Shown here piece after piece: positions 1-64,000 of a stretch of 64,000 bases of DNA (position 1 is its first letter; each line of letters opens with the position of its first letter). The notes below the pieces were generated by a model that worked only from the letters and a program-made list of their open reading frames with translations, was not told where the DNA came from and ran no database searches. The stretch comes from a virus (taxonomy: Duplodnaviria; Caudoviricetes), in the IMG/VR virus record IMGVR_UViG_3300028832_000102, positions 1-64,000 of that record. One strand, 5' to 3'. Position numbers and translations under genes: made by a program.

Positions 1-60
1 AATCGACTTTGTCGCTTCGCTCGTCGAAGTAATCGACTTTGTCGCTTCGCTTGTCGAAGA
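1..60. repeat. Two tandem copies of a 30-bp unit (may continue beyond the window edge)
   Basis: aatcgactttgtcgcttcgctYgtcgaagW occurs twice with 2 mismatches. Confidence 0.85.
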
Positions 61-138
61 ACTTGTTCGCTTTCTTGCTTAGGCAAGCGTCTCCTATCGT
101 CGCCGAGCGGCTGGCAAAGAACCGTGAGCCATGAACCG

Positions 139-2439
139 TTACTCATTAGAGTATGCCACGTCGTCCTGCGGGGTGAGGGTGAACTGGCCGCTGAGCTGGT
201 TCGCGGTGGCCATGGCGTTCAGCGCCTGCACCGTTGCGGACTGGTGGGCGTGCATCTGGTCGGGGCTGACCCATCCGTCGAGGATGTTCATCTGAGTGAG
301 GCTCCTGAGCAGTTCGACCGCATTTCCGGGCATCACGCTGCTGGTCTGGGCGGCTGCGCTCTGGGGCGTGGCGGCGAACCGCTGCGTCTGGTCGTCCCAG
401 TTGGCGGTCTGCATGGTGACGCCGGTGTTGCCGACCTGGTAGGTGCCGGGGAAGTAGGTGGAGAGGGGGACGCTGCCTGAGGGTAGCTCGGCGAAGGTGT
501 CGCCCTCGGCGTCGGCGGGGAGGAGGTAGAGGTTTTGGTAGTGCTTGACGTTGGCTGGTGCCAAACCATACCAGACAAGTAAAGGATTGGCTGTGAGCCA
601 TGCTTTACATGCGGCTCGATTACTATTCTCGGAAGAATTGTCGAAACCGTAAGGGACAAGCCTCGATTTATTAACACACAAAGATAGATACGCTGTAATG
701 CCTATTGCTTCTGTATGCTTATTATATACATTGGCACCGATATTTGGCAATACGCTGCTCAATATAATACCATTTTTGCCTGAGTATTGATATGTATAGA
801 AAGAAATGGTTTTCTGCGAAGCCCATCCACCATTAGTCGTATCTCCACCAGACCATGTAATCGAACCGCCTATCGTAAGATTATCGATTCTTTTGTCTGC
901 TGAATCATTTGCGATGTTTATCAAATCACGGAAAGTCTGCGCTCCTCTTGCACCCTGCGGGAACATCCTCACAAAACTCCCCGTGCCGTCCTGCTGACCC
1001 ACAATCCTTGTAATCGGCAGCTCCAGCACACTCCTCGTGTACCCGCCGACCTCGTCGCTTGGCGTCGCGTCGTCCCACACCTGCCAGCAGGCGCAGTCCG
1101 CCAGGCTACCGCTCGACAGCGTCACCTGCATCACCACCGCGTCACCTTCCGGCACGCTCACCTCGTACACCGAGCCAGCCGTCACTTCGACCACCGCCAT
1201 GGGCTGACCGCCCAGAGCCGTAGCCGCCACACCGCTGATGACCGCACCGTTCCGTGCCACCACGCGATACAGGCTGTCGGCATTCTCCCACTCGTAGTAC
1301 GGGCAAAGGGCCACGCCAGAGGTCGGGTCGAGTAAGTTCACCCCCGGCATCGAGCGCAGCTGGAGCACCCGCACACCGATGAGCTCGCCGCCATTGTAGT
1401 CGTAGTCGTCGCGCAGACCCACCTTGCTGCCCAGCCAGCCATACATCGCGGCCAGCGTCGAAGGAGCCGAGGTGGGGATGAAGAAAACGAACGGGTTGCT
1501 CGATGTGCCGCTGCCGCTGCTATCAATCCCAAACGCCACCGCCATGTCGATGACGTTCCTCTTGGCCGATGCGCTGAAGTTCGTGCCGCCCACGAAGAAC
1601 GCCGACGAGTACGTGTAGCTGCCCTCCTCGCCGCTGCGCTGTACCGCCTCGGCATGGGTTGCCCTCACCTTATAATGAAGACCCGTATAGTTGCTCTGGT
1701 TCTCCTCCGTCACGGCAGGAACGAATCCTTCGCCCGTCACGGCCACCCTGCCCGTCAGGTCCGCCCCCGTCAGGAACTCCCTCAGGAACAGGCACCCCAT
1801 CGGCGTAGTACCAGCCGAGTTGGAGAATCTCTCCACCACCTTGCCGAACAGGAACTCCAGCTGTCCCTGCTCCGAAGCCACGCTCGAGCCCCCCGCCATC
1901 TTGTCGTACAACTGGCTCCAGCTCACGCCATCACCCTCGATGGTCTGCATCCTCGCGCTTCCGTTGCCAATCTCCGAGTCAGGGGCCGTCACCCCCAGCG
2001 TCGTCTGCTCCGTCACCACATCCTCCGACAGGATGTTCAGGGCGTTGCCAGCTGTGAAATCCACGTACAGCCCGTTGTTGCGAGCGAAGTTCTCGAATAT
2101 CTCCGCCAGCTGTGCATCAATCACCGTGGCAATCGCATCCACGTAGTCCTTGACGGAGAACTCCTCGACCTTGGTGCTATCCCAATCGGCACCCGAAGCC
2201 AGCGGAGCGGTGAACTTCCACAGGCGACGGTCGTGGAAACACTTGTCCCCTACGGCGTGCGCTGTGGTGGTTGTAAACTCAGGGAATCCCAGTGCGGGGT
2301 TCTCAATTAACTTTGTGAGCGAAGCCGACAGAGCCTGATTGCGTGCTGAGTCCTTCACCAGCGTGTCAAGCGTCTTAGGAGCGAACGGATTCTGTGTGCC
2401 ACGCTCCTGCAAATGTCCTTGTTTAGTTGTTACTGTCAT
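139..2439 (-). CDS. Putative virion tail/receptor-binding protein (766 aa)
   Basis: Long G/S/T-rich ORF in the tail cluster; KAWLTANPLLVWY resembles a motif common in siphophage tail/baseplate proteins. Confidence 0.6.
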   Translation of the reverse strand: MTVTTKQGHLQERGTQNPFAPKTLDTLVKDSARNQALSASLTKLIENPALGFPEFTTTTAHAVGDKCFHDRRLWKFTAPLASGADWDSTKVEEFSVKDYVDAIATVIDAQLAEIFENFARNNGLYVDFTAGNALNILSEDVVTEQTTLGVTAPDSEIGNGSARMQTIEGDGVSWSQLYDKMAGGSSVASEQGQLEFLFGKVVERFSNSAGTTPMGCLFLREFLTGADLTGRVAVTGEGFVPAVTEENQSNYTGLHYKVRATHAEAVQRSGEEGSYTYSSAFFVGGTNFSASAKRNVIDMAVAFGIDSSGSGTSSNPFVFFIPTSAPSTLAAMYGWLGSKVGLRDDYDYNGGELIGVRVLQLRSMPGVNLLDPTSGVALCPYYEWENADSLYRVVARNGAVISGVAATALGGQPMAVVEVTAGSVYEVSVPEGDAVVMQVTLSSGSLADCACWQVWDDATPSDEVGGYTRSVLELPITRIVGQQDGTGSFVRMFPQGARGAQTFRDLINIANDSADKRIDNLTIGGSITWSGGDTTNGGWASQKTISFYTYQYSGKNGIILSSVLPNIGANVYNKHTEAIGITAYLSLCVNKSRLVPYGFDNSSENSNRAACKAWLTANPLLVWYGLAPANVKHYQNLYLLPADAEGDTFAELPSGSVPLSTYFPGTYQVGNTGVTMQTANWDDQTQRFAATPQSAAAQTSSVMPGNAVELLRSLTQMNILDGWVSPDQMHAHQSATVQALNAMATANQLSGQFTLTPQDDVAYSNE

Positions 2440-2475
2440 AATTGTATAGTTTTAAATGTTCAATGTTCAATTCGC

Positions 2476-3573
2476 TTAGAACGGCCATGTGCCTGGGTCG
2501 CTCTCTACAAACTCCACGTCGTTGCCCAGGTCGGCCACGTTGGCCTTGGCTGCCAGCAGCGTGTCGGTCTGTGTCTTATTGTAATAATTAGAGGGGTCGA
2601 AGATAGATGTGATGGGCAGCGAGATGGGCTCCTTGCCAGCCGCCGTGTTGAAGGTGATAACCAGATTACCATCTACTACATCTACATTGTCCACCATGCC
2701 ATCCTTGATAAACAGCGTGGCATCAATCTCAGAGAGCACCGTGTTGTTGTGCTTCAGCTCGATTTTCTTGGTGGTTTCGTTATACGATCCGCCGTTTACC
2801 AGCGAGTTGTGGTTGTGCGTGGGATTATTGCCCAGGTCGTCGATAAACTGGCTCAGGGCCGTTGGCTTGTTCTGCAGCTGGGTGTAATCGGTAGTGCCAG
2901 GGTCGCCCTTTACATAGATACTGGTTTTAACGTACTGACCCTGCTCCTGGTCCCAGTGATACACGTAGTTATCCACACCCACATAGTCGGCCTTGGCATT
3001 GGTGGTGGCCGATTGCACATCGGTAATGCCCTGGTACAGCAGCTGCAGCAGTCGGGCATACTCATCTACCAGGTCGGTGTCGGCAGGGTCCTCAACCACA
3101 AACTCGGGTGTTGTCGCCCATGTCTCAGCCGTAATGCCGCTGTTGATAGCCGCCCACTGCGCCGCCGTGAAGCCCGAGTTGTTCAGGCTGTACTCATAGG
3201 CCCACGCCGAGCCGTTGAACTTGTAGCGGTCCACACGGGCGATGACCGTCGGCGTGGCGTCGGCAGCAGGAACCTGCACAAAGGCGTAGTCATTGGTGTC
3301 GGGCACGATCGAGAGCGCCGCCATCTTCGTGGCCAGTGCCGCCGCTATCTGCTGCTGCGTGGCAGCGGTGGTCAACGAGAGGTCGCTCACGAGGTTGTAC
3401 GTGCCACGGAACGTCGCCGTTGCCGTAGCGATACTGGAGTTCACAAAGGCTTTGTCTGCCAGCTGATTGCTGCTGGAAGCCTGGGCGGGAATAAGAGACT
3501 GAATCAGGGAGAGTTTTTCCAAGACCCAGTTCTTAACTCCAGTAAACATTTGGGTTGTTGTCATTAGTGGCAT
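2476..3573 (-). CDS. Putative tail fibre-associated structural protein (365 aa)
   Basis: Co-oriented tail cluster; YYNKTQTDTLLAAKAN-type fibre repeat and FIKDGMVDNV segment typical of phage fibre proteins. Confidence 0.6.
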   Translation of the reverse strand: MPLMTTTQMFTGVKNWVLEKLSLIQSLIPAQASSSNQLADKAFVNSSIATATATFRGTYNLVSDLSLTTAATQQQIAAALATKMAALSIVPDTNDYAFVQVPAADATPTVIARVDRYKFNGSAWAYEYSLNNSGFTAAQWAAINSGITAETWATTPEFVVEDPADTDLVDEYARLLQLLYQGITDVQSATTNAKADYVGVDNYVYHWDQEQGQYVKTSIYVKGDPGTTDYTQLQNKPTALSQFIDDLGNNPTHNHNSLVNGGSYNETTKKIELKHNNTVLSEIDATLFIKDGMVDNVDVVDGNLVITFNTAAGKEPISLPITSIFDPSNYYNKTQTDTLLAAKANVADLGNDVEFVESDPGTWPF

Positions 3574-3589
3574 AATCGTAAGTATTTAA

Positions 3590-4150
3590 TTAGTTAAAGA
3601 TTTCGTTGAATTGTGCCTCGGTGATAGAAAGCAGCGGCGTACCGGAGAGTGCCCGTTCGATGTTCTCGGCGGTGACATCGGCATCCGAGCCGTCTTTTCC
3701 GTCCTTACCATCCTTTCCGTCCTTGCCGTCCTTACCATCCTGACCAGCAGGACCAGCAGGACCTTGCACGAAGATAGCAGCATCGAGGATGACGCTCCCA
3801 TCTGGCAGGATGCCCACCTCGTTGGTGCAAGCCACGATCTGTATGTCGGAGCACTTGAACGTGCGTCGGCGCACCGCTGATGGCTCATGCACCGTGACCT
3901 CTACACCATAGACACCTACTCGCAGCGTGCCTGGGTCGGTGAAACTGACCACGTTGCCGTCGAGCGTATATTCGTACTCCTTACGTTGTCCCATCCAGTT
4001 GATGAGAGCTACATGGATTTCGCTGCCTTGTGGAGGAAAGTAGTCTTCCGTCACCCACTCACCGTTGACTGCTGTCTTTGTCTGTAGTGGCACGGACAAC
4101 GGAAGTGTGTTGCCTGCCACCCAAGGAATCAATTTCTTTGTTGTTGCCAT
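3590..4150 (-). CDS. Collagen-like repeat virion protein (186 aa)
   Basis: GPAGPAGQDGKDGKDGKDGKDGKDG Gly-X-Y repeats. Confidence 0.7.
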   Translation of the reverse strand: MATTKKLIPWVAGNTLPLSVPLQTKTAVNGEWVTEDYFPPQGSEIHVALINWMGQRKEYEYTLDGNVVSFTDPGTLRVGVYGVEVTVHEPSAVRRRTFKCSDIQIVACTNEVGILPDGSVILDAAIFVQGPAGPAGQDGKDGKDGKDGKDGKDGSDADVTAENIERALSGTPLLSITEAQFNEIFN

Positions 4151-4169
4151 ATTTTTTGTGTTGTTTTAA

Positions 4170-4490
4170 TTACTCACTGCTATCATCTGAACTGTCGTCG
4201 CTGGGATAGAAAATGGCATTGAACTCTTCTTCTGTCAACGCATCCATTTTCGTTGGGAATGCCTCTGCAGGGTCAATATTCGAGGCTACCACGGTAGCGA
4301 GGTTAGCCACGCTGATCTGCACATAGCCCACGGCAGCACCGCCCGAGCGATTGATGAACGGCATGGTAGTGTCGGCATCGGTAATGGTAGTGACGGTAGG
4401 CACTTCCTCCTGGTTCTCCACCGAGGCACCCATGGTCGTCAATACTTCGATGACGATATCAACTATCTCTTGTCTCTCTTGTTCTGTCAT
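4170..4490 (-). CDS. Hypothetical virion-cluster protein (106 aa)
   Basis: ORF in the operon; C-terminal LTEEEFNAIF resembles ITEAQFNEIF of the neighbouring gene. Confidence 0.65.
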   Translation of the reverse strand: MTEQERQEIVDIVIEVLTTMGASVENQEEVPTVTTITDADTTMPFINRSGGAAVGYVQISVANLATVVASNIDPAEAFPTKMDALTEEEFNAIFYPSDDSSDDSSE

Positions 4491-4510
4491 AATCGTATGG
4501 TGTTTTAAAG

Positions 4511-7500
4511 TTATGCTTGTGCGGTATAGATAGGCGTGAGGCAGAGCCAGAACCAGTTATCGTTGACGCCAGTATAGACGGAAACCATCTTCAGCCCAGT
4601 AGCCAGCGGGAACCACAGGCTTGCAGGCGTGCCGTCGGGCTGTATAGTACCGTTAGACTGAATAGTGTAGGTCTTGGCAAACTGAAGTGACGCACCGTTG
4701 TTGCCCACAATCTCCAACTTGTAGCGGCGATTGGAGGATATAGGCTCGTTGCTGTATATCTCAATCTGACGGCCACGCATCTTAGGATGACTTGCCTGCG
4801 GGATGATAAGACCATGGTCGCCAGAGAGTTCGTAGCCAGTAGAGCTGTATGACTTGATAAGTACATAGTCAGCCCAGCCCGTGGTGTTCAGTGTAACAAT
4901 ATCGCCCGGGCTATGGCCACCGCCCGTCCAATCGCTATATTCGTGGTCAGGAAGTGCGGTAGTCTCGTCGATAAACTCATAACTCCAGTCGTAGTCATTG
5001 GTAAAGGTAGCCTTGATATAGATATTATTGCTCAGACCTCCGGTGAAGGGATCGACATCAGCATTGCGACACTTACCGCCCAAATAGGCGAAAGCCATGC
5101 GGCGATACAGACCATCGGTGGCGTGAATCTTACCGGCAATGGCAAACTCGTCGGTGGTGTTGTTCATACCCAGCATGGGATTGCCCTGCGAGTCAATGAC
5201 AGAGAATTTGTTAGCTTGTATCTCTACCTCGCCTGTCTGGATGTTGATGCCCGTATTGGTAAGCCCGTTGGTGATACCAATGCGCACTTGGTCTGCCGTC
5301 TGCTCCACATACGAAGATATGTCCTCGTCAACGGTGGTGACATCGTACTCCGTGGGCTCCTGTCCAGCCTCCATCTGAACACGCTCGAAGAAAATGCCAT
5401 CAACAGCGAAGTAGTTGAGCGTGATGGTGGCGGCGGCACCGTTGGGGAAATGGTCGAGCATGAAGTCTATGACGTAGTAGTAGCGACCAAGCGTGGAATC
5501 GTATGACATGGCACTCACCAAGAAACTAATCCATGTTGTTGTCGAACCATCGGTGAACGTGATGCGCACGGTACAGTTGTCGGCTTGCTTGGCAGAGAAG
5601 ACATACTTCATGCCGTGCAACAGGTGCATAGAGGGGGGCGTAGCATCCGCACCGTCGCAGTCAACAACATGGTCATTCACTACCCCACTCCAGCCCTCGC
5701 CAGTGTCGCTGTGAAGAATCATGTTCTTGCCGAAGATGCGCTGAATGCGTGACATACTCTGCTCCGAGGAACGGATGAACAGACCCGTCTGCGTGTAGTT
5801 CATGCCAGTGCTGGCAGCAAAGGCAGTTTCCACGTCGCCTACCACCTCCAGCTTGAAGGCCTTCGTGGCCTCGCCAAGACCAATGTCCTTCCATCCCATA
5901 GAGGTACAGAGGTAGCGGTGATTGTCGGCATCGCTGATGTAGTAAGAGCCCAGCGCATCGGTGGCGGAAGACCACGAGCCATTGTTATAGACATAGTGCG
6001 TGACTTCGCTCGACGACCATGCTGTAAAGGTCTTCAACTTGATGTCGCCATTGGCAGGCGTGGCAGGGTCGTAGAAGCCGACCGCGTGACCTTGGTAGTG
6101 ACCATTATACAGTTCTTCGTCACCACTGGTGGTCTCGATGACAAAGCGAGGAGCATGGAACTCATTGCCGCTGGCGGGCGAAATCATGGTCTTGCGCTTG
6201 CCCTCGGTAGAGAACGTAGGCAGCGAACTGCCTGACGCTGGCAGACCAACACCGCGATACTCCTTGATGGCAGGAGCGTCGCTACCCACGGTCTCTATCT
6301 CGATGATATGGGAATAGTCTGCCACGGTAGCACCATAGCACACAATGCTGTCGCCTGGCAGAGGGGCATCGCTACCTGCGAGGAAGTGACCACTGGCGTT
6401 AGAGAGGTCAACATAGGAGTGTATCAGACCGTCGGTGATAGGCAATAACCCCTGACCCTTTGCCACACACTCACGCCAGTACAGGCGGTTGCCAGTAGCA
6501 CCCGTGTTAGCATCGGTGTGAGTGCCACCCTCCGTTTCGCTCACGTCCATGGTCTGACAGCGTGCGAGCATACCCACCTGCCAGGTGTTGATGGTCTTGG
6601 TAGTACCATCGTCAGCCTTAATCCAACAGCGGAACTTCACCACGTCGGCCATATCCACGCTGCCCACACGCTTAATTGTGCGATACTTCGAGTAGAACTT
6701 ACGGCTCAACATGGGGATAGTACGAACAAGCCAAGGCACCTTAATAGTATCATATCCCAGGAGGTCGCCGTTTGCATCGTAGTAGTCCACCTGCTCAATG
6801 ATGCTCGATGCAGGCGAATAGACATAATTGCCGCCAAGCGACACATATTTTCTCGCTTCGAGAATGTTGGCGATAAACCTCATGCGGACAAGCAAGTTGT
6901 CAACCTCCATCTTCGAGTGTCCGTTCTCGTCAGTGTCAGTAATACGCCACCCCGAGCCATTCATGTCGTCCTGCTGGAAGTTAGGACTTTGAAGAGCAGA
7001 CATGATGCCACGCACCGCACTGATCATGCCCGATAGCGTCACATTGTTGCCTCTGATATTGTTCAACTTTGCATTACCCTCGCCATCGATGCCAAAGAGT
7101 TCCTTCGCCTTCACCCACAGCCCCTTCGCGAAACCAATCACCTCTGCCGCCACATCCTCGTGGGTTTTGGAGAGATACTCGTCTGGTGGTGCCTGTCTAA
7201 GACCTATGACGGAGATGATGATATTACGGGATACCTCTTCACTGGTTACCACGACAGATATTCTACCCGGGTTAATCAGACTGTGCATCGACAAGTTGGT
7301 GGCAGCCGTAAAACGTCCTTCCACCCCGTCGATTTCTATATATCCGTTGCCAACGGCAGAAACAGTGCTTACTGCCTCCTTGTCAGCATTGTACACCACG
7401 TCACCTACCGACACGTATGGCGATGGCTTGTCGGTGTAGTAAGTAGCATCTTCATGTAGCCACCCCTGACCTACGGACACGAGCAGGTTCGAGCCGTTCA

Positions 7501-9688
7501 TCCATGCCGCACAGTGCGAAGCACTTTCTATCACGGCAGAGAACTGCACCTGCTCGTCACCCTTGAACATCCTTAGTGCAACCGTCTTGACCGACGTATC
7601 GATAGTCTGTCCATATACGTTACAGTCGAACGCCACTGACGGCGGGTTAGCAGATACCGTATATCCGCTCTTGCCGTCTTTAACAACGTTGATGGGGGCA
7701 TTCTCCTTCAACACCACAGAAGTGTCGCTGGTATGCTTCAGACGTAGGGTGATGCCGACCTTTGCCGTCACGACAACCTCTGGTGCTATGCCATAGCACG
7801 GAACAGACGATGAGTCCTCGTCTGGATCTGCAGGCATATCGAACGGACCGCAAAGATGCCAGTCACTCTCATCGTCGATGCGGTATTCCGCGTAATAGTA
7901 GTCGCCAACCACGGGGTAGTCATGCGACGGCAGTATGTTGCCCGAACGCGTGTCTCCTTCCGTGCGGAAAGCCGTAACAACAATGCCGTCCGACACCACC
8001 GTTCCGTCCTCGTCGGCGTTGAGCACGCTGACGCTTGACACAATATCATATACAACGGCGTCGCTTCCGTAGTGATTCCAGATATGCGGGGTCGTGAAGT
8101 CTCCCCAATGGCCGCCTTCTTCACCAGACGAGGAGTCTGAACTGTCATCGTCGCGCATGTAGTCTCGGTAAGAACTGTACTCATACAGGTAGGTATCGTC
8201 AACGCCCTGCTGTTCGTCCCACCATCCTTCAGGAACCCATCCGTCCTGGTCCTTGTCGTCAGTCACATGACCGGCAGCGCCGTTGGGATTCACCTCGCCA
8301 TACGCTATGAGTGCAGGCAACGGATGTTCGCTGCTGGCATCTCCGAAGGTGATAGGCGTACGACTGCGCAGGAATATCCACTCACGCACCTTGCTATCCT
8401 CGCCGTCGCGCACAAATGCAATAGTAGTACGCGCGAGCTCTATCGCCACTTCCTCCGCTCCCGAACCAGAACCGCGTGTAAGACGCACGTTAAGGCTCTG
8501 CTGGGCATAGAAGGCGTCTATGCCTATCCGTGCCACAGCGACACTTGTTGCAGGACCGCTGAACTGCAGCGGCGTCCACACATCACCACTCAGGGGCGCA
8601 TAGCCAGCCGACAGTCCTGCGGCTGCCAGTGCAGCGTTGGTAAGCTCGGTCACCTCACCGCGTTGGTCGGTAGCCCTCACCCTGACCGTGACGCCGTCTT
8701 CAGGCGTGTATGTCTTTGTCTGGGGGTTGTAGCTGACAATGGCAGACGACAGAGCAAGTTCGTACTTCTCCCAGGTCTCTGCCATGATATTGATACCGAC
8801 AGTCGCCAGCGGCACGAGTTCTTCTTCCGATGAAGAACTGTCCGACGAGCTGCTCGAAGAGTCCCCTTCCGTGTCCACTCCCCATGCTGTAATCTGGAAC
8901 ATTGTGTTGACAGTGGCATTGAAATCGTCTTCCGCACCGCGTATATGCGACAGCAGTATGTTGCCCGACGTGCGGAAGGCGGTAGCCCACGTGCCGGTGT
9001 TCCAGGCATGGTCTGCAGCCACGTCGCCCGTGTTACGTACTATCTCCCAATGGCGGAAGCGCTGAATGTCCGTTCCCGTCCATCCTTCTACAAGGGTGGC
9101 AATGAGGAACAGCGACTTACCCCAGTACACATACGGTGTTGGACCTGCATCCTCATCGTCAATGGTGCATCCCAGTTCTATACGCAGCGGCAGCACGGAC
9201 GGGCTTATCTCCCACTCTGTGTTGTACTGATTCGTGCAAAGTATGCCAGTGTCAAACGTTACGGTGCGCAACCCGTTCTGAGGCAGCGACACGTCGCCCA
9301 GTCTCACGTACCAGTTGCCGTCATCTGTTTGCATGCCATCAATGTCGGCGATGCCGTCAGGTGTGATATACGGGTATTTATCCTCCCACTCCGTGCCTGA
9401 CAGCGTCTTCGGAGCAAAGACAAGATAGCCGTCGCCGTCACCGTTCTTGGGCAGGCGGGCATAGATGGTGTATGGCTTGGCGGAATCTGCCAAACGGCGG
9501 TTCCTGCCGGTCAGGGTCCATTCCTGATACTCGCCGTCAACAAAGTCAACGCCGGCCTTCGGCGAATAAACCCTTATCTTCGTATTTCGCAAGATATATA
9601 CCGCCAGGTCATTAGCGGATTCATTGGCATTGGGAACAATGCTAATGGCTGATGGTGCTATGTAGTGAACAATGGATGTACGTGGCAT
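4511..9688 (-). CDS. Large tail/host-specificity protein (~1725 aa)
   Basis: Very long ORF; GSGWRI..SKMEVDNLLVR and SYVEQTADQVRIGI segments typical of Bacteroidota phage tail proteins; start moved from 9718 to 9688 because the 9718 ATG overlaps the putative promoter. Confidence 0.7.
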   Translation of the reverse strand: MPRTSIVHYIAPSAISIVPNANESANDLAVYILRNTKIRVYSPKAGVDFVDGEYQEWTLTGRNRRLADSAKPYTIYARLPKNGDGDGYLVFAPKTLSGTEWEDKYPYITPDGIADIDGMQTDDGNWYVRLGDVSLPQNGLRTVTFDTGILCTNQYNTEWEISPSVLPLRIELGCTIDDEDAGPTPYVYWGKSLFLIATLVEGWTGTDIQRFRHWEIVRNTGDVAADHAWNTGTWATAFRTSGNILLSHIRGAEDDFNATVNTMFQITAWGVDTEGDSSSSSSDSSSSEEELVPLATVGINIMAETWEKYELALSSAIVSYNPQTKTYTPEDGVTVRVRATDQRGEVTELTNAALAAAGLSAGYAPLSGDVWTPLQFSGPATSVAVARIGIDAFYAQQSLNVRLTRGSGSGAEEVAIELARTTIAFVRDGEDSKVREWIFLRSRTPITFGDASSEHPLPALIAYGEVNPNGAAGHVTDDKDQDGWVPEGWWDEQQGVDDTYLYEYSSYRDYMRDDDSSDSSSGEEGGHWGDFTTPHIWNHYGSDAVVYDIVSSVSVLNADEDGTVVSDGIVVTAFRTEGDTRSGNILPSHDYPVVGDYYYAEYRIDDESDWHLCGPFDMPADPDEDSSSVPCYGIAPEVVVTAKVGITLRLKHTSDTSVVLKENAPINVVKDGKSGYTVSANPPSVAFDCNVYGQTIDTSVKTVALRMFKGDEQVQFSAVIESASHCAAWMNGSNLLVSVGQGWLHEDATYYTDKPSPYVSVGDVVYNADKEAVSTVSAVGNGYIEIDGVEGRFTAATNLSMHSLINPGRISVVVTSEEVSRNIIISVIGLRQAPPDEYLSKTHEDVAAEVIGFAKGLWVKAKELFGIDGEGNAKLNNIRGNNVTLSGMISAVRGIMSALQSPNFQQDDMNGSGWRITDTDENGHSKMEVDNLLVRMRFIANILEARKYVSLGGNYVYSPASSIIEQVDYYDANGDLLGYDTIKVPWLVRTIPMLSRKFYSKYRTIKRVGSVDMADVVKFRCWIKADDGTTKTINTWQVGMLARCQTMDVSETEGGTHTDANTGATGNRLYWRECVAKGQGLLPITDGLIHSYVDLSNASGHFLAGSDAPLPGDSIVCYGATVADYSHIIEIETVGSDAPAIKEYRGVGLPASGSSLPTFSTEGKRKTMISPASGNEFHAPRFVIETTSGDEELYNGHYQGHAVGFYDPATPANGDIKLKTFTAWSSSEVTHYVYNNGSWSSATDALGSYYISDADNHRYLCTSMGWKDIGLGEATKAFKLEVVGDVETAFAASTGMNYTQTGLFIRSSEQSMSRIQRIFGKNMILHSDTGEGWSGVVNDHVVDCDGADATPPSMHLLHGMKYVFSAKQADNCTVRITFTDGSTTTWISFLVSAMSYDSTLGRYYYVIDFMLDHFPNGAAATITLNYFAVDGIFFERVQMEAGQEPTEYDVTTVDEDISSYVEQTADQVRIGITNGLTNTGINIQTGEVEIQANKFSVIDSQGNPMLGMNNTTDEFAIAGKIHATDGLYRRMAFAYLGGKCRNADVDPFTGGLSNNIYIKATFTNDYDWSYEFIDETTALPDHEYSDWTGGGHSPGDIVTLNTTGWADYVLIKSYSSTGYELSGDHGLIIPQASHPKMRGRQIEIYSNEPISSNRRYKLEIVGNNGASLQFAKTYTIQSNGTIQPDGTPASLWFPLATGLKMVSVYTGVNDNWFWLCLTPIYTAQA

Positions 9689-9715
9689 ACTTGATATTTT
9701 GTCGCTAATCTTAGG

Positions 9716-9790
9716 CATAAGATAATAACAGAGGCGAACATAGTCAAGGGCACTGCCCTTGACGCAAAAGTATCAAATACTTATTTTCGG
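9716..9790. promoter_or_regulatory. Back-to-back putative late promoters TGCCCTTGAC-N17-TTATYTT
   Basis: Inverted repeat gtcaagggca-c-tgcccttgac (9743-9763); each arm is followed after exactly 17 nt by TTATYTT and faces a divergent tail gene. Confidence 0.6.
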
Positions 9791-9805
9791 TAAAAAGTAA
9801 CGATT

Positions 9806-12800
9806 ATGGAACATCTGTCATTAGAGGTATTCGACCTTACTGGCACGGGCAGCAAGTTCGCGACACTGCCAGAGGATACCACAATAACCATCGTTGAGAC
9901 TAGTGATGTGTTCGCTAGTGGCAACGTGTGGTCTCATAATTTCACCCTTAATGCCCATGCCAACGCTCATATCTTCGGAACCGTAGGCGACATGCGAGGT
10001 TCGCGACTGCACGACCTGGTCGACAGACGTCGCGCACGACTATATATCTCCGGTGTTCCTGTGTACTACGGGTATCTGAAACTCGACAGCGAGGCCGAGA
10101 TTGACAGCGACGGAAACTTCAGTGTCAGCTTCGAGTGTGGACAGAAAACCTTCGAGGAGAGAATCGACGGCGTAAGCGCCAGGGAGGTGAGCGTGGGCGA
10201 CGTGATCATCGGCGTAGCGCTGAACAGGGTCAGGGAGACACTGACCTCACGTGATGTTTTTATCCGATTTACGCTAGACGGCCTCGCCGCAGCCTGTGAA
10301 AAGGATACAAAACTAAAAGGTATCAACGAGGAAATATGGGGCTTAATCATAAATGGCGATGTAGGGGTTCAAAATAAAACATCTCGTGTACAACGCTGGC
10401 CTAAACTTGTGAAAAGCCACGGAAAGGTGTGGAACGGCGACTCTGAAGAGGATATAGACTTCACCAATGTGCAAACCCCATACGATGCAGGACATTCCTT
10501 CTGCAACGTCAATATCTGCTATCCTCTGAAGGTTAATAAGAATGGTGAGGATATAACCGGGCGAGGATATACGCTCAGATCCGCACACGACAAACCTACG
10601 ACCGACGGCGGCGACAACCAGACACGCTACAACAACGCGCCCAACTTCTATCTTCTGCACTTCATCGACAGACTGTTCAAGGACATGAATATATTCGTCG
10701 AGGAAAACCAGACCTTGAACGTCGAAGACCTGAAACGCGTATTTATGCTGAACTACGGATGCCACTACGAAGAGATAGAGACGGAAGATACGCACATGAC
10801 TCCAGATGACAAGCTGTCGAAATACGGGCAATACTATATCCCGTTTGTCAAAGACAGCGACAACTCTTACATTCTTGAAAACTGGGACATGGGCTGCGTA
10901 CTTGGACAGTTAGATGACGTCTACGGAAAGGTCCTCCTTAAAAATATCGAAATAGACGATGCTGATACCGGTAATGTTATCTATTCGGCAGGTTCCATAG
11001 AAGGGAAAATTATTGCTTATTTTGAGGAGAACGGAACTCGCGACGACCCCTTACAACATGTCCTTTCTCTCGATGACAAAGAAAGATACAGACTAGCGTA
11101 CTCCGGCTATTTAGCCTATGCCACCGGCAACAACTACCCGAATGTGGACATCAGCGAAATCATCGATGCCATGAAGACCATGTTCGGCGTCCGCTTCCTG
11201 TTCAATCGCGACTATACCAAGGTGCGCATCGTGCTCCTGCGTAATATCTTCCGCAACAGCAACGTGCAGCGGTTCGACTGCGAGGTGCTGACCCAGGAAA
11301 AGACCGACAACAACACTCGCGGATTCCGCGTTACTTACGGAAAGGGGAAAGATGATACCAGCTTCTACTATAAAGGTTTTGCTGACTTGTTCCAGCGTGC
11401 CCACAAGACATGGATAGACAACACCGACAAGCACGACTACTCCCAGTGGGACCTCGACGCAGACTACGGAACGCTCAAAATATCCGTATCGGCTATGGAC
11501 AAGAGGTGCTATGTCACGCCAAACACCGGAAATGCCTATATCGTTAAGGTCGATGAAGACGAGGACGTGTTGTTCCCATCCCTATTAGAGAATGCAGGCT
11601 TCATGGATGCCGAGGATGGCGACTGCTCTCTGAGCGAGACGGAGCCTGAAACAGTCGAAGAGATACAGATTGGCGCAACGCCCGCCATTCCCAACGAGAT
11701 TGGCAACACCTACGCCATGCTCTTCAATGGCGAAATGAAGGCCCCTGCGCCTGACGATGTCCATTTCCAGCCGAAGATTTTGACCTTCGGAAAACTGACC
11801 AAGACAGTTGACTGGACTGATAGGAGGAGTGACGATGGCGTAGATTACATCATTAAAGGAAAACTGGACTCTTATCTTTGCGAGGGGTTCATCATCAAAC
11901 TGGAGGACAACTACAGCGTGGCCGACGGCGACACGCCTTTCGACAATGCCGACCCGGGACTGTGCTTCGGCATCATGCGCGGAAGCGGTCCTGATGCTTT
12001 CGTGCGCTACAGCGTAGATCCCGACGATAACGAAGAGAACGACACATGGGACGTTGAGCCTGGTAGTGGTGCCGTCTGCCATCCCGATACATGCGACAGC
12101 TATGGCAACATGTTCGACTACAACGGAACTACGAAAGTGAGCACCGTGGCAGAAGCTATTGCCGCCCTGCAGCAGTTGTGGCCTAACAGCAACATCGACC
12201 TGGTATATACCGACGGACACGTTATCAGAGACGAGTCCACCTGTATATACACGGCGTGTGGACAGGTAGTGACGGACAGTACAGGAAAGAGGAAGACCCT
12301 TCTCTTTGCTTCTCCTGAAGCCATGCCAACCAGACAATTCGTAGCCATGGCCTGTCAGTATGCCTGGAACTTTGAAGGCATGACAGACGAGGAGATGTAT
12401 CAGTACGACGCGAGCGCAAACGGAAACCATTGGCTGGTGGAGACCGACAGTTCCGACGAGCGTCTGAAAACCTTGCTCGAACTGGAATGGAGAGCTTTCG
12501 TCTATTGTAATCCAAACAGACCTACGATTATCGACCACGGCGTGGGCTCTAAGTACGGGCGTTTCTCCCTGAAGCTAAGAGCCAATAAGCCGAACCCCGA
12601 GTTCGACCCATTGCAACCAGAGACACACTACGACCCTGAACACCCAGAAGAGAACACAAATCCGCGCTACCTGCATATCACAGACGAGGATCTGCAGCGA
12701 AGAGGTATCGTACCGCAGTTCTACAGTGAGTACTCCTACTGGGTACTGAACGCAAGGGTGGCAGTCCTCGAGGTACGGATGGAGCTGGCACAGATGCTCA

Positions 12801-12922
12801 CAATAGACAAGAGTGTCCGTGCAGAGATAGCAGGCATTACGGGATTCATCCGCAAGATGCAGTTCAACGTCAATAACAAGACGGGCATGGGAACTGTGAA
12901 AATGGAAATTTTGTACATTTAA
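9806..12922 (+). CDS. Putative minor tail/baseplate protein (1038 aa)
   Basis: Long ORF; N-terminus (LPEDTTITIVETSDVF..WSHNFTL) resembles Bacteroidales phage tail proteins. Confidence 0.6.
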   Translation: MEHLSLEVFDLTGTGSKFATLPEDTTITIVETSDVFASGNVWSHNFTLNAHANAHIFGTVGDMRGSRLHDLVDRRRARLYISGVPVYYGYLKLDSEAEIDSDGNFSVSFECGQKTFEERIDGVSAREVSVGDVIIGVALNRVRETLTSRDVFIRFTLDGLAAACEKDTKLKGINEEIWGLIINGDVGVQNKTSRVQRWPKLVKSHGKVWNGDSEEDIDFTNVQTPYDAGHSFCNVNICYPLKVNKNGEDITGRGYTLRSAHDKPTTDGGDNQTRYNNAPNFYLLHFIDRLFKDMNIFVEENQTLNVEDLKRVFMLNYGCHYEEIETEDTHMTPDDKLSKYGQYYIPFVKDSDNSYILENWDMGCVLGQLDDVYGKVLLKNIEIDDADTGNVIYSAGSIEGKIIAYFEENGTRDDPLQHVLSLDDKERYRLAYSGYLAYATGNNYPNVDISEIIDAMKTMFGVRFLFNRDYTKVRIVLLRNIFRNSNVQRFDCEVLTQEKTDNNTRGFRVTYGKGKDDTSFYYKGFADLFQRAHKTWIDNTDKHDYSQWDLDADYGTLKISVSAMDKRCYVTPNTGNAYIVKVDEDEDVLFPSLLENAGFMDAEDGDCSLSETEPETVEEIQIGATPAIPNEIGNTYAMLFNGEMKAPAPDDVHFQPKILTFGKLTKTVDWTDRRSDDGVDYIIKGKLDSYLCEGFIIKLEDNYSVADGDTPFDNADPGLCFGIMRGSGPDAFVRYSVDPDDNEENDTWDVEPGSGAVCHPDTCDSYGNMFDYNGTTKVSTVAEAIAALQQLWPNSNIDLVYTDGHVIRDESTCIYTACGQVVTDSTGKRKTLLFASPEAMPTRQFVAMACQYAWNFEGMTDEEMYQYDASANGNHWLVETDSSDERLKTLLELEWRAFVYCNPNRPTIIDHGVGSKYGRFSLKLRANKPNPEFDPLQPETHYDPEHPEENTNPRYLHITDEDLQRRGIVPQFYSEYSYWVLNARVAVLEVRMELAQMLTIDKSVRAEIAGITGFIRKMQFNVNNKTGMGTVKMEILYI

Positions 12923-12934
12923 AGAGAGAGAGAC

Positions 12935-14038
12935 ATGGAAAACGTAGTAACCATATCAGGAATGTTCGGCGTCGACAAGACCTATTTTGCCGACTCACCA
13001 GTCGTTATCAACATCAGCGGACTGGAATGGCCAGAAAACTCACCCTTCAACGTCGTACGTTTGGAGGTGCTATACAACGACAGCGTTGTCGGCAACCTTA
13101 ATGCTGATTCAGGCGGACAGTCGTCTATATCCTTCGATGTCAGCACGGCATTGCGGGCTATATGGATGGACTATGAGTTCGGCAACGAGGTGGCAGCAGC
13201 GCAACGCGCCTTGTCGGCAGCAACAGGACAGTCAGCACAGAGACTCATGAGGACATACAAGCTACGCATACACACAGAGTATCTTTCCGACGACGAGGAC
13301 CGCACGTTTGTCTCTAACACATGCGTAGACAGCCTTGGCAACGAGGAGATACCAGGCGGACAATGCCTTATCGGCAGAATGACGGAATGGGAGCGCAGTC
13401 TGATTGCTAACGATGCCGATGCCGACGTTTCGTCGCTCGAGCACACTGGCGTGCGAAACGGGGATGCCAGCACCAAGCCCATCAGTTCGCCAGAGCGGGT
13501 GGGATGTGACAGCATCACCTCCTGGACAGACGTCAGCACAGGACTCACGAAGAGCATCTTCTACCCCAGCGACGCCACCCCGGAGCATGACGACACACCT
13601 TCAAGCCAACAGGGATGGACGGGCCATGCGCCAATCGTTGTGCGCGACAGCGAGCCATATACCGACTTCCTGTTTGTCAACCGCCGTGGCGCACTGGAAA
13701 CATGCTCAGCTCAGATGCTGGAGTCCATGAACGTCAATGTGAGCACCAAACAGCATTCCCTGGTCGGACGGCCATCGTTCAAACCTTCGCGCACGTTGAC
13801 CTCCATCACCCAGGAGGAGCGTCGTTCGTGGAAAATGTCGAGTGGCTTGCAGACGCGCGAATGGGCAGAGTGGTGGGCTTTCGAGTTCCTGACAGCGCGG
13901 AGGTGGTGGATGCTGTACAAAGGTCGCTTTGTGCCCGTGATCGTGGAGCCTGCAAGTTCTTCAACAGGCATTTACGACCTCACGAAACAACAAATGCCAA
14001 GCGTAGAGTTCAACGTCACGCTTGCCCTTGAAGGTTGA
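12935..14038 (+). CDS. Putative structural protein (367 aa)
   Basis: Operonic with the previous gene; FLFVNRRGALET motif typical of Bacteroidales phage tail-region proteins. Confidence 0.55.
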   Translation: MENVVTISGMFGVDKTYFADSPVVINISGLEWPENSPFNVVRLEVLYNDSVVGNLNADSGGQSSISFDVSTALRAIWMDYEFGNEVAAAQRALSAATGQSAQRLMRTYKLRIHTEYLSDDEDRTFVSNTCVDSLGNEEIPGGQCLIGRMTEWERSLIANDADADVSSLEHTGVRNGDASTKPISSPERVGCDSITSWTDVSTGLTKSIFYPSDATPEHDDTPSSQQGWTGHAPIVVRDSEPYTDFLFVNRRGALETCSAQMLESMNVNVSTKQHSLVGRPSFKPSRTLTSITQEERRSWKMSSGLQTREWAEWWAFEFLTARRWWMLYKGRFVPVIVEPASSSTGIYDLTKQQMPSVEFNVTLALEG

Positions 14039-14122
14039 TCGTATTTTCTATATATTTGCAATGAGGTAGTTTTTTTTCATTAGCTATGGTATTTATTAGG
14101 TTTTTACTTAAAATCAAAAAAG

Positions 14123-14157
14123 AAGACCGCCGTTCGTGAGAATAGCGGTCTTTTTTT
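14123..14157. terminator. Bidirectional intrinsic terminator
   Basis: aagaccgc-cgttcgtgagaata-gcggtctt hairpin with A and T tracts between convergent genes. Confidence 0.75.
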
Positions 14158-14527
14158 AGTCAAATCCGAAAGCTTCGTCCAGTTCTTGCTCGCCGGGGTC
14201 TGGTTCTTTCAACCTTTCTACAAGATACTCCGGCATGCTCGTCTGAAGGAGCAAGAATTGCGGGAACCACTCTTCGTCAGGCCTACACCCAGGAGTGTCG
14301 TGAAACCTGAGAAGCATGAATCCGTGGCGCTTGTTAATACACTGCCCGACCCTGTCCTTCCAATTATTGGCAAGTCGTCGGAGTGCCTTCTCGAAATCCC
14401 ACCTGGACTGATATCCGTGCATCAGATAGTCCGCCAGAGGAGCTCGGCGAAGGTCTACCGTTACAACATAGTATTCTGCCGAGGTCAGGTCCGGCACCAC
14501 GTTACTGCTATAATCTTTCCCTTTCAT
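14156..14527 (-). CDS. Hypothetical protein (123 aa)
   Basis: ORF track; operonic with the next gene. Confidence 0.65.
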   Translation of the reverse strand: MKGKDYSSNVVPDLTSAEYYVVTVDLRRAPLADYLMHGYQSRWDFEKALRRLANNWKDRVGQCINKRHGFMLLRFHDTPGCRPDEEWFPQFLLLQTSMPEYLVERLKEPDPGEQELDEAFGFD

Positions 14528-14532
14528 GACGG

Positions 14533-14919
14533 CTAGTATGTGATAACTTCTACATGATTACTCCACGATCCAAACCTTAGCCAGTTGCGCTTGCTAGTAA
14601 TCAGGATGGTAAACATCATGTCGTTGGGAGTGGTATCCTTCACAACATGGACTGCGAATGGACTACGAAGAAAGTCTTCTCCCTTCTGTCCTACAAAGCC
14701 CGCATAGGTGCGTATGCGGTTGGCGGTGATATTGATAGCCTCCGAGAGCTGCCGTTGCACATCCGTACCTGGTGTCATTGCCAACAGGGCCGGTTGCGTG
14801 ATGTACGCCTCTCCCTTATCCGGGTACAGCTCCATGTAGCCCGCATTCACGTATGAGCGCAGCATCTCGAAATAGTCGAGCCACGGCTGCAGGTTCTTGC
14901 TTCTTTTAATTTTACCCAT
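14533..14919 (-). CDS. Hypothetical protein (128 aa)
   Basis: ORF with an upstream TATATTTG promoter element. Confidence 0.7.
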   Translation of the reverse strand: MGKIKRSKNLQPWLDYFEMLRSYVNAGYMELYPDKGEAYITQPALLAMTPGTDVQRQLSEAINITANRIRTYAGFVGQKGEDFLRSPFAVHVVKDTTPNDMMFTILITSKRNWLRFGSWSNHVEVITY

Positions 14920-15052
14920 ATCATTCTTGTTAGTTATGATGCAAATATAGTCATTTTTCGGGTATTACGCAAGGCAAAATTACTTTATGTCCAAAAACAA
15001 AGCTAAAATTAACACATACCCCACCTTCTCTACAAAAATCACCCGTCAAGTT

Positions 15053-15091
15053 TTCCCTTGACTCAAACCTGCGAAAGACTTATTTTTACGG
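15053..15091 (+). promoter_or_regulatory. Putative late promoter of the holin
   Basis: ttcccttgac-N17-ttattttt, same spacing as the 9754 copy. Confidence 0.55.
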
Positions 15092-15113
15092 AAAAGGATT
15101 TTTAGTAGTAATT

Positions 15114-15608
15114 ATGATTAACGTAAAGGATATGTTTATCGGCATCGCTATAGCGATATTCGCTTTTTTCGAGCCGATTGAGGGTGAGATAAAAACCCTG
15201 TTTCTGATATTCGTTCTGAACTTCCTGGCAGGCTATCTGAGCGATATGGTGGCTAACGGCGAGGATTTCAAGTTACGTAAGGCGGTGGTGTGTATCGGCC
15301 ATGCGGCGGTTTTCTTCGTGCTCTGTGCGGCAATCTACGCTATGGGATACTTCAAGCACAGGGAGGTGGAGGCAGTTCAGTGCGTCAGTCTTATCACCTA
15401 CGTAGTCATCTACTTCTATGGGCGAAACATTCTCAGAAACTGTAAGCTGATGTTCCGAGAGGGCACACCGCCATGGCACGTTGTTTCACTTCTTGACTAC
15501 ATATTAGGCGTCAAATTCATAGACAAGCTGCCATACGTGAAGGAGTACTTTGCAAACAATAAGAAGAATATATCAGCGGATACGACAAGTGTTAATACAA
15601 ATCATTGA
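15114..15608 (+). CDS. Holin-like membrane protein (164 aa)
   Basis: Several hydrophobic helices, charged C-terminus, phage late context. Confidence 0.7.
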   Translation: MINVKDMFIGIAIAIFAFFEPIEGEIKTLFLIFVLNFLAGYLSDMVANGEDFKLRKAVVCIGHAAVFFVLCAAIYAMGYFKHREVEAVQCVSLITYVVIYFYGRNILRNCKLMFREGTPPWHVVSLLDYILGVKFIDKLPYVKEYFANNKKNISADTTSVNTNH

Positions 15609-15669
15609 TTAAGTTTAGGTTTTTAGATTTAAGATTTTTCCAAAAAGTTTTCATGTTATTTGATTACGG

Positions 15670-15706
15670 AGCCCGGCCACCTGTGAAGGCAGCCGGGTAT
15701 TTTTTT
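15670..15706 (+). terminator. Intrinsic terminator after the holin
   Basis: cccggc-cacctgtgaaggca-gccggg followed by a T tract. Confidence 0.65.
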
Positions 15707-15920
15707 ACTGTTTGTAATACCCTTCATTCTGATTGATCCAGTTGATGACGTCCTCTATTTCGTGGAAAAGGAAGTCCTTGGCATGTGCCTGGTCCTCGTC
15801 TTCCGGCACGGACGTTTCGAGTAGGTCGCGGATGGTCTGAAACCATGCCTTCGTGCCTCGTACATGAAGCGTACACTCGTAATCGGCGTGCGGCGCTTCC
15901 GGTGTGAAATCTGTTGTCAT
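15705..15920 (-). CDS. Small acidic hypothetical protein (71 aa)
   Basis: ORF with GACTATG start context. Confidence 0.65.
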   Translation of the reverse strand: MTTDFTPEAPHADYECTLHVRGTKAWFQTIRDLLETSVPEDEDQAHAKDFLFHEIEDVINWINQNEGYYKQ

Positions 15921-15938
15921 AGTCTTGTCCTCCCAAAA

Positions 15939-16187
15939 TTATAATTGTCCTAACTCTTCTTTCATCTCCTGTATTCTGCTGTGCAGAGGGTTTATCACGT
16001 TTCCGCAGATAATTCCCCAGGCATGCCATGAACAGCCGTCTGGCTTTTTGTCTTTATTCGTTTTCCACGTCTGTTCCAGCGTATGCCATCCCGTCCATGC
16101 GCCTGTTGTTGTATAGCCCATGAGCCATTTGCCGTATGGTGTGCGCTTGTTAATGGTAACAGCGCCGCTCTTTGTTATAATCTCCAT
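15939..16187 (-). CDS. Hypothetical protein (82 aa)
   Basis: ORF with ACGATTATG start context. Confidence 0.6.
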   Translation of the reverse strand: MEIITKSGAVTINKRTPYGKWLMGYTTTGAWTGWHTLEQTWKTNKDKKPDGCSWHAWGIICGNVINPLHSRIQEMKEELGQL

Positions 16188-16224
16188 AATCGTTTTTGTT
16201 TTAGATGTTAAACTTTGTTTTTTG

Positions 16225-16256
16225 TTTGGTACATCCATCCGAAAGCGTTAATTTTG
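16225..16256 (+). promoter_or_regulatory. Bacteroidota housekeeping promoter driving a small RNA
   Basis: TTTG (16225-16228), 20 nt, TAATTTTG (16249-16256): consensus match. Confidence 0.75.
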
Positions 16257-16261
16257 CCGAC

Positions 16262-16394
16262 GCAATCCGATGGATTATTCAAGAGTCAGCCTTCGGGCTG
16301 TGGATTGAAACGAGCTTACGCTCACAAAATTTCTACTATTGTAGATTGCCGCGAGAAGCGGTATAAGCCCCGTCCCTCCACGGGGCTTTTTTTT
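16262..16394 (+). ncRNA. CRISPR-repeat-mimic small RNA (I-C-like repeat plus Cas12a repeat); candidate RNA anti-CRISPR
   Basis: GTCAGCCTTCGGGCTGTGGATTGAAAC (16285-16311) then AATTTCTACTATTGTAGAT (16328-16346), between a consensus promoter and the terminator aagccccgt-ccctcc-acggggctttttttt. Confidence 0.7.
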
Positions 16395-16400
16395 GTATTC

Positions 16401-17000
16401 TTACTCCCAGTCCACGATACGCTCATAGTTCGTGAGGTGACCACGTGGCGCACCATAGACGAACTGCGTACCCATTCTGCCGCCGACACTGATGGGCTGG
16501 TCGAGCTTGATGGTTGTGGCCGTCTTGCCGTCGCAGTCGTACTGGTTACACTGATAGCCGATGGTCATAGCAGGCAGGTGCCACAGTCCCCAGTTCTGCG
16601 TGTTTAGGTATCGCAGCAGGGTATAGACAGTCTCAGCATTGGTTTCCACTACATCCCTACCGTCAAACAGGCGGTGATAGTTATCTTCTACCATGCTTAC
16701 CGATGCAGTCTGCTGGCGTTCTCGCTCCGCATTGGCTTTGCGACGAATCTCCGCCTTGATGACGTTCAGCTCGGCAATCATAGCATCGATGTCCTCGACC
16801 TCCTCACACTGACTCAGCAGTCCGTCAATACCACCTGCAGTGATAATCAGACTGCCAGCATTAGGGAATAGGTGACCGTCCTTCTCCCAGTGGTCCATAT
16901 TCTTCAGGCTGAAATACTCACGGTAGATGTCGAGCGTACCGTTCTCGTTCTTCTCCACGCGGTAAATGACGCGCTTCGTTCTAAAAATCTTCGTTGCCAT
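16401..17000 (-). CDS. Hypothetical protein (199 aa)
   Basis: ORF with its own TATCTTTG promoter near 17042. Confidence 0.75.
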   Translation of the reverse strand: MATKIFRTKRVIYRVEKNENGTLDIYREYFSLKNMDHWEKDGHLFPNAGSLIITAGGIDGLLSQCEEVEDIDAMIAELNVIKAEIRRKANAERERQQTASVSMVEDNYHRLFDGRDVVETNAETVYTLLRYLNTQNWGLWHLPAMTIGYQCNQYDCDGKTATTIKLDQPISVGGRMGTQFVYGAPRGHLTNYERIVDWE

Positions 17001-17364
17001 AATCTCGAAGTTTTAAAAGGTTGTTTTCGTTGTAGCTGGGCACAAAGATACATAAAATCTTCGTACCTTGCAAGCGTTTTAGATAATTTCTTTTACGTCA
17101 ATAATCTTCAGTCCGCGCTGACGGACCTTCTCACAGAGATTTTGATGCACGGCAGCGGTGGGGAGCCACCATAGGTCGGTGCGCTCCCTGCCGTCGCGTG
17201 CTCTCAGGGTTAGTTCATACACGCCGTTCATAGTCTCATGAATTACTTGCAGCCACACTTAATGAGGGCTAACAATACGATGATCACAAAGAAATAATTT
17301 TCTGGCATAATTTTTTCTTAAAAAAAATATAAATTCTAAATTACAACTCTTTCTCTCTTTCCTC

Positions 17365-17437
17365 AGCCGCACAGCTCCAATTACAAAAACACTCCGCAGC
17401 CTAAGCGAGGACCGTTTTTGTAATGGAGCTGTCGGCT
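17365..17437 (-). ncRNA. 3' UTR structured motif, copy 1
   Basis: Long stem enclosing AACGGTCCTCG-loop-CTGCGGAGTGTT; other copies at 38534 and 62819. Confidence 0.55.
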
Positions 17438-17445
17438 CTCTCCTC

Positions 17446-20400
17446 CTACGCTGCCTTTTTCCCAGGCTTCAGCATCTCCCGTGCCGCGAGGATCGTCTCA
17501 TTATCACGGGTTACCTCGGTGCCATTAGAGGCCAGACCGGCATGCTCCTTCAGCCACGCCTTGTCATTAGCTCGCTGCTCCTGCAACCTCATGGCCTCCA
17601 GGATAAACGCCTCGGCTTTCTCACCCAGCGTGAACTCCACACTGACCTCGTCATGGTAACGCGTCTCGCCACGCCACGACCAACCGTCACTCAGGCTCCA
17701 GTGACTCTTGCGCCATCCCTCGATGCCCTCTACCAGTCGCTCACAGAGCTGCTTCATCTCAGAGATAGACACCAGACTCAACAGACTGCGCTTGAACGTC
17801 ACAGTCGTATCACCTCGGTCGATGGAGAACTTATACGGCAGCTCCTTCTTGTTCTCCGTGGCGATATCCTTCACCTCGTCGTCGGTCTTCTTCAGCGAGG
17901 CACCAATCTTCTTGTCCAGTGCCACAAGGTCCTGCTTCATCTGACGCAGGGCATCGTCCTTACCCCACTCCACCGCAAGGATGCTTTCGAGCTGCTTGAT
18001 GGTTACGGTATTGTTATCGACATGCCACTGCCAGTTCTCCAATCGCTTGGGGATAGCCAACAGACACTCAAGCGCATAACCAGCAGCCTTCGCCAGCACA
18101 CCGTGGTTCAGTCGTCCGTTGTCGATGGTGTGACCAATCTTCTCGCCCTTTACTGAGAAGACGTTGCGATACGTGGTAGTCACGCTGCCGTCATGATGCG
18201 TCTCACTGCCTGTTGCCTCGGTACGGATCTGAATGGGGAAACCGTAGAGATGACCGATGGTCTTCACCTGCATGGGAGGCAACTGCGTGTCGTTGTCGAT
18301 ACGCATCAGCTCACGAGCCACGGCAGCCGTCCACTCCTTGCTTCCGATGGGGAAGATGTCGGTATCAATGGCGAAACCGTCGATGTCGATCTTGTTCATA
18401 GCGTTGCCTTCAGCATCCTTCTCCGCAGCCTGCTCAAATCGCTGCAGGTCACGCTGTGCGCTCTCGATGTTCGCCTTGTAGGCTTCCGTCTGCTGCTGCA
18501 GCGAGGCCAACTTATCCTCCTGACTGTGACGCTCTCGGTAGAAGTTCTTACGCTCACCCTCCAGGGCAGCGATACGCTTCTCTAACTTCGCTCTTTCCAG
18601 CAAATCACGGTTACCACTCAGCACCGCCATATACTCGGCAAAGTTCATACCGCCCTTCTCGTCCATGGCACCCTCGTCGAGGGTACGGACGTTGAGCTGA
18701 CCGTGCTTCAGCTGACTGATAAACACCTGCTTCGAGTGCAGCAACTGGAACTTATAACTATCCAGCGAACGCTCCACAGCATAGATAATCACCTTCACCT
18801 TATTGTCCTGCCAGTCGGCGGCAATCTCGTTGCCCTTACGCACGGCACGACCGTCTCTTTGTTCGAGATCACTTGGTCGCCACGGAGTGTCAAGGTGATG
18901 CACACACACCACCCGCTTCTGGGCGTTGACACCTGTTCCGAGCATCGAGGTACTGCCAAACAGCACACGCACCTTGCCCTCATTCGTGAGCTTGATGATT
19001 TCCTGCTTCTGCTTATCATTCTTCGCCTCCTGAATGAAGCGAATTTCGTCGGCGGGGATATGATACTCGTCGATGAGCTTGTCCTTGATAGCACCATAGA
19101 CTGACCACTGACTCTTGCCCTGCCAGGTACTCAGATCCGAGAAGACCAACTGCGTACCCTTCATCTCGTCGAAGGCCTTGTACCACTGGTAGATCTTCTC
19201 CGCACAGCGACTCACCTTGTTGTTCGGATGATCGCCATACATGGGGTCTATCAGACGCATGTCCAGCGACATCTTTCGTGCCAGGTCGGTGGCATAGAGC
19301 ATCTTGGCATTCTCCTGCTGCTTGGTAGGATTGTCGATGCCGATGAGTGAGAAGTCGCCGGTCCTGGCGAACTCCATGAGCACCTTGATATACTCCTCCT
19401 GGTCGGGGGTAGGCTCCAGCTTCAGGAGCACAGGATCCTTCTTCGGACGTACGATACCCACATCCTCGGCGGTCTTGTAGTCCGTTATCTCGTTGTAGAA
19501 CATCGCCAGCTCGGGGACCTTGATGAAGTAGCGGAAGCGCTCCTTCAGCTGGATGGTGTTCGTCAGCGAGAACTCATACTCCTGCGACTTCTTCGTGAAG
19601 ATGGCAGCCCATGCGTCGAAGCATGTGATACCCTGCTTCTCCAAAGCCTTGGGACGAAGATAATGGAACAGCAGATAGAGTTCCGTCAAGCTATTCGTGA
19701 CCGTCGTACCACTCAGGAACGTAGCCCCCAGATCCCTACCCGTCTTCTTCTGGATAGTCCTCAGAGCCATCAGCAGGTTAAAGGCTCTCTGCGAGCCTTC
19801 CACGTTACCAAGACCTGCCACTCGGTCGTGACGCGTCACAAAGCCGAGGTTTTTAAACTGGTGACTCTCGTCAATGAAGATATGGTCGATACCCAGCTCG
19901 TCAAAGTCGGCCACGTCGTCCTTCCTGTTCTTCAGGTCGTCCTTAATCTTCGCCAGCTTCGCACTCAGGTTGTTCTTGCGCTTCTCCAGTCCGCGCTGCA
20001 TCTTGCGGGTAATCTCATAGCCGCCGTCCCTGTTACGTGACACAGCATCCAGCGAGTCCTCCACCTGCTGCAGCATCGTGTAGGTGATGTCGCGCTGAAT
20101 CTCCAGCGACTGCGGGATACGTCCAAACTGGTCGTGACTCATGATGATACAGTCCCAGTCGCCCGTCTTCATGCGGTTGAAGAAGTCCACACGGTTAGCG
20201 GCACAGTAGTCCTGCTCCGTAGCAAACAGCACCTTGGCCTTGGGATAACACGTGCGGTACGTCTCGGCAATAGCACTCACATTCGCCTTCAGTCCGATAA
20301 TCATCGGCTTGTGACACATGCCCAGTCGCTTCATCTCATGGGCAGCGATACACATAATCATCGTCTTGCCAGAGCCTACCTCGTGGTCACAGATACCACC

Positions 20401-22887
20401 ACCATTCAGCAAGAGCATCCAGATACAGTCCTTCTGACTCTTATACAAGTCCTTCACGCCGTACTTCTCCAGGATAGCCTTTCTATCCAGGTCGGGGAAC
20501 GTTTGGTGACTGCCGTCATACTCAGGCTTCACAAAACAGTTGAAGCGGCGGTTATACTCGTCGGCCAACTTGTCACGCAGCTCCTTGGGCTGCTGCTGCA
20601 GCCACTCGACATAGCCGCTGCGTATCTCCTCGATCTTCGAGTTCGCTAACTGTACCGCCTCGGTGTCCTCCTCCTTCTCGTTCTCCGTCTCACCCTTGGA
20701 GTTAATCTTCGTCAGGATACGGCCGTGCTCGTTGCGCTTATACTTCATCAGCTTCGGCATCGTGTTATGCAGGGCATGGGTCAGCAAGTCCACACCGTCC
20801 ACCTTATTGCCCGTCTCACTCGTCACCGAGAACTGCGTCCTGATACGCTCGTTCCAGCACATACTCGCCACCACATACTGGTCAATCTCAGGTGCATACT
20901 TCACCCTCACCTCTGCCCTATTCTCCGGCATTGAGAAGAAGTCCGAGGCAAACTGCTGGTAGATGTCAGCCGATATCCATCGCTCACCCAGGTTGAAATC
21001 CAGGTCGGCAAAAGGAATAGGAGTAGGAACGGCAGCTTCGAGAGCGGCGATGGCCGTCTTCTCACGCTCTTCCATTTCACGACCGTTACGGGTCACCCAG
21101 CGACGGGCGTTGGCCAGTTTCTCCACCACATTGCCTGACACAAACTGCGCCTTAATCTGATACTCGTTGCTCAGCGGATTCCAGAACAGCTCACCGGCCA
21201 GCTCCTGACAGATAGACTCCTCATCCTTACCCGTCTTATCCTCCATGAATGGCATATTAGGCTTGCCATACTCATTCAGACTCGCTGCCAGCGCCTCATG
21301 CGCCGTCATAGGCTCTGTGCGCTCCTCGGTAGCGAACGCCACCGGCTTGAAGAAGATGTCCGCTTTGCGGTACTCACCCTGATCGTCCTTAATCTCCAGA
21401 GCCAACAGCTCAACCATATTCAGTCGCTTTGCCATCTGCTTGTTCTTCGTGTCATGCAGCTTGCCGTAGTTGTCAACATACTCCTCATATAGCTCGTTCA
21501 GGTTCTTGCGAGTCTCGCTGTCCTCTACCTGCTTGGTACGCTCGTTGCTCTCCAGCTCCAGATAACAACCATGCAGGGCCATAAGCGCCGCCTCCTGCTT
21601 CGTCGGAGCCTTTTTCTTAGCCACCGTTCCCGTCGTGCAAGTGGCTGGCTTCTTAGCCACCGCCCCCTGCGGTTCTCCGCAGGGCTTAGCGCCCCTCTCA
21701 AACTGCCCGACGTCGCACTTTTCCTTCATATCCTCTGCCAGCACCTTGCCCAGCTGCTCGGCAATGCCACTAACACCGCCACGGTGGTAGTACTCAAAGG
21801 CACGCTTTCCATAAGCGTCGGTACCCACTGTCCATGCCGTAGAGACGATGTGGTCAGGATAGCAGGTGAAGTACATATTCGTCGGACAGCCGCCCTCCTC
21901 ACAGGTCGTCAGCAGCATACACTCGTCGGCGGTCAGCTCCTTCTTGTTCACATCCTTCTGAAGCACCAGCAGGTCAGTACCCACCTCCGTGCCGTTCTCC
22001 TTGAACAGGTTGTTCGCCAGACGATACGCACCAATCAATCGGCTCTGCTTCAGCGCCTCCTGCACCTGCTCCGAGTCATTGTTCAGGTAGTTTGAGGTGA
22101 TGATATACGCCTCGATACCGCCGTCACGCAGGCAGTCCAGACCCTTCAGCACATAGTAGCGATGGATCATCTTCGCTGCCTCACGTCTCACAGCATTCTC
22201 GCTCTTCGTATAGGCAGGGTCATACACGCTGATGTCGCCAAAGGGCACGTTCGTGCTCACCAGATCGTATGTCCCCAGTTCCGATGCCGGGATAGTCTCG
22301 AAGCCGTCGATGCGAACGTCAGCCTTCACGCTTTCCAACTTGCCGCAATAGTTCCATCCCTTCAACGTCTTATCGAGGATGGTTCCCGTCAACAAGTCTT
22401 TCTCGTAGGCCACAAGCGACGCATTGTGACTTGCTAAATACCACAGGGCTGTCTTTGCAAACACGCCATTGCCAGCCGCCGGATCAAGGATATTCTTAAA
22501 CGCACGCTCCGTTTCCCTGTTGTAGGTGACACCCACAGAACCATCGCTGTTATACACACGCTCCTTGCCGCAGAGCGAAATCATCATTTCGTCCACGAAC
22601 TTCAGAGGCGTATAGAACGCCGTCAACGTGCTCTGCTTCAGGCTCTGTTGCCACTCCAGCAACTCGTGTGTATCCTTAGCGTTCTCTTTCAGTATCTCAT
22701 ACAACCTCATTGTGTCGGCACAATACTGCATATCGCTCTTACTCCAAGATCGCTGATATATACCGTTCAGGATAAATCCCAGACCACCGAAGCCGCTGTA
22801 CTTACCCAGCACCTCTGCATTATTCTCACCCTTCAGGGCACACTCTATTGCCGCGATATTGTCGCGCAGTCTCTGTAACTTACTCAT
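17446..22887 (-). CDS. DarB-like N6-adenine methyltransferase / SNF2 helicase fusion (1813 aa)
   Basis: MTase motif I ILDPAAGNG and motif IV-like TNVPFG; helicase HEVGSGKT, IDESH, SGT, GTGVNAQ, EQRDGRAVRKGN. Confidence 0.85.
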   Translation of the reverse strand: MSKLQRLRDNIAAIECALKGENNAEVLGKYSGFGGLGFILNGIYQRSWSKSDMQYCADTMRLYEILKENAKDTHELLEWQQSLKQSTLTAFYTPLKFVDEMMISLCGKERVYNSDGSVGVTYNRETERAFKNILDPAAGNGVFAKTALWYLASHNASLVAYEKDLLTGTILDKTLKGWNYCGKLESVKADVRIDGFETIPASELGTYDLVSTNVPFGDISVYDPAYTKSENAVRREAAKMIHRYYVLKGLDCLRDGGIEAYIITSNYLNNDSEQVQEALKQSRLIGAYRLANNLFKENGTEVGTDLLVLQKDVNKKELTADECMLLTTCEEGGCPTNMYFTCYPDHIVSTAWTVGTDAYGKRAFEYYHRGGVSGIAEQLGKVLAEDMKEKCDVGQFERGAKPCGEPQGAVAKKPATCTTGTVAKKKAPTKQEAALMALHGCYLELESNERTKQVEDSETRKNLNELYEEYVDNYGKLHDTKNKQMAKRLNMVELLALEIKDDQGEYRKADIFFKPVAFATEERTEPMTAHEALAASLNEYGKPNMPFMEDKTGKDEESICQELAGELFWNPLSNEYQIKAQFVSGNVVEKLANARRWVTRNGREMEEREKTAIAALEAAVPTPIPFADLDFNLGERWISADIYQQFASDFFSMPENRAEVRVKYAPEIDQYVVASMCWNERIRTQFSVTSETGNKVDGVDLLTHALHNTMPKLMKYKRNEHGRILTKINSKGETENEKEEDTEAVQLANSKIEEIRSGYVEWLQQQPKELRDKLADEYNRRFNCFVKPEYDGSHQTFPDLDRKAILEKYGVKDLYKSQKDCIWMLLLNGGGICDHEVGSGKTMIMCIAAHEMKRLGMCHKPMIIGLKANVSAIAETYRTCYPKAKVLFATEQDYCAANRVDFFNRMKTGDWDCIIMSHDQFGRIPQSLEIQRDITYTMLQQVEDSLDAVSRNRDGGYEITRKMQRGLEKRKNNLSAKLAKIKDDLKNRKDDVADFDELGIDHIFIDESHQFKNLGFVTRHDRVAGLGNVEGSQRAFNLLMALRTIQKKTGRDLGATFLSGTTVTNSLTELYLLFHYLRPKALEKQGITCFDAWAAIFTKKSQEYEFSLTNTIQLKERFRYFIKVPELAMFYNEITDYKTAEDVGIVRPKKDPVLLKLEPTPDQEEYIKVLMEFARTGDFSLIGIDNPTKQQENAKMLYATDLARKMSLDMRLIDPMYGDHPNNKVSRCAEKIYQWYKAFDEMKGTQLVFSDLSTWQGKSQWSVYGAIKDKLIDEYHIPADEIRFIQEAKNDKQKQEIIKLTNEGKVRVLFGSTSMLGTGVNAQKRVVCVHHLDTPWRPSDLEQRDGRAVRKGNEIAADWQDNKVKVIIYAVERSLDSYKFQLLHSKQVFISQLKHGQLNVRTLDEGAMDEKGGMNFAEYMAVLSGNRDLLERAKLEKRIAALEGERKNFYRERHSQEDKLASLQQQTEAYKANIESAQRDLQRFEQAAEKDAEGNAMNKIDIDGFAIDTDIFPIGSKEWTAAVARELMRIDNDTQLPPMQVKTIGHLYGFPIQIRTEATGSETHHDGSVTTTYRNVFSVKGEKIGHTIDNGRLNHGVLAKAAGYALECLLAIPKRLENWQWHVDNNTVTIKQLESILAVEWGKDDALRQMKQDLVALDKKIGASLKKTDDEVKDIATENKKELPYKFSIDRGDTTVTFKRSLLSLVSISEMKQLCERLVEGIEGWRKSHWSLSDGWSWRGETRYHDEVSVEFTLGEKAEAFILEAMRLQEQRANDKAWLKEHAGLASNGTEVTRDNETILAAREMLKPGKKAA

Positions 22888-22933
22888 AATGTTATTTGAC
22901 TATTTTACAATTTCACTATTTCACTATTCAAAC

Positions 22934-22990
22934 TGCACAGTAGGGTCGGTTCCGCTGTGCACTCAGTAGGGTCGGTTCCGCTGTGCACTT
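22934..22990. repeat. Tandem palindromic REP-like element gtgcacagtagggtcggttccgctgtgcac
   Basis: Two copies here, one at 24631-24660, one inverted at 29359-29388 inside a CDS. Confidence 0.8.
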
Positions 22991-23328
22991 GCCAGAGGCG
23001 AACCGATGCGCTCCAGCATATCCTTTTCATACTCCTCTCGCACTGTGTCGCACTCGTCCTTGGTTGGCAGACGGTCGAACGATGCAATAGGATTGTTTGC
23101 CGTAGTCAGACGGAAGTATGGTGTGTCTACCAAGTTCGCCTGCCAAAAGAGAATGAGCCAGTAGCGGCCCTTATACTTCTGCACGAAATAGCCGTCCCAG
23201 TCGCCAGCGCTGCTGGTGGTGTTCCACAGCTCCGCACGCTTCACATCGCGCTGCTCTTCCAGCCACTTCACAGGAGCGTACCACGTACCCTCCACATCCT
23301 TGCACTCATTCAGTAATAGCTTTGCCAT
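22963..23328 (-). CDS. Hypothetical protein (121 aa)
   Basis: ORF with ACGACTATG start. Confidence 0.7.
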   Translation of the reverse strand: MAKLLLNECKDVEGTWYAPVKWLEEQRDVKRAELWNTTSSAGDWDGYFVQKYKGRYWLILFWQANLVDTPYFRLTTANNPIASFDRLPTKDECDTVREEYEKDMLERIGSPLASAQRNRPY

Positions 23329-23343
23329 AGTCGTATCTCGTTT

Positions 23344-23658
23344 TTAGATATTACTTGATTTTAATTTCCTTTCCTTCCATGCGTTAATCAGAAATCTGCG
23401 ATAAGCAAACCTCCGCAGATGAGACCATTTGTGATTGTGACGCTGTAGGCCATGTCTACCAGCATAAAACTTTAGCCAAAGCTGATAGCATCTGCCATCC
23501 CAATCTTTTCTTCCAAACAGTCCAATACGAATGTTAGACAACGTTGGGAGTATGTGCTTCCTAACAACAATAGCACATAAACGTATCAACACATATATTG
23601 TTACGAGGGCTATCAACACCCATACTGTAACGCCGGTATAATAAAACAAATTTTCCAT
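23344..23658 (-). CDS. Hypothetical membrane protein (104 aa)
   Basis: N-terminal hydrophobic helix; lower GC than neighbours. Confidence 0.65.
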   Translation of the reverse strand: MENLFYYTGVTVWVLIALVTIYVLIRLCAIVVRKHILPTLSNIRIGLFGRKDWDGRCYQLWLKFYAGRHGLQRHNHKWSHLRRFAYRRFLINAWKERKLKSSNI

Positions 23659-23675
23659 ACTCGTATCTCGTTTAG

Positions 23676-24353
23676 TTAATATTCGTACTTGTTCACATGG
23701 CGGCCAACGATGCCGCTCTCAAAGCTGATGGTGTCCTTGCCACGCAGACACTCCTGTATTGTGCTCCAGTGGAAGGCAGTGCGTCCGATACTGCACAGCC
23801 AAGCCTTACGACCCAGCGCCTTGATGGCTTCGTCACGCTCTATCTCGTAGTCCAGACCCTTCTTATGGCGGGTGTACTGGCAGACGTTAGCCTCTATCTC
23901 TATCAGCTCCATATCCTCGTTCAGATAGCCAACAGACAGCAGTATCTTCTTGTCCTCGGCAGTCAGACGGAACTCACGCGGCGCGTTCTTCTGCGCCTCC
24001 CACTGCTCTCGCTCCTTCCGTTCGCGGATGATAGCGTCGAGCTGCCACTTACCCTTTATCTCCTTGCCGTCATAGCAAAGTTCAGAGCCCTGGTTGTTGA
24101 TACTCCAGGTAAACAGATCCTCGTTCAGCCCCTTCTCCACATACGTCTCCTGTACAATCTCGAACAGCCTGCGGATAATCAGGTTGCCGAACATCCTGTA
24201 GTCCTGCCTGTCGTGGCAGACATCAAGCGCAGCGTACACATCGCTCTCATCCATATCCACATCGAAGTCCGTGAAGAGCTTGTCGATGTACTCGTCGTTA
24301 AACACAAGGCAGTTGCAGATGAACTCCATTGTCTCGTTAAGTTTCGTTGCCAT
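23676..24353 (-). CDS. Hypothetical protein (225 aa)
   Basis: ORF with ACGAGTATG start. Confidence 0.75.
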   Translation of the reverse strand: MATKLNETMEFICNCLVFNDEYIDKLFTDFDVDMDESDVYAALDVCHDRQDYRMFGNLIIRRLFEIVQETYVEKGLNEDLFTWSINNQGSELCYDGKEIKGKWQLDAIIRERKEREQWEAQKNAPREFRLTAEDKKILLSVGYLNEDMELIEIEANVCQYTRHKKGLDYEIERDEAIKALGRKAWLCSIGRTAFHWSTIQECLRGKDTISFESGIVGRHVNKYEY

Positions 24354-24367
24354 ACTCGTATCTAGTT

Positions 24368-24550
24368 TTATAAATTTTCAAACTCTTCTGGTATAATCTC
24401 CATGCCGTCCCACTGTGCGTGCCTGATGGAGTTGTAGCCGTTGGCAAAATCTTCCAAAGAAACCTTGTCGCTCTTTATCGCCTTAACTATCAGCCCAAGG
24501 TAAAACTCGTTGAACTGGTGTTCAAGGCACCATTTGATTTTCTCGTCCAT
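24368..24550 (-). CDS. Hypothetical protein (60 aa)
   Basis: ORF with ACGATTATG start. Confidence 0.55.
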   Translation of the reverse strand: MDEKIKWCLEHQFNEFYLGLIVKAIKSDKVSLEDFANGYNSIRHAQWDGMEIIPEEFENL

Positions 24551-24668
24551 AATCGTAAATTTTTCGTTAATTGTAGATAAAAACAAAGCACCCCATGCCG
24601 TTGTAGCATAGGGTGCAAGTGGTCGTAAAAGTGCACAGTAGGGTCGGTTCCGCTGTGCACTATAGAAG

Positions 24669-25121
24669 TTATAGTATAAACATGAACTTCGTGCCTCCGT
24701 CAGGCTTAGGCTCCAGCAGGAACCTGCCCATACTGATAACGTCCATACCTATCAGTACGTCCGTCGATGGCAGCTCCTGCACCGCCATATAGAACGGACC
24801 AGCCACTGTACCGTTGGGGAAGCGCAGACAAGCAATCGTTACCCACGACTGCCGTTTGCCGCCTACTCCGTTTAAGTTCATGTTGCCTACAGGCTTCAAG
24901 TTCAGTTTAGCAGCAACGGCAGGCGTGATAACCGTGGTAGATGTTCCTGTGTCCCACAGTCCACGAACCTTCGTGCCGGTAAACTTGTTATTGCCAGTCA
25001 TCACGCAGATGTGGCAATCCATTTCCAGCGAACGCGCTGGCCGTCCTGTCGTCTCAGCCGACAAGCTCGAGCTCGTATGAGTCCACGTCAAAGAGTCTTG
25101 GTTGGATTTCTGCTCCGCCAT
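24669..25121 (-). CDS. Retropepsin-like aspartyl protease (150 aa)
   Basis: Catalytic LWDTGTS motif, flap-like GVGG, C-terminal VLIGMD. Confidence 0.8.
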   Translation of the reverse strand: MAEQKSNQDSLTWTHTSSSLSAETTGRPARSLEMDCHICVMTGNNKFTGTKVRGLWDTGTSTTVITPAVAAKLNLKPVGNMNLNGVGGKRQSWVTIACLRFPNGTVAGPFYMAVQELPSTDVLIGMDVISMGRFLLEPKPDGGTKFMFIL

Positions 25122-25278
25122 AGTTACAGTCTTCGATTTGTGCATACCCTACCGTGCCCTCAGTGGGCATAGCCAGGGTTTCAGGTTTAATCATTCTTTC
25201 CATAATACTCGCTTTAGAAGTTTCACGCTGCGAAGTTACGGATAATTTTTCATATCCGCAACATTCTGCAGCGAAAAG

Positions 25279-25449
25279 TTACATACAATACCCGTCCTCG
25301 CTGATCAGCCCGTTCTCCACATACTTGTCGTACAGATATGCCAGGTCGATATCCTTCAGCAGCGGGTTCAGCGCATTAACGATTGCCTTGCCGTCCCACT
25401 CGTCTTCCATAAACTTCAGCACCTGTGCTGCCTTCTGTTTGTTCGTCAT
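25279..25449 (-). CDS. Small hypothetical protein (56 aa; below the ORF-track cutoff)
   Basis: MTNKQKAAQVLKFMEDEWDG...; ACGACTATG start. Confidence 0.55.
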   Translation of the reverse strand: MTNKQKAAQVLKFMEDEWDGKAIVNALNPLLKDIDLAYLYDKYVENGLISEDGYCM

Positions 25450-25461
25450 AGTCGTATCGTT

Positions 25462-25794
25462 TTAGATGCAGTTCTGATACTGAATAGCACTGTAGAAATC
25501 GTTGGGTAGTTCGATACCCTTTCCACGTAGCTCATTGCCTTTATTGTCAAGTATATACAGGCTAAAACGCCCGGCACAATAGATAATAAACAGACTGCTC
25601 TCCTGTCGGTACTGCTTGAAGCCAAGCTCACGCAGCATCGGAGAGTAGTTCACATACCGCCCGTCCTTGAACGACACCAGCGAGAACACAGCCCGCTCGT
25701 TCTTCGATGCCGTGTCAATGACAATCAGCAGCGTCTTCTGGCGCAGCGCCTCGAAGAAGTCCTGCACCATCTTTTCAAACCTTTCCTTTTCCAT
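25462..25794 (-). CDS. Hypothetical protein
   Basis: ORF in the early operon. Confidence 0.65.
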   Translation of the reverse strand: MEKERFEKMVQDFFEALRQKTLLIVIDTASKNERAVFSLVSFKDGRYVNYSPMLRELGFKQYRQESSLFIIYCAGRFSLYILDNKGNELRGKGIELPNDFYSAIQYQNCI

Positions 25795-25796
25795 AG

Positions 25797-26051
25797 TCAC
25801 GCCTTTTTATTTGTCCATGCACTTTCGTCCGTACAATCGACCCACTCAGGGAAGTAGTCGCCCAGGTTATCAATCGCCTCCTGCGATTCAATGAGAGTTT
25901 GGCGGGACGTTATCGTATCCTCCCAAGTCAGGCCACACCGCTTGCACATACACCGCCTGACAGTCGAATGTATGCGCTCAATCTCTACAACTTCCTCATG
26001 CAGGACGGGTGTAAACCGTGCCCCGCTTCTCGGTACTGTCATTGCTTTCAT
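25797..26051 (-). CDS. Small Zn-ribbon-like protein (84 aa)
   Basis: CMCKRCG; ACGACTATG start. Confidence 0.6.
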   Translation of the reverse strand: MKAMTVPRSGARFTPVLHEEVVEIERIHSTVRRCMCKRCGLTWEDTITSRQTLIESQEAIDNLGDYFPEWVDCTDESAWTNKKA

Positions 26052-26063
26052 AGTCGTAATGTT

Positions 26064-26261
26064 TTAGTTCATTGCTGTAATAAATTTCTCAGGTACTGGT
26101 TTCCAGTGAAGTGGAACAACACCGTGCGACGTCTCGTGCATAATGGGCCTGTCGAGCCACACACCATAGACGTCACTCTCTTCGTTGTACGGCATGGTAT
26201 CAATCACACCGTCGCCAAGCGGTGTACTCACACGCTGGTCAAGTTGAAACTTGATTTCCAT
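26064..26261 (-). CDS. Small hypothetical protein (65 aa)
   Basis: ACGACTATG start. Confidence 0.6.
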   Translation of the reverse strand: MEIKFQLDQRVSTPLGDGVIDTMPYNEESDVYGVWLDRPIMHETSHGVVPLHWKPVPEKFITAMN

Positions 26262-26274
26262 AGTCGTAATCGCT

Positions 26275-26472
26275 TTAGTCTATTGTTAACCATTGAATCT
26301 CAGATATCCTGGAATAGTCATCCAATTTCGGATGAACATCCTTCCAGTAGCAATAAAGAAGAAACTCGCCGAGCTGACAGAACGGGATGCCTACACGCTT
26401 TTCCTGTATCAGCTCGTGAAAGTACTCATTTCTCTTCTCGACGGTCAGCCGTCCGATGTCAGTATAAACCAT
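26275..26472 (-). CDS. Small hypothetical protein (65 aa)
   Basis: ACGACTATG start at 26472. Confidence 0.55.
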   Translation of the reverse strand: MVYTDIGRLTVEKRNEYFHELIQEKRVGIPFCQLGEFLLYCYWKDVHPKLDDYSRISEIQWLTID

Positions 26473-26555
26473 AGTCGTAATGTTTTTAAGTTCCACATCA
26501 GCCATCAGACATCACACATCATACATCTTCCGGCCATAGTCTCACTTCTTTAATG

Positions 26556-26966
26556 TTAATACTCAATCTTGTGCAGACGCATAGAACGCCTGTCGTTGTC
26601 ACTCAGCTGCACGTCGTGACTCACGCAACGCACCTTGAAGTGCTCACGCTCGCCGCTTCGTGGATCGTCCGTGTCGGAGTAGGCACGGCAGGCCATCAGC
26701 TTGTGCGTCGTGTACTCCACGTCGAGCACGTCCGTCAGCAGCTCCTTGTCGTAGTGCATCCCCTTGAACACCGCCTTGCCGCAGATGTTGATACGGAAAG
26801 GCGCTCCGTTCACGTAGTCGCCGGCATTGCACATCCATACGCCGTGGTAGTAATGCACCATATCCATGTCGATGGGAATCATCACCCAGTACCACGTTGT
26901 CGTGCAGTTTGGCGTGTCAAACGGCAGCAGCACCTCCACGTTGATGTTCTCTTTCCAGTTTGCCAT
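26556..26966 (-). CDS. Hypothetical protein (136 aa)
   Basis: ORF in the early operon. Confidence 0.7.
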   Translation of the reverse strand: MANWKENINVEVLLPFDTPNCTTTWYWVMIPIDMDMVHYYHGVWMCNAGDYVNGAPFRINICGKAVFKGMHYDKELLTDVLDVEYTTHKLMACRAYSDTDDPRSGEREHFKVRCVSHDVQLSDNDRRSMRLHKIEY

Positions 26967-26979
26967 AGTCTCACTTGTT

Positions 26980-27408
26980 TTATAAGTTCACAAACTGTTC
27001 TGCAAGGAAGTCCTCAGTGGCCGTATCGTCCCACCCTGCCGACTCTCTGGCAGCGGTGCGCTCCAGCGACTTAGCATGGATGGCGTACCATTTAGCCCTG
27101 ACACCCGCCACCTTACGGATAACCTCACGGGGATTGTCCGTAGCGAGTAGGACGCTGGATTTACTGTCGATGCTTTTGCCATCCATCAGCTTCACCAGGT
27201 CACATCCTATGCGTCGCTCGCTCCATAGCTTATCCTTGTCGGTCTCGTATATCCGCTTTGTACGGGCGGTCACATCCTTGCAGTCGTAGCACATGTTGTA
27301 GCTGAATATCTTCTTGTGTACGCAGTCCACAACATACAGCGTACTTGGTGTCTCGTCGATGCCTTCCACGTGCATCAAGTCCACGACGTAGTAGTTCTTC
27401 TTTTCCAT
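26980..27408 (-). CDS. Hypothetical protein (142 aa)
   Basis: ORF in the early operon. Confidence 0.7.
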   Translation of the reverse strand: MEKKNYYVVDLMHVEGIDETPSTLYVVDCVHKKIFSYNMCYDCKDVTARTKRIYETDKDKLWSERRIGCDLVKLMDGKSIDSKSSVLLATDNPREVIRKVAGVRAKWYAIHAKSLERTAARESAGWDDTATEDFLAEQFVNL

Positions 27409-27420
27409 ATTCGTTTCGTT

Positions 27421-28029
27421 TTAATTTTTCCACTCACAATAAACATACTCCATCAGTCGTTCTGCCCACTGGTCGTCCAGCTCACGGTAGAACTTCATCC
27501 ATGCAGACATCGTGTCGTTGTTGCATACATCCTCGCAGAGGTGTAGGAACTTCGAGCAGAAGTGTTGGTATAGATAGTGCTTACAGTCACCCACCATCCA
27601 GAGTATCACCTCGTCGTAGGGTGGGTGACTGTAGCAGAAGTGTGCCCATCGGTCCATGATGTCGGTAATCTTTTCCACATCATGCGCTTTCGGCACGTCG
27701 GTCTTAGAAGACTTCTTAGCATCCAAATCAGCACGTATCTTGCGGATAGCGTCGCTGAACTCGTTCAGCGTGATATGTCCGTGGTCGTAAAAGTGATGGT
27801 AGTAGGACATCTCAAAGGCCAGCTCGTAAGTCTTGATGACATTGCCTGTCTCCATAGCCATCACATCGAGAGGCCACGCCGTGGTCATCATCTTGTCAGA
27901 GAGCCATCCGTCCCAATCCTCGTGCCAGAACTCCTGCAGCGCCGTCCAAACGTCGCCTGTCTCATACTCGAATACGTAGGTCTCGCCCTCGGCGACAACC
28001 TTCACAATGTAGTTAGCTGTTGTAATCAT
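27421..28029 (-). CDS. Hypothetical protein (202 aa)
   Basis: ACGACTATG start. Confidence 0.7.
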   Translation of the reverse strand: MITTANYIVKVVAEGETYVFEYETGDVWTALQEFWHEDWDGWLSDKMMTTAWPLDVMAMETGNVIKTYELAFEMSYYHHFYDHGHITLNEFSDAIRKIRADLDAKKSSKTDVPKAHDVEKITDIMDRWAHFCYSHPPYDEVILWMVGDCKHYLYQHFCSKFLHLCEDVCNNDTMSAWMKFYRELDDQWAERLMEYVYCEWKN

Positions 28030-28040
28030 AGTCGTAATGT

Positions 28041-28283
28041 TTAGAGTTCACAAAGTATCTCGTCAATCTCACACTCCTCTTCCCACCAGCGCTCGTCCAG
28101 CTCGTTCTCCTCGCCATACTCCTCCAGCAGCTCAATCACACGCTCACAGTCCACGACATTCTCGTCCGGTATCAGGTGCATGTTATAACTCTTGCTAATC
28201 TGCGCTTGCAGAATAGCCATATCCTCCTCCGACATGTTTTTACGTACATAGTCGATCGCATTTTTTAAACTCTTCTTTGCCAT
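28041..28283 (-). CDS. Small acidic protein (80 aa)
   Basis: Glu-rich C-terminus. Confidence 0.65.
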   Translation of the reverse strand: MAKKSLKNAIDYVRKNMSEEDMAILQAQISKSYNMHLIPDENVVDCERVIELLEEYGEENELDERWWEEECEIDEILCEL

Positions 28284-28287
28284 AGTC

Positions 28288-28503
28288 CTAATCGTTTAAG
28301 TCGTCATCATCTGTATCCTCGTCCTCGTTCACCTCAATCACCTCACGCTCCCATACAGAGTTGTAGTGCGACAGGTAGTAGGCTTCGTCGTTGCCAGTCT
28401 TCAGCATAGCCTGTTCACGGGCATGCGCCTCGTTCTCCGCTTCCACGCTCACGGTCACTGCCACGAGCATGGTCATTCGTACTTCAAAATTCTTCATAGT
28501 CAT
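28288..28503 (-). CDS. Small acidic protein (71 aa)
   Basis: VSVEAENEAHA motif common in small phage proteins. Confidence 0.65.
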   Translation of the reverse strand: MTMKNFEVRMTMLVAVTVSVEAENEAHAREQAMLKTGNDEAYYLSHYNSVWEREVIEVNEDEDTDDDDLND

Positions 28504-28512
28504 TACTTGTTT

Positions 28513-28881
28513 TTAGTCCATCTGATAATACACCAGAGCCTTGTAGCCCTGATTCCTCAAACTCTCGGCCACCGCTTCAGCCTGCTTAGTGCGTCGCATC
28601 TGCATACCGTTACAGATGCCGTTGATCCAGTAGTACCCCTGCCACGCCTCGCTGTCGATACGCTCCAGGGTGAATCCGTTCCACTCGCGGCTCTCCCTCG
28701 TAGTGAACTCGCTGATGTCGTAGCCCTCCGGCAGCTCAATCACCGGCGTGTCGAAGTTGTATGTCCCATAATCCGACGTCCCGCTCAGCGCATCCGCCGC
28801 CGTCTTCGCCTTGCAGATAGCCTGTCGTAAGGCCGTCACCTCAAATCTCGGTTCCATAGTCATATCACTTTTCGATTTCAC
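28513..28881 (-). CDS. Hypothetical protein (~122 aa)
   Basis: ORF in the early operon; start uncertain. Confidence 0.65.
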   Translation of the reverse strand: MKSKSDMTMEPRFEVTALRQAICKAKTAADALSGTSDYGTYNFDTPVIELPEGYDISEFTTRESREWNGFTLERIDSEAWQGYYWINGICNGMQMRRTKQAEAVAESLRNQGYKALVYYQMD

Positions 28882-29248
28882 ACTTCGTAATCGTCAGCTC
28901 AATATGATTCGTGACATAGTAGCCATCCTCATAGGCACGATACAGGTCTGGAGTATTATACTCCACCTTCCATCCCTTACGCTTCACGTAGTCTGCAACA
29001 GTCTCATCATCTCCGTCGCCATCATTAATAAACTTCTGCATATACTTTCGAGCCGCCTGCTCAGCACCAAACGACTTAACGATAATATCGGTCGCCTCGC
29101 CGTCCCATGCCTGTTCAGCCGTAAACACCCACACACACTGAGCCTGTTGAAAACCCTCCAACTTCTTGTTGATAGATTCCAGACTCCTGCTGATGTTTCT
29201 CAGTAGATTTGGCATCAGCTCCATAAATTTTTGCTCTAAAACTGTCAT
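28865..29248 (-). CDS. Hypothetical protein (127 aa)
   Basis: ORF in the early operon. Confidence 0.65.
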   Translation of the reverse strand: MTVLEQKFMELMPNLLRNISRSLESINKKLEGFQQAQCVWVFTAEQAWDGEATDIIVKSFGAEQAARKYMQKFINDGDGDDETVADYVKRKGWKVEYNTPDLYRAYEDGYYVTNHIELTITKCEIEK

Positions 29249-29301
29249 AGTCGAATTTGTTTTAATTCGTGTTCAATTCGTGATAATTCGTGTTTAAAAA
29301 C

Positions 29302-38150: not shown

Positions 38151-38495
38151 TTATAATTCGTTCAAAACCCTGTGCGGGATACTCAGCATCAGGCATAGAT
38201 GCCCCTCGATACGCTCACGCACCACCGTATCCAGCACATTCGTAATGTCATAGATACACTCACCGCAGCGCATACGCTCAAACAGTTCATCCCATTTCAA
38301 GTCAGGTTTAATCTCCGAGCCAATAAGGTTGTCCTTTGGATAGTTCTCCACATACCAGTCACGCACGGGTTTCTCGTTCTTCAGGTGGTTGCCCGCCTTA
38401 TCCAGCACCCCGTTAATGGTCGTATAATGATACTCCAGCACGTGGTCCAAATCGTAGGTCACAGTCACCTTTTTCACACGAATCTTCTTCTTCAT
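38151..38495 (-). CDS. Hypothetical protein (114 aa)
   Basis: ACGACTATG start. Confidence 0.65.
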   Translation of the reverse strand: MKKKIRVKKVTVTYDLDHVLEYHYTTINGVLDKAGNHLKNEKPVRDWYVENYPKDNLIGSEIKPDLKWDELFERMRCGECIYDITNVLDTVVRERIEGHLCLMLSIPHRVLNEL

Positions 38496-38533
38496 AGTCG
38501 TCACACTTTATAATTTTTTCTCTCTTCTTCCAT

Positions 38534-38606
38534 AGCGGGACCTGTTATGTTTTAGAAACACTCCGCAGAGAATCGAGGACCGTTTCTAAAACACAACAGT
38601 CACGCT
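38534..38606 (-). ncRNA. 3' UTR structured motif, copy 2
   Basis: Same core as the 17365 copy with a different but complementary outer stem. Confidence 0.55.
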
Positions 38607-38608
38607 CC

Positions 38609-38725
38609 CTACGCCGCCTTACGCACGAAGATAGGCACCAGCTCCAGCGCCTCCTGGTTAGTCACGTGATACGCTGCTGCGATAGCCTTGCGCACTTTGT
38701 TCATTCTGATAGTTCTTGCTTTCAT
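38609..38725 (-). CDS. Small basic peptide (38 aa)
   Basis: MKARTIRMNKVRKAIAAAYHVTNQEALELVPIFVRKAA; ACGACTATG start. Confidence 0.55.
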   Translation of the reverse strand: MKARTIRMNKVRKAIAAAYHVTNQEALELVPIFVRKAA

Positions 38726-38743
38726 AGTCGTATAATTTTTTAG

Positions 38744-39235
38744 TTAATAACCAAAATCAATCACCGCACCGAAATAGAGTTTATCACCCTCTTTCATGTG
38801 CTCAGCAACATAGAGCACCAGCTCACTCATAGGATGAGCGAACTTACCCGCCCACTCCTCGATAACCACACGGTCCCAAGTGTCCAGATGCGTGAGGTTT
38901 ACATAGTCGATAAGCGCAGTACGCAAAAAGCTCCGCTGTACGCTCTCCACCGTGATAGCCTGTGCCTTTTCGTGGATGCCGTCCACCCACTTCCGCTTGA
39001 ACGCCTGCATAGCTTCCTCACCCTTATAGACAAGGCAGTCCTTGCCCGCAGGCTCGAAGATGTCGCTCAACTTCCTGGTCAGGTAGCCGATATCATCCTC
39101 GCGCTCTTCGCCCTCCTCCGCGTCGTCTATATATTCCGCGTAGTCTTCGTGGTTCTCATAGAAGTCTTCAGGCTTCACATATTTGTCCTTACTGATTGGC
39201 TTAGTAGCCAACTGATAAATCTTTCCGTGACTCAT
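38744..39235 (-). CDS. Hypothetical protein (163 aa)
   Basis: ACGACTATG start. Confidence 0.7.
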   Translation of the reverse strand: MSHGKIYQLATKPISKDKYVKPEDFYENHEDYAEYIDDAEEGEEREDDIGYLTRKLSDIFEPAGKDCLVYKGEEAMQAFKRKWVDGIHEKAQAITVESVQRSFLRTALIDYVNLTHLDTWDRVVIEEWAGKFAHPMSELVLYVAEHMKEGDKLYFGAVIDFGY

Positions 39236-39254
39236 AGTCGTATTGTTTTAAGTG

Positions 39255-39506
39255 TTACTTCTTGCCGTGACGACGCTGATAGATTTTCCTGGCTGTCTTC
39301 TTGTCATGCGCCATAATCGCCTCGCCATTGATAACAAACTCGCGCTCCGACAGGTCCACAGGGTTCAGCCTGTGGGCACGCTCGCACTGATACTCCTCAT
39401 AGCGTTTCCGCTGCTGCTCAGTCATCTTGGGCCTGCCCAACAAGAAATGGCGGTCACTTGCCATAGCCATAGCCATAGCCATATAGGGATAAAATTTCTT
39501 GTGCAT
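39255..39506 (-). CDS. Hypothetical protein (83 aa)
   Basis: ACGACTATG start. Confidence 0.65.
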   Translation of the reverse strand: MHKKFYPYMAMAMAMASDRHFLLGRPKMTEQQRKRYEEYQCERAHRLNPVDLSEREFVINGEAIMAHDKKTARKIYQRRHGKK

Positions 39507-39518
39507 AGTCGTAATGTT

Positions 39519-39701
39519 TTAAGCCAATGAATAGGTGCGGTAAACACCAATACCCGAATCCACAAACTGGCGCCCAATCCTGCGCGCCTGGTTGCGCAGA
39601 TAAGACGCTGCGCCGTCAGTGACACGGCACGCCGCGATAGTCTCGCCGCTCAGCAACCTTTGCCAAGCCTCGAACATAGATAGAAAATTCTTCCGTTTCA
39701 T
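39519..39701 (-). CDS. Small hypothetical protein (60 aa)
   Basis: ORF track. Confidence 0.5.
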   Translation of the reverse strand: MKRKNFLSMFEAWQRLLSGETIAACRVTDGAASYLRNQARRIGRQFVDSGIGVYRTYSLA

Positions 39702-39704
39702 ACC

Positions 39705-40061
39705 TCACGCTGCTTTACGTTCTTCCCTCGCCCGTTTCTGCGATAGCGAGATGATAAAGTCCACAAACTCACCATGCCACGGATCGCCCGCACGACGATT
39801 CATAAACATGTCATACCAGTCCTCGCAATAGCACAGCTCATAGCCCGACATCCACCGCCCGTTCTCGAACAGCTTCACGTCCATAGGCGCATACTGACCC
39901 GCCAGCGCAAACTGGTCCTGGGCATACTTCTCGTACCATGCCCGCATAGCCCGCTGCACATGACTCTGATCCTGCTCATCACTAAACAGATAGTGATACA
40001 CCGTCTCAGTCCTAGGGAACGAGATTTGCACCATGATTCCCACCTCAATATCTCTTGCCAT
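39705..40061 (-). CDS. Hypothetical protein (118 aa)
   Basis: ORF in the early operon. Confidence 0.65.
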   Translation of the reverse strand: MARDIEVGIMVQISFPRTETVYHYLFSDEQDQSHVQRAMRAWYEKYAQDQFALAGQYAPMDVKLFENGRWMSGYELCYCEDWYDMFMNRRAGDPWHGEFVDFIISLSQKRAREERKAA

Positions 40062-40064
40062 AGT

Positions 40065-40613
40065 TCAGTCCTCCAACTTATAAAGTACGATACTCTGGTT
40101 CATCAGCGGCTCGTCTCCGTCGCGCTCCAGCGCCAGCTCATAGTCAGGCTCTGGCACGCTCATGCTCCACTGCCCCAGCGGGTTCACGCCGTCCTCGTCC
40201 GTATAGACATAGAGCCACTTGCCAGCGAAGCGAAGCACGCCCACGGTGCCCCACTCATAGTGCGAGTTGTCGATATCCTCGCATACGCCCCAATGGCAGT
40301 TGTCGATACCGCTACGCTGAATAGCATCGAATAGGCTGAATATCTTCTCCTTCCACGCTTTCGATATCTGCTTCTCATAGATACGCATCGTGTCGCCCAT
40401 GTTGTGCTGCTCATAGGTCATGATATAGCGGTCGTCCTGCTCTAACACGTCGCCATGCACGCGCTCCTCCACAGGCTCGCATAGCGCCTTGGGGAAGTTT
40501 TTGCGGATAAACTCCACGAAGTCATCAAGTCCACCCTCGTAGTTATAGAAGGCGTTACTCAACTGCTCACTAAAATCCATGGTGTCCTCCACCAAAACAA
40601 TAACCTTTGCCAT
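40065..40613 (-). CDS. Hypothetical acidic protein (182 aa)
   Basis: ORF in the early operon. Confidence 0.7.
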   Translation of the reverse strand: MAKVIVLVEDTMDFSEQLSNAFYNYEGGLDDFVEFIRKNFPKALCEPVEERVHGDVLEQDDRYIMTYEQHNMGDTMRIYEKQISKAWKEKIFSLFDAIQRSGIDNCHWGVCEDIDNSHYEWGTVGVLRFAGKWLYVYTDEDGVNPLGQWSMSVPEPDYELALERDGDEPLMNQSIVLYKLED

Positions 40614-40628
40614 AGTCCTTTCCTCCCA

Positions 40629-40910
40629 TTAATTCAATCCTAAAAACCTGCGGTTCGTCTTACGGTCGAACCACTTGCTGATAGCGATGTACAGCAGTTC
40701 CACACTCACAGGCACCGCGAACATCACGGGCACACCGATAGCCAACCTCACCCAGCCCGACGTTCCCGCTGGTATCACCTCGCCCAGGAACACAGCCGTA
40801 ACATACCACACACCTATCACGATAGCGAAACCCGCTATCATCCACACAAAGCGCAGCATATAGATAGCCAACTTTTTCATAACCTTTTTCGTTTTAGTCC
40901 ATACACTCAT
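40629..40910 (-). CDS. Two-helix membrane protein (~93 aa)
   Basis: Two hydrophobic segments. Confidence 0.6.
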   Translation of the reverse strand: MSVWTKTKKVMKKLAIYMLRFVWMIAGFAIVIGVWYVTAVFLGEVIPAGTSGWVRLAIGVPVMFAVPVSVELLYIAISKWFDRKTNRRFLGLN

Positions 40911-40917
40911 TTCTATT

Positions 40918-41151
40918 TCAGGCTAAGTCTCCGTCGAACGGGTCCCATGTATAGTTCAACTCATGCGCCATGTCCTGCACAGCCATTTTGCCAATCTCGT
41001 CCACCATAGGCGCAGCCAACACACTCGCTGCCATAGCCACGATAATTGCACTACCCTTAGTGCAGCGGATAGTCTCAGGAGTCTTCTCCCACAACTTCTT
41101 ATACATTGCCTTGACGCTCTTTGCTGAGCGCATAGTTATAACCTTTGCCAT
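40918..41151 (-). CDS. Hypothetical protein (77 aa)
   Basis: ACAACTATG start at 41151. Confidence 0.55.
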   Translation of the reverse strand: MAKVITMRSAKSVKAMYKKLWEKTPETIRCTKGSAIIVAMAASVLAAPMVDEIGKMAVQDMAHELNYTWDPFDGDLA

Positions 41152-41191
41152 AGTTGTAAATTTTTGAATTGTTAAAACATTTTTCCAAATT

Positions 41192-41416
41192 TCACGCCGC
41201 CTGCCCATAGCTCCGCCCGTCACGATGGCGGATAGAGCCATACTTCGTGCCCACCTTGCGCTCCTCACCGAACACGCCCAGGATAGCGCACATCATCACG
41301 CCTACACACATATAGACCACTGTGCACGCCTTAAAGCCCGCACCATGCTGTGCCATTACCAGCACCATACCCGTAGCCACGATAATGGCTACCATGATTT
41401 TCACGAAAGTTCTCAT
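41192..41416 (-). CDS. Small membrane protein (74 aa)
   Basis: Two hydrophobic segments; ACGACTATG start. Confidence 0.6.
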   Translation of the reverse strand: MRTFVKIMVAIIVATGMVLVMAQHGAGFKACTVVYMCVGVMMCAILGVFGEERKVGTKYGSIRHRDGRSYGQAA

Positions 41417-41595
41417 AGTCGTATAGTTTTAGATTAGTCACTTTATTTCGTCGGCATAGTCTGCCGTCTGTTCTCCAAAATTCCAGTCCACCTCGTCCAG
41501 GCGATCACGCACCATAGAGACAGCCTCTTTTGCACTCTCTGCCTCCACCTCCATGTACCCGTTATAGATGCGGGTACACGTTACTCCAAACTTCT

Positions 41596-41850
41596 TCATA
41601 AATTCTCCTCCAGATGTTTTAGCAGTTCCTTTTCGTTATAGTTCTCGATATTCTCCACATAGAAGAAAATCTTCTCGTCGATAGCCGTCGCTTCGCTGTC
41701 CCACGGTTCTTCGCCATAGGCATCTTCCAGCGCCTTGTCGGCTACGTTCACGCTCCCGTAGCACTCATCCTCCCACGACGGGATAGAGCGTATGTCGAGC
41801 GTGCGGACAGAATAGTCCACACCCTTAAAGGGGATAGTCCAATTATCCAT
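41596..41850 (-). CDS. Small acidic protein (84 aa)
   Basis: AAAACTATG start. Confidence 0.55.
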   Translation of the reverse strand: MDNWTIPFKGVDYSVRTLDIRSIPSWEDECYGSVNVADKALEDAYGEEPWDSEATAIDEKIFFYVENIENYNEKELLKHLEENL

Positions 41851-42088
41851 AGTTTTGTCCTCCCGATAGTTAAGTTTACAAACCACTTCATACTTTTCAC
41901 TTGATTGTCCTTCACGATAGCGTAACCCTCGCAGCCTGCGAGACGCGCGGCTTTAGCCACTTCCTGCTCCGTGTAGTCACTTGGCATTTTCTCCTTGCCC
42001 CAGGTACTTGTGTCCGCCATACGTTTCCGTGAGTGGAAATAGATGGCATAGGTTCCGATGAATCCTTGCATAGTTCTGCTCTCCACGA

Positions 42089-42385
42089 TTATAGTTCAAC
42101 TTCTTTCAAGTTATGCCACCACTTCAACCACTCAGCGGTACCCTCGTCATCGCCTTCTGCCAAGTCGTCGAACTCGCGATAGTCTATAAGGATTTTGCAC
42201 CACTCCATCATAGACTTGATTTTGCGCTGCTTGTCCTGTAACTTCAGATACTCTGGATTACTCTCGGGTACGTGATAGCGCTTCATTATGCGGATAGCCG
42301 CATTGAGATCGCCCAGGCGGGCATACTGAGCCTTACGCAGTTCTTCGTTCTCTGCTAATAGCTCGATATACTTCTTGGTAGTCAT
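42089..42385 (-). CDS. Hypothetical protein (98 aa)
   Basis: Likely start MTTKKY at 42385. Confidence 0.55.
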   Translation of the reverse strand: MTTKKYIELLAENEELRKAQYARLGDLNAAIRIMKRYHVPESNPEYLKLQDKQRKIKSMMEWCKILIDYREFDDLAEGDDEGTAEWLKWWHNLKEVEL

Positions 42386-42502
42386 TGCTTTGTCCTCCCA
42401 CGATAGAAAGAAATTTGCCACACAATTTGCAGGTGTGGCTTCTGCTAGCCAATCTAATAGGGAGTCAGGCTGTAACTCCCGTCCGTCTCGCGGACTTGCA
42501 TA

Positions 42503-42576
42503 GCAGGGGAGGCGGGACTCGAACCCGACATGGCACGCGATAAGCATGCCAGTAGTCCATTGCTACTGTCTCCCCC
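42503..42576 (-). ncRNA. tRNA-like element 1 (non-canonical)
   Basis: Acceptor-like GGGGAG/CTCCCC, T-arm CGGGTTCGAGTCCCG, over-long anticodon-like stem. Confidence 0.5.
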
Positions 42577-43578
42577 TAATCCGTCTCTTGCGTAGTGCAT
42601 AGGCTCGGATTAATTTGCTTGAACACATGAGGCGTGATAGAATCAAGAAGTAGTGCAGGGGCACACTGATAGTTATGCCCCGCACTACACCTGCGTGATA
42701 GGGAACTATCCAATGATAGTGGCCTTCAACAGGATAGGCTCAGCCTCCTGCTCACCTGCGAAAACATCGTCACAGATAGGAGCTTCGGGCACAATCTTGA
42801 CCGTATTCATGGCTCAATAGTGTTAAAGCGTTAGAGAAATGAATCAACATAGTCAGTCGTGCAGGTGCAGCCCGCCACCTACTGCATTTTTCCGCGATAG
42901 TACCTGCCGACGTCGATAAGAGATAGATAGTATAATTCACTCCGAATAGCGTCACTTCCCGCGCCTTGCGTGCATGCGGCGCATACGTCCTGTCACGCAT
43001 AGAACATCATTCCGATAACGCTACTCACCACGCACTCCATACCCTCTCGGGCGTGGCGATAGTGGAGTTTCCTCGCTCTCATGTCCGTCTATCATATAGC
43101 ATCTCTCAGCCCGTTAGGACTGAAAATCCGACACCCATAGCATAGTCGTCTTGTGGGGGTACGGTAGTGCCTACGACGTCGCATAAAGCATCGCCGTAGG
43201 CTATCTACACTCGTACAAAAGTCTTATCATGGAACAATAGTGGGTTGGTGCCCACGTGATACCAGATAGTGCAGCAACACGGATTACCTTTCCCTGCGCG
43301 TTAAGCCGTAGCAACGCGGTACTCGTACATGCTCAGCCGCACAATAGCCTCTTACGCCCATACTGACGTGATAGCGTCACGTTCCTCGCGCGCCATAGAC
43401 GATCCCATAGTACACACTCCATGCTCGGTTACTCTCGGTGGTGCAATAGACTCAGCTATCACCTTGGTCATGGCAATCCACCTGATAGATGCCTGCGCGT
43501 GATAGGAGCACATACATTGCCCGTCCATAGTTGTCTGGTCATAGACTCTACACGTCATAGTCTGTCTCGTAAATCTTG

Positions 43579-43670
43579 CGCCCATAACCGGAGTCGAACC
43601 GATAGAGAGTTGCATCCCGCCACCTGATGCTTTTATCCGCGATAGTACTCCCTGCCGCGTTAATATGGGC
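43579..43670 (-). ncRNA. tRNA-like element 2 (non-canonical)
   Basis: Acceptor-like GCCCATA/TATGGGC, T-arm CGGTTCGACTCCG. Confidence 0.45.
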
Positions 43671-43681
43671 TGCCTATAGAG

Positions 43682-43984
43682 TTACACGAACGATCTGCCT
43701 TTGCAATAGACCGTGATGTAGCTATTTTCAAACCTGTGCGTACGATAGACCTGACGCTCACACTTCGTGATAGTAGCCTGCGGCTTCTTCTTAAAGCGTT
43801 TCGTCTTGCACTCGCGCACGATGCGATAGCGCTTGGTGTCCTGTAACTTGAAATACGCTTCACGACTTGCTTTCTCACGTCGATAGTTACGCATAGCCTC
43901 GGCGAACTCCTCGCGCTCGCGTTCTGCTTGCTGCGCACGCTCGATAAGCGCACGCTGCCGCTCATAATAGATGTCATGTTCCAT
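43682..43984 (-). CDS. Basic hypothetical protein (100 aa)
   Basis: ORF track. Confidence 0.55.
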   Translation of the reverse strand: MEHDIYYERQRALIERAQQAEREREEFAEAMRNYRREKASREAYFKLQDTKRYRIVRECKTKRFKKKPQATITKCERQVYRTHRFENSYITVYCKGRSFV

Positions 43985-44043
43985 TATGTTTTCCGTAGTT
44001 TAAATTGTCTTTCTTATCTGCGTATAGAGTGTTCTCACCCGAT

Positions 44044-44119
44044 AGCCCCCAAGGTGGGAGTCGAACCCACCTGGCGCACGCGATAGCGATTGCCTTTCCC
44101 GAAATTTCACATGGGGAGC
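44044..44119 (-). ncRNA. tRNA-like element 3 (non-canonical)
   Basis: CCCCA/TGGGG closing stem, T-arm GTGGGTTCGACTCCCAC. Confidence 0.45.
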
Positions 44120-44130
44120 CTCGCGATAGA

Positions 44131-44778
44131 TTAGATGTTAGCGTCCTCGACGCGTACCTTAGTCTTCACGAGTTTTCCGTCACGATTCTGAACGATATAG
44201 AGGTCGCCCTTCTTCAGTTCTTCCCACTTCTCCGCACTCGCGGTAGCGCGCTTCTTCTCGTTCTCGATGTCACGGCTCTGCTCGAGCACTTTCATGAGGA
44301 GCTTAGGACCCCATCCGTACTCGCTGATAAGACACTTGCGGTAGAGCTTGATAGGCTTGCCTGCCTCGCCCTTAATCTTCTTGTCGGCTTCCTCACTCGT
44401 ATAGAGCGACTCTTCCTTTGTTCCGTTAGCGTCATTGTCAACAGTCACCTTAACATTACGCTCGAAGTAGGCATAGTTAGCCTTAACCTTACCATCAGAG
44501 CCGATAACCTTGAGGTCGGCATCGGTAGCATCATTGTACATTCCTACTGTGTACCCCAGGATAACGCCCTTAGAGGTCATCTTAGGCAATAGTCCGTACT
44601 TAGCAACCTGCTGATACTTCTGCAACTTGTAGATAGTCACGTTGCCATCCTTGTCGACTGACTCGAGCTGCTTCTTCAGGTCGTTAGATAACGCCTTAAG
44701 TTGCGCCTGCTTAGTGCATGAATTGTTAATCACTGCTTGGTTCAGTCTCTTCTCGTTAGCTTTTTCTTGCTGTGTCAT
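44131..44778 (-). CDS. Lys-rich hypothetical protein, first gene of the early operon (215 aa)
   Basis: ACAACTATG start at 44778. Confidence 0.75.
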   Translation of the reverse strand: MTQQEKANEKRLNQAVINNSCTKQAQLKALSNDLKKQLESVDKDGNVTIYKLQKYQQVAKYGLLPKMTSKGVILGYTVGMYNDATDADLKVIGSDGKVKANYAYFERNVKVTVDNDANGTKEESLYTSEEADKKIKGEAGKPIKLYRKCLISEYGWGPKLLMKVLEQSRDIENEKKRATASAEKWEELKKGDLYIVQNRDGKLVKTKVRVEDANI

Positions 44779-45199
44779 AGTTGTAAAATTTTTGAAGTTT
44801 GACATTAAGAAATCTGCAATAAGTGCATTGTGGGTGAGTAGGGATTCGAACCCATACACACTCCGTCCACACTTTACGAGATAGATAGACAGACTCCTTG
44901 CCATCGCCTCTCCCGCTTACGGGTTGGTGCCAACTATTGCAGAGGCGAATCCCCACACACAAGGGTACACAATACGCTGCCATTCCGAAGCACTCACGTG
45001 CCAAACACGCATTGGGGCATTTTCATAGGTAGGCGCAAATATGGGCATACGGGTGTTTCCTTTGCAAGTGCGTACGAGGGCATACGGGTGTTTCCACGTA
45101 CCTCTACCTAAATGTATGTAAATTCATCAAAGACCGCTGTTTCTGTTTCCGTTCTTGTTTCTGTATCCGTTGTTGTTCCGTTGTTGTTTGGAACTGATG

Positions 45200-45230
45200 C
45201 AAAGATACGAAAAATATCTTTTTTTCCAAA
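45200..45230 (-). promoter_or_regulatory. Bacteroidota housekeeping promoter for the leftward early operon
   Basis: TTTG-N19-TATCTTTG on the minus strand. Confidence 0.65.
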
Positions 45231-45641
45231 CAATATGCGAACTTTTTTTGGAGAAAAACACAATTTGCCATGAAATTCTTAGAAAAGGTACACGCGAGGA
45301 AAATTGCACATTTTGCCATGTTTTGTGCAATTTTCGGGTGCTCGTTTTCCACCTTTGCGGAGCATATTTGCACCCAAACTGGAAAACCCCGCACCCACTC
45401 CACCGATCGAGCGAGGCGCGGGGTCGATTCTTTGTTTTCGAAAAAAAAATAAAAAAAAAACGGTGAATATATTTATACAATAATAGCTACAAACAAAAAA
45501 ACAACCTGAGAAACAGAGGCTGCGCCCAGATTGCTTAATTAATTATTTGTAACTATAAAACTACGTATTGCTGTTTATCGCTCCGTGATTTAACATTTCA
45601 ACTGTTAAATACCTATTCCGTTTTAATAATTAAAAAACAGA

Positions 45642-46163
45642 CTATACCTTATTATTATCTATGACAATTTCATAATATTCCAGTACACTGGCAATGGCTA
45701 TGAGTTCATCGTTCAGTCGGTCTGCATCCTCGCGCGATATATGTCCGTAGGTCTGATGACTCACGCTGGCTAGGCGCGCCTTGCACTTCTGCGCGTTCCA
45801 TCCCAGCAGGCGCAGGGTGAGCGCACGCATATTAAAGAAGCGGCCCATACCCTCCTTAATCTGTTCTACCACAGCAGGATCGTAAACCTTGCCGCAACGG
45901 TTGGCAAACGTCTGTTCGCTGCCAAAGGTGAGCAGGCAGCCGCGCAGATCGGCGGCCATAAGAGGCAGAGCGTTGTTAATCTTCTGGATATTGGTCTCGG
46001 TAAACTGCAGGGGATTGCCGTGGCGACGGGGCTCATGCCTGAAACATGCACGCACGATGCTTTCACCGACGCCCATATACTGGCTAATCACAGCAGCCAT
46101 CATGTTATGCTCCTGCATAAACTGATACAGCTTGTCGGGCGATACTTTCATCTTCTGTCTCAT
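45642..46163 (-). CDS. Putative DNA-binding regulator (173 aa)
   Basis: AAVISQYMGVGESIVRACF resembles a helix-turn-helix; own promoter near 46199. Confidence 0.5.
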   Translation of the reverse strand: MRQKMKVSPDKLYQFMQEHNMMAAVISQYMGVGESIVRACFRHEPRRHGNPLQFTETNIQKINNALPLMAADLRGCLLTFGSEQTFANRCGKVYDPAVVEQIKEGMGRFFNMRALTLRLLGWNAQKCKARLASVSHQTYGHISREDADRLNDELIAIASVLEYYEIVIDNNKV

Positions 46164-46404
46164 AATACATTCAAATAATCGTTGTAGCTATTCATTGGCA
46201 AAGATATATCTTTTTTCTCAAACAACAAAATCACTTAACATTATTTGTCTTTTTTCGCAAACGCAAGAGGGATGAGGGAAAATGTAAGAGGGAAGATGTA
46301 AGATAAAGTAAGATGTCTGAAGTAAGAGGAAAGCCGTCAGCCCTCTTCCATCAGACATCTCTTCACACGTTATTCACATCATATTGGGGAACCGTCCCCG
46401 TGTG

Positions 46405-46872
46405 TTACTCGATGCCGCCCTGGCCGTCGCCTGAGCCGCCTTGGTCGCCAGTACCGGTACCAGAGCCGCCGGTATTCTCGGGCTCCTCGGCATCGTCCTC
46501 GTCGGTGATCAGCTTCACGCTCATCTGCTCCACAATCTGGCGCATCTTCTTAGAGGCACGATACAACACACGCTTCTTCACCACCTTCACGTCGTCGGCC
46601 TCGTCGGCTGCCTTGGTGCTGATGGCGGGCGACACGGTGCCGATGCCGATGTCAACACTGCGGCCGTCCTGAATGGCATCCTCGATGGCCGGCACCATGT
46701 ACTTCAGCACCATCTCGCAGGTGGCCTGGCGGATACCAGTCTCGTGGCTGATCTCCTTGGCCAGTCGCTCCAGGGTGAAGGGGTCGGCCAGACGGCGACG
46801 ACCCACAAACTTGGTTTCCTTGTCTTTGCCAAACCCTATCTTGGTTTGGACTTTCTCCATGTGTAAACTCAT
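46405..46872 (-). CDS. Bacteroidales HU-family DNA-binding protein (155 aa)
   Basis: LAKEISHETGI..DGRSVDIGIGTVSP fold with a Gly-rich acidic tail. Confidence 0.8.
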   Translation of the reverse strand: MSLHMEKVQTKIGFGKDKETKFVGRRRLADPFTLERLAKEISHETGIRQATCEMVLKYMVPAIEDAIQDGRSVDIGIGTVSPAISTKAADEADDVKVVKKRVLYRASKKMRQIVEQMSVKLITDEDDAEEPENTGGSGTGTGDQGGSGDGQGGIE

Positions 46873-46997
46873 AATGGTTGATTAATTTAGTTAATAACTA
46901 CAAATTGGCTGACCTGAATGATACAGCCAGGTTTAAAGACACAATCGCTCGGCATCCCGAAGGGTGACGCTTTTACAAAGCGAAGCGACTAAAAGAA

Positions 46998-47452
46998 CAG
47001 ATTCTTTTTTAAACAAAAACAGAAAAAAACACTTTTGGATGTTTGTGGCTCCTGCAGAGCCCCATGTGCTAAGTGCTATGCCTTTGCCTCTAAGAGCGAG
47101 CTCTTCCATCAAAGCCCTACCCTTTATCACGATAACTGTCGTTATCACAAACAGCCAAAAGCAAAAACAACGCTGCGCTAAAAAATCATCAGACCTCAGA
47201 CATCAGACCTCAGACATCATACATCAGACATCATACATCAGACATCATACATCGGTATCCTCTGTTTTTTAGATTGTGACAACAATCGTTGTTTTTGCTT
47301 TTCTGATGATGCTACCAGTAGGGGTGATGTTGTAGACGGAGGGCGGGGCTGGGAGCTTGCTCACAAGCATAGGCATACGGCTGCAACATCAAAGGCACGG
47401 CGAGTGCCTGCATCGGCAGAAAAGTTTTTTTTATTGTTTTTTTCTTCTTCAT
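46998..47452. repeat. Duplicated segment, copy 1 (copy 2 at 49918-50198), including a CATCAGA heptamer array
   Basis: Near-identical blocks such as gtatcctctgttttttagattgtgacaacaatcgttgtttttgcttttctgatgat. Confidence 0.85.
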
Positions 47453-47518
47453 GACATTGGTTGATTAATTTAGTTATCCTAAACAAAAATTGTTCGGCAG
47501 ATTGACATACTCCCACGT

Positions 47519-48667
47519 CTAAAGCCGTGGGATTCTTGGGTGCTTACGCCCCCGCACGGTCGCCACAGCGGGCTTCCGCGTCTTACTGGGATTCCCCAAC
47601 GAGGCAATGCCCTGCCTCAGAATGTTGTTCGCAGCATGAAGGTCGCGGTCGTGATGGGCACCACAAACAGGACAGGTCCACGACCTTTCAAGCAACGATA
47701 GAGATTTATGAATATGACCACAGTCGCACAACTTGGAAGAAGGGAAGTAGCGGTCAATCTTCTTGACCGTCACGCCATAGCGAGGTGCAAGGTACTCCAG
47801 CTTTGCAATCATCTTGCCGTGGGCGAGGTCTTGCATCTTACGACCCCAGAGCTTCGTCATGCCCGTGAGCTGCAAGTCCTCGATGCAGATGATGTCGTAC
47901 TTGCGGCACAGCTTGTGTGCTTCCTCCCACTGCCAGTTGTCGCGCTGGTTGACGATGCGTTCCTCCACACGGTTCTTTGCGCGTCGTGCCAGTTTCCTGT
48001 GGTTGCTCCCTTCCACGCAGCGCGACAACTTGCGGTCGGCCTTCTTCTTGGCGTTCATTCCCTGCTTCAGGAAACGTGGCGACTGAATGCGCTTGCCGTT
48101 GGAGAGGGTCATGTACGTCTTCAGCCCGAAGTCGATGCCAACGGATGCACCATTATGTGTCTTTCCGATGGATTTTCCTTCGGCTTCGATACTGAGGACG
48201 ATGTAGTATTCTCCGAGCGGCGACCGCTTCACGGTCACGCCCTTAATCGCTCCCAATCCCACGTATGGACGGGAGAGCGAGAACTTATAGCGTTTCTTGA
48301 TTTTGTTGATGGTGATCACGTTTCCGTTCAGCGTGTAGCCACCCTGCTTGAACCTGAAGGACGTGAACCAGTCGGCCTTCTTGAACTTAGGCGGTCTCTG
48401 CTGTATATGCTTGAAGAAACGCTGGTAGGACAAGTCGAGCCTTTCCAGTATCTCCTGCACGGTCTGCGAGTGAAGGCGGCTGCTCTTGCCATACCAGCGT
48501 ACCCATTTGCCTTTGAGCCGTACCACGTCGATGTACTTATGATACATGCGGTAGTACCGCTTCTGCAACGCCAGCGCATGATTCCACACCCAAGCGGCCT
48601 CGCGCAGCATCGCGTCGAGGTGCTTGGTTTGCTTGCTCGTGTAGAGCTTGTACTTATAGGCTATCAT
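47519..48667 (-). CDS. tnpB: RNA-guided endonuclease TnpB (382 aa)
   Basis: RuvC I GIDFG, RuvC II IEDL, Zn finger CDCG..CPVCG, RuvC III DRDLHAANNI. Confidence 0.93.
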   Translation of the reverse strand: MIAYKYKLYTSKQTKHLDAMLREAAWVWNHALALQKRYYRMYHKYIDVVRLKGKWVRWYGKSSRLHSQTVQEILERLDLSYQRFFKHIQQRPPKFKKADWFTSFRFKQGGYTLNGNVITINKIKKRYKFSLSRPYVGLGAIKGVTVKRSPLGEYYIVLSIEAEGKSIGKTHNGASVGIDFGLKTYMTLSNGKRIQSPRFLKQGMNAKKKADRKLSRCVEGSNHRKLARRAKNRVEERIVNQRDNWQWEEAHKLCRKYDIICIEDLQLTGMTKLWGRKMQDLAHGKMIAKLEYLAPRYGVTVKKIDRYFPSSKLCDCGHIHKSLSLLERSWTCPVCGAHHDRDLHAANNILRQGIASLGNPSKTRKPAVATVRGRKHPRIPRL

Positions 48668-48688
48668 GCGCTATATTATTATATATGG

Positions 48689-49189
48689 TTAATCAATCTG
48701 TGCGTGGCTGCTCAGGTCACTGTCGGAGTATCGGCTGAACATACTCAGGTCTTCGTCGTCGGCGGCATACTCTATGTCGCCGTCCTCCAGCTCCAGCTGG
48801 CACAATTCAGACACAGCAATGTCGCGCAGCCTTGTCTTTATGAGATTGTCGCCTCGCTTGACGTAAATTTCGGGTACACGGTCGTCTGGGTACTCCCACA
48901 TGATCTGCTGAAACACCCACTCGATGGCAGTCAAAGTGTAGTCACGTTTCAGCTTCGTAAACTCCACTTCCGGCATCATCTGTGCCAGCTCGCAGCGCAC
49001 GGAGTCGATGTGCTTGAAGTCAAAGTAAATCACCTGGGCCTGGACATTGCCGCCCACCTCTTTCACGTCCAGTCCGTAGAGGAACTTGCCGAAGTAATCT
49101 TTCAGCATCTTCTTGTAGTCGCGTCCGAGCGACTGCGGGGTTTTGATTCTTCTCATATCAATATTGTTATAGCAAATATGGGGCGGCAC
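48689..49189 (-). CDS. Cargo gene within the IS (~155-166 aa), unknown function
   Basis: ORF between tnpB and the tnpA remnant; acidic C-terminus. Confidence 0.65.
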   Translation of the reverse strand: MPPHICYNNIDMRRIKTPQSLGRDYKKMLKDYFGKFLYGLDVKEVGGNVQAQVIYFDFKHIDSVRCELAQMMPEVEFTKLKRDYTLTAIEWVFQQIMWEYPDDRVPEIYVKRGDNLIKTRLRDIAVSELCQLELEDGDIEYAADDEDLSMFSRYSDSDLSSHAQID

Positions 49190-49414
49190 TACGAGTTGCT
49201 ATGGCCAATATTGCAAAGCCACCGGGGTCTTTCGACTTACCGACTCGGTTCCGCCCCAATGGGGTTTATTCATTATTTGGCAGATACAAAAATAGCCACC
49301 TGTTGTGGCGGCATCGTCGTACCGCAATATTGTTTAAGCGCTGCAAAGTTAAGCAATTATTTTTATCCTTGCAAATTTTTCAGCAGAAAATTATATTATA
49401 TGTATCAAATCAAT

Positions 49415-49596
49415 TCAATCATCAGGCACGAGCGAGCGTCCTTAGCTGCGGCCCCCCGTGTCTTTGGTCACGCTCCTACTACGTCGAGAGCATCGGTCAT
49501 ATCTCGGAAGAGACCGTCCGCAGATACATCGAAGACCAGAAAGAGACAGCAAACAAGAAGTCAAACAAAGAGGGGTCGCTTTCATCCCACAGCTGA
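49415..49596 (+). pseudogene. tnpA: C-terminal remnant of Y1 transposase TnpA
   Basis: CLWSRSYYVESIGHISEETVRRYIEDQK with catalytic Tyr; HUH N-terminus absent and upstream part frameshifted. Confidence 0.8.
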
Positions 49597-49982
49597 AGCA
49601 GTGGGTATTCCCGCTCCTAATTCATAATACTGGATTGGTGACGCAGATTCAAGGGCACAGCTATTTTGTGGAGTTATACACAAAGAGAGAAGGGAAAAAT
49701 TGGCTAAATACAGCGCGAAAAAGGTGATTAAAAAAAACGTTCGAGGAACTTACGTTTGTTCTTTGAACGTTTCGTCAGAGATATTCAAGGAACTTTTTGG
49801 TAATACTCGAATATCTATGGCGAGTTTGTTAAGACTCTCTATGGAATTGCGTGTTGTAAAATATGTTAAACAGTGCGGACAAATAGGGTACTTTTGCCCG
49901 TGCGGGCGTTTTCTCGCACAGATTCTTTTTTAAACAAAAACAACGCTGCGCTAAAAAATCATCATACATCAGACATCATACA

Positions 49983-50198
49983 TCATACATCAGCCATCAG
50001 TATCCTCTGTTTTTTAGATTGTGACAACAATCGTTGTTTTTGCTTTTCTGATGATAAAATCCCGATAGGGTGATGGTACTGACGGATGGCGGGGCTGGGA
50101 GCTCGCTCACAAGCACAGGCATACGGCTGCAGCATCGAAGGCACGACAAGTGCCTGCATCATCAGAAAAGAGTTTTTATTGTTTTTTTCTTCTCTCAT
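49983..50198 (-). CDS. Small ORF in the duplicated segment (71 aa)
   Basis: Overlaps the stop of the upstream gene; the paralog near 47452 is frameshifted. Confidence 0.4.
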   Translation of the reverse strand: MREEKNNKNSFLMMQALVVPSMLQPYACACERAPSPAIRQYHHPIGILSSEKQKQRLLSQSKKQRILMADV

Positions 50199-50911
50199 AT
50201 TGGCTTAATGAGTTTCAGCCACCACTTGCGGGTAACCCAGAGACCGATGCCCAGGACCGCCCCGAGCAGGATCCACCGCAGAGCATCCCACCACCGCTGG
50301 TACCAGGGACGGGCGTCGATGGCTGAGGGCTTCGACGATGTCTGATGGTCGATGGTTGATGTAATATGTGAGGCAAGGCTATCGAACTGCTGGTGCCAGT
50401 ATTGGCTGGCAGAATCAATACACGCACGCAGGCGGGCTTCGTACTCCTGCGTGATACGCTGCTCCTGCTGCTGCAGCTCGCGCGTGATGTCACGGCTGAT
50501 GGTGCGCTGCTCGGTGCGTATCTCGCGCCCGAGGCTGTCGAGCGACACCGTGACGGTCTCAGTGATTACCTCTTTTTGGTCTTCGTGGGAGGACCACAAA
50601 GAACTCTGCTCACTGAACGCCTGGTGGAGCCAGGCTTCACTCTCTTCGTGCCAGTTAGTAAGCTGTCGGTCCACCTGTGCACGGACGGCCAGGGTATCCG
50701 CCTCATAGTGGTGGTGGTGATGCTCCTCGACGACACGGGGAGTGCTACAACTATTAAACAGGGCACACACAGCAAGGCCAATAAAAAGGGCTACCACGTA
50801 GCCGGCGATGCTACACAACACCGCCTTCAGGCGATCTTCATCCGACAGTCCCTTCATCTGGTCGGGATCAGACGGATAGAAGTTGTCATTGTTGTAAAAG
50901 TCAAACATCAT
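50195..50911 (-). CDS. Lipoprotein with C-terminal TM helix; candidate unimolecular spanin (238 aa)
   Basis: Hydrophobic stretch plus lipobox-like LFNSC; C-terminal WILLGAVLGIGLWV helix. Confidence 0.5.
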   Translation of the reverse strand: MMFDFYNNDNFYPSDPDQMKGLSDEDRLKAVLCSIAGYVVALFIGLAVCALFNSCSTPRVVEEHHHHHYEADTLAVRAQVDRQLTNWHEESEAWLHQAFSEQSSLWSSHEDQKEVITETVTVSLDSLGREIRTEQRTISRDITRELQQQEQRITQEYEARLRACIDSASQYWHQQFDSLASHITSTIDHQTSSKPSAIDARPWYQRWWDALRWILLGAVLGIGLWVTRKWWLKLIKPI

Positions 50912-50932
50912 TGTTTTGGTTTTTTGTTTCTA

Positions 50933-51271
50933 TCATACTACGAGATTGAAGTCGTTGGCACGGAGGATGCAACAGTCGCGTAGGCGGCGCGTCTGTCCGC
51001 TGGCGGTGAACTGCACCAGGCGCGACGGGAACCTGCCGGGGCCACCCAGCTCCACACTGAGCGTCACCACCTCCTCGCCCAGGATCATGTCACCATTGCT
51101 CGCGGCCACATACCACACACGCCAGGGAACACGCTCAGGAACCTGAGCTATTTGACCATTTGACAATTTACAATTTGACAGTCTGGTGCGCTCGGCCACC
51201 AGCCTGAGTTCAGACAGTGCTAATTGCTTTAACGTCTCTCGAGCTCGCTCTCGCTTATTCGCAACATTCAT
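50933..51271 (-). CDS. Hypothetical protein (112 aa)
   Basis: Operonic ORF. Confidence 0.6.
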   Translation of the reverse strand: MNVANKRERARETLKQLALSELRLVAERTRLSNCKLSNGQIAQVPERVPWRVWYVAASNGDMILGEEVVTLSVELGGPGRFPSRLVQFTASGQTRRLRDCCILRANDFNLVV

Positions 51272-51301
51272 TCCGTTCCATCTTACTTTTTACATCAGAC
51301 A

Positions 51302-51739
51302 TCAGACATCATCCTTCTTTAGAGGCTTTCCCCAGGACCCCTCTTCGCGCTTGTAGTTCTTCACCGGACGGTAACGCATGTCGCGGCGAACGGCGATGAT
51401 GGGATCGTCAGGGTGACGGCTGAAGGCACGGCGGGTGGGGTCGTACTGACCAGCTTCCACCTCGCGCTTCAGGTTCTTCGCCGGACGGAACTTCAGCTGT
51501 TTGCGAGCAGGCACGGTGTGGATCTCGTCTTTCTTCTTGTAGTAGAACTCATGCTCAGGACGGTCGATTACGGCGAATGTACCGAAGCCGTCGATGGGCA
51601 CGCAGAGGGAGCCCTCGGTGAGCTGGTAGCGAATCTCGTCGAACACATGGGGCAGCACCGCCTCGACCGTGGCACGTGCAAGACCAGAGCGCTGAACCAC
51701 GGCTGCAGCAAATCTATTCAAACAACTCTTTGGTGTCAT
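51302..51739 (-). CDS. HU/IHF-family DNA-binding protein (145 aa)
   Basis: IDGFGTFAV..VPARKQLKFRPAKNLK signature. Confidence 0.85.
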   Translation of the reverse strand: MTPKSCLNRFAAAVVQRSGLARATVEAVLPHVFDEIRYQLTEGSLCVPIDGFGTFAVIDRPEHEFYYKKKDEIHTVPARKQLKFRPAKNLKREVEAGQYDPTRRAFSRHPDDPIIAVRRDMRYRPVKNYKREEGSWGKPLKKDDV

Positions 51740-52680
51740 TGTTAACTTGTATTAATTCTATGTGACAAAATATTCATTATTGCCCTAAACCTTTCTTTCT
51801 CATATCGAAAGAGCATTTCGGCGATATTAAATCGGGGCTTCTTGCGATCTGTTCAATAAGACCGGCTACTCCATATATAGTAGCATTTTCTGGAAACAAA
51901 TCAAGGGCACGAGGAGGCAGGACAAGAAAAAGCGTCGCCTCGCAAAAGCTACAACCGAGAGACGACGCGAAAGGAATAATAAATATTCCAAAAAGTATTT
52001 ATCAGACTGCTAAGATGGGGCAAAATTACGAAATTAAATCGTAACTTCCAAATAATTAGGCAGTTATCTATAATTCTTCATGCCTTTCATTGGCAGAATT
52101 ATCAGGTTATCTGGCTATTATTCTTCCCTCTTGAAACTCCTAACTCGCTGATTATCAGTTATTTATTTAATTTTTTTGCGGTTATTTTGCGGTTTTTTAT
52201 AATAAAAGTTATTTAAAAAATTATTTGAAATTATCTATATATATTATATAACTAATTGATAAACAAGCATTTATTTTTATTTTGCTTATCTTTTAATACT
52301 TAAAGTGGAGTGCGAGGAGTTCGTTCTCGCGTGTGCTGAAGAAAGTGTGTTTAGTCAGTGGCTTTTATATTTAAATAAAAAGAGTTTTATGAAAAAAGGG
52401 GGCTTTTCAGATAACTGGGGGGGAAGTAGTATCATAACTCATTGATACTCATTTAGTTAGAAGTTATTTGTATTCAGATAATTTTTTAAGGCCAAAAACG
52501 TACGAAAAAGAATATAACTATCTGATTATCAGGAGTTATCTAAATTTATCAAAACAGTTATTTTTTTATTTCGTCTTTATGGAAAAACACCCATTTTCAG
52601 ATAACTGCTGATAATTTTGGTCGGAGATAAAAAAGTATGTAACTTTGCAATTGCTACACAACAATCTAACATTAACAATC

Positions 52681-53319
52681 ATGGACAAGCATCACAATGT
52701 GCCGCCTATTGTATGGCTTAAAGTCACAGATTACATGCACGGATGGATACAGCACGAGCTGGGAAGTGAGATAAAGATTCACAACCAGCGCGTAGTAAGT
52801 GTTCAGCACATCCCTGGGGCGCGAGGTATTCTAAGGATGGAAACAGAAGAAGACATGCTCGATCCGAAACCTGTTAGCAACGTCATGTCCGACAAAAGAA
52901 AAAACTGTTTCCTCGCCGGCATGGAATTGGACGAAGAGGTCATAGAACGGGATTACGGCATGACGAAAAGCGATCTGCAGTTGTTCGTTCCTATTGAATG
53001 TCCGAAGATGTGTCTGACTAAAAACGGCGTTTTGCGGCCGTGGAGCCTGAACACTACTTTCGGAAGGGAACAGACTACAGCCATGAGAAAACTGATCAGG
53101 CAGGAGTTTTGGAAAGCCGTAGAGGAATATAACAGCAAGTATGCCAGAAGAAGCGGCAAGGAGCACTATCCAGCCGTTGAAATGATTGAGGAGTTCTGTG
53201 CCGACACTGAGACACCAGACCTATATGTGGAAACCCTGCGCAGAGAATGGCAGAGAAGACAGAAGAAGAAGACAGACTGTCTTGACGAAGAGAAGGACGG
53301 CACTCCATCAACGACGTAA
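52681..53319 (+). CDS. Hypothetical protein (212 aa)
   Basis: TAACTTTG promoter at 52640; ATG at 52681. Confidence 0.7.
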   Translation: MDKHHNVPPIVWLKVTDYMHGWIQHELGSEIKIHNQRVVSVQHIPGARGILRMETEEDMLDPKPVSNVMSDKRKNCFLAGMELDEEVIERDYGMTKSDLQLFVPIECPKMCLTKNGVLRPWSLNTTFGREQTTAMRKLIRQEFWKAVEEYNSKYARRSGKEHYPAVEMIEEFCADTETPDLYVETLRREWQRRQKKKTDCLDEEKDGTPSTT

Positions 53320-54132
53320 ATCTTCACCATCAAAGAAAATAGCCCGCGTGACGGCGCGCAACCTGCTTATAGTCTCGGCACCATAACGCTCTTCAATAGA
53401 CGAAGAGAAACGTTTGTCTGCAACGGCCGTAGTGCTGAGATTTGTTGTGATGATAAGCAGAATACCATTCTTCTCGGCGGCGTCGCAAAGGCGGAAGAAA
53501 GACCGGTCTGTCTGTCCGTAGTATTTCATAGGCTCCTTGCCGAGGTCATCAATGATGACACAACGTTCCTTTAGGAGAGCGTCCAGACGATCGTGCAGCT
53601 CTACCGAAGATACGAAAGGAATACTCCTGCCAAGAATGACCGGAAGGATTTTCTCACATATAAGCGTCTTACCAAGACCGGTCGGACCAAAACAGAGCAG
53701 TCCCCTACCCTTATTATCGGAAAGCCACTCAACCACCTTGTCGTAGGCAGGTAGCCAACGGGCATTACCTCCGAGATAGTGCTGTAACCCCTTCTCCAGA
53801 CGTTCACGAGCGTTGGGAATGGAGAATCGAGGTATTTGACAGGTGTCAGGGAAATCCACTGAAGGCGTGGCCACCGGCTGCTGACGGAGACGGTAGTTAA
53901 GACGAACGTCGGTACCAAAGGCGGTGTCGAGCGATTGTTTCAGGAGCTGCGCCTGAACCTCCTCAAGGTATTCATACACATAGCGGTGGGGTACACAGAG
54001 AATCACAGTCTTCCTGTCTGGGTCGTAGGACTCCATGGTGACGTCCTTGAACCACACATCAAAGCTATGCTGACTAACTTTCTCAGCAATAAGCCGTAAG
54101 CAACTTTGCCACTTTTCTTGATACTTTTCCAT
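53308..54132 (-). CDS. DnaA N-terminal domain plus AAA+ ATPase (helicase-loader-like, 274 aa)
   Basis: WQSCLRLI..SFDVWF..ILCVP DnaA-N motif; Walker A GPTGLGKT; Walker B IIDDLG. Confidence 0.8.
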   Translation of the reverse strand: MEKYQEKWQSCLRLIAEKVSQHSFDVWFKDVTMESYDPDRKTVILCVPHRYVYEYLEEVQAQLLKQSLDTAFGTDVRLNYRLRQQPVATPSVDFPDTCQIPRFSIPNARERLEKGLQHYLGGNARWLPAYDKVVEWLSDNKGRGLLCFGPTGLGKTLICEKILPVILGRSIPFVSSVELHDRLDALLKERCVIIDDLGKEPMKYYGQTDRSFFRLCDAAEKNGILLIITTNLSTTAVADKRFSSSIEERYGAETISRLRAVTRAIFFDGEDLRR

Positions 54133-54209
54133 CCTTCAATTTTTCAATTCTTCCATTCTTCCGCTCGGCTTTGCCGCTTGGCATCGCCAAGAATTCTTCC
54201 ATCCTCCCA

Positions 54210-55649
54210 TCACCAAACCTCCGGCTGTACGGATGGAGCTGACTGAGTTGTCACCTCTTCGGCAGCAGAGAAGCCACGAAGGGATGGCAGTTCCTTCTCG
54301 AAGAAAGTCTTCAAACACTTGCAGGCCCAGTGCTGCACATCGTCGCGCGGCTCGCTCATATTGAGATTGACGAGGTAGTTGATCTTAACCAACAGGTGGT
54401 CAATATCTCCGGGCTTCAGCCTACGCACAAACTCATTGATCTGCTCAGCTTTCAGTGCCAGGCGTTCCTTCATCATGGTGCGTGCCTCAATCTCCTTGGC
54501 AGAGTTCTCCTTATTCTCGTAGAGCTCGCGCCCCAGGTCGAAGATAGAGAGGGTGAACTCCACCTGCAGGGGCACCTTACCCTTGGCACGGCCGTCGGCA
54601 AAGATAGCGCGGTAGTCGAATGTAAAGTCGGCTATCTCACGGCTGGAGAGGTCGTCGAGCTCCTTCTTGGCCTGAGCCAGGTAGCGCTTGGCAAACTCGG
54701 AGTAGTAGGCATAGCGGGCGGCGGCACGCTGACGGGCCTGCTCCAGGTACTGCTTCTGTTCGGCCTTGGTCAGACGGTCCCACTGCTTGCCGTCGTTCTT
54801 GGCCATGGTGACGGCCAACTGCTCTACGTTCTCGCCGTTGACAATCTTGCCATCCTGCGAGTTGAAGAGCCCGCACACGCTACGCACCTCCATATAGTCG
54901 GCACGGAACACGATGCGCCCTACCCTGCGCTCGGTGCCGTCAGGCTGCTGTTCAGTGACTTCCTCGAGCTGGTCTTTCTTGATGCCACGCCACTTGGAAA
55001 GCCACTTATAGAGGCGGTTGGCCGTAGCGGTCTTGGTGTGGCGGGTGGTGGGAAAATAGAACTGCGTATAGCCGGCGTCGGTAAGGATGAACTTATTCTC
55101 CAGTATCTCCTTGCGGATACGTATCTTCACCTCGTTGCGCTTGAGGTTGTTGGACTTCACCACCATCTTCTCGCCCGTCTTGGGGTTGACGGTCTCGTGA
55201 GTCTCGTACTCAGCAATGATGTCAATGAAGTTGGTATAGAGCACGCCGTCGGCGGTATAGACCTCGGCATCGACTTTCTTCATGCTGTCGAGCACCTGAC
55301 GCAGTTCGCCATAGTGGCGGGGCGTTATTCCTGGCAGGTCACGGAAGCGGATGGTGGCCACGAAGTCACCCTCGTGCTGAAGGGAGTTGGCGCGATCTGG
55401 CGTGACGAGATAGGCATCCTCGTTGTTGAAGGGTATCATCAGCTGAGTGCCGTCCTTTGATTTGTTCTCGCTGCGCTTGGCGGCGGCATAGAATGGCTGG
55501 AGCGCCCACACTAATTCGTCCATGGCTCGCTCAGTGTAAAGCGTAGGAACAATGTGTAGGTCTGTAATCTGATTGGGCTGCGTGGACAAAACTTTCCCGT
55601 CTTTGTCGAAAACAATATCAGCCCTTTGATTCTTGGATTTTTTAACCAT
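54210..55649 (-). CDS. Plasmid-type replication initiator (Rep_3/RepB-like, ~479 aa)
   Basis: QPNQIT N-terminus, GYTQF..RLYKWLSKW and YSEFAKRYLAQAKKELD resemble the Rep_3 winged helix; adjacent iterons; promoter TTTG-N20-TACTTTTG at 55701-55732. Confidence 0.7.
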   Translation of the reverse strand: MVKKSKNQRADIVFDKDGKVLSTQPNQITDLHIVPTLYTERAMDELVWALQPFYAAAKRSENKSKDGTQLMIPFNNEDAYLVTPDRANSLQHEGDFVATIRFRDLPGITPRHYGELRQVLDSMKKVDAEVYTADGVLYTNFIDIIAEYETHETVNPKTGEKMVVKSNNLKRNEVKIRIRKEILENKFILTDAGYTQFYFPTTRHTKTATANRLYKWLSKWRGIKKDQLEEVTEQQPDGTERRVGRIVFRADYMEVRSVCGLFNSQDGKIVNGENVEQLAVTMAKNDGKQWDRLTKAEQKQYLEQARQRAAARYAYYSEFAKRYLAQAKKELDDLSSREIADFTFDYRAIFADGRAKGKVPLQVEFTLSIFDLGRELYENKENSAKEIEARTMMKERLALKAEQINEFVRRLKPGDIDHLLVKINYLVNLNMSEPRDDVQHWACKCLKTFFEKELPSLRGFSAAEEVTTQSAPSVQPEVW

Positions 55650-55789
55650 AACAATAGGGTTTATGTTGAACTTTCGTTCGAACCGGTCTGTAGCTTGCTG
55701 CAAAAGTAGAAATTATTTTCCAAACTTCCAAATATTTTTGAAATTATTTTTATCTTGAATATCAATTAATTATAAAATACATCTTGCAG

Positions 55790-56470
55790 AGTTGTCGAAA
55801 AGAACACCCGTATTTGTCGAAAACAACGTGCAGCGATGTCGAAGAAAACAGGAAAGATTGTCGAAATATAGCATGCCTGGGAACATGCAGAGTTGTCGAA
55901 AATATACGTTTATAGGCATTGTCCCGAAGTTGTCGAAGAACTCCCCGATTTGTCGAAAACATACCCGCCGTTGTCGAAACCTGCCCGAGGTTGTCGAAAG
56001 TGCCTGGATATCATTCCCTTAATTGTCGAAAGCGTATCCCGAAGTTGTCGAAGATTTCCCCCGATTTGTCGAAAGCCTGCCCATCGTTGTCGAAGATTTC
56101 CCCGTATTTGTCGAAAAGCATTTTTATAATACTCTGTGTTTTAGGATGTTGCAATATTGGCGCAGTGCCTATATACTCTCTTTTATAGACTCTTATCTAT
56201 AGCCATCTTCTTATATACCCCTTATTTGTAGACTCAGATAAAAATCAGATCATGGTTTTAAAAATCTTTTTTTTCGTAAGAGAAAAAGGAAGGGAAACCA
56301 TTGGAGATAAGCGTATTAAAGGCTTTTCGACAAATCGGGGTGTTTTCCTGGCAATAGACATTCAGGCCATTTTCGACAAATACGTACGTTACGTGCGTGC
56401 CTTATATACGCGCGATAACGCCCGCGCTATGTTTTCGACAAATCAGACCGTTTTGATTTTCGACAAATCG
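55790..56470. repeat. Iteron-type replication origin
   Basis: About 14 direct TTGTCGAA repeats mostly 21-22 bp apart (55792-56116), an AT-rich spacer, then 4 inverted TTTTCGACAAAT copies (56324-56470). Confidence 0.8.
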
Positions 56471-56576
56471 GGGAGTTTCCTTTTTCGCATAATCCCTCCC
56501 CCTACCCCCTCCCTTGTAGAAAAAGGAAACCGCCACCCAATCACAAGGACTGGATGGCGGGAAGATAAAAATATAT

Positions 56577-57449
56577 CTAGTTTTCCTTCATCGTGATTTT
56601 CCAATCGGCGGCAGATCCAGAAAACAGAGGTCCTACAAGTGTTGTGGTATAGCCACGACGCAGAGATATGGGAGGAAGTGGCGTGGTAGGTATTAGTTCG
56701 CCGGTAGCGCTTTCAACTTCAGCATGGAGTTGGATGCCGTTGATACCATCTTCAGGGCAAAGGATACGCGTTTTGCAATACACTTTAACCCTCTTATGAT
56801 CGTTAATACTATAGAACGCATTGACTACACCGTCAAAATGGCCTGTTGCCTCATACTTACCCCCGTGAAGGCTAAAAGAGGATACTACAGGCAAACCGAC
56901 TATCTTACCAACTCTTATTTCTGTTTCCTCGCTCAAAAATATAACAGGGCTATCAGGCTTTTTTAAGTCTGACGAAAAGTCTGTCACATAGATTTCCACC
57001 GAAGCGGAAAGCGGATTGAAGTTGGGTTTATGTGATTCTTTCACATAGTCCGTTACTTCATAGTCATATTCAGCATAGCTAAAGATGTTTTCAGGTTCAA
57101 TGACGTTGAATGTTTTCGTGATAGGATCAAATAGATCCTTATGGTCAGGATAACTCATGTAATGTATCCAGATAAAGTGATGTTTCCCCTGGCGTAATTC
57201 CAGTTCGTAATTTTTTTTGTAAGTATTAATTTCATAGCAGTTCAAAAAGTGGCTGCCTGCATAATCATAAAGCAAAAAACCGGCATTACCAGCAGGTAGT
57301 TCAAACTTCACTGTGGACGTCTTGTCGGACAGTAGCTCGTCGACAGAAGGTTCGCCATCATCGCCGCAAGCGACAAAACTCAGTGATACACACACGGCAA
57401 GCGCCACGACCATCAGGTGACTTACAAAATAGATTGCTTTTGTTTTCAT
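56577..57449 (-). CDS. Bacteroidales lipoprotein, possibly fimbrillin-like moron (290 aa)
   Basis: Signal peptide with lipobox SFVAC-GDD; C-terminal LRRGYTTTLVGPLF strand; lower GC. Confidence 0.6.
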   Translation of the reverse strand: MKTKAIYFVSHLMVVALAVCVSLSFVACGDDGEPSVDELLSDKTSTVKFELPAGNAGFLLYDYAGSHFLNCYEINTYKKNYELELRQGKHHFIWIHYMSYPDHKDLFDPITKTFNVIEPENIFSYAEYDYEVTDYVKESHKPNFNPLSASVEIYVTDFSSDLKKPDSPVIFLSEETEIRVGKIVGLPVVSSFSLHGGKYEATGHFDGVVNAFYSINDHKRVKVYCKTRILCPEDGINGIQLHAEVESATGELIPTTPLPPISLRRGYTTTLVGPLFSGSAADWKITMKEN

Positions 57450-57510
57450 AATCGTTAGTTGTTAAAGGGTTAAATAATTATTTAATTAAATGCTTAGATG
57501 CTTAAATACT

Positions 57511-57942
57511 TTATTTGGCCTTTGTGTTCCTGCGGTGGCCACGTGTCGGACGGTTACGTATCTCGTCGTAGCGGCGGTTGAAGTCCTCCTGAGAGAGTCC
57601 TGCATCGGCATGGAGTTTCTCGACGATAGCCAGTTCCACGAAGTCCTGACGGGTCATGTTTGGGAACTGCTCGCAGTAGCGCGACACAAGGTTGTACTCC
57701 GCCATGGGAATCTGAGGATTGGGCAGGCGCATGAAGCGCTGCTCCTGTGCGGGTGTCTGTGCTGGTGCTGGTGACGGGGCGGAAGTCGCCGGGGAAGTGC
57801 CAGCCACAGCCGACGGTTGCTGCACGGCGGACTCCGCCTGCTTCTCAATGTTTGCCACGGTGGCTGCCTGCTTTACAATGTCCTGGAAGGAACTGATAGC
57901 TCCCCCACCCTGCTGCATCTGCTTGAATTTATCTTTTGCCAT
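57511..57942 (-). CDS. Putative centromere-binding partition partner (143 aa)
   Basis: Downstream of parA; flexible N-terminus and ribbon-helix-helix-like C-terminus (MTRQDFVELAIVEKL). Confidence 0.55.
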   Translation of the reverse strand: MAKDKFKQMQQGGGAISSFQDIVKQAATVANIEKQAESAVQQPSAVAGTSPATSAPSPAPAQTPAQEQRFMRLPNPQIPMAEYNLVSRYCEQFPNMTRQDFVELAIVEKLHADAGLSQEDFNRRYDEIRNRPTRGHRRNTKAK

Positions 57943-58009
57943 AACCTATATAATTTACGATTATACAATTTACTATTTACAATTTATTAATCCAATTAAT
58001 TATTTGATT

Positions 58010-58222
58010 ATTTAATTAAATGCTTAAATACTTAAATACTTATTAAATTATCTGCTTATGTAATTAACATATTATGTACTTAATTGCTTGATCGTTTAAC
58101 TACTTAAATGCTTAAATGCTTATTAAAGTAAATAATTACCTAATTAAATAAGTATATGCTTATTAAAGTATTTGCTTGAAAGATTAAATAAGTAAACAAT
58201 TAAATGCTTAAATACTTAATTA
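58010..58222. repeat. AT-rich TAAATGCT/TAAATACT repeats, putative parS centromere (also 57470-57510 and 59095-59152)
   Basis: Many short direct and inverted repeats flanking both partition genes and overlapping the parA promoter. Confidence 0.6.
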
Positions 58223-59053
58223 AGCAAACTTCTTCAGATACTCCGTAGCCAGAGCGGTGTAGTCCTCGGCAGCACGTCCGCCTCCATAGGTAGTGAACAC
58301 GTCCTCACGCAGGGCCTGACTCTCGGTGATGTCCTTAGAACGGCGGATGGCCGTCTTGAAAGTCTCGCTGAAGGTGTTGCGTATCTGCGGCTCGTAGAGT
58401 TTGGCAGAGCGGAGCTGAGCGTCGAGTTTAGTAATCAGTATACCATGAATGGCCAGGCGACCTGTGTCTACGCCCACCTTACCGGCAGCCACGGCAATAT
58501 TAGTCATACCCTTTACGCTGGCTTCCTCCAGTTCGGTAGGGATGATGTAGCCGTCGGCAGCATAGAAAGCGTTGTAGGTCATGCGGCTCATAGCGGGCTG
58601 AGTATCAATAAAGATGAAGTCGAAGGCTTCAGCAACTGAAGAGGGTAGGGGAGTGCTTGTGCGGTCGTCGATGGGACGCTGCAGAATTTCCTTCAGTGCC
58701 TTACTTGGATCGGGACGCATGGAGAGGATGGCGTCGATGCCGTTGAGATTGACCGATGCGGGCGTGAAATACAGGCCGTTCTCCGCACGATATACAGGCA
58801 GTCCCTGCTGCTCGTTGCATAGGGCGGTGTAGATGGTGGGCTGACCTGTCAGTTCGTTCTGGTCGTCCCAGCCCAGGAAGTAGGAGAGGTTACGCTGCGG
58901 GTCGCAGTCGATTACTAGAACACGATAACCTTCGATGCGGCGTGCAATAGCCGATGCGAGGTTGAGCACGGTACTGGTCTTGCCGGCACCGCCTTTGTTG
59001 TTTGACACGGCCACGACATGACGCAGCTGATGTGTCTTGGTTTTCTTTGCCAT
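58220..59053 (-). CDS. parA: ParA/Soj partition ATPase (277 aa)
   Basis: Deviant Walker A NNKGGAGKTS, VIDCDPQRN, FIFIDTQP. Confidence 0.92.
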   Translation of the reverse strand: MAKKTKTHQLRHVVAVSNNKGGAGKTSTVLNLASAIARRIEGYRVLVIDCDPQRNLSYFLGWDDQNELTGQPTIYTALCNEQQGLPVYRAENGLYFTPASVNLNGIDAILSMRPDPSKALKEILQRPIDDRTSTPLPSSVAEAFDFIFIDTQPAMSRMTYNAFYAADGYIIPTELEEASVKGMTNIAVAAGKVGVDTGRLAIHGILITKLDAQLRSAKLYEPQIRNTFSETFKTAIRRSKDITESQALREDVFTTYGGGRAAEDYTALATEYLKKFA

Positions 59054-59423
59054 GATAAATAGGTTTTAAAATCGTTGCAGCTGCTGCAAAGATATAATTA
59101 AATAAGCAAATAAGCAAATAATTAAATGCTTATTTAAGTAAATTTAATAATTATAAGCCACAGAATCTAAAGTTAGTGGCCCTTGGCTGCGCCGAGTGCT
59201 GTCCTCACCTCGGCAAAGCAAAGGTAATAAGTCCTTAAACGGACTATCGCAACTGTATCAGCCGTATTCATTTATGTGCAAGCACCTATGAACACGACCG
59301 ATACATTTGCTGTTTAGTTGTCACTAAACTTATTTCCTTTGCTTTGCACTCGGTTCGTCTGCCCTTGCCTTTATAATTCATTCTATATATATTGCGGGAA
59401 AGAAACAACATTTAGCGAAAATT

Positions 59424-60506
59424 ATGATTAGAAAGATTGAAGGCTGTGAGTACCTGAAGCGGTACGACAACATGACGGCGCAGGAACGCGAGGACTACGA
59501 GAGTGTGGTGGGACAGTGGCTCAAAGAGAAAGCTCCGCTACTCGCTGGAAAGTGCAATTCATTCGAGGCACAAATGCAGAATATACTACAGATGGGGCTT
59601 GGGTGGAACGACCGGGAGTGTCAGGCTTTCGACGAGGGAGTCAAACTGTTGACGGCGTTGGTCAACACTGGTGAGACCTGGCTGCCTGACATGCTTTACG
59701 TCAAGTCCGTGAAAAGAGTGGTGAAGAGAATGACGATGGTGCTGGCTACGGCAGTGAAGCCCGTGGCGGAAGCGCCGAAAAACTCTGGTGCGACACCATC
59801 CAAGGTTATGACTATAACAAAAGAGACGGCGCAGCGCATTGTTGAGAAGTACACAAATAGGGTAAAAGAAAAAATGGAGCCCAACGAGGGAACAACAGCG
59901 AATCAAGATGCGACACCTGCTCGTCCTAAACACATAGACCAATACGTGCACCTGCTGCCTCAGAAGACGCAGGAGCACGCTGCGCAGGTACAGGGACTGT
60001 ATCGCGAGCTGGACGAGGCACGTCAGAAGATGGCACTGTTGATGGACGACCAGACAGCTACTCCTGCCGACCGCGAAGCATGGGCGAAGAAGGCTACGAA
60101 ATGCGACAACGCCCTGCGTAAGATCTTCGACGAGCTGGATGCTGAATGGGCCAATCTGGTGAAGTCGGGTAGGGTAATCGTTGATGACCTCGGGATGGCA
60201 CGAAACCTCACCCCCGACCCCTCTCCAAAGGGCGAGGGGAGTGATCAGACATCAGACATCAGACATCAGACCTCAGACCTTACCAGTGAACAGAAGGCAC
60301 GCCGTCGTGAGTTACGTAAGTGGCTGACAGACACCCGCAGGGGTAACGGTGCCGGACGTGAGGAGCGTGTGAAGCAATGGTATGTGAACTTCAAGGAATA
60401 CCTGACACTGGAGGGTGACAAGGCCTTTGAGGACGAGAAGATCAAAGAAGCCATCGCACACTATGGCATTGATAACGCTGCACTCAAAGAGGAAAATAAA
60501 TTGTAA
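59424..60506 (+). CDS. Hypothetical protein, first gene of a late operon (360 aa)
   Basis: Preceded by the tgcccttgcc-N17 motif at 59360. Confidence 0.75.
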   Translation: MIRKIEGCEYLKRYDNMTAQEREDYESVVGQWLKEKAPLLAGKCNSFEAQMQNILQMGLGWNDRECQAFDEGVKLLTALVNTGETWLPDMLYVKSVKRVVKRMTMVLATAVKPVAEAPKNSGATPSKVMTITKETAQRIVEKYTNRVKEKMEPNEGTTANQDATPARPKHIDQYVHLLPQKTQEHAAQVQGLYRELDEARQKMALLMDDQTATPADREAWAKKATKCDNALRKIFDELDAEWANLVKSGRVIVDDLGMARNLTPDPSPKGEGSDQTSDIRHQTSDLTSEQKARRRELRKWLTDTRRGNGAGREERVKQWYVNFKEYLTLEGDKAFEDEKIKEAIAHYGIDNAALKEENKL

Positions 60507-60534
60507 ATTGTAAATAGTCAAATAGTAAATTGAT

Positions 60535-61044
60535 ATGACTTTTGAAACAATCGTAAGGAAATGGTGTAAGCTGTACAGACCAATACTGGACAAGCCGGAG
60601 AGCCGTAAGTTCTTCTTCACGGATTCGAGGGAGAACATGATCGAGATGGCGAAGGGGTGGAAGCCATCCACGTCACCTTGTGTGGTGATGGAGAGCGTGG
60701 CGGAGGGTGCTGGTTCTATTGAACGCCCCACCATGAACTACCCGATATATTTCTTTGTGAGGGCCGAGAAGCAGCGCGACGGCGACAAGGCGTGGCTGGC
60801 TGTAAAGGAGGCTCTTTCGCATAAAGACAATTTCCTTGCGTGGCTGAAAGACAAGTGTAACAAGGAGGAGGAAGAGGGAACGCGCGATGGTGACTTTTCG
60901 CGTATCAACCTGGATAATACCATTCAGGACATTACTACTATCGGTCCAATAGAGGATGGATGGTATGCAATACTGTTGCAGATAGAGCGCGAGGAACCTC
61001 TTAACCAATGTATCGACGAGGATCTGTACATTGAAGAAGACTGA
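60535..61044 (+). CDS. Hypothetical protein (169 aa), possibly a neck/tail-completion protein
   Basis: Late-operon position and size only. Confidence 0.6.
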   Translation: MTFETIVRKWCKLYRPILDKPESRKFFFTDSRENMIEMAKGWKPSTSPCVVMESVAEGAGSIERPTMNYPIYFFVRAEKQRDGDKAWLAVKEALSHKDNFLAWLKDKCNKEEEEGTRDGDFSRINLDNTIQDITTIGPIEDGWYAILLQIEREEPLNQCIDEDLYIEED

Positions 61045-61064
61045 GAAATTCACAAGGAACGCTT

Positions 61065-61394
61065 ATGCCAAAAAAAGACGATAAGAATTTTCACTGCACC
61101 GACATTCAGGCATTGAAGGATAATACCGAGAAGGCGGTGGAGGAGTTTTCAAGGCGATGGATATCCATGCCTAGTTTTACTGAGGACTGTGAGGTGATGG
61201 ACCAAAGACAGTTGCGCGACGCTATGGGACTGCATGCCACTATCGAGGCGGGAGATCCGTGGCCGAGGGCGGAGCAACTGCTGTTGCATGCGGGGTTCCG
61301 CTGGCACTGGCTGGGAGGTATGCGCGTGATGTTCCTGAAGGAGCGTGAGAACTATGAACCGGATGACGGGTGGGAGCGAGCGGAAGAGGTGTGA
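61065..61394 (+). CDS. Hypothetical protein (109 aa)
   Basis: Operonic ORF. Confidence 0.65.
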   Translation: MPKKDDKNFHCTDIQALKDNTEKAVEEFSRRWISMPSFTEDCEVMDQRQLRDAMGLHATIEAGDPWPRAEQLLLHAGFRWHWLGGMRVMFLKERENYEPDDGWERAEEV

Positions 61395-61487
61395 TGTTAG
61401 AGGGCTGAGGGCAGAGGTCAGCAAAACTATCCTCGTACCTCGCACCTCGTACCTCGTACTTCGATAGAAATTAAAATTACAACGCTT

Positions 61488-62150
61488 ATGATTTACAAAG
61501 TTGGAAGCAAAGGAGAAGTGGTAAAACAGATACAACGTGCGCTGGCCGGTGCAGGGCTTGGCGTGGCGGTGGATGGTATCTTTGGTGTGTTAACGGAGGA
61601 AGCAGTACGTGAGTTTCAGCGCACGCACGGCTTAAAGGCAGACGGCATTGTTGGTTCTGCCACCTTAGCTGTCTTAATCCCGTTTAGATTTAAGAAGTCG
61701 AAACGCAGGATCACGGATATCGTGATTCACTGCACGGCGAGTAAGGTGAGTAACGACCTGACGGTGGAGGACATCCGCCGGATGCACAAGAAGCAGGGGT
61801 GGTCGGATATCGGCTACCATTATGTCGTGACCTTAGACGGAAAAGTTCATAACGGGCGCGACGTTGACATTATAGGCGCGCATGTGAGTGGTTTTAACTC
61901 TTACAGCATTGGAATCGTGTATGTTGGCGGGTTGGACGAGCATGGGAAGCCAAAGGACACGCGTAACGACCTGCAGAAAGCCGCACTACTCAGCTTGCTG
62001 GTAGATCTGAGAAAACACTACCCGAAAGCGAAGATCAGTGGACATCGCGATTTCTCGCCCGATCTGAACGGCAATGGCGTCGTGGAAGAGAGCGAATATA
62101 TTAAATGGTGCCCCTGCTTTGACGCAATGACGGAGTACCGAAACATCTAA
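61488..62150 (+). CDS. Endolysin: peptidoglycan-binding domain plus N-acetylmuramoyl-L-alanine amidase (T7 lysozyme-like)
   Basis: VDGIFG..FQRTHGLKADGIVG binding domain; IHCTA, DIGYHY, GAH, GHRD, CPCF amidase motifs. Confidence 0.92.
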   Translation: MIYKVGSKGEVVKQIQRALAGAGLGVAVDGIFGVLTEEAVREFQRTHGLKADGIVGSATLAVLIPFRFKKSKRRITDIVIHCTASKVSNDLTVEDIRRMHKKQGWSDIGYHYVVTLDGKVHNGRDVDIIGAHVSGFNSYSIGIVYVGGLDEHGKPKDTRNDLQKAALLSLLVDLRKHYPKAKISGHRDFSPDLNGNGVVEESEYIKWCPCFDAMTEYRNI

Positions 62151-62190
62151 CGGTTATTGTTTATTGTTTAACGTTTAACGGTTATTGTTT

Positions 62191-62814
62191 ATGGCACAAC
62201 CAAGTACGATACCACAACAGCTGATGACATCGGCGTTGTTACACTTCGAGAACGGCGTACCTATTGACGACTGTAACTGTCGTGTTGACCAGAAGCAACG
62301 GCTGGCACGCGTGAGTCATGTCTATTGGATATGGAAGAAGAATCCTTTTCTGGACACTTTTCAACTATTCAAACAATTGCTAAAGGGAAAGTGTGTAGAC
62401 CGCCATAGCGAGTGGCATGCTGCCAAGAAAGACCAGACACTTTTTGACTTTGTAGTGCAGCATGTAGCACCGACGGACCGTAAGGTGCAGGAGGAGCGTG
62501 TACGTGCCTCGGCCAACCACCTGATGCGTATGGGCATGGAGACGGATAATGCCTTCGCCATCGCCGACGGTGCGAAGATAGCCATGAAGCTCGACCGCCT
62601 GGATCAGCCGGAGAGTGAGCAGGCGGATATGAGTAAAGTGATGTTCCTGCCACCGGTGGTGACAACGAGCGCCAAGGAGGTTGACGACACCAAAGAGGAC
62701 GTAGACGATCAGGAGATGAAGCGTATCATGGCGAAGTATAACGGCTACGTCGATGAGAAGGAACGCGACATCGAAAAGATGGTGGAAGTGATGGAAGCGA
62801 AAGCAGGGGAGTAA
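62191..62814 (+). CDS. Hypothetical protein, possible terminase small subunit (207 aa)
   Basis: Position upstream of terL; helical; no diagnostic motif. Confidence 0.5.
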   Translation: MAQPSTIPQQLMTSALLHFENGVPIDDCNCRVDQKQRLARVSHVYWIWKKNPFLDTFQLFKQLLKGKCVDRHSEWHAAKKDQTLFDFVVQHVAPTDRKVQEERVRASANHLMRMGMETDNAFAIADGAKIAMKLDRLDQPESEQADMSKVMFLPPVVTTSAKEVDDTKEDVDDQEMKRIMAKYNGYVDEKERDIEKMVEVMEAKAGE

Positions 62815-62818
62815 GGAA

Positions 62819-62885
62819 TCGCACATGTTTATTTCAAAAACGGTCCTCGTTCCTGCGGAGTGTTTTTGAAACAAACATGATGCGA
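62819..62885 (+). ncRNA. 3' UTR structured motif, copy 3
   Basis: aaaacggtcctcgttcctgcggagtgttttt core in a third outer stem, 4 nt after a stop codon. Confidence 0.55.
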
Positions 62886-63084
62886 CTGAGAAAAGGAAAA
62901 AGTAAATAAGGCCGTAAGAGAGAGCGATATGAAGAATCTGCATCCATCACAACGCCCGGCGCATCTCCGTCGGGAGAAAGAAAACAAGGACAAACCACTG
63001 CCGAAGAAGACGGACGGCGATACATCCCTGGAGATGGAGAAACTCTTCGGTTTCCGTCCTATAGGCATGGAATGGTAAAAGCGT

Positions 63085-64000
63085 ATGAGTAGAATAGGAA
63101 GCAACCCAGCAGTAAGCAGCGACCATCTGGAAGCCAGAATGCTGCCAAATGTTGAAAACCCTGAACGAGAGTCTGAAGAGAAGGGCGAGTACATGGACTA
63201 CATGGGCGACGGTCAGCATAAGGTATATATGGCTCCGTGGCAGAAGAAGGTGCGCAACTTCGGTTCACGGTCCACGAAGGTGCTGGCTGGACGCGGTACT
63301 GGTAAGTCGGCTTTCCTCGCCTTCAACATGGCCGACGTGACTATCGGCCTGCCTCGAATGATGGGCGGCTTCTGTGGTGCCAGTGCCAAGCAAAACTACA
63401 CCCGAACCATGCCGAACGTGCTGAAAATCATGAACTTGCTCGGCTTCACGGAGGGCGTTTACTATTTTATGGGACAGCCGCCTGCCAAACTCCGTTGGCC
63501 TACACCATTGGCCAAGCCGAGAGTGTGGGAAAACTGTGTGTCGTTCGCCAACGGATTTGTATGGCAGATGATATCGTTAGCAGTAAAGGGTAGTGCCAAC
63601 GGATTAAACCTCTCAGCACTGATGGGCGACGAGACGAAGTACATGCCGTGGCAACGTGTGAAGGAAGAAGTGCTGCCTACGCTACGCGGTGACTTTCTGC
63701 CACCGTCGGTACGGAAGGTGGAACAGAAGCGGTGGGGCTATGGTGTAGATCCCAAACGGAACAACCATTACCTTTCACAATTATGGGTTAGCGACGCGGG
63801 GCTTAATAACCGCGAGTGCCTATGGGAGAAGGATGCTGAGTTTGAGACACTGGAGGTGAATGATAAAATAAAGGTGAAGATGGCTGAACTACGGTACGCC
63901 GAGCGCCATCACCCAAAGCTGGCAGCAGAGTTGGCACAGAACGATAATTTCCTGCGCGAGTTATATGCGCTCCGTACTCAGTCTGAATCATTCTGGCGTT
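63085..64000 (+). CDS. terL: Terminase large subunit, 5' part (runs off the window; absent from the ORF track)
   Basis: Manual translation gives Walker A LAGRGTGKS and Walker B LMGDE. Confidence 0.8.
   Translation, partial: MSRIGSNPAVSSDHLEARMLPNVENPERESEEKGEYMDYMGDGQHKVYMAPWQKKVRNFGSRSTKVLAGRGTGKSAFLAFNMADVTIGLPRMMGGFCGASAKQNYTRTMPNVLKIMNLLGFTEGVYYFMGQPPAKLRWPTPLAKPRVWENCVSFANGFVWQMISLAVKGSANGLNLSALMGDETKYMPWQRVKEEVLPTLRGDFLPPSVRKVEQKRWGYGVDPKRNNHYLSQLWVSDAGLNNRECLWEKDAEFETLEVNDKIKVKMAELRYAERHHPKLAAELAQNDNFLRELYALRTQSESFWR

Follow-up and report, generated by a model that had tools for sequence, protein, structure and literature searches.

A phage gene for a small RNA carrying type I-C and type V-A repeat mimics: a candidate two-headed RNA anti-CRISPR

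Can one small phage RNA imitate the CRISPR repeats of two unrelated systems, and if it does, is it a decoy for both? The question is raised by a locus on the plus strand of a 64-kb window (the whole stretch of phage DNA analyzed here, part of a 128-kb virus record), for which the original prediction had inferred a bivalent decoy RNA directed against a class 1 and a class 2 CRISPR system. Phages are known to carry solitary repeat units, or Racrs, of which type I-C and V-A examples (RacrIC1 and RacrVA1-3) inhibit their systems (Camara-Wilpert et al. 2023, PMC10651486).

The predicted transcription unit and its neighborhood

The unit at 16225-16394 runs from a promoter to a terminator (Table 1), and all of the letters that the original prediction had assigned to it were present at their coordinates. 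The claim that these elements define a ~130-nt plus-strand unit antisense to the surrounding genes held to the base, with transcription remaining inferred. The promoter pattern (TTTG, 20 nt, TAATTTTG) occurred 8 times in the window against 0.57 expected, which indicated that the phage uses promoters of the Bacteroidota type. Transcription is predicted to start near 16260-16264, without expression data; similarity to the nearest relative, L008, sets in at 16260 and reaches 85% over the RNA. With both the promoter and the terminator being predictions, we consider the locus to be a phage gene for a ~130-nt non-coding RNA whose expression is inferred.

Table 1. Features of the RNA gene and the flanking open reading frames, in positions of the window.
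Feature	Position	Strand	Details
Bacteroidota-type promoter	16225..16256	+	-33 TTTG 16225-16228, 20-nt spacer, -7 TAATTTTG 16249-16256
5' leader hairpin (AAUCC / GGAUU)	16264..16276	+	Only other carrier is L008
Type I-C repeat mimic, 27 nt	16285..16311	+	GU overhang, 5-bp stem, UUCG loop, 11-nt 5'-handle sequence
Full-length type V-A (Cas12a) repeat mimic, 35 nt	16312..16346	+	Directly abuts the I-C mimic
Pseudo-spacer, self-folding	16347..16363	+	6-bp hairpin from the first base after the handle
Intrinsic terminator	16365..16394	+	9-bp stem 16365-16388, 6-nt loop, T8 to 16394
99-aa ORF, unknown family	15939..16238	-	Homologue adjoins the RNA in L026
199-aa ORF, unknown family	16401..17000	-	Homologues near the RNA in L006, L249, L316
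DarB-like antirestriction methylase-helicase, 1813 aa	17446..22887	-	phrog_10089 E = 1.6e-247; Helicase_C

Five hairpins lie between the promoter and the terminator (the leader, the I-C-like hairpin, a small hairpin at 16312-16323, the handle and the pseudo-spacer), and the whole RNA folded at -50.1 kcal/mol (z = -4.7), with no shuffled sequence being equally stable. The joint motif, consisting of the I-C 12-mer, 10-22 nt and the V-A handle, was found once in the window against 0.00 expected from 100 shuffles, and the I-C motif and the V-A motif each have a single occurrence in the entire 128-kb record. A comparison of the region with Rfam identified no family at threshold, the best CRISPR-DR match having E = 2. 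The absence of cas genes and of an array from the window, as claimed originally, also held: there were no array-like repeats in the 64 kb, and genes for Cas12a and Cas5d were absent from the whole 128-kb record. In most relatives the RNA either opens directly at the I-C-like unit or has a third repeat mimic in the place of the leader hairpin. The leader hairpin of the window RNA was itself considered as a third mimic and rejected, its resemblance to host Cas6-type and I-C repeats not being significant.

The three flanking ORFs in Table 1 are all on the minus strand, and the RNA gene is therefore antisense to its neighbors. The DarB-like gene, which is 1 kb from the RNA and has a homologue near the RNA of L007, represents an anti-defence context. 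Comparisons with Pfam, PHROG and PDB gave no informative match for the 99-aa and 199-aa ORFs or for the recurrent neighbors at other loci, apart from a DUF7841 protein and, in 18 loci, an integrase within ~2 kb of the RNA. Nor did these comparisons reveal any known Acr protein gene adjoining the RNA. Apart from the RNA, the 199-aa ORF and the DarB-like gene, the window copy and its surroundings shared nothing with the other RNA-bearing loci, and for the copy in Leyella the common sequence was limited to the 190 nt of the RNA. This near-exclusive sharing of the RNA between loci indicated that it is the RNA on which selection acts.

These observations bear on the possibility that the RNA is a Cas-dependent phage sRNA with another job, in which Cas would be a maturation enzyme or sensor and the 3' hairpin-terminator piece, or the antisense overlap, would be the regulator. 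The antisense orientation of the gene is consistent with such a role. However, the RNA is retained at loci whose neighboring genes are different, so that a cis-antisense role cannot be the conserved one, and the 3' piece has no conserved seed-like sequence. We consider this explanation unlikely.

Two other features were observed elsewhere in the window. On the minus strand at 49176-49259 there is a match to the Rfam c4-2 RNA (42.2 bits; gathering score, 41). A Bacteroidota promoter pattern lies ~85 nt upstream of it (49344-49375, minus strand), and a 382-aa transposase-like ORF (47519-48667, phrog_506) is beside it; this match may represent a second small RNA gene. A 538-aa ORF at 33839-35455 on the minus strand had a reverse-transcriptase match (phrog_1423, E = 7.6e-19).

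Host repeats and the conservation of the two mimics

Both mimics match repeats of type I-C and V-A arrays in Prevotellaceae. An uncultured Prevotella sp. (G001) was found to have cas12a (1523 bits) and a 17-repeat V-A array whose 36-nt repeat ends in the 19-nt handle of the RNA, in line with the earlier claim that Prevotella carry Cas12a, and the same genome also carries the RNA, alongside Cas5d and an I-C array of 18 repeats. The last 19 nt of the stretch at 16312-16346 had been claimed to fit the Cas12a crRNA handle, and they proved to be exact: 16328-16346 has the AAUU-UCUAC-loop-GUAGA-U form and is identical at 19/19 positions to array repeats in five genomes (G001, G111, G198, G039 and G067). 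The loop variants seen most often in the RNA are …ATTG… and …ATCG…, and the same two are the most frequent in host arrays. Cas12a is predicted to cut 5' of A16328, for which there are no processing data.

The remainder of the V-A mimic is composed of a 5' hairpin (16312-16323) and a linker (16324-16327), in the place of the ~16-17 nt of repeat that precede the handle in a Cas12a substrate. In 12 V-A arrays of the host family the 5' part of the repeat was mostly a hairpin of 3-4 bp followed by an AU-rich linker, and 16312-16327 matches these repeats in its hairpin-plus-linker build and not in its sequence. Because host V-A repeats mostly begin with a hairpin, we interpret the 16 nt between the two mimics as the 5' part of a full-length V-A repeat mimic and not as a spacer, which corrects the original prediction.

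The sequence at 16285-16311 had been described as having the ends of type I-C repeats with a shortened stem, and this held when it was matched with host I-C arrays. The host I-C repeats of G001 and G003 (P. timonensis) are identical to the mimic over the final 12 nt, in the GTC and in the C-G pair that closes the stem. This stem has 5 bp in the mimic (C16287-G16300 to C16291-G16296), where it is followed by the 11-nt 5'-handle sequence at 16301-16311, versus 7 bp in the host repeats. Cas5c has been reported to require the base of the stem and U22-G23-G24 and not the loop or the 5' overhang, and one Cas5c is reported to tolerate changes downstream of the cut (PMC8524198). Apart from the shorter stem, the features of a type I-C Cas5d substrate are all present in 16287-16311. 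Cleavage itself is inferred, the predicted cut being after G16300, and there are no cleavage data.

When IMG/VR was first scanned for the I-C tail followed after 8-30 nt by the start of the V-A handle, 40 loci were identified, of which 38 had the whole architecture. Looser scans brought the total to at least 67 loci, which have 56 distinct cores and come from IMG/VR contigs and three Prevotellaceae assemblies (an uncultured Prevotella sp., Leyella stercorea and Prevotellamassilia timonensis). The RNA is not a one-off. A second correction to the original prediction is that it belongs to a modular family that includes three-mimic forms.

Within this family the whole V-A handle and the G that starts the V-A unit were invariant or nearly so. 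On the I-C side the UGG-AUU-AAAC tail was among the invariant or near-invariant parts, GTC preceded the stem in 51/54, the closing C-G pair was kept in 54/54, and the UGG after the stem had its U in 46/56 and its GG in 53/56. The stems, in contrast, change by compensatory substitution: the I-C stem exists in 11 variants, and each of its inner positions is occupied by three or four types of Watson-Crick pair; the V-A 5' hairpin has 7 covarying variants. An anchored I-C stem of at least 4 bp was present in 54/56 cores, compared with 15% of shuffled controls. RNAalifold on a MAFFT alignment recovered parts of two stems only; since differing loop lengths limited that program, the stems were parsed by anchoring them to the invariant motifs. 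The parts that do not vary (the V-A handle, the I-C stem base and the tail) are the parts contacted by Cas proteins, and the conservation pattern of the I-C-like unit corresponds to the reported requirements of Cas5c, by comparison with the cited paper (PMC8524198).

The conservation also speaks to whether the RNA is simply a functionless, decaying scrap of captured CRISPR arrays. Only the likeness to repeats favors this. Against it are the promoter and terminator of the RNA's own and 56 distinct cores with compensatory changes, invariant protein-contact motifs and unrelated flanks, and we regard the explanation as all but ruled out.

The I-C-like tail was less uniform. Among the 56 cores it was ATTGAAAC in 34, ATTTAAAC in 12, ATTCAAAC in 8 and ATTAAAAC in 2, so that ~40% of the family have C, T or A instead of the G in the ATTGAAAC tail; the window copy is canonical. 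In the five I-C-positive host genomes that were checked, this position was G with the exception of one terminal repeat. The variation in the family, set beside the G in host arrays, suggests that the I-C head is perhaps under a looser or a different constraint. Relaxed constraint and a deliberately defective handle are both possible explanations of the tail variants.

A related alternative is that only one head works, the RNA being a V-A Racr in which the I-C-like hairpin is a 5' stabilizing or processing element descended from an I-C repeat, or the reverse. The invariance of the V-A handle beside the variable tail position and short stem of the I-C unit is in keeping with this, as is the existence of single-head forms (an I-C-like head alone in L199, and many V-A-only units). 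However, GTC, the closing C-G pair and UGG, which are the reported Cas5c determinants, were kept across 11 covarying stems, host I-C systems target RNA-bearing phages (see below), and L170 has two I-C-like heads. A single working head is not excluded, and we think it unlikely.

Several other arrangements were observed among the relatives. Many of them (L006, L018, L030, L040, L064, L238, L244, L282 and others) have a third module upstream of the I-C-like unit, which ends ...CCTTTATGGAATTGAAA(C/T), also given as …GGAATTGAAA(C/T), and is followed by ~20 nt ending CTTCCGTTGAC. Arrays with near-identical 30-nt repeats (period ~65) occur in G004, G028 and G198, from the same bacterial family. As these genomes hold arrays of cognate repeats, the RNAs with a third module look three-headed (Cas6-type I-B/III, then I-C, then V-A). 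Chimeras were seen among L232, L248, L275 and L305, L269, L272/L295, L266, L170 and L199. In one such form a ...ATGGAATTGAAAC unit is fused directly to the V-A handle and a further repeat-like stretch follows. L269 is a three-unit form, the two I-C-like heads of L170 have tails one base apart and are accompanied by V-A, and the lone head of L199 has a Bacteroidota promoter.

The pseudo-spacer and the spacers of the hosts

The would-be spacer downstream of the handle had been claimed to fold on itself. This held for the window RNA, with its 6-bp hairpin, and hairpins at this position were found throughout the family: the 32 distinct pseudo-spacers, whose stem arms come in 15 different sequences, are almost all hairpins that begin at the first or second base, with an A-rich lead-in of variable length. 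In a contig from the same metagenome, the 16-nt self-paired sequence of the window's pseudo-spacer was observed before a terminator without a V-A handle in front of it (L357:3165-3180).

One explanation for the 23 nt after the handle is that they are a hijacked guide, or a one-spacer mini-array, turning the host's Cas12a on a rival phage or on a gene of the host. Mini-arrays carried by viruses are known (reviewed in PMC11656645). The 16-mer of the window's pseudo-spacer had 12 matches in IMG/VR, mostly in unrelated GC-rich contigs, of which none was TTTV-flanked and none exceeded 20/23 bases. A perfect TTTV-flanked target, which the original prediction had named as the result that would make the RNA a guide, was thus not present in IMG/VR. 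In addition, it is the hairpin that is conserved and not its sequence. The RNA does not meet the description of a virus-borne mini-array, in that its two units differ in type, there is no spacer between them, and the 3' pseudo-spacer has no PAM-flanked IMG/VR match. We consider the hijacked guide very unlikely.

A second explanation involves Cracrs. These viral RNAs resemble a crRNA, and their spacer forms at least 9 PAM-proximal bp with a cas or creT promoter (Liu et al., bioRxiv 10.1101/2024.10.29.618823). If the RNA were a guide of this kind, Cas12a would process it and then repress the cas12a promoter or some other gene of the host, to which the pseudo-spacer would pair by ~9-12 PAM-proximal bases. 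Viral V-A Cracrs share the layout (bioRxiv 10.1101/2024.10.29.618823), and G067 has a circuit resembling CreR. The pseudo-spacer of L051 has a 9-nt match ~200 nt inside the cas12a ORF of G001, the only such match in that genome, though with TTTT in the place of the PAM. Against this explanation, the 32 pseudo-spacers are different hairpins with covarying stems and no conserved seed, and a comparison of all 32 with six cas12a upstream regions found no TTTV-flanked seed match of 7 nt or more (0.32 expected). This comparison was confined to six cas12a loci, and the host of the window phage is unidentified. The "spacer" on the I-C side likewise had no match of 8 nt or more in the I-C locus of G001, and the viral pseudo-spacers bore no likeness to the CreR spacer of G067. 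A Cracr-like guide therefore also appears very improbable to us.

The CreR-like element of G067 (L329, G067:C64, ~8330-8500) has a Bacteroidota promoter, a solitary V-A handle that precedes the cas12a ATG by 79 nt, and a spacer, of which the first 11 nt match a TTTA-flanked site ~60 nt further upstream on the other strand. The sequence suggests that L329 is a host CreR-like element and that Cas12a is autoregulated in Prevotellaceae, which we infer.

The distribution of the two systems among hosts was uneven. Of the other genomes that carry the RNA, that of P. timonensis has I-C without V-A, and that of L. stercorea lacks both. In 201 sampled genomes of the bacterial family, V-A arrays were found in ~14 and Cas5d in 16, with both in 2; by species, ~7% of those sampled have V-A, ~8% have I-C, and few have both.

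Six different spacers from the two I-C arrays of G003 matched ten RNA-bearing phage loci at 91-100%, with mostly TTC or TTT in the flank (the I-C PAM side). These matches showed that host I-C spacers target RNA-bearing phages, and an arms race is visible. One P. timonensis I-C spacer (L371 spacer 29) matched five RNA-bearing phages (L009, L031, L032, L035 and L036); the PAM position reads ATC in four of them and TTC in the fifth, and the ATC may be a PAM escape. Matches were not found between the 153 V-A spacers and RNA-bearing loci, nor between 270 host spacers and the 128-kb record of the window phage, both being small samples. There was also no sign of self-targeting, as no host spacer matched the 80 kb surrounding the G003 copy of the RNA, or the G001 copy.

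A proposed two-headed decoy and its comparison with known systems

What has been shown is the sequence, the conservation of the family, the covariation, the match to host repeats and the targeting of RNA-bearing phages by I-C spacers. Every computational test that was able to refute the bivalent-decoy reading favored it, and the inference of the original prediction is in this sense supported by comparative evidence, with expression, Cas binding and inhibition being inferred. Counting against two heads are the I-C tail variants, the 5-bp stem, the lack of V-A spacer matches, the unidentified host and the lack of an adjoining Acr gene. On balance we lean narrowly, with a probability of about 0.55, towards the RNA being a two-headed RNA anti-CRISPR of the Racr kind with both heads acting; its transcription and processing, as well as binding and inhibition, are inferences. 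That at least one of the heads acts as an anti-CRISPR is likely, although there are no binding or inhibition data.

In the two-headed reading, the RNA would be transcribed early, from the Bacteroidota promoter of the unit. Where the host has Cas12a, that nuclease would bind the perfect 19-nt handle and cut 5' of it. Cas12a would then stay loaded with a targetless guide whose seed is locked in a hairpin, and in this way would be diverted from the crRNAs of the immune response. In a host with I-C, Cas5d would recognize the base of the stem and the UGG that follows and cut after the stem, and Cas5, Cas8c and Cas7 would assemble on the 11-nt handle and a structured RNA without the normal 3' repeat hairpin, giving aberrant, non-targeting complexes. 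Because most host species have one system only, a single RNA would serve the phage in hosts of either kind, or against both systems where a dual host is met, of which there are few.

A bolder reading, which is inferred and which we would not quite back, is that gut Bacteroidota phages carry modular, multi-headed RNA anti-CRISPRs. In these, class 1 decoys (I-C, and Cas6-type I-B/III in relatives) and a Cas12a decoy would be chained, the heads would be cut apart by the host's own Cas nucleases, and the hairpin pseudo-spacer would leave a dead Cas12a complex, so that one RNA would disarm whichever type the next Prevotellaceae host has. If the two-headed reading is true, repeat mimicry is modular and can be stacked across class 1 and class 2, and a mixture of CRISPR systems confronts the phages that infect Prevotellaceae, a bacterial family prominent in the gut and the rumen. 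Repeat searches based on identity would also under-count such RNAs. In practical terms, the RNA would be a very small, genetically encoded means of switching off Cas12a, and perhaps I-C editors as well, and invariant Cas-contact motifs together with covarying stems provide a search rule for more RNAs of this sort.

The claim that the combination is undescribed held within the literature searched, in which we found no description of a multi-type repeat-mimic RNA and only single-type Racrs and same-type Cracr arrays. The diagnostic strings of the family were absent from the part of the SRU table of PMC10651486 that was examined, and identity-based searches would tend to miss the family because the stems of its mimics are shortened or diverged.

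Among known systems, the layout of the RNA resembles that of a Cracr in having a repeat-like unit, a short spacer-like stretch and a rho-independent terminator, and multiple units per transcript are possible in both. Processing of a Cracr by Cas12a gives a 19-nt handle and ~21 nt, and the window RNA is laid out similarly. The units in one Cracr array, however, always address variants of one type (bioRxiv 10.1101/2024.10.29.618823), whereas the window RNA mixes class 1 and class 2 and has as its pseudo-spacer a hairpin without a promoter match. The RNA shares with the host CreR of V-A loci (bioRxiv 10.1101/2023.03.03.530964) a solitary V-A handle with its own promoter; CreR, in contrast, lies inside the cas locus and has a spacer matching its own promoter region, neither of which is true of the phage RNA. 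Another phage sRNA, rAcrIIA1, mimics a crRNA-tracrRNA chimera against Cas9 (bioRxiv 10.64898/2026.06.03.729762) and is likewise a phage RNA fusing two guide-RNA parts into one decoy. The two parts in rAcrIIA1 belong to the guide of one system, as opposed to the repeats of two unrelated systems in the window RNA.

The closest likeness of the RNA is to the Racrs, as it is phage-borne and stand-alone, mimics a host repeat, and is found outside an array and without cas genes. It meets the criterion of residing on a virus or plasmid, outside an array and away from cas, and that of resembling a host repeat in sequence and fold, by its 19/19 match to the V-A handle and by the GTC, closing pair and last 12 nt of the I-C repeat. 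The search of PMC10651486 retained matches without association to other (partial) repeats, and this criterion of being solitary is not met, since two units of different types abut at 16285-16346. The difference from a Racr is that the window RNA has two mimics of different classes in one transcript, and its relatives have two or three.
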